Assembly: GCA_003693705.1 (NCBI GenBank)
Contig: RBZT01000247.1
Coordinates: 1-35,615 of the forward strand
Reading direction: 5' to 3'
Source: Polymyxa betae A26-41
Taxonomy: Eukaryota; Protista; Endomyxa: Phytomyxea
DNA length: 35,615 bases
Shown here piece after piece: positions 1 through 35,615 of the stretch (its first letter is position 1; each line of letters starts with the position of its first letter). The translations under genes were made by a program, and so were the position numbers. The notes beneath the pieces are model-generated. The model was not told the DNA's origin. It was given only the letters and a program-made list of their open reading frames with translations, and did no database searches.

Positions 1-119
1 GAGTCAGGGCACAAGGTAGTTCCGCAGTCCGTGACGCAACTTCCGGACCTGATCACTTCCGACGGAATGTCCAAGAGTCTGCCCACAGTCTTCTTAGCGC
101 AGTCGCGCACTTATTGCGA

Positions 120-733
120 CTAGCGGAGAAAATATAGATTGATACACATCAAAATCATGGACCAAATGTGAAATTCGGTCCCGAGGGGTGAATCCATCCT
201 CATTCGTAAATTGGAGACGACAGTCTCACGAATTCGATGAACAGAAGAAGCATCAGCCTCTAAATATTCATCAAATACATGTTCCAGCATCTGGTCCGTG
301 ACACTGTTGCGAGTTGTGCCTTCAGGAAGTTTGTGAGAATGATGGTTCTCCAAAAAGTTCATCAAGCTATCGTCAATCATATACTTGATCGCCACTGGGA
401 AAGCCGTAGCACCAGCTCCTCGTCTATGAGCATCCAGAAGAATGTCGCGATATCGACGAACTTGTTTTTAAATTCAATAATAGATTTGCGATCCATTTTC
501 ATCAACAGAGGAGGTTGCATCGGATGAAACATAACTGCAGTACTCACTGCTGATGATGTAGTTGATGACTGCATGCGAGCGTTATCACCGTACTGACCCA
601 AATTCTCCTCGTCAAAATCCATGCGGTCACTGTCTCGAGTGTTCCCATCCCTCTGAGTATTCAACCGATTTCCCACTCGGTTTAACACTTCTGTAAGAGC
701 TTCCACCGCCGCAGATGCTGCTAATGATGTCAT
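120..733 (-). pseudogene. Degenerate Ty3/gypsy gag-like region (frameshifted)
   Basis: ORFs 377..733 and 120..395 join across a frameshift. 'PPLLMKMDRKSIIEFKNKF' and 'VTDQMLEHVFDEYL...SNLRMRM' loosely resemble the gag at 30689-31235. Lies just downstream of a TG...CA bounded segment. Inference from weak similarity. Confidence 0.5.
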
Positions 734-768
734 AGTATAGCCTTTTTTTAACTACAAAATTTAATTTC

Positions 769-913
769 TGTGTCAGATGTCAACGATACGTTGTTTCCAG
801 GCAGATTAGAATAATGTATTCATTAGTAGGAATAAAGAACATCAAGCTTGGACCCGATTACCGATCTCCATAAGTAGGTCCCGTTCCGATCATTCATATA
901 GTCCGTCACCACA
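769..913 (-). repeat. Putative short (~145 bp) 5' LTR
   Basis: On the minus strand it begins TGTGGTGA and ends TCTGACACA (TGTG...CACA), ~35 bp upstream of the gag-like ATG at 733. No second copy in the window. Confidence 0.3.
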
Positions 914-1134
914 GAATGGCCGTAAGCTGCTATCCACCACACTATCGGACAAACGCAATAACGTTTTCTGCGTACGCACTTTTGTATTTAGTTTGCAACA
1001 ACCCGGTCAGATTATGACAGTTAAGATGTCCGCGACGGTACTCCCAAGACTTTTAGAAAATGGATATGGATGATGAAAAAAACCAATTTGGAATTAGTAT
1101 GGCCTATATTATTTTTTTTTCAAATTATTTGTGA

Positions 1135-1711
1135 TTGCCTATCTTGAGTTCTGATACCTTGCCTCAGATAAAGCCTGAGGAAAGGTGGGACGGTTGGCAA
1201 GTCCTAGATCCTTCCATGACGATTGACGGCGTTGACTGTTATCGCACAGAACAGAGGCCCTTGGATAGAGCATATTTCTCCCACAAACTGAATCACTCTG
1301 GTTTACGATACTTAATTGCTTTATCCATGGGTCCTAGCAGAAAAAAAATTGTTTGGTGGGGCGGGGGTGTCCCTTGCGGCGCAAACCCCGACTTAAAACT
1401 GGCCCGCGAGATCTTTATCCAGGTGCTGGACCCAGGAGAAAGAGCTCTTGCTGATTTAGGATTTCAAAATGCACGTTTCTTCAAAAGTCCAATCCCTCTT
1501 GCTGCCAATGATTGGGATAAGTGAGTTTAATATGCAGCACAAAGCAGAAATGGCCTGCCATAAAACAATCAATAAGCGCATTAAACAGTTTGCGATCCTT
1601 GGCGACTTCCGACATGTGGAGGATGCTAAGCACAAGCTAGTCTTTGCTGCAATCGTTAACATTACTCAGTTGTGCCTGGAGGACGAACCTCTGTTCAAAT
1701 CGCATTTCTAA
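1135..1711 (+). pseudogene. Harbinger/ISL2EU-like DDE (DDE_Tnp_4-type) transposase remnant
   Basis: Motifs IDGVDC, YFSHKLNHSGLRY, PCGANPDL, GERALADLGF; after a frameshift near 1510, HKTINKRIKQF...FRH...HKLVFAAIVNITQL. Confidence 0.75.
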
Positions 1712-2213
1712 TTAAATACAGCCTGCCTAGCTTTTAAATGTAATAAAGGAGGTAAATATAGTCTGCACAGAAAAAAATTACCATAAATGATTTTTTATGT
1801 GTGTAAAGTAAACTATAGCTCAGTATTTATGACACGCAAATTCGTATTGTGTTTACTTAAAGCATCTTCCTTGTTCATAACAATATGCAGGAAATGCAGG
1901 AGAAACCCCAACCTCGCTCAACCGCCGAAAGTGACTACGAAAACAATAAAAAGGGCCACACGAACAGCTGCAAAATCCACCCCAGCTGTCATGATACTGC
2001 AGGCGCAGCCTGTGTAGTTTCTTGTTTCTGTAACTGCATTCGAAATAAAGTATCGTTGCATGGTCAACTGAGGATAGCTCAGTTCGATCAACGCCGTTTT
2101 TAAATCAACAACTCAGTTCTCCTTCGTCGTAGCTCTTGCTTCCTTTGTTCCTGTCTTCGTCCTGTTTCTCATACTCTAACGCTATTGTTCTTATATTCTT
2201 AGTTTATTCTACG

Positions 2214-2364
2214 TGTATCGGTTTCGTAACCAATTAAGCAATCTAAGCGCTTAGATTGCTTATAAGCTGGTTCCCAGGAGCCGGAACACATTTTTGTATC
2301 GGTGTGGGAACCAACTAAGCAATCTAAGCGCTTAGATTGCTTAGTTGGTTACGAAACCGATACA
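2214..2364. repeat. Nested inverted repeat with two long perfect palindromes
   Basis: Outer arms TGTATCGGTTTCGTAACCAA / TTGGTTACGAAACCGATACA; 28-bp palindrome at 2235-2262; 42-bp perfect palindrome at 2309-2350 with the same core. Confidence 0.95.
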
Positions 2365-2616
2365 TACGTTGATTCGTAACACCAGCCAGGGCTTAAAATT
2401 TCTTCAAAAAGAATGGAATTTCTCTTAGTATTCCTAAACCAACAAGCAGACTCGCAAGGATTTCGCTTCCGTCGATGCGAAAAAGATGGAGCACGAATTG
2501 ACTCTGCAACATAAGGGCCCATTTGGATGCCACGGAATTTCAAATCCGGTTTTTCCGCAAACTAGTTTTTCCTAATGATAAAACCGGTTTGCGCAAAATA
2601 CGGGTTTACGTAGGTT

Positions 2617-4011
2617 ATGTCACACCAAACGATCATGAGTTCCTCTGATGATGACGAATACGATTCTCTTCAGCGAAGAAATCGAGCTGCGGCATGCCTC
2701 GTAGGAGAGTGGTATGTCCAATCTTACTGTCTCAAGGAGCCATGTCGAACATCGGGGCTCCAAGGAGCCGAATGGGTGATAGAATTAATGAGCGGTAACC
2801 CAGTTCGTATATACGAGACCCTTCGCATGAGTACACCCATTTTTAACAAGCTCAAGCGTGAGCTCGTGATATCGGGAGGTTTGCAGAGTACACGCAATAT
2901 GGATGTCGATGAGATGTTTGCAATTTTTCTCTTTATTGTGTCCCACAGCTCTAAAAATAGGGATGCTCAAGAACGTTTCGAAAGGAGCGGAGAAACTATC
3001 AGTAGGAATGTCAATTTTTGGTTATCTATATGGCCAATAAATTCCCATATTTATTAATATATGCAACAGGGTACTCCATCGGGTTACTGATGCAATTTTC
3101 TCACTGGCAGAAAAATATATCAGATTGCCTAGGCAAGACGAATTATTGCCAGTTATTTGAGATAACCCGAAATTCTTTCCTTTTTTTAAGACTGCCGGAT
3201 GGCCCTGGATGGGACTCACATTCCAGCGTTTGTTCCATCCAGTCCAGCACATCCTTATAGGAATAGGAAGGGATTCTTGAGCCAGAACGTCCTGGCTGCT
3301 TGCTCTTTTGATTTATTGTTCACCTATGTATGTGCTGGCCGGCCGAATGGGAAGGATCTGCCGCAGATAGCTCTATTCTATCCGACGCCTACACGAAAAG
3401 ACTTACAGTTCCTGAAGGAAAATACGACCTGGGCGATGCAGGGTTTGGCTTAGCAACGAAGCAAGTAGCTTCGCTGTCAAGTAACTCCCTATCGAGGCGT
3501 ACGATATCACTTAAGGGAATGGAAGCAAGGCAAAAGCAAGTAGGTTACCGAGCGGCGGGCAGCGTTCTGCCTCACACTCCCAAACAGCTGATTGTATATA
3601 GACCGCAAGATTATACAGAGCTCTTCAGTCTTCGACATTCGCAAGCAAGAAATGCCATTGAGCGTATTTTTGGCATTCTTAAAAAGAGATTTCCAATTGT
3701 CGTGCAGGCACCAGAATTTTCGCTGCAGATGCAGTCGAAATCGGTAATTGCATGCTGCGTCCTGCATAATTTCGTAAGAATTTCCAGAGGTATTGGGGAA
3801 TACTTCGAAGACCTGGTATCACACGTACAGTTTCAATAATAGTCAATTTACCTCAATCAATAGGCTAAAACCGACAATCTTGAAACTGATACAGCCGTCG
3901 GCGAACCCTCCAGCCGTTTTGATGAACCTACACAAGCGAAAGATTTCAGAGACAGGATTGCAAAGGAGATGTGGCTGCAATACGAAGCTGCGCAGTCAAA
4001 ACAAACGTTAG
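2617..4011 (+). pseudogene. Harbinger (HARBI1-like) transposase with introns and frameshifts
   Basis: LRMSTPIFNKL, DAQERFERSGETISR, ALDGTHIP, YRNRKGFLSQNVLAACSFD, WEGSAADS, DAGF, ARNAIERIFGILKKRF, CCVLHNF, spread over several frames. Confidence 0.88.
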
Positions 4012-4257
4012 TTCATTGTAGGATACTGAATGTAAATTTAGATGCAGCTGATATCAGCTCCGATCTCACTGTAAAGCCAGAAAGCCAGTAGCATCAGCGA
4101 TGCGGCTAGCGCTTCGCTCTCTTCCTCTGCGGGGTCAGATTTTGACCTGGGAAATAGGCTTCATCTTAGGGTCGCTCGTCCTCAACGTGTGATGGAATAG
4201 CCAAGCACGATTGCTCGATCGCCGGTGATCGTTTTTATGTCAGTAAAAATATTAGAT

Positions 4258-5416
4258 TCAAATATTGCTGAGGTCATCCCCGATCTCACTCATCAGCCAC
4301 AACTTCCGACAACGATTGGCCGGCATCGCGACGAACACTGCTGCCTTCGCTTTATCGGTCATCAGGCTGTATGCCTTCACAGTCTGCATATCTGTTAAAC
4401 AATCGCTGTATTGCTGGGTCAAGAGTTGGATAGCTCTCTCGTGAACGGTAGGAGCCATCGCTGTTGAAAGATTATTAATCGCGTTAGCGATTCGGCTGGC
4501 TCAAGATGGCCGGTCACGGGCAGCTGGTTTCAAAGTCTGTGGAGAAGGCGATGGAATTTCCCGACACTGCTGTTGGTGGGAGATTTTCGCCTTTTTCGAA
4601 ATCGATGCTGTGAGATGGGCATCCACCTTAACAGCGGCGTGAATATCGGCTGCAGGTGTTACCGGAGCCTTGTTTTGGCCAAGGCATATCCGTTTTGCCG
4701 GCGTTCGTGCCTGACAAAGCGATACCGAACTCTCGTCATCGTCGTCAGACTCTGACGATTGGGCTCCATTGTTAAAGGCACTATCAATAATGTCATCAAT
4801 TTCCTCTCGCGATCGCCCATCATTTGACACAGGTGGAGATGCAAGTGGAAATCCTAAGCTAACTGATGATACAGCACGGGAGCCTGTCGCCAAGTTGTCA
4901 CTGAACAGAGCATTAAGCTCATCATACAACGGTAACGTGAAGTATCGATATTGTTTCGCCTTCGGATGGCTCTATTCAACTTGTTGAAGGCAAACGCGAT
5001 TTTATAGGGTAAATATACCAGACCTCGACGTAATCATTCCAGACTTTAGCTTCGGCTATAGGTAAGTTTCTAACGGTATCCCATCCCCAGCCCGAATTCT
5101 CTTTGAGCAGTTGAAAGATAGTGTACGAAGCTTTCAGCTGACACACATGCCAATTAGTTACTTCCAAACTTTCATAGTTTATCTATTGGAAATACCTGGT
5201 TATTACGTGTTTTCAACTGTTCACGATCATAGCTTAAACTATATTTGATATTAAACTGAGAGGTCACCTCTGTCCATGCCTCTTTTTTAAAGCCACTATC
5301 TGCCTTCTTGCCTTGATTCGCTTGGTTTTGAAGCAAGGAAATAAGCAGAGAGTCCCTTTCTTGGTCCCAAAGACCCAAACATCCCGGGAAGTTTTGGCCT
5401 CGGTTTTCGTTTTCAT
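4258..5416 (-). pseudogene. Harbinger accessory Myb/SANT-like DNA-binding protein (spliced, frameshifted)
   Basis: WDQERDSLLISLL...GKKADSGFKKEAW...QLK, SGWGWD...VWNDYVE, YDELNALFS; C-terminal AAVFVAMP...KLWL. Convergent with the transposase. Confidence 0.82.
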
Positions 5417-5647
5417 GATTGCTGAAACGGAGACAAAATTGAGAGAAATAAGGAGCTCGGAAATCGGATTTGCGTGGGAAATCCTGGTCGGAATAGAACT
5501 TTGAAAATCCCGATTCCGCTCTCGAAATCGGGATTTTCAAAATCGGTTTCTCGGCAGCCAAACGTGTCATTTCTACACCAAATCCCGATTTCACGCAAAA
5601 TCCGTCCTCGGAATCTGGATTTTGCGTGGCTTCCAAACGCGCCCTAA

Positions 5648-5809
5648 ACATGATATTGAGTACGACGGAAGCTGGAAGAGCAAAGTAGTGCACACAACCA
5701 GCTGCTCGCTACAAAAGTGGCAAAAGCCAACCTCGTTGCTAGTTTAATGGCGACATGTGCTACAATAGAACAAATCTAGCAAGCCTTACAGCTTGCATTC
5801 GACAACTAG
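5648..5809 (+). pseudogene. C-terminal relic of an older Harbinger accessory gene split by the 2515-5644 element
   Basis: Translates HNQLLATKVAKANLVASLMATCATIEQI*QALQLAFDN*, which aligns by eye with the C-terminus of ORF 20510..21844 (NDHRLATQIAKGNFIADLMKCGRSVTEIKEMVSMVFHDS*). Confidence 0.55.
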
Positions 5810-6749
5810 CGTGTAAAGTGTAAACATTAAATAATAAAATCGTACTCATTTTGGACAATTCGAACTGGACGCGGAAGAGCGTCCGAGACGACGTCCGAAT
5901 CAAGCTGGCTTCAGAAACGTCACTGGACTGTTCATTAGAAGCGTGTTGTTGATTATCCTGGCTGCGAGTGAAAACCATACATGGATAGTTCGATGAAACT
6001 GCTAAGAATTGATGTAACAATTGGTGCTGAAAGTCAACAGCAAATAATTACAAAGAGACAGAAACAAGATTCAATAAAAAACGGGAGTTGATCGAGCAGA
6101 GAACTATTCTCAGTTCGATCTGCAATTCAAATCCGTATAGAACTGTGTGACAATTCTATACGAGTGAGTTGCAATTGACCAATGAGGAAGTATTTGTAGG
6201 AGATGGACAGGTCTAATTCATTCAATCATATCACCCTTAATTAACTAGATCGCCTTCATTTTGGATTCTATCGCTGGTGCCTCCATTGCAACGAATGAAT
6301 AATGACAAGGTCCTGTTGATTAGCACAGGACAAAGCTTTTCAGCATTCCAAAGACCCTCTCGATCATATTGTGTACGTTTGCATGCCTGACCTTCAATAA
6401 CGTACTTTCGATTCTCTCTGGCCTACAGTGCGGGAAGTCTTAAACCGACAACTTTTGTATGGGAGTTCTTGGGTGTTTATTGGGGCCTCCGGACTAGGTC
6501 CGGAACAAAAACCATGCTCATAAATCGAATGATCTCATCGTTTAGAAAAGATCTATGAAGAAATTTTTGAAAAATTGTAAATTCCTGAGTCTATAATGCG
6601 GACTTTATTTGTATGAGAATCAGTAGTCATGAGACTTGTATGGGCAAAACACGTTGTTAAACAGCGCAGCCCTACGCGGAGCCTCTGCGGAGCCTCGGCG
6701 CAACCCTCTCCATTTCCAGTGTGCATCTGATTCAAATTCCCCGACCATT

Positions 6750-6960
6750 TCAGCGAGACTATTCTTGGAAGACGTTGCAAACAACCGTTCCTTTAGAATT
6801 GAATTCGGTGCCGTTATCTACTATCTGCCGATTTGCACGCAAAAGTGAGCGCTACATGGACGCTTATCGTTTAAAAAGAAGGGAACGTGAGGTTAACACC
6901 AGCGCAGGTTGAAATATGCAGTGAAGAAGTACCGATCCCATCGGCGGATCCTCGAGAAAA
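6750..6960 (+). pseudogene. C-terminal remnant of an IS630/Tc1-like DDE transposase
   Basis: DYSWKTLQTTVPLELNSVPLSTICRFARKSERYMDAYR followed in shifted frames by LTPAQVEYAVKKYRSHRR, a tail I recognise from eukaryotic Tc1-like transposases. No TIRs identified. Confidence 0.6.
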
Positions 6961-7933
6961 TTCTAGAACTCTAAGAATTTGCGGCGCGGCCTCTTGTTTC
7001 GAGATAGATTTGAGACAAATTGTCGGTTTAAGACTTCCCGCACTGTATCCGCGTTTTAAATTAATGGTTGGTCCGGTGGAATTATTGAATTACTTGGCAG
7101 AACCCTGCTGATATTCTTTTAATTGATATCGTGTTCCTCTACAATACGTCAGCAAGTCAGTCGTTAAACTAAATCCAGCATCGTTCAGATCAAACTTTCC
7201 TATTGAAAATGTCAATGACACCTTGATGATTATAGCTTATATTCAAGTCTTAAACCATCATAAATACTGTATAACCTCTATAAACTACCATCAATCTCCC
7301 ATCAGCAGCAGCTCCTTCAGCACCTATGTAAAATTCAAGCTACTTGCCGCAACAATTTTCTAATGTATTTCTTTACGGCCGCGAAAACGATCTGCTTCGG
7401 CAAGGTACTGCAATGAGCAAATGCGCTCCCTCGACAGCCATCCGAAAGTTTTAAATTGTGGAAATAATCTGGAATTGCGACTGGTATTTAAAGAGTTGAA
7501 CTGCATGGATTTTGGTTGGAAGCTTAACTAGGCCCAAATCCCTATTAATCATTAAATAGCCTCCTGATTATATCAGGAGAATGTTGATATTAACACTGCA
7601 ATGAACGGTTATACATGCCATTATATGCAGTAAATATACAACAAACATATCTATCATTTTCTTGCATACAAACTCTCTAATTCTTCTCGACCACTTCAAT
7701 CACTTGTAGTTCGATGATAAGATTGTGGAAGATGAAGCGATTCATCCCAAAACTGTGGATTTACAGATTGGATATTGCAATAATGACATAATTGCATGAT
7801 TGGCATCCAAACCGAGATCGAAATGATTGTTGTCATTTTGACAAATAAAATCTAATATAAGAAGGGATGGTTGCATTTCCATTCAATCAAGTAATCAATA
7901 TAATCCCATCTGAACTAAATCTGTATTTATTGC

Positions 7934-9116
7934 TCAAGCACAATGCGATTTTGGGGGGCGAGAAGCATCGGTTGGTCTTTGTGAAGAACTCGAATCTACT
8001 AGATTCGGTTGTTGAAACGGTTGGCGATCCTCAACCGAGGCAAAAGATATAACGTTTGATTTGAGAAATGATGGTGCCAGGGCTAATAAAGCTAGAAGAA
8101 TCAATTGAATGATATTTGTCCAATCAAATACACTACTGGCATTGGTCATAGTTCCCAACAATCCACCAGCTTTTGTGGTAAATAAATTATAAGGGAATAG
8201 ACCTAGATTGACCAATTTCAATATCCTGTCGATAAATTCAAGTACATTACCAAACAGGTTAGATAGAAGGAAATGAGGAAATGGTACACCTACAATTGGT
8301 GATGCTAAATTGAGAAGGAAATTGGGAGTGAATGGAAATATACGTAATGATATTAAATATATTAGTCTATAGAAGCAATGGTTTTTATACTGAATAATAC
8401 AACCCTGATTAAAATCTTACAGATTAGATCTATGTTTTTGAAAAGCATGTCGCACTTGAACAATTCGCTGACCAAAGATCCTATTTGCAAGACGTTTACC
8501 AAACAAGCTTGACATTAAATAACATAATGTCGTTCCACAGACTAAAACGACATCAGCTCCCTGATTTATGGATAAAGTAAATATTACCTGTTAATAGACA
8601 GACCAAGGGTAAGGCACGACTAAATCCGAATAAAGCACCAGCAAACAGATTTCTACATCATGATAAGATTATTATTAATATATAGAGGAGTATAGGAGAT
8701 TACAGAAGTAATGAGCCAGGAATCTATCATATTTCATACTTAACAATCATTATATTTGCCTTACAAATGAACCTTACACAAAATGCCTGTTTGAATATGT
8801 AGATGGAAATAAAGGCCAAAGTAATATATACCCAGAGCTGATACCGAACATTGGGCTCAGCAATTGACAATGCATGATTGAGTGTTTCATGCAGGTTTTG
8901 GGCTGATTGCAAATCATCTGATAATGGTGAGAACAATGAAATGATGGTAGTTTGGAGCTGCTAACTAGGAAATGAGATATGATGTTGGAAATCTTGTAGG
9001 ACAATAGCAAGATGATGTGCTGCCTGACCTAATGTATAAATAACAAGAGATATAGCTATACATAGACATGTAAAGATAGAACAAACATCTCCAGCTAAAT
9101 ATGAAGATGATGACAT
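7934..9116 (-). CDS. TMEM41: TMEM41/VTT (SNARE-associated Golgi, DedA family) membrane protein, multi-exon
   Basis: Exons encode YIFKQAF, FAGALFG, YLISLRIFPFTPNSFLNLASPIVGVP, GLFPYNLFTTKAGGLL. Ends approximate. Confidence 0.85.
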
Positions 9117-9187
9117 AGAGTATGTAGTAGTGCGATATTATATGATAATATTACTATATAGGAGGTATATACTGCATATCAATGACT

Positions 9188-11007
9188 TTATTCTCTACAT
9201 TGTTGGTCTGAAATCACACAGCTCATGGCACCTATAAATTCACAGATATTGATACACATTCTCTATAATCAAGTTAGTCGTCCACATATGAACGTGATCA
9301 AACTCATACATTGAGATACAGCGAATGAGCTTGAACAGGTAATCTTCTTAATGAACGCCCACTTGCTCCAGATAATAACCGACATAATTCTAATAATTTA
9401 CTACATGCAGGATCTTTACTTGTTTTACATGTCAAATACGATGTAACTTGAGCTGTATCTTCTGCAATTACTCCAATTCGAATCAACTCGTTCAAACAGG
9501 AACGAAGGATTTCATAACGGGCAGATTCTGAAGGTGGTCCAATATGCAATTTAATATCAGATCTATCAAGAAAAGCGATATCTAAACCTTGTTTACATAC
9601 TGTGTTAGTGATGATGTACAATCATACCTATTGCTTGTGTTAAATTTGATGTACAACAAATAAACACATTCTGATGTGATCTCAATTGATCCAGTTGAGT
9701 AAGAAGTGCATTAACAGCACGAATGGAATCTGATGGCTCAGATCCAGATAGTGCAGCTTGTCGAGCTCCAGCAAGACTTTCAACTTCATCAAGAAGCAAA
9801 ATAACTAATGATGATGTATCCGATACCAGATCATGAATTCTGATATATATATAAAGATACTAGATTCACACGATCATACAATGACGCTTACTTTTGAAAC
9901 AGCTTCAAAACCAATTTGCCACTTTCACTGAACCATTTCGAGAATAAACTATGTGCATTAATATTCACTAATTGACAATGTGGATATCGATTGGATAGCC
10001 GGATTGAGAGCTTCTGAGCTAATCCTAAACAATTGAGACGAGTTCAAAAAATTGAGATGAAATACGTGTCAAATTCCAACCTGTACTTAAGGAGGTTTTT
10101 CCACTGCCTATCCAGAAGAAATTATTACGATCAACAGACAGCAAGCAATAAAAAGGTATTAAATACCTGGAGGTCCATGAAGCAAAATCATACGGTTCAA
10201 GTTAATAATTCTGGGATTTACTTTTAAATCAGCGAATTGCATTGCTGTGATAAACTTCAATTGGCATGGAAACGCATGACACGATTTAGTACTACCAGTG
10301 GATGCATAGTTTAACAGTCGTTGCTTGACATTATCTTCAAATATTAAGCTTGAGACCAATTAACAAGAACGAACTCAATATACGGTATGACTTACTTCTC
10401 CCAAATTTGATCAAATTCAACCTAAACTGATATTATAATAAAGAAGTTTGATTGAAACACTGAAACAAACATTGGGCAATGAATACATGGAACATGCAAC
10501 AACGTCATCATCATTATCAGCCATCTCTTCAGCAACTGGATCTTGATTTAACTGAAAGACATGAATAGCTAATTGAGCTGCCCATAATGGAACACATTCA
10601 ACTTGATCTGGTAATGATCTAGAATTGAATCATTTAAAGCGGATATAGAAATGCAATAACTTAAAGATACACATAAGCAGATTGTATGAACTGGTGCAAA
10701 AGTGGATCTTCATGGAAATTTAATGGTCCAGATGTAAATACAGCTGTTAAATCTCGTATATATGCATATAGTCGAACTTCAATGGCTCCTGGATCACATG
10801 TACAGTCCTGTTTTATACAGACTTCCACTGTTCAAATCTAGTCTGAGCATTTTTATGAAATTATTCTATGATGAGATCCTGACCATGGACTTGTGTAAGG
10901 TTATGACTTCTATGATGATCCGGTTCCTTATTGAAGTGAATAGATTGATCTGGTATAGATGATATAGATGAAGTTATATCAGCATGTACATCATCAATAC
11001 TGCACAT
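9188..11007 (-). CDS. PCH2: Pachytene checkpoint protein 2 / TRIP13 AAA+ ATPase, multi-exon
   Basis: Spliced HVEVC N-terminus, [83 protein letters not shown]. Confidence 0.95.
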
Positions 11008-11113
11008 ATTACTATACTGTATTCAATATAAAAGAGTTCCGCACCCTCCTTACACTCTATATAAGTATCTATTATTTCAACTTACTACATCATATTAACT
11101 AAATAGGTATTTA

Positions 11114-11500
11114 TTATCCAATACATTCCAGTCGCCTTCTTTTCTGAAATCTTGTTCTGTCAGGATCGCGCCAAACACAACCGTTTTGAATACGAAAGTT
11201 AAATAGCTCGCCACGAGTTTCGCCTTCTCTAAGGCAACCATTCAGAGCCCAAATCGTATCGATTTCGGAACTGGTGCTTAATATTCTTGTCCGTTTCGGT
11301 GCAGGACTGGAATGGAAAATAGTATCAGAACTAGGGAGATTGTAATCAGAACATAATGGAGATATTGGTGAGAAGATTGATATAAATGAAGGTGGAGACA
11401 TGGGAATCCCATCTGATATTGGTAATTGATCAGGACATGCTGGTTCATCTCCTGGATATGATATCGAGATATCTTCATTAATGTTCATCAAAAAAGACAT
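11114..11500 (-). CDS. Hypothetical 128-aa Ser/Pro-rich protein with basic C-terminus
   Basis: ATG-initiated ORF filling the gap between HOOK-like and PCH2 genes on the same strand; no recognised domain. Confidence 0.5.
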   Translation of the reverse strand: MSFLMNINEDISISYPGDEPACPDQLPISDGIPMSPPSFISIFSPISPLCSDYNLPSSDTIFHSSPAPKRTRILSTSSEIDTIWALNGCLREGETRGELFNFRIQNGCVWRDPDRTRFQKRRRLECIG

Positions 11501-11610
11501 TCTAAAGCTTCAACGATGTTGCTTGTTCTAACATCGAATGATGCAGGGAACGGGAACGTTCACGTTCATTCACAGAGTGAGCTGCTTCATTAACATGACA
11601 CAATTGTACT

Positions 11611-13346
11611 TTATGGAATATCATTTAATGTCACAGATTTCACCGATTGTGAACGAAATCGGTTTCTCTGTCGAACACTAACAGAATCTGGCAAATTTGA
11701 TGATGTCATAGGTGATGATATCAATGCTGATGTGTTAAGAAACCGACGCTGGTATTCAATAACAAGATTATGCAACGCTGAAGAGATTAGCTGCAGTTCT
11801 TGTTGATTCTGAATCAGCTCAGGGCCAATGCTTTCATCGTTGCTGGAAGCTTTCTTGGCGCCCTCTTTTTTCTTGGGATCACATCGGTTCTGGTCGATGG
11901 CTTTGTCATGATTTATGATATTTGTCAATTCTCTGAGTACTATGCCACTATTCTCATCGTTAAGATGTCCTTGATCAAACTCTTTGCTTGCTTTCTCTTG
12001 ATCGATTGTCAACATCTCATGTAAAGATTCATTTTCTTTTCTGAGTTTGCCACAGACTCGATTTAATTCTGCAAATTTCTGCTCGGTGCTATTGATTCGA
12101 CCAAGAAGAGATACATTCTTGTCTTCCGCAAGCTCCAACTGATCGGACAGCCTCTGTATTTCACGTTTATCAGCTGCAATTTGTTTGGCGTTTGCTAACA
12201 GTTTTCCTTTCAATCCAGCTATCTCGGATTCTAGGAAGTCGGTCGATGCCGATTGCGTTGAAATCCCATCTGCAACCGAAGGCTTGATTTGGCACTGGTT
12301 TAGCTGCTGACGTACTTGTCGAATATCAGACAAAGCAGAGTTCAATTCGTCCAATAACTTGTTATTGCTTATTGCGAGAGCTTCTTTTTCGGCAATCAAT
12401 CCTCGAATTTCCGATTCCTGTTTGATAACCAGATCTCTGTTTACACCGGCGACCTTACAGCGGTCATGGAGAGAATCGATTTCGGAATCCTTCTCCACCA
12501 TCAAATTTTGCAGCTTGCCTAAATCTGAAGTTAGCGAGTGAACCTGCCCACGAAGATGTTCAGTTTCGTCTGCATGCACTTCAAGCCTATTTATTTTGCA
12601 AGTAAATATGATATAATATAGACGACACAAAATCATACTTTCGAATTGTTTGCTCTAATGCAGGTATGCGATCGCTCTGCTCTTTAACGATGTCGAGTTC
12701 ATCTTCAACTGTAGCCAGCTGTTGCTTTAGACGAAAGCAATCCTCATTACGAGCTGATAATTCAGCTTGTAGCCTCGTAGACTGCTCATCAAAGTGACGC
12801 CTCCACTCAATAACTTCAGATTCAGCAATCTTTAATCTACAACGAAGTCTTTCATTGTCAGAGATTATATCCGACATCCCTGTCTCGGAGACATTCTCTT
12901 GAGATTTCTTTTTACAAATACCCATTTCTGCATCTTTAATAATGGACATGAGCTGCTGCTGCTCCTGTATTCCCATCTTCATAATCAGAGCAATTATCTG
13001 CGAAGAGTGGATAAATTACGAATTGGTTTGGCATAGAGCTGAATTGATTCACCTTATGTTTAAGTTTACTCTTACATGCATAAACAAGTAATAACTTAGC
13101 GAGATGTTCTGGTGAATAAGAAAGGAATAATGTGGCATCAGGTCCTGCTACAGACATAATCCGAGTCTGTGCTCTCCAAAGCAGATCTTTCTCTGTGCAC
13201 ACAAATTGCCTTAAATCGGATTCTAGCTGATCGCATGCATCCATGACTAGCTCGGCTGAAACAGCCATGGGTAAATCAAGAAGATCGACATGTTTGGTGG
13301 GATTTTTAACCGTTAGCAAGAAGTGTAATAGTCCAGATGATGCCAT
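11611..13346 (-). CDS. HOOK-family-like coiled-coil adaptor protein (at least 3 exons)
   Basis: EHLAKLLLVYAC...IMKMGIQEQQQLMSII resembles the end of the HOOK N-terminal domain, followed by long heptad-rich coiled coil and a late ELQLISSALHNL motif. Confidence 0.7.
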
Positions 13347-13476
13347 TAGTGAAATGATAATACAGAGATAATTAATACCCCAATAGTCAGTAATATATTC
13401 CGATCTCAATCACCGCTCATCATATCTGTCATGCTTATCCACACTAAACCAACTCAATACATATCAAATATGCTCT

Positions 13477-14092
13477 TTATTCTTTTATGAAATCGCCAGG
13501 CTGGAACTTATCGTCGAAAGAATTCCCCGAACCGATGACAATTTTTAGCAACTTGATTCGTTCATTTCGAAGACGATTGGGAGGGAGCATGCCCCAAACT
13601 GCCTTCTTTAAAATACGATCGGGGTGATTTTCTAGCATTTTCTTAGCCGGAACCTCTCGTAGACCACCAGGATATCCAGTATGATGACGATACAGCTTTG
13701 CATTCCACTTATCTCCAGTCATGGTAACTTTCTCGGCATTGTAGACAACAACATGATCGCCACAGTTCTGAAAGTATACTCAGATAAGCAGTAGATTTAT
13801 TGAAAGCCAAAATACCGAACGAGGATCCCAAGTAGGCTTATTCTTACCCATTAATAATCGCGCTATATGACTCGCTAGACGGCCCAGCACCTAATCATCG
13901 AAAATGTTGAATTTGGAATGTGCTGCTTACCAGCAAGATGTACCTGTCCATTGGCATCAAACATATGCCATGCTCTTGGAACATGATCTTGAGCAAGACG
14001 ACGAGCTCGAGAAACCAGCATGAGATTATGTCCAAATAAATTACTGTAATGCGGATAGGTAATGACGCGGAACAAGATCGAATAACCCTCAT
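13477..14092 (-). CDS. MRPL13: Mitochondrial ribosomal protein uL13, multi-exon
   Basis: RAWHMFDANGQ|VLGRLAS...LMGKNKPTW...CGDHVVVYNAEK...LYRHHTGYPGGL...AVWGMLP; introns and an Arg/Ser-rich leader indicate nuclear encoding with organellar targeting. Confidence 0.93.
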
Positions 14093-14236
14093 GATTATAA
14101 ATCCCACTTCACAATCTTTTTCTTTCTAAAAGTTGCAACCATACAAAGTACAAATATACATGACAACAAGCTCGACGAATCCCTTGCCATTCACCTAAAT
14201 AATTTTGAATTGTATTGGTATGGGCAGTTATATAGA

Positions 14237-15620
14237 TTAAACCATCGTTCGTGCTGGAGGCAGGAATGGAATCCTGCTAAATGTATCAGCTGCATATTCT
14301 GCTTTATCAGAATCAGTCAGATTCATTTCTTCACTGTAAACACTTCTTGCTGATGTATTTGGAGCAGGTGAGCTTTGTAGAGAGTTGTGTCCCGGTTGTG
14401 ATGCTGTCTGCACTGGACCCGAAGCAGAGTCAGGTTGCTTGCTAGTGACATTGAATACAAATCCATTCTGTTGTTGACCAGGTTCAGTTCGTGTCTCCTG
14501 ATTAAACGCCGAGAAGGAGGAATTCACTGGCAGATTTGTTGTCATCGGAGATGGCTGATGGGTCATAGAATTCTGTTCTGCCATCATAGGAGGAGACGGT
14601 TGAGATGCCGATGTGTGAAAAGCACTAGACTGATGGAATAGACCCGTATTTGCCTGGAAACCATTACTCGCGACATTATTTAGACCTGTACCTGTAGACG
14701 TAGTCGCGAATGGGTTTGTAACCTTAGTTGTTGGCACCAGAGGATTAGATGCAAAAGGGCTTTGGGTAGAAGCAGACGTAAACGGATTAGAAACCTGAGC
14801 TGTGGTCGAAGCAAATGGATTCGAAGGAGCGGTGGAAGACATAAATGGGTTTGCTGATGATGTTGAGGACATAGGTTGAGAGGTTTGAGAAGCGAAAGGA
14901 CTTGCTGTTGTGCTAAACGAACTATTAAGTACTGGAGATGTGCTAAATGCGTTATTAGAAGTTGATGCAGAGACAAAGGGATTAGTGGAAGTCGATCCAG
15001 AATCGAAAGTATTACTAGCCGACGACGAAGAGGCAAACGGATTCGAAGACGATATTTGAAATGGATTGGAAGGGAGCCCAGTCCCCGATTGCAGGACATT
15101 GAAACGGTTCGTGTTAGGAGCAGATTGTTGCTGACCAAATACGGATGTAAACTGAGAGTTGCTTGAGCCGAAACCAGACCCAAAACTTCCATATGAGCCT
15201 ATACCGCTAGTCTGACCAAAGCCAGCACCGAACGGATTTGATGCAGACGATGTGTTCGTCTGGCCAAACCCTCCGAATGCATTAGATTGCTGAGACTGGG
15301 TCTGGAACGGGTTAGATTGACCGAAATTAGAAGAGCTGCGACCGAATCCAAAACCTGAGGATGCATTGATGCCTGATTGGCCAAACCCTGACTGATCGAT
15401 TTCTGCATTCACATGCTATAGAAAATGATAAGAAACGGTTAGAGAATGGGGTTGAAACTCGTGCCTGAAATCTGCAAGACGCCCCTGATCTGCAGTTCCC
15501 TTGCTGATAAAACTTGCATCTTTGGTTTGACGAACCATTCATCGACTGGTCATGGTCAAATGGGCAATCCGATCTGCGACATCCGCCAGGTGTATTTATA
15601 AATTTACAGGGCGGTGGCAT
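14237..15620 (-). CDS. NUP42: CCCH zinc-finger FG-repeat nucleoporin (Nup42/NUPL2/Amo1-like), 2 exons
   Basis: Two N-terminal CCCH fingers, FG and NPF repeats, C-terminal LTDSDKAEYAADTFSRIPFLPP resembling the Gle1-binding tail; intron 15416-15464. Confidence 0.85.
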
Positions 15621-15911
15621 ATCTTGGACAATAACGCCTTAGGAGGATGTCATTGAACATCCAAGTGCAGAACTGATCAATGAACGCAACTTTTTTTAGC
15701 AAAGCACCAAAACTTGAAAATGTTTGAATAACTTGTGAGAAATTGCGTATCAAATCGACCTCCACATGCTTGATTTTTTATTTCGAACATTCCTGCTATG
15801 TTACAGTACTGTTACGGTAATCTGAACCCCATGCCATGTTTAATCTTTCAAATTACTTTATTAGAGCAGACATTGCTGATCGCTTTAGTTGACGATTTTA
15901 CCTCATAGTGA

Positions 15912-18900
15912 ATGATGATACTGTTGCGAGCAAGAGGGCTATTACGAGCCCGAAGTGCTTTCAGCTCCCGCTTTATTCAGATGGATATGGGTGCGGAAAT
16001 GAAGCCAGGCGAAGTATCTCACAGATTGTTTTTGTGATGATCTTGAAATTCAAATAATAGGCCCTTGCGAAATACACGACCGATTTGACCGAAATTTCTC
16101 GCTCTGGGCGATCTGATCCTGTTATCGGTCGCTCTAAAGAGATTCAGCGAACCATACAAGCTAGATAAAACAAACTGTTATATTTGTATACTTTGATAAC
16201 AGTGATCTTTAGGTCCTTTCAAGGCGAACCAAAAACAATCCTCTTCTTCTAGGTATGACAACATCGACTGGTTCTTAGTACTAATTGTAATTACAAGGCC
16301 AACCTGGTACTGGAAAGACAGCTCTTGTAGAAGGATTAGCACAGCGAATTGCAAGTGGTGATGTCCCGGATACTGTTAAGGATAAGAAGGTTCTATCGCT
16401 TGATTTGTCTGCTATTGTGGCTGGTGCTTCGTTTAAAGGTTCGTATTCATATTGCAATCAAACTATCAGCCTATGTTAACTTTAGGGGAATTTGAAAAAC
16501 GATTCAAGGCATTGATATCCGATGTTATTGCTCAATCGGGAGAGGTCATCTTATTTGCCGATGAAATCCATCAGTTAGTTGGAATGGGAGCTTCAGGAGC
16601 CGGAGCTCCTATGGATGCTGCTAATATAATTAAACCTGCGCTTGCAAGGTAATTTAGCTTGTTCTGCTGTGGAACGGCTCCGCCCATACCTATGCTAGAG
16701 GTGATCTGCATTTGCTTGGAGCGACGACTTTTGAGGAATATCGAAAATATATTGGTAGTTCCCTTATTTTCTATCAAGCCCCGCTGTAATAGAGTATTTT
16801 AGAATCCGATTCGGCCCTATCACGTCGCTTTCAGCCAGTTTATATTTCCGAACCAACGTAAGTCTCTTCCGAATCAACGCCTGGCTGTTTTTTGTGACTA
16901 CAGGCAGTGTTGAAGATACAATTGCAATCTTGAGAGGAATCAAGGACAAGTATGAGCTTTGGCATGGTGTTCGCATTACAGATAGCGCCGTTGTAGCTGC
17001 TGCGAAGCTCGCCAAACGTTATCTAACTGAACGCAAACTGCCTGGTTTAAAATTATTTGATAGCGTGTCTTATGACTGAATGGCTTTCAATTGTTTAGAT
17101 TCTGCAATAGATTTGATGGATGAGGCGGCTAGCCGTCTGCGTATGGAGAAAGAGAGCAAACCTGAAGATCTCGCGTCTTTGGATCGCGAGATAATGATAC
17201 TTCGGATCGAACATGCTGCTCTGAAAAAAGGTCGAGTCTCATCAGAATTCAAGTTGATTTGGTTGTTGATCACTTTGCGATAGAAACTGACCTGGAGAGC
17301 ATTGAGCGCAGACAAGCTATCGAAGAGATTCTTAGAGGGAAACAAAAGAAATCTGAAGAAATGACCTGTCAATGGCAGATTGGTATCTGATGTAGAATTT
17401 TATAATGAGGATATGTTGTTTATTGAAGTTACAGAGAAAGACCGTCGTCAGCAAGCGATTGCGGTCAGGGAGAAACTTGAAGAATCCCGTCGTGAGTTAG
17501 ATCGGGCTCAAAGCCGAGGCGACTATGCTCGAGCCAGTGAACTAAAGTATTCCATCGTTCCAAAATTGGAGAATCGAGTGCAAAGGTCTGTTTAGAAGGG
17601 TAGGTTTCCAAATGATTTGCTGAGCAACATTGTCAGTTTACTTCCGCTTTTGCTATCCGAATCTGTTACAGATCAGTCCATAGCAACGGTTGTTTCTCAA
17701 CAAACTGGAGTTACTGCTAGCCGTCTTCTTGAAGGCGAGTCTCAACGCCTTCTCCATATGGAGGATGTGTTAAAGCAGCGAGTCGTTGGACAAGACGAAG
17801 TTTGTGTTGCCATCATTAAAACCTATATGTTGTGTGACTAACTATAATAATTAGGCAATTGCAGCTGTATGCAATGCTGTTCGTGTATCTCGGGCTGGTC
17901 TACATGCACCGTCGAAGCCTATAGGTCATCCATACTACAAAAATACCAAATTTTTTTGACAGTCACTTTTTTAGGGTCTTTTCTGTTTCTTGGCACCAGC
18001 GGGTGTGGAAAAACAGAGCTTGCTAAAGCTCTTGCTGAATTTCTTTTTGATCAAGTCATATTTTTTATCTTGATTAATGTAGAAGTAGTTCTTATCTTCG
18101 TTGTTAGGACTCAGCCATTGTAAGACTGGATATGACTGAATATTCAGAACCGCATACTGTATCCCGATTAATTGGTGCTCCGCCTGGATACGTTGGGTAT
18201 TTGTCGTACAATAGTGTTTCATTCATGTAGCTGTAATATCATCGGTACAGATACGATGAGGGAGGTCAATTAACTGAACCCGTTCGGTTGCGTCCGTTTT
18301 CTGTTGTTCTTTTAGATGAGATTGAGAAAGCTCATCGTCAAGTAACAAATGTTTTGTTACAAGTTTTGGATGAAGGTGCCAATTCTATAAATTTCTTCAA
18401 ATATTGGTTCATTTTGATTCACAGGCCGGCTAACTGACGGTAGTGGTCGAACGGTCGATTTTCGCAATGCCTTGTTGATAATGACCTCAAATCTCGGAGC
18501 AAATTCATCTGCCTCTTTAACAATGGATGCTGTTCGGGAACACTTCCCACCGTATGATTGTTTCCAATCTCATTGCTTCAATTGATATAACATGGTACAG
18601 CGAATTTGTGAATAGACTCGATGAGATAATCCACTTCAATTCCTTGACAATGAGTGACATGATTCCCATTTGTAAAATCCAAGTCGGTTATTGTGAGCTT
18701 TGACGATGAATTCTAAAATCATTCTAGTTGGGACGAATAATATCAATGACTTATGCAGAGAAACGGGTCAAGTTTGAAATCAGCGACGATGCAACAAGAT
18801 ATTTGGCGAAAAAAGGCTATCAGCCCGAATATGGAGCTCGTCCACTCAAAAGGTCGCTTAGTTGAGTTTATGTTTGCCCTATCAACGTTGTGAATTAGGG

Positions 18901-19064
18901 TTCTACAACGAGAGATTCTAAACCCATTAGCCAAATTGTTGTTGTCCGGAGCTGCCGGGAAAGGCGATACTGTGAAGATCTGTCTCTCTGGATCGGAATT
19001 GCAATTTGACGTGGATCATGGCGAAACTTCCAAATTTGACAGGGAAATATCAGCTCAAGCATGA
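15912..19064 (+). CDS. clpB: ClpB/Hsp100 disaggregase, mitochondrial Hsp78-like (no N-domain), many short introns
   Basis: Arg-rich presequence, [31 protein letters not shown], coiled-coil M domain, [33 protein letters not shown]. Confidence 0.95.
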
Positions 19065-19145
19065 AGTTACTTGGGAAGACACAAGATGTCATTTAAGTAC
19101 AACTCATATCCATTGACGAATGTAGCATTGAGGAATTTATCAAGG

Positions 19146-19879
19146 TTATCTGGTTGAAACAGTATCAGTTTCTGAACTTGAACCTGACTGCAAACGATTG
19201 AGCTCTTCAGGATCTAGATAAAACGTTAGAATGAACTAAAAGTAACATTTGAGATTTTGTTTTATACTGACCAATCGATTCGATAATTTTCGGTAAAGCC
19301 AGCCCCATCAACAATGTGACTCCCATCAAAATCTATCATTTCACAATTACACGAAAAAACAACGTTTTTCGTAGGACTTACAATCATGGGGTTTTGAAAA
19401 AGCGCAAAAGGATTAAACGTTGCCACAGGCTCAAAGAGTTCATATCTCATTTCTGGTGACAGTCTGAATGGCATAGGAACTGATGCACCACCTTCAAATA
19501 AATATCGAGCACGGATTCTTCCTTTCGGTAGTATTTCAACACGAATCTGTACGAAGACAGTCTAATCGACCTTCTCTCAAAGGAAATAAGCATACTGTTT
19601 TAAATTTGTAATACACAGATTCGACAGTAAGCAGATATTGGCCAGGGGTTAAACCAGTACTAAAAAGGACTTTTAAAGATTCTGCATCATATTCGCAGAC
19701 AAGAAATCTTACAAACAAAAATCTCCATTGTGCTTAGGTATAGCTATGTGTTGGCCCGCATTCAGAAATACACGAACTTGAGACGGTTCAGATATAAGAA
19801 GCTTGCCTTCAACAGCATGATGTTCTGGACTGCCTAAAGCAGATGCTATGACAAGGGCAACCGATAATACAAATATCAT
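19146..19879 (-). CDS. EMC7: ER membrane protein complex subunit 7, multi-exon
   Basis: Signal peptide MIFVLSVALVIASALG, NGDF...GLTPGQYLLTVES, FNPFALFQNPM, TM segment ending LPKII, then DPEEL. Confidence 0.82.
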
Positions 19880-20066
19880 TTCTTTTGATGAAGGTACGTA
19901 AACACAACTGATACCGTTGCGGACATAAAAGAAATTGCGATTCCAAAAAGTGCGAAGGAAAGTGCGAAGAAAAGTGCGAGTCTGCCTTGTTTAAATTTAT
20001 GAGGCGGATTCCAAAATCCGCAATGGGATTCTACGATATTTCGAATCTTCTTTACAGCATACTGTA

Positions 20067-20220
20067 CAGAGTTATCCCTCAATATGAATATAGTGACACC
20101 TTCAAATAGTGACATCCTCGATATAGTGACGTCCACCCCTCCGACAAATATAATTCCCATAGTAATAGTGACACCAAACCCTCGAACAAATAGGTGTCAC
20201 TATATCGAGGGATAACTCTG
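20067..20220. mobile_element. Tc1/mariner-pogo type MITE (154 bp)
   Basis: TA|CAGAGTTATCCCTC...GAGGGATAACTCTG|TA; internal repeats of TAGTGACA. Confidence 0.88.
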
Positions 20221-20509
20221 TATTCGATTTGCTGACAAGTGAGAGAATTGTCACCGGAATGTTTAATTCGGTAAGAGCCTGGTTGAAGTGCGTGTCGTCT
20301 ACTTTTTGCGTTGTCTCCTTTTTCATCGAGGTTGAAATAAACTCCATCAAAATTAGATTTTGTGCGCTCCCGGAGAATCGATTCTCCCAAGGAGGTTTGA
20401 GACCCCCGGAGAATCGATTCTCCCACGAGATTCAGCAAATTTTTCGATTCTCCCGGAAATAAAATAGCGTGATCGATTTTCGGGATTGATCTTGTCATGA
20501 TGTGTCTGT

Positions 20510-21844
20510 GTGTCTGTCTCCAATATATCATCCATTTCTACTATGAACGCACCGGTTATCCAAGCTGCCGCTTCGCAGCCACGTGCGGTGGCTGCTAAAG
20601 CGCCTCGTAAAGTCGGGGTTACGACCACCGAACCTGAAGATGGTAACGACAGACGTCGTCACACCAGTATGACGGAATTTTTAGCAATGGTTACATTTAT
20701 CGAGAAGCCCGAAAATTTCGCTTTATTAGAAGGTAAAGCGGCAAAGAATAAGTCAGTAGTTTCTGGTCAGAAATTGACCAAAATGTCTGGATACAAGTTG
20801 CTGGCCGAGTTCGTTAATGCCGTTATCGAAGAACAACATCGAAAATGGACGCCACAACTTGCGAAAAGTCGTTATACTAGTTATAGGGACAAGAAGTACA
20901 AAGTTGCCAAGAAAATTTCGGCACCAGGTTCAACTGGATACGGTATTACTGAAGAAGATCGTCGTAAGAACATTACTACCATAGCTGAAAAGCTGGAGAG
21001 AATTTGTCCTTTCTACGAACGAATGGACGCTGTTTTAGGCAGCCGACAAAATGTCACACTTGCTTGTGTTGTGGAAGCCGGCGTTCCGCCAAACATTTTC
21101 CCACAGCCTCCCTCTGTTATTAACAGTGATGACGACGACGACGACGACGACGAAAGTGAGAAAGATGACGACAGTAGTGACGATGATAACGATGAAATTG
21201 GTGGACAAGAAGATGCATGTAACCGAGACGACAATGAAGTTGCAGATGATGAGATTGGTAAACCGAATGGTACCGTGGCCGGGGTCGAGATCGATAGCCA
21301 ACCAACCAAAGAAAATGACGGTAATGATTTGGACTTGCTTGATGTCGCAATCAATGACGATTCAGTGTCGTTCTGGAATCGATATGCGGTTTCCGAAGAA
21401 GATCGTTTTTTAACTGACGGGTGGCCTGATGACCAAATTCAGACGGACGGAACTCCCTGCGCTTCACAGGCTGCCAAGGATAAGCCTTCATCGAAACGAT
21501 CGCAAACGAAAAATAAGCGCAAGAGCGCTGCGAAGACAGAGATGAATGCCACACGGCTGAGTTTCCCCTCGGAGCCGACCCCGCAGATTAAGAAGGGTAA
21601 AACAGACTTTATAACGGCATGGATCGAGATGCAGAGTCAACATCTTGCTTTGGAACAGGAAAGATCTCGGCGAGATCTGGAGTTTCAGCAACGACAGGCA
21701 GAGCTCAACGCTGTGACACTGAAAAATGATCACCGGTTGGCCACTCAGATAGCCAAAGGCAACTTTATTGCTGATCTCATGAAATGCGGTCGTAGTGTCA
21801 CCGAAATCAAAGAAATGGTGAGCATGGTTTTTCATGACAGTTAA
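20510..21844 (+). CDS. Harbinger accessory Myb/SANT-like protein with acidic linker (uninterrupted 444-aa ORF)
   Basis: WTPQLAKSRYTSY...GYGITEED...KLERICPFYERMDAVLGSRQNV; (GAC)n poly-Asp tract; C-terminal coiled coil. Confidence 0.78.
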   Translation: MSVSNISSISTMNAPVIQAAASQPRAVAAKAPRKVGVTTTEPEDGNDRRRHTSMTEFLAMVTFIEKPENFALLEGKAAKNKSVVSGQKLTKMSGYKLLAEFVNAVIEEQHRKWTPQLAKSRYTSYRDKKYKVAKKISAPGSTGYGITEEDRRKNITTIAEKLERICPFYERMDAVLGSRQNVTLACVVEAGVPPNIFPQPPSVINSDDDDDDDDESEKDDDSSDDDNDEIGGQEDACNRDDNEVADDEIGKPNGTVAGVEIDSQPTKENDGNDLDLLDVAINDDSVSFWNRYAVSEEDRFLTDGWPDDQIQTDGTPCASQAAKDKPSSKRSQTKNKRKSAAKTEMNATRLSFPSEPTPQIKKGKTDFITAWIEMQSQHLALEQERSRRDLEFQQRQAELNAVTLKNDHRLATQIAKGNFIADLMKCGRSVTEIKEMVSMVFHDS

Positions 21845-21895
21845 CCACGACAGTGGCGTATATAAACATCATCACTGATCAGTGCAGAATTTCTC

Positions 21896-21969
21896 AAAGG
21901 TCTCAGGTATTTCGGTTTTTGTGATGCTTTCCAGAAGCTATCACAAAAACCGAAATACCTGATACCTTT
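21896..21969. repeat. 30-bp stem hairpin between convergent transposon genes
   Basis: AAAGGTCTCAGGTATTTCGGTTTTTGTGAT - 14 nt - ATCACAAAAACCGAAATACCTGATACCTTT (29/30 complementary). Confidence 0.95.
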
Positions 21970-22009
21970 AAATCATCTGTCTCTTATGCCCATATCTATA
22001 TTGGATAAA

Positions 22010-23311
22010 TTAAACAAAATCCCAGTACTGCAGTACTTTCTGTTGAATAGATCGTCTCCAATCCGAGATAGCTCCATTGCTGTGCGTTCCGTAATCTTCG
22101 TTGTCACATGATTCTTCTGAAATTATTCCCTGCACCTCTCGGTTGTCCATGTCATCGGCAGGAATTTGAAGAGCTGTAACCATATGATGCAATGCACAAC
22201 AGGCCAGAATCCAGTCACACGCCTTGTTGACATGAATGGGCTTGTTGATCGAAACTGGAAGCCCTCGAAGGGACTGCCAGCGAGCTTTTAAGATGCCGTT
22301 ACCGTGTTCTGAGACAGCACGCCCGCTAGACAAGCGTCTATTAAACTCCTGATTTTCAGGAATTGAGGCAGCGGGCTGCCGGTACGGCACCACAATGAAT
22401 CGCGTCATGCGAAAGCCGGAATCTCTAAATTGATACTGACCTGGTGAGGAAAACCGCTCTGGGTTCTTATGAACGTTTGTTGATTCCTAGATGGTTGAAT
22501 CATGCACTGATCCAGGCCAACCAGCTATCGCATACCGGATACGACGATTATGATCGAACGTCAACAGTACGTTCATTGAATAGCGGCATTTGCGGTTGTA
22601 ATACACTTCGCCATCTAAGCCAGGTTTTTGGTGGAGAACCACATGTGTTCCATCAATCGATAGAATGCACCCTTCGAACCCGTAATGGCGGTGATTGTAA
22701 GAGCTTAGAGATCTACGTTCCAAATCATCTGGCCATGAATGTAGGAATGCTGGAGAGAGAGCAAGGCAACCAGAATGAGGTCAGTATACTTTACAACACT
22801 GCCGTATCCAACTCCTTTGGAACGAGCCACCATTCCAATTGCGGAGCCGTTTCCGTAATGTCCCAAACGATGAAGCGCACACGCCAGCTGAATCCAAACC
22901 GCTCGCTGGGGATGGGCAGATTCATTTTGGAATACAGGATGTCCTTTGAATATGCACGTTAAATAATCTATCTAGCTAACGTAGTCGCTTTCTTGCGGAA
23001 TTTACCTTCAATTTGCTTTAATCTGTAGCAGAACGTTTCCTGGCTGACCCTAACTTCTTGTTTAAATTCTTCTACTGCTAAGTTTGGCACAGTTGCAATG
23101 CGCCAAGATTCTTGGCTAATAACCGCCGAGGATTGATGTTCCGATGTTGATTGAGGATGATTTTTAACTCGACGAGCTGGTTAATTGAACTCTGGACCTT
23201 ATCGGCCCTGGCACGGCAGCTAAAGCGAAGACTGGAGTGCTCGATAGCAAGGAGGCGAATGATTTGGTCAATATCTCGTAGTAAATGAGCTCTTGCCGAG
23301 TAACGAACCAT
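22010..23311 (-). pseudogene. Harbinger transposase, disrupted
   Basis: IDGTHV, YYNRKCRYSMN, GWPGSVHDST*, DSGF, RAVSEHGNGILKARW, CCALHH; in-frame stops and frameshifts. Confidence 0.9.
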
Positions 23312-23334
23312 TTTAATTTTGATAACCCCGCCAA

Positions 23335-23454
23335 GAGAAACGATTCTCCCGCACCTTTCTGGACCCCCGGAGAATCGATTCTCCCGCACCTTTCTGGACC
23401 ACCGGAGAATCGATTCTCCCGCACCTTTCTGGACCCCCGGAGAATCGATTCTCC
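23335..23454. repeat. 35-bp subterminal tandem repeat, ~3.4 copies
   Basis: Unit GAGAATCGATTCTCCCGCACCTTTCTGGACCCCCG starting at 23335, 23370, 23405, 23440 (last copy partial). Confidence 0.95.
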
Positions 23455-23477
23455 GCTTAATTTTGATACCCCTACTG

Positions 23478-24400
23478 CAGGCCTCATTAATTTTGGTAAT
23501 CTATTAATAGTTACCAGAATTATAGAAAATAAGGTCTGAAAATTTACCAAAAATAAAAAAAATATTTTTGTTGATTTTTTTCTCGGACTGCTTTGTTTGC
23601 CGAGAGGATGCCGAGTAGCTGTCTACCTGGCTTTTTTTGCAGGAAACAAAGTTTGATAACGAGTCTGTTGGAGATTGGACAATATCATATGAATCTATCA
23701 CCGGCTTCTTGGATGACCAAGGACTGTGGATTCATGACATAGTCGAAACTTTGTCTGAAGACAACCAGCTGTTGGAGAAACGAGAGGTTGGACAATTAAT
23801 CGCTGGGTTCGTAGATGGCGTCAGTCGTATTTGCAGGATGCGGGACCCCGGAAATCGCCCGATCGAAGATGACTTCCCTTCGTTATTTCCAAGTTTCTTG
23901 TTCAAGTTACGGGGCAGAGATTTCGGTCCGCTGCTCGTGAGATACCGAGAACGCTTCGCGACGGTTTTACATCGAATCTCCTCTGAGCAAACGGAATTGT
24001 TTAAGGCTTACGAAAATGACACTGCATTGCAACAGGCAATTCAGCAGTGTGGCGACGGTGATTCGTTCGAGAAACACTGGAATATTAACGCTCTTGATGG
24101 ACGATTCTCGACACTTCGGTCGTTTGCCGGGCCTTGTTTACAGTGTTTCCGAATACTTCTTCTGTCGAATCCGACCTTTCCGTCTTGGGATGGGAGAAGA
24201 ATGAGAATCGAGAGTCATTATCAGACATCTCACTAGAAGGCGTTTTGCATGCTAAGCAGTTTGATCAGCTCCAACAGCTGAAATAAACGGTTTTCGGCTT
24301 CTTCGTGTTGCTTAGATAGCAAAATCTTGATCATTACAGAAATAACCAAAATTAGCTTATTTTTATTAAATTTGGTAAATACCAAAATTAAGGAGGCCTG
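23478..24400 (+). mobile_element. Internally deleted hAT element
   Basis: TIRs CAGGCCTC(A/C)TTAATTTTGGTA; 8-bp TSD CCCTACTG at 23470-23477 and 24401-24408; retains a frameshifted transposase C-terminus (VFPNTSSVESDLSVLGWEK...SLEGVLHAKQ). Confidence 0.92.
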
Positions 24401-24435
24401 CCCTACTGTATTTCTCGAATCTAATTTTATTATGA

Positions 24436-24982
24436 GAGCCTGGTTCAAGTAGAAAATGCGTGAGCCGCAATTCTTTTTCCAGCCAATCAGCTTTCGTCTC
24501 CCGGAGAGTGCCGCAATTCCGATGCGCAATTCCGGAATCCACCCTCAGAGGGTGCATTCCGAGGCGCTACCGCTATTCTTTGCACATGCTGCCTCATCAT
24601 GCGTCTATCTGAGCAGCAGCTAGCAGCTCTTCTGTCTCAACATAGTCCACGAATCTCGCCTTCAATAAAGCCTCTACTATTTCGTTGCTCCAGCGAAAAT
24701 CGCCTCGAGGTTCCCTACCACTTTTTTGGCGTCTATGTTACGACCGACAAAGTAGCAGCAGCGGAGGCGCCGTCAACCTCAGTCATTCCAGCAGCTGTTG
24801 TCAGGTCTAGAGCTGCCATTAATGGCCAGAACGGCGCAGCCTTTGGCCGGTGCGCGCAGCCTTCAACGCGGCCTTCACAAATTGCGGGACCGTAATTTCT
24901 CGACCCGCTACTTGCAGCCAGATTTCTTTTATTCACGCTATAGGCTATTCTTTGGCGCAATTTTTCTACTTGAACCAGCCTC
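24436..24982. mobile_element. Harbinger/Tourist-like MITE (547 bp)
   Basis: TIRs GAG(C/G)CTGGTTCAAGTAGAAAA; 3-bp TSD TGA at 24433-24435 and 24983-24985. Confidence 0.8.
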
Positions 24983-25456
24983 TGAGCAATTACGACGAAT
25001 TTGAATTCCAGTTTCTGAATCAGATTGTTTCGTTCATTTCGGTCGACAGAATAAACTCGCTCCCAAGTTTCGTTAGGGAAAGAGTTTTGCTCACTCTTAG
25101 CCCTTTCGATCTTCTTCCATCTGCTAGCAAGGCCGTCATCGTAGATTGAAGACAGCCAACAGCAACCCGGGCAATGGCAGCATCATCGTCCGAATCAGTT
25201 GATGATATCATCTACTTTTTTGAAGAGGGCTATCTCCTTTTTGCGTTCCGGATGGAACTGCGTTTTATCTACTTATTGAGAAAGGAGGCAGGCGACCTCC
25301 TGAAATTATAAGGAGACGGAAAATGCGCTCCGCAGTCAAGGCTATCCAATAAGGAGACGACCAAAAAGTAGACAATACGCACTCTCAGCCAGGCTCTAGG
25401 CGTCCAATTAGCGATAGGACTTCCCCTCGAACTTTCTGGTTTTAGAAATCGAAATA

Positions 25457-25630
25457 CCGTTGACTCTCTCATAATTGATAGGGTCGGGAGAAAGGGAAAT
25501 TATCAACTATGAGAGAATATCAAATATTCCAATAAACGGTATGCTCATACAAAATGCTCGGGAGAACAAAAAAATATTACATGTGCGAGAGTATCAGTTA
25601 TGAGAGAACCAGTTATGCGAGAGTCAACGG
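25457..25630. mobile_element. Tc1/mariner-pogo type MITE (174 bp)
   Basis: TA|CCGTTGACTCTCTCATAATTG...CAGTTATGCGAGAGTCAACGG|TA. Confidence 0.9.
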
Positions 25631-25949
25631 TATACTGTCCAGCAACTGAGGCACCAGATTGACATAGTCGCTAACGTTAAGGCGACATCACGCCTTTGCA
25701 ACACCCCAAAACCTTTCAATGTGATCGAATTCGCAGTGGTGTGTTTGGGATAGAATTCAACCACCTTCAGTCTGTGTCAATTGAAAAAATTGTTACATGT
25801 AACATTACTTATTGACCAAGAAAGCACTGGATGAGTGATAGGTTTACTCGGTTCATGAGTGGCGGAAATACTTCGTGAGAGGATTCTGAAATCGATGAAT
25901 CTTCCCAGTCGTTGCCCAGGGGTCCCAATTAGCGGCTTGTACACCGGCT

Positions 25950-26265
25950 GTGTGAGTCATCCTACCCTGACGCCGACCAGACCAGCAGACCTTATATCGC
26001 GGCACGTCAGCGACAGTGGCTGTTCTCATCCAGCGGTTCTATTGGTCTTCGATGCGAGTCGACGCCGCTGATTTCGTCCGTCTCTGTTTAACTTGTGTTC
26101 CTGTCAAGGCCGGCGACGTTGTCCCCCGTCCTTTTGGCGCTACCGCCAACCCAACTCAAGCTAACGAGATTTTGGATTTCGACTATCTCTACATTGGCCC
26201 CTCCAGGTCCGACTACAAACAACTGCTTGTCGTACGAAATCGCCTTTCCGGTTATGTTGATATTG
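25950..26265 (+). pseudogene. Ty3/gypsy integrase fragment (zinc-binding domain and start of core)
   Basis: RFYWSSMRVDAADFVRLCLTC...VPRPFG...NEILDFDYLYIG...LSGYVDI, cut off abruptly. Confidence 0.85.
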
Positions 26266-26531
26266 TGTCAATAAGGGGTATCAAACATGCGCTTTCGGTA
26301 GCTTTTAACGTCTGCTTTTAAAGGGTCTTAAAAGTGCTTTTAACTTTGCTATTGATGCTATAAGTCAATGAAAAATAGGTATTTTTCCGAAATTGTTTCG
26401 CAAGTTTGCGTGGCCTCCACTTTAAAAGCGCTTTTAAATTTTAAAAGCATCTCCCCCCGTACTCCGTGGAGTATAGGATAAGATGGAAGGATAGAAAGTG
26501 AAATGTATTTTGCTGGGAACCGACGGGTTAA

Positions 26532-29500
26532 CTCTTAAATTTTATTATAAAAGGTCAATAGAATGGAAGATTTCCAACCTAAATCTGTAAGGAATAGGAT
26601 TGGCAAACATTTTTCGCTTCTCTGCTCGGCACGGAATGTGAGCTAAAAAATTGCGATGGTCGGAATTTTTTATCCTACCTGATAGGATAAAAATTGTAGG
26701 TTAGCAGTCCAATTTATCGAGTTTTATCCTTCATCATAGGCCAGAAACAAACAGGATTTATTATATTGAAACATAGGCAGAAGCCTGAACTTCAGGTACG
26801 ACGTCGAGTCGATCGACTTCGGGCGGGAGTAACGATTGCATTGCTTTGAGAGCGACTTAAAGGGCCCTCATCTGCAGTTCTCTTTCGAGAAGGTGGTGCT
26901 GGACGATTAGAATGCCCTCTGGCAACTACAAGATCCGTTGACGTAGCACAAGGACTATTCAGAGCGCTAGCTGTGTGCCATTGATCAAAGCAGCTCTGTT
27001 GCTGAGTGCTGCCGGTAACGAATCGTTCAACTTTGCAAAGAGGCACTTCACAAATAGCACAGCTAAACTTCGTTTTGAAACCTAACCGTGCGTGCTTTGG
27101 ATCGTTATGCGTTTTTGAGCGACAGCACCAAACGCAGCTTTTCTGTTTTTCGTTCAGCACAGCAACGTGACCTAGATTACCGTTTTTTCGCTTCCTGGCC
27201 ATGTCTTCGTTGGAGAAAAAGATGGTTCGTTTGTTGTATGTGACTGTCGAGCTACGGTAGTGATCACCGACCCCAATTCATTGGTCGGCTGTGGAATCTG
27301 TGTGTTGTCATCACTTGTGGTACCGTTGAATGGATGCTCTACGACAACGAGCTTTTGAAGGTCTGTTGACGCGTCCCGACAAAAGTCTGAGAAACGGCTT
27401 AGTGAAGATTTGTACTTCTGAAAGTCGCGAAAAGTGTGACACCGAGTAGGATTCGTCAGAAACTCAAAGGACTAAACAGTATCAGAATCGTAAGAGCATC
27501 GAACGTATGATTGTCGTACCTGCAGCAAAAGAAGCGATTGGTGGGCATTATAAACCAACGTCATCAGCAAACGAAGCCAGATGGCTGCTACAGGATTTAA
27601 GCAGTAATGCACTGATTTACAGTTTTTCAACACTCGGCTGTAGACATTAACACCACCTTTGATCTTGTTCCAGAGAGCTACGAGAAAAGGAACAATGTTT
27701 TCCTGGAGGAAGAGGCCTGCAACGCGTCTCAATCAATTTTACTACTGCTCTCCACAGCGCTAACTTGCACTCAAGAGTCTGGGAATCTGTACAAAATCCT
27801 AATTCTGATTCAGAGAATGCTGGAACAGGAATTTGCGGGTTATACACCCAATAAAGATATTTCTGTTAAATAAACGTGACAGCTTGCTGATATTTCGCTC
27901 TTAATTCCAAACAACCTCGAATATGAACCACTCAAATGATGGCAGAAAGCGTTGCAGTTACGAAAAAAGCGTCATCAAGATCGCTACAACACATATCATG
28001 AACTAGCTGAGCACGATAGAAATTTTTCGGTATCGATTTTTTAAATGTGACGGGATCCTGAACAATGTCTATAAATTGAAAATTTCCGAACCTGATCATA
28101 ATTGCTCTGTCGTGCTCTTCAGATCGATCTCGTCTAGTGAGTGTTTTGAATTCAACACAGGCCAAAAAAGATTCACTCTCAGATTCAGCGAAACAAATTG
28201 CATCTGGAGAGAAAGCGGCAGCTGGTTGGCCTTTACGATGAAGCAGACCATATTCTTTCACTGATCGGATTTTATAGCCAGAATTGCCTTCAATGAAAGG
28301 CCGAAACCATTTGAGAATTTTTGATTCATTCATAGATCCCAATTTCATTGCAGTTGTTTTCAAAGGACTCATAAAAAAACATTTCAAGAGACAAGCCTCT
28401 ACTGACTGAGCTTCGCCTTCCCCTTCACTATCATCCAGTATTCGTTTGATCAAAGCTGATTTGTTACCGCCGACCCTCAAACCTTTTGCTTTACAGATCT
28501 CTTTCAGATCCGCCACAGAAAGAATTTTTAGCTCGTCTTCAGAATACACGCGATCAGCGGTGGGGGTCTCACTCTGGCTGGCTATACTTGGAAGAACGGA
28601 GAGACATACTTGACCAATAGACAGTCAAATATTTGTGTAAAAACAGAAAACTCGCTTGCACGAGGGTCGACGTCTCCAGCTCGCAACATTGTCTGTGCTA
28701 TCGAGTTAAAAACAGCCCAAGCTGCAGTTCCAGTAATCCTGCCGTATCGAAGTAGAAACCACTCTGGAGTACGCTGCTCGTACGTCAGCTGTTCAACGTT
28801 TCCGGGTTCAAAACGCAGAAGGTGCTCGTCGTCAGTCGGAGAAGTGGCAGTATCGTTGCCCGATCGCGAGACGAACGCCCATTTGCCAGGCCCAGCCAAT
28901 GGCAACGTTGTGTGTGCTAAAATCGTTCGTCCTAAACCAGTCCGATGGGCCAACGCAAAATGACGCTGCGATGCTCCAGCCAGCCCGGATGGAGCCCGTT
29001 GCATCCAAAACGCGCATCGAGCCCCTTCCTCGGAAATGAGTCGCTGAGACGAATTGGCATGGCTGCCATAGGTAAACGGAAACGACGCCATTTTCTTTGC
29101 TGTTCCAACAACATCAGCACCGATCTCTAACAGTCGCGTTATCACTTCGCCTTGGGTTCCACCGTATCCTCTATCAAAAGCGACTAGGTTTGGAATTTCC
29201 ACCTGTGATTGAATAGATGCCCCCGATATCGAACTAAGCAGAATATTGACACAGTCTAAAACTGATTCGCCACGAGCCCCCACATGGCCACCTAAATATA
29301 GCCCAGTACATAAAAAAACAATGCTGTGATGTATAGCGCCCATGCCCTTAGTAGGGTTGTTAATATGTGAAAATCCCATAGAGTCAACCTTTCTAGATCG
29401 AAGCCGAAGCAGGTCGTCGTCCATGGAAAGAATAGAGAAACGTTCAACAAAACCGTTTTCGGCTGAAATTCGCCGAACTAGATGCAAAGCCGCTGCAATG

Positions 29501-30382
29501 TCTCTATCATGCTTCAGTGGAGCAGTCCAAGTAGATGATGAGATGTCGTTTGAGGCAGAACGGTTTTGACCAAGAGCACGAAGAATCTGGTTTGTGTAAT
29601 TCCTACTGTCTGGCTAGGATAGAAACCGACGTTGGCTGGATCGAAAAAACGACCAGGCGAGCAGCAATAAAAGGATAAAAGCAATTCGACCTTGACGAAC
29701 TGTATTATTTCGGCCGAAGACTCACTATCACTAATGTGACGATTAATAAAAGTCTTCATGTGGCCAAGGAATGCAGATCCTAGCCACAACTTCAGTGCAT
29801 GAATCGGCTTGATCTTCTGGACCCGGCGATCAATTCCTCTTGCCCCAAACATTCCCTTCAGAAGAACCTTCCGGACGATCCGGACCTCTTCCCGAGCTCG
29901 TTCCAGTAGATAAAGCTCAACGTTATCGACTTCAATGTCCTACTCCTGGGTTGAGACACCTGTCCAATCCTCAACTGATACGCCGTCATCCTGTTCCCCG
30001 AAAAGATCGAGATCAGCTATAAGGGACGCTAAACGATCATCTCCAATTAAGCTAGCATCGTCTGAAGACATGTTTGATGGCAATAACTTGGATTCACGAA
30101 AACAAACAATATCAATGATCGGTATGCAGATCATGATCATGCCGTACTACCCATATTTCTGCTGCTCGTCATCGAAGCCTACTTTTGAAAATCGTCACAG
30201 GCCTATTGATAGGGAAGCGATAGCAGTTTATAGATGCGAAATCAGAATAAATACAAAGAAGTTACAAGCACGTGAAATGTCAGATTTTATCCTACAGAAG
30301 GAATCGTATAGGATAAAACCTTTGAGCTGTCGCAATCACGAATTTATATTTTATCCTACCAGGTAGGATAAAATACACGAGG
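26532..30382 (-). mobile_element. piggyBac-like DNA transposon (decayed)
   Basis: TTAA at 26528-26531 and 30383-30386; palindromic TTTTATCCTA...TAGGATAAAA motifs at 26667-26693, 30284-30318 and 30347-30375. The left boundary is uncertain because its TIR is degenerate. Confidence 0.68.
26792..30071 (-). pseudogene. piggyBac-like transposase containing YqaJ/lambda-exonuclease and SAP domains, with C-terminal Cys-rich domain
   Basis: LSMDDD, VAFDRGY, VVGT, then QRTPEWFLLRYGRITGT, SAP (LSVADLKEICKAKGLRVGGNKSALIKRI), AMKLGSMNE, FSPDAI, VEFKT, YRAQ, then WNKIKGGVN and CVWC...TKFSCAICEVPLC...CFDQWH. Several stops and frameshifts. Confidence 0.8.
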
Positions 30383-30479
30383 TTAAGATTTAAAAGCGCT
30401 TTTAAACCGATGCGGCGATGCCACGGTCAATTTTAAAAGCGCTTTTAAAATTCTCCGGAACGCCAACTTTGATATCCCC

Positions 30480-30609
30480 TAATATTCCGATCGGACCTGA
30501 CTAAACTCCGTTAATCGGAAACTTTCCGAGTTTCGAGCTAACCTCCGATCTCAGTGATATATAAGGGTTCGTATCGATCTAATATAATCATTCTGCATTC
30601 ATCATTACA
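30480..30609 (+). repeat. Major part of a short gypsy 5' LTR (first bases at 26266-26274)
   Basis: Removing 26275-30482 gives TGTCAATAATATTCCG...CATTACA (~136 bp) with a TATATAA motif, upstream of gag. Confidence 0.6.
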
Positions 30610-30688
30610 ATTGTAGCATCAACTTTAAAGTAGACTTGCTACAAAGATTTCTATAGCTGCACTTTGCCATTTCAAGACTTGATATATT

Positions 30689-33600
30689 ATGGAGGACATG
30701 GCGAATATGACAGACAATGTGGAGGATCAGTCCGCGCACAATTCGGCCGATGGCGGAGGTGAACCGCAGCCTGGTAACTCGGTTACTGACAATGGTCAAC
30801 ACGATCGAATGATGCCGCAAGCCCCAAATTTATTCAACGGCGCATTCGTGATCAACCAGGAGACACCGCCGCTGGATAACGGCAATTCTCGTGCTGAACT
30901 TGCCGCATAGTACGTCCAAGCGAACGATTATTATCTTCGGATGATTGCTTCTGGGAATGCAATCCCTCTTCGCGCACTGTTTCATCCGGACAAATTATGC
31001 TACATCGCGAATTGGGAATTGTATGAGCACATGGAGGTTTCTTTGCTGACGGACAAAATCTTCAGTGACTACGTATACGTTGGACGTCAACTTGCTCAAG
31101 AATCGACCGACAGTGTTAACCATGTCCAAGCTGCCATGGCTAGCTTGAAGGTGGAGTTCACTCCAGGAATGCCGCTGTCGGTAGTTGAAAAGTTTATGCA
31201 GTCGTTTAAAAATATCCTGCAGCGGTACCAGCTTGTCAGGGATGCCGGGCGAAAGCGGGCTAGAGTAGGATTTGTCGAAAGCGAAAACGAATGTATTAAT
31301 AAAACGGAGGTTAGCGGAATGGAATCTGTCTGCTGTCCTAGTTCGCTGAAGTATATCTACGGAATGTTCTTAGAACATTCTTGACAGAGTAGAATCACGG
31401 CCTTTCTCAAGTTTTGACATCTGGCGTCTGCAGTGGAACGCTCTAGTAGGGCTCCGATCGGGTCGGGTCGGGTCGGGTTCGGTCGGATACCAGCCCCATA
31501 CCCGAACCCGACCCGACTTTTCCGGGTCGTGTACCCGACAATTGTATGGCGAGAGAAAAAATTCACAGAAACGCTGTATAAACATCTTGATTGGCTGCGC
31601 TATTACCTAACGTCAATGCACTTAGTGTCTCAGGCTGAAGGGAATGTCGACGCAGTCTAAAAACATTGTCCGCAGTTAAAAATTTCTTAAATCCGACACG
31701 GGCAATCCAGGAATGGACAGTACTCGCATGCGAAGTAATGTAATATAAAGGATCAACAGAAGAATCCTCGCAGCGCAAGTTCAAATAATTGTCGGCCTCG
31801 TTAATTATTGGCCTTCACAAACGCATTGAGAGAACATCGAGGTACGTGAAAAATGAAGAATCTTCACCAGCTGCCCCTGTGGTAGCGGTGGGGACCTGTT
31901 CAGCAGTACCAATTTCTCCCAATCGGTCACTTTTGCTCCCAATTAGAGATTATCGGAAGAGAAACAGGTTCGATAAGGTCAGAGTAATCAATATCGAAGT
32001 CCATTATTTTTGAATAGTTGCGAACCCGTCGGTGAAGAAATGGGTGCTTTGTTCTTGCGGGTTGTCATATTCGTGACTGCAATGATGCATCTTGACAAAA
32101 TACACAAATGGGAGCTGAACGTAAATCCGTGCGCGGTTTATATATACATCTCAAATTATAACCGTCGGATACTCGACCCGCTACCCGAACCCGACCCGAA
32201 CCCGACCCGACCCGGGTGGCAAGACTGATCAGCGAAAACCGAAGGGGACGAGTGACCAGCGCGTGAAGTCCCAGGTAAGCAAAAAGGACTTGAACCCATC
32301 ATCGAAGAAGCGCCCGCGATCGGAGTCGATTGATGCGGAAAAGGGCAAGAATGTGTCCTGCTTCCAGTGCCATGAGGTTGGACATCCTCGGGGTCTTTGT
32401 CCGCAGTTGAATAAAAAATCCAAGAAAGTTTCGGATTATACTTTGATCTGTGCTTTGAACTTAAATACTGATCGAACTATTCTAGTTCAAATTGGATCAG
32501 GGATGACAGTTCCAGCAATCTTGGATAGCGGTGCTAATCAGGTTTCTCTTATTCCTAAGCGTGTGCTTAATGAAGTGATCAAGTCTGAACTTGATGACTT
32601 GAAACTTGTAGAGTTGGATCTGTCGATTTTGATTAAATTGGGAGACAATAAAAGCACTGTAGAGGTTTCTGAGACTGTGACTTTAGATATCAAGATCCTT
32701 GCTCAGGCTGGACGAGTGTTAGTTACGGATCGGCGATTCTTAGTCTGGGATGTGCCAGGAGATGAAATTATGAAATCATCTTAGGTAGTGACATCTTACA
32801 GTCGTTAGGGATTGATCCTTATAATGCTATAAATGACTTGGCATGTGTTAGGCAGAAACAGGCAGGATTGAAAAATAGTATGGAGCCTGTACTTAGTAAT
32901 TCAGAGACTGAGGTTATCCAAAGCAGTATTGATAAAGCTATGGAAAGAGCAAGTCATTCTGGTTTAGATAAACACTGGATTTCTAAGTTAGAAACATTAC
33001 TCTATAAGTACACTGATGTATTTAGGGTGAAAATGGGAGCAGATTTTCCAGCCAAAGTTACTCCATTTAAAACAAGTCTTAAGTCGAATGCTAAACCATA
33101 TAAATGCAAACCTAGGAAGTATAGTCAGGAGCAAAGTCAATTTCTTAAAATTTTACAGATGACTTAGTTGCCAATGGTTTGATTTATGAGAATCTCAATT
33201 CTGAGTGGGCTTCACCTGTGTTGATGGTTAAAAAAGAAGGAGGTGGTCACAGGATGTGTGTTGATTTACGTGCTGTAAACACCATGTCTGAGAGTACAGT
33301 ATGGCCAATGCCCTTTCTTGAGTCCATTGCTACTCATTTGGGAGATTCTAAATATTGGTTTAAGTTAGATGCTTTTAAGGGTTTTTAGCTTATGCCGTTA
33401 GCAGAAGAATGTCAAGAGATGTTCTCTTTTATGACAGATAGAGCAGTTTTCTCTCCGAGAAGATCTATTCAAGGAGCTTTGAATTCAGCTATTCAATTTC
33501 AATCCCGGATGCATGAAGTATTCAAGGATTTGATATTTGACAAGCTAATTATCTGGATTGATGATTTGCTTGGACATGCTGCGACGTTAGAGCAGTGGTT

Positions 33601-35290
33601 TGTCATTTTAGAAAGTGTTTTACAGTTGGCTTCACAGTTTAATATTAAATTCAATATTGAAAAGTGTGAGTTCTTTTCCACTGAAGTCAAGTACTGTGGT
33701 AGAATATTTTCTATTAGCGGAGTGTCTCATGACACAGCGCGAATTAAAGCTTTGATAGAGAAACCTCAGCCGAAAACAGCAAGAGACTTACAGCAGTTTC
33801 TTATGGCAGCTCAATGGATGAGTAGGAGTATCCCAGAGTTTAATACTAAGGTATATGCTTTACAGCAAGTTTTTGAAGAAGCTATGAAGGGACAGCCAGG
33901 TAGAACTAAGACGATTGCTAGACAAGTTAGGCTTTCAAGATATGGCTGGAGTCCTTTGCATGCGTTGGCTTTTGAGGAACTTAAGGCAGCAATTGCTCAT
34001 CATGTGAAATTGTCATATCCTAAAAAAGATATGATTCAGTGCGTGTACACTGATGCTAATGAAAGCAATAGTTCTGCAGTAGTTACGCAGATACCATTAT
34101 CGGATTTAGATAAACCTGTAGCGCAACAAAGACATGAAACTTTGGGATTCTGTGGACATAAATTCTCAGGCGCTCAATTGAATTGGTCAATTGTTGAGAA
34201 GGAAGGATTTGCAGTAGTTGATGCTTTGAATAAGCTTGAGTATTTGCTAATGAACGACAGACCATTTAAGCTATATGTTGATCATAACAATCTAACACAG
34301 ATCTTTTCCCCGTCTAATGTATCTAAGCCAGTGGCTCAGAAGTTACAGCGTTGGGCTTTAGAAATTCAGAAGTTTAACTATCAGATAAGCTATATTAAGG
34401 GTGAAGATAATGTGTGGTCGGATTTGATGACTCGGTGGGGAGCATCAACAGCAACTAGTGTTATTAAGGTTCAAACTCTTAGAGTTGCTTCGTCCGCAAC
34501 TTTAAAAAATATTTCAGTTGAATATTTTGTAAGACCATCACAAAAGAAGGAATTTGTGTGGCCTTCAGTGGATGAAATTCGAAAATCTCAGAATAAGTAT
34601 TTGAAATCAGCTACCTATGTAATGACGACAATTTAAAAGTGAGCAAAACGGGCAAGATAAAGATTCCGATTGAAGGCGCTGATCTTAGAATACGTTTGTG
34701 TATCATAGCTCATGCAGTAGGAAATAGTGGACATATAGGCTTCCAAGTTGCATCCGTTAAATAGGCCGAATATTTCATTGGCCGAATATGCATACTGACA
34801 TGAGAAAGTTGTGCAATAGTTGCTTACACTGTTCGCCTACCAGGGGTCGTATGAGAAGACCAAGGCCATTAGAAGAAGCGGTTCATGGGCAGTATCCAAA
34901 TCATGTAGCTTACATGGATTGAATTTATGTGATGCCGGCTGAAAAGAAAGGCTCACATAATTACCAGTGAGACGATCTCTCAGGCTACGTTAGAATTACG
35001 CCTGCTGCAATGCTTGATAGTATAGTGGATTGGAGAGCTTCATCTAGAACTCCTGAAGTCATACAGACTGATATGGCATCATATTTTATGTCTCAGGTCA
35101 TGAAAAAGAGTTTACCAAGAGGTGTAATATCATTTTACAGTGGCTTATGGTCATTATAGTAATGGTTCCATTAGGTAATCAATAAGCATTACCTAGCCCT
35201 GATCCGAGCTCTAATTTCAGAGCTACATTGGAATAAGAGTGATATATTGGCATTGGTTCAATAAAAATATAGATCATAAGCAGCACATCG
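30689..35290 (+). mobile_element. Ty3/gypsy retrotransposon gag-pol, decayed and interrupted
   Basis: Gag 30689-~31235; zinc knuckle CFQCHEVGHPRGLC; protease ILDSGA; RT ASPV...RMCVDLR, LDAFKGF*, WIDD; RNase H TDANE/EKE/DHNNL; integrase AH...GH...CxxC after RT-RH (gypsy order). No 3' LTR seen. Confidence 0.93.
31447..32227 (-). mobile_element. hAT deletion derivative inserted in gag
   Basis: TCGGGT/ACCCGA subterminal repeats near both ends; internal dimerisation-domain-like NVFRLRRHSLQPETLSAL. TSD not identified. Confidence 0.65.
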
Positions 35291-35615
35291 GACCATATGG
35301 CTTCAGGGCCTTTGTTTCACCCCCCATCTCCCATACAAAAACCTCAATAATCCACGTTATAACACCCAATAACCTTATTTTTCGACGAATCTTTGTAAAT
35401 TTAGGATAATTTATAAAAATATAGGATTTTCAAAAATTATTTAAAAAAAATGAAAATTATAATAATAAAATGAAATGTAAATTTTGTAATTCAACAGAAA
35501 ATAAAATGAGAGGAAAAATTTGTTATAAATGCGATTACCAAAACAACAAGCATAAACGGCAAACGGAAGAATATAAGCAGAAACGAAAAGACGCTGAAAA
35601 AAGATATAAAGAAAA

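Follow-up and report, generated by a model that had tools for sequence, protein, structure and literature searches.

The window analyzed here is a 35,615-nucleotide stretch from Polymyxa betae A26-41, in which a decayed piggyBac-type element of 3,928 bp (3.9 kb) lies on the minus strand at 26455..30382. These two end points were added to the account given in an earlier note made from the sequence alone. The 5' end was set by intact copies of a host MITE, which represent the empty site, and the 3' end by a second copy of the element on contig C899, the two copies diverging exactly past ...GTACGGGG, where the C899 copy continues into TTAA. A TTAA target site adjoins the 5' end (30383..30386), and the TTAA on the 3' side is gone, together with ~14 bp of the host MITE. 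The arms of this MITE flank the element at 26273..26454, with a AGGGGGTATCAAA-like terminal inverted repeat (TIR) and an AAT duplication at 26270-26272, and at 30383..30480, with an AAT duplication at 30481-30483. The MITE is ~270-300 bp long and makes a 3-bp ANT target duplication of its own. Its arms were considered as TIRs of the piggyBac-type element and rejected, since intact MITEs represent the empty site and no such arms accompany the C899 copy. The region around the element is a pile-up of nested elements.

The element itself ends in a short 5' TIR, CCTCGTG (30376..30382, minus strand), that is imperfect relative to CCCCGTA at the 3' end (26455..26461, plus strand). Elements of its relatives begin with CCCC or CCCT. 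TIRs of the family are 7-10 bp long and start with C, giving the CC...GG ends of the piggyBac superfamily, and are shorter than the 12-19 bp quoted for that superfamily (PMC5381638). A subterminal palindrome at 30349..30373 recurs internally near the 3' end (26668..26692), and relatives carry palindromes of their own in equivalent positions. Since the cysteine-rich domain of piggyBac binds a palindrome (PMC7351741), the one found here is probably the binding site of a cysteine-rich-domain dimer.

Most of the element is taken up by a transposase pseudogene (26792..30071, minus strand), delimited by frameshift-aware alignment to P0019, a single protein of Plasmodiophora brassicae, and encoding ~1,075 aa once spliced. 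Its order is D1, D2, an N-terminal YqaJ motif, SAP, PD-(D/E)xK core, D3, and a cysteine-rich domain, all on the minus strand. The acidic N-terminus and the first half of the piggyBac dimerization/DNA-binding domain span 29430..30071; the family profile matches residues 126-232 of piggyBac structure 6x67 in this region, and the alignment of the P0019 model begins at residue 62. Catalytic D1 (29419..29421) is the first D of SMDDD, which aligns to the D in SLDE of piggyBat, and D2 (29173..29175) is the D of DRGY in AFDRGY. Beta strands with approximate limits of 28870..29020 probably correspond to the ordinary piggyBac insertion domain, judging by their order and by mapping of strands 349-394 of the P0019 model. 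The N-terminal part of a lambda/YqaJ exonuclease follows at 28590..28810 (Q28776, W28761, R28749, T28734, and T28728), with QRTPEWF from 28776 and RITGT at 28740-28726. D1, D2, and this first YqaJ motif lie within one ORF (28582-29487), as had been claimed. Inside the exonuclease is a SAP DNA-binding domain (28433..28522; Pfam PF02037, E 1.2e-9), after which the exonuclease core occupies 27748..28400 (E28327, S28210, D28204, E28153, K28147, Q28009, and H28000) with FSPDAI at 28213-28196, VEFKT at 28156-28142, and YRAQ..H at 28018-27998. The D3 position (27646..27648), within WNKIKGGVN, is 509 codons from D2, and a C-terminal zf-Tnp_2 cysteine-rich domain (26975..27154) matches Pfam PF13842 above the cut-off (E 9.9e-6). 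Every motif that the earlier note had read, the SAP domain and cysteine-rich tail included, was thus found where it had been placed.

The window copy is a dead pseudogene, disabled by three stops (~29940, 27932, and 27866), four frameshifts (near 29600, 28590, 27694, and 27266), and an Asn at D3. The earlier note had also reported N at the expected D; the AAT codon is indeed present and is specific to this copy, the C899 copy and the relatives having D. A seeming fourth stop, the TAG at 27472, marks the acceptor end of a GT-AG intron of 48 nt (27472..27519, minus strand) that is in frame and conserved in position in two relatives; P0019 and P0180 lack it and read straight through. An alternative genetic code was rejected as an explanation of the in-frame stops, because these comprise TAG, TGA, and TAA alike.

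For database searches the window protein was used as pieces; the frameshift-aware alignment and the trees took a read-through in which X marks the breaks. A Pfam search of the ORF carrying D1 and D2 gave no DDE match. A search of the genome for PF13843 found none, a result that says little because the controls also gave nothing. The exonuclease piece matched PF09588 at E 0.031, which is under the Pfam cut-off, and exonuclease matches in a PHROGs search were weak.

Alignment with P0019 was colinear across 1007 residues at 42% identity. The closest named relative is CEP03823.1 of P. brassicae. Relatives with the insert were found in Plasmodiophora, Phytophthora, and metagenomes, and incomplete ones came from a diatom, a red alga, and a chytrid. 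All 30 relatives that span D2 to D3 carry the insert, with D2 and D3 488-783 aa apart, compared with 101 in piggyBac and ~100 aa as the canonical spacing. Intact relatives from many genomes, among them P0020 (1,130 aa), each have a single ORF without interruption, 940-1,391 aa long and of identical domain order; the YqaJ block is in frame in all of them, with neither an internal TIR nor a target-site duplication of its own. SAP was detected in 19 of 37 family members, and Pfam DDE_Tnp_1_7 matched 8 of the 37, missing most. Trees of the transposase and exonuclease parts had 14 of 23 splits in common and no conflict at support ≥0.95. Viral and prokaryotic contigs, scanned by the N-terminal motif with limited sensitivity, yielded stand-alone YqaJ genes and no fusion. 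The family is an old branch of piggyBac, widespread among protists, in which a complete, SAP-interrupted lambda/YqaJ-type PD-(D/E)xK exonuclease is joined to the end of the insertion domain, between D2 and D3.

An AlphaFold model of P0019 (pLDDT 84.8) bears this out. Residues 62-879 matched piggyBac 6x67 with Z 27.6 and an rmsd of 3.2 over 369 residues, so that the parts flanking the exonuclease have a piggyBac RNase H fold. Residues 414-762 matched lambda exonuclease with Z 15.1-15.4 over 202-208 of its ~226 residues, above herpes SOX/BGLF5 and Mimivirus R354 (Z 9-12), and the insert matched a phage YqaJ profile (probability 97.1, E 6.4e-11). The exonuclease accordingly has the PD-(D/E)xK fold, the N-terminal W..R..T(G/A)S motif, and the E, D, ExK, and Q motifs of lambda/YqaJ enzymes. 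Its W, R, T, E, S, D, E, K, Q, and H residues are near-invariant in 36 long relatives (22-44% identity to P0019). The D residues of the DDD triad are conserved in the family, the window copy having N at D3, and both active sites are kept down to 22% identity. The cysteine-rich domain was recognized both by the PF13842 match and by profile alignment to the C-terminus of 6x67. A two-nuclease transposase of ~1,070 aa with three-level nesting, as originally proposed, is supported by the intact relatives and by the model, and two of the three findings that the earlier note named as refuting it did not turn up.

We also compared insertion sites. Identical 4-mers flank all seven genome-assembly elements with both ends clear (four TTAA, two ATAA, and one TTAT), the window copy lacking its 3' TTAA. 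This two-ended sample is small (n=7), and it excludes a predicted TTAT/TTAT pair at L045, the 5' end of which is unlike that of the family. TTAA occurs at 11 of ~30 junctions, the rest being ATAA, TTAT, CTAA, TTAG, CTAG, ATAG, and CTAT; the search for ends partly required a central TA. In the L039 family a motif flanked by TATA proved to be an internal palindrome, and its true ends are bordered by TTAA. The family, with CCC...GGG ends to its elements, thus duplicates 4 bp exactly at relaxed xTAx sites, a finding new in this analysis, in place of the strict TTAA specificity of canonical piggyBac. Canonical piggyBac integrates overwhelmingly at TTAA (PMC7351741), and its rare non-TTAA sites are mostly unequal between the two sides (PMC5381638). 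Unequal flanks on metagenome contigs (ATAA/CTAT, CTAA/TTAA, and TTAA/TTAG) probably represent collapsed multi-copy repeats, since L100 and L101 have a common 3' flank and different 5' flanks.

What the exonuclease does can be proposed from these data and from piggyBac chemistry. FAN1 couples SAP with a PD-(D/E)xK nuclease and processes 5' flaps. Our best guess, held with slightly less than even confidence, is that the nested exonuclease trims the donor-derived 5' flap during integration. The DDD core would excise the element via hairpins, the opening of which would leave each element end with 4 nt of donor DNA as a 5' flap, and would then join the element 3' ends to the target. In canonical piggyBac the 4-nt flap is barely touched by the transposase, and the insertion domain lies along the target channel and contacts flanking target DNA (PMC7351741). 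The nested 5'-to-3' exonuclease would sit beside this channel, with SAP, and not a trimeric ring as in lambda exonuclease, holding it on DNA, and would trim the flap; the 4-nt gaps would be filled by copying the new target. With the flap trimmed and the gap copied from the target, the element would be freed from the need for the same tetranucleotide at donor and target, and ATAA, TTAT, and other xTAx sites would be duplicated exactly. Against flap trimming, host flap endonucleases could suffice to remove the flap without help, the DDD core alone could be the source of relaxed targeting (the comparison covers exonuclease-bearing lineages), and an entire exonuclease of 250 aa seems oversized for the removal of 4 nt. 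The unequal metagenome flanks and the small two-ended sample also weigh against it.

Enzymes of the lambda/YqaJ type resect DNA processively, 5' to 3', from 5'-phosphorylated duplex ends. This general property, and the retention of the full fold with phosphate-pocket-type residues, would suit a different role, in which the exonuclease cuts back the 5' strands at the broken donor, blocks seamless re-ligation, and so compels the cell to repair the break off the sister chromatid or homolog, with the donor restored and copies increased. It is the likeliest form of the earlier note's resection idea, and we consider it rather unlikely. Selection for it is plausible, because the seamless excision of piggyBac brings no copy gain (PMC7351741). 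However, it leaves the relaxed target choice unexplained, the complete elements, of 3.6-4.6 kb with one ORF each, contain no annealing or Red-beta-like gene, and copy numbers per family are low in the Polymyxa betae genome. The ~14 bp missing from one flank of the window copy could be a trace of resection, but it is a single case in an arm of a hairpin-forming MITE, and the seven other two-ended insertions are clean. The target-site data fit 5'-flap trimming at least as well as resection leading to annealing or recombination.

A role outside the core reaction, either self-limiting destruction of unintegrated ends or competing DNA or action on RNA like the herpesvirus alkaline nucleases, appears improbable. 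Herpes SOX/BGLF5 and Mimivirus R354 have the same fold, and accessory nucleases of undefined role recur in ISL2EU, KolobokE, and KolobokD (PMC9587614, PMC4482050). Lambda exonuclease nevertheless outscores the herpes enzymes structurally, and the position of the nuclease inside the catalytic core beside the target channel, with loss in none of 30 relatives, speaks for a function tied to the transpososome. Still harder to credit is an insert that serves merely as a structural or DNA-binding module widening the grip on target: it occupies the site at which the insertion domain touches flanking target DNA, and SAP binds DNA, but the metal-binding E, D, E, and K residues are near-invariant even though surrounding identity drops to 22%. 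Chance nesting of an exonuclease-bearing element in a piggyBac, or an artifact of frameshift repair or assembly, might be suspected from a broken copy in a region of piled-up elements and is refuted by intact single ORFs of one order in many genomes, congruent trees, and the absence of internal TIRs or duplications.

Flap trimming is preferred. More broadly, this may be an undescribed piggyBac lineage of Rhizaria, stramenopiles, red algae, and chytrids in which a second working nuclease in the catalytic core processes the element's own intermediates, the outcome being exact xTAx integration or copy gain via forced homologous repair. On at least three occasions, represented by ISL2EU, KolobokE, and the nested piggyBac family, a lambda-type exonuclease has become part of a eukaryotic DNA transposon. 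The ISL2EU and KolobokE papers call the role of the nuclease unknown (PMC9587614, PMC4482050). Here the nuclease shares one chain with a transposase of known chemistry and structure, and intact copies are known from several insertion sites, so that one point mutant can probe its role. Two wider questions are touched by this: how an element that excises seamlessly can increase in copy number, and what holds piggyBac to TTAA. A built-in exonuclease may permit insertion at more types of site than ordinary piggyBac uses, and a relative of piggyBac that accepts more targets is of interest as a gene-delivery tool.

Compared with Trichoplusia ni piggyBac (6x67) and piggyBat (9c0f), the family has the same DDD triad, GGVD at D3, dimerization/DNA-binding domain, insertion domain after strand 5, C-terminal cysteine-rich domain, CC...GG ends, subterminal palindromes, and 4-bp duplication with TTAA commonest. 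It differs in the ~400 residues that exonuclease and SAP add between D2 and D3, in an identity of 12-14%, in targets relaxed to xTAx, and in TIRs of 7-10 bp. The piggyBacX class of Repbase was built on red-algal and oomycete elements, and our family too occurs in red algae and oomycetes. P. brassicae, the host of CEP03823.1, has a repeat class annotated as PiggyBac-X (bioRxiv 10.1101/2025.07.30.667784). By label and hosts, the family may be piggyBacX; the searchable literature yielded no description of the nested-exonuclease architecture. Lambda exonuclease and phage YqaJ (PF09588; 1avq, 3sm4, and 3syy) share the fold over nearly the whole enzyme and the motif series, whereas the exonuclease of the family is split by SAP and embedded in a transposase; a ring-shaped lambda-exonuclease trimer inside a transposase dimer is unlikely. 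KolobokE and ISL2EU are likewise eukaryotic DDE transposons with a lambda-exonuclease-like/YqaJ nuclease (PMC9587614, PMC4482050, PMC4122938). They belong to other transposase superfamilies (Kolobok or IS5-like DDE), with the nuclease lying downstream of KolobokE's transposase domain and in a second ORF in ISL2EU, and Kolobok ends are RR...YY; in contrast, the family described here combines CC...GG ends, a piggyBac fold, and an internal nuclease.

Every motif that the earlier note had described in the transposase gene was found where it had been placed, on the minus strand. Pfam searches of the window's separate ORFs recovered the SAP domain (E 1.2e-9) and the zf-Tnp_2 cysteine domain (E 9.9e-6); the YqaJ match was weak (E 0.031). 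In frameshift-aware alignments, the gene was colinear over 1,007 residues with P0019, a Plasmodiophora brassicae relative (CEP03823.1; 42% identity), and identity reached 52% with another relative, P0017. Premature stops lie near 29940, 27932, and 27866 and frameshifts near 29600, 28590, 27694, and 27266 (all minus strand), and the third catalytic aspartate, D3, is replaced by Asn. The apparent stop at 27472 is, by sequence comparison, the AG of a 48-nt intron: the corresponding codon of two relatives has a GT, their acceptor context matches as well, and relatives without the intron are read through without a break. A second copy on contig C899 of the same genome, ~90% identical, has Asp at D3 and a single frame where the window copy breaks in front of SAP; it is truncated upstream of the exonuclease motif and also carries an insertion. 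A (CCCGA)n-rich inverted-end repeat of ~700 bp is present in the window (31459-31517 and 32162-32214), and a similar repeat interrupts the transposase of the C899 copy (L016 about 2690-3380).

The AlphaFold model of P0019 had a pLDDT of 84.8 and a pTM of 0.78, and a structure search with it returned piggyBac at the top, followed, among unrelated folds, by lambda exonuclease. Residues 62-879 aligned with the piggyBac structure 6x67 (Z 27.6, 369 residues, rmsd 3.2), and residues 414-762 with lambda exonuclease (Z 15.1-15.4, 202-208 of ~226 residues), with SAP looped out. A family profile search matched piggyBac on either side of the insert (E 1.1e-9); together with the 6x67 alignment, this bears out the piggyBac-type fold proposed for the flanking parts. 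The insert itself matched phage YqaJ proteins by sequence profile (probability 97.1). The exonuclease graft starts after the normal insertion domain's beta strands and stops just ahead of the D3 segment; in piggyBac, that insertion domain lines the target-DNA channel (PMC7351741). The exonuclease motif residues and the three aspartates were nearly invariant among 36 long relatives (22-44% identity to P0019).

With the D1-D2 ORF as query, 338 representative proteins were retrieved, many of which are encoded in one ORF of 940-1,391 aa. Named hosts were P. brassicae, several Phytophthora species, Fragilaria crotonensis, Phlyctochytrium bullatum, and Porphyridium aerugineum, whose record comes from a transcriptome set; sequences from the diatom, the chytrid, and the red alga are partial or broken. 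The D2-D3 distance was 488-783 residues in all 30 proteins covering both, compared with 101 in piggyBac (D346-D447; PMC7351741), and the exonuclease N-motif was present in 70 of 73 relatives extending far enough beyond D2. The fusion architecture claimed earlier is a family trait, with insert-length spacing and intact single ORFs. The P. betae genome holds a dozen or more other members, divergent and mostly broken, with the same domain order; several distinct members cluster on contigs C669 and C476. Intact members whose ends closely resemble those of the P. betae copies occur in ENA ERZ25039503 (L053, L097), a sample in which a close plasmodiophorid relative may be present, with elements that are functional. 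Among relatives P0025, P0118, P0139, and P0094, some have long acidic linkers inside the exonuclease, at a site that takes up to ~300 additional residues, and P0118 has apparent repeated SAP-like units there. In Phytophthora fragariae, an RXLR-domain gene lies ~270 bp past the called gene of a family member (L066:6325-6681); for P. brassicae, a preprint links rearranged effector genes with PiggyBac-X repeats (bioRxiv 10.1101/2025.07.30.667784). In viral and prokaryotic contigs, scans of limited sensitivity with the exonuclease N-motif picked up stand-alone YqaJ genes only and no transposase-exonuclease fusion. Trees of the transposase and exonuclease parts of 26 proteins (FastTree, unrooted, short fragments excluded) shared 14 of 23 splits without well-supported conflict, and this agreement fits a single, old capture of the exonuclease followed by inheritance as a unit.

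The whole element spans 30382 to 26455 (3,928 bp, minus strand). Its 5' end follows a TTAA, and its 3' end was set from the C899 copy, which terminates at that base too, with TTAA next. Its short terminal repeats match imperfectly, and each end has a 25-bp palindrome nearby; in piggyBac, a cysteine-rich dimer binds a subterminal palindrome of this kind (PMC7351741). The element was inserted in a TTAA of a multi-copy MITE of ~270-300 bp (26270-26454 and 30383-30483), intact copies of which represent the empty site; on the 3' side, ~14 bp were lost, including the second TTAA. The MITE has TIRs starting with AG and 3-bp ANT duplications (AAT, AGT, ATT), and in these duplications, a signature of Pangu-type PHIS elements (PMC4482050), it resembles that group. 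By the ORF list, the MITE lies between Ty3/Gypsy-like retroelement pieces (25950-26270 and 30483-35615), with integrase-like (26016-26321) and gag-like (30750-31384) ORFs and zinc knuckle, protease, and RT/RNase H (32263-34636). At 1135-5693 and 20510-22408 there are several fragments of Harbinger-like DDE and Myb-like ORFs, with a long hairpin among them at 21896-21969.

All seven elements in genome assemblies with both ends clear had the same 4-mer at both sides: TTAA in four, ATAA in two, and TTAT in one. When single junctions were added, TTAA accounted for 11 of ~30; the others were ATAA, TTAT, CTAA, TTAG, CTAG, ATAG, CTAT, and one uncertain ATAC. A central TA was required in part of the junction search, and junctions set by copy comparison alone all had it. 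Canonical piggyBac integrates overwhelmingly at TTAA (PMC7351741), a strictness that the family does not share, and its rare non-TTAA sites are mostly unequal between sides (PMC5381638). Some metagenome contigs had unequal flanks, probably reflecting collapsed repeats. An element with an identical 1,130-aa ORF at several distinct sites in related metagenomes is a sign of recent movement.

These comparisons show the family transposase to be a two-nuclease chain, with both active sites conserved, exact 4-bp duplications, and relaxed targets. Hairpin excision by piggyBac leaves a 4-nt donor flap at each end that the transposase hardly contacts (PMC7351741), and by analogy excision here would do the same. 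At a strict TTAA the flap would pair with the target, making synthesis unnecessary; at mixed xTAx sites it would mostly be mismatched and require removal. For this reason we tentatively favor, short of confidence, a role for the nested exonuclease in trimming the flap while SAP holds the enzyme on DNA. The main rival, in which resection of the donor break by the exonuclease leads to homologous repair that brings the donor copy back, appears rather unlikely. Action outside the core reaction is less probable than either flap trimming or donor resection and quite doubtful, and a purely structural insert, likewise behind both, is more improbable still.

A nested-exonuclease piggyBac variant is well supported, and our literature search found no description of this form. 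Lambda-type nucleases of unknown function lie downstream of the transposase in KolobokE (PMC9587614, PMC4482050) and in a second ORF in ISL2EU (PMC4122938), whereas that of the window family is nested. The lineage probably corresponds to the DNA/PiggyBac-X repeat class annotated in P. brassicae (bioRxiv 10.1101/2025.07.30.667784), known here by name only, and we therefore do not claim a new superfamily. The family operates as a piggyBac does, and its fold, its triad, its ends, and the length of its duplications place it in the piggyBac superfamily; it departs from canonical piggyBac in two features, TTAA strictness and D2-D3 spacing.
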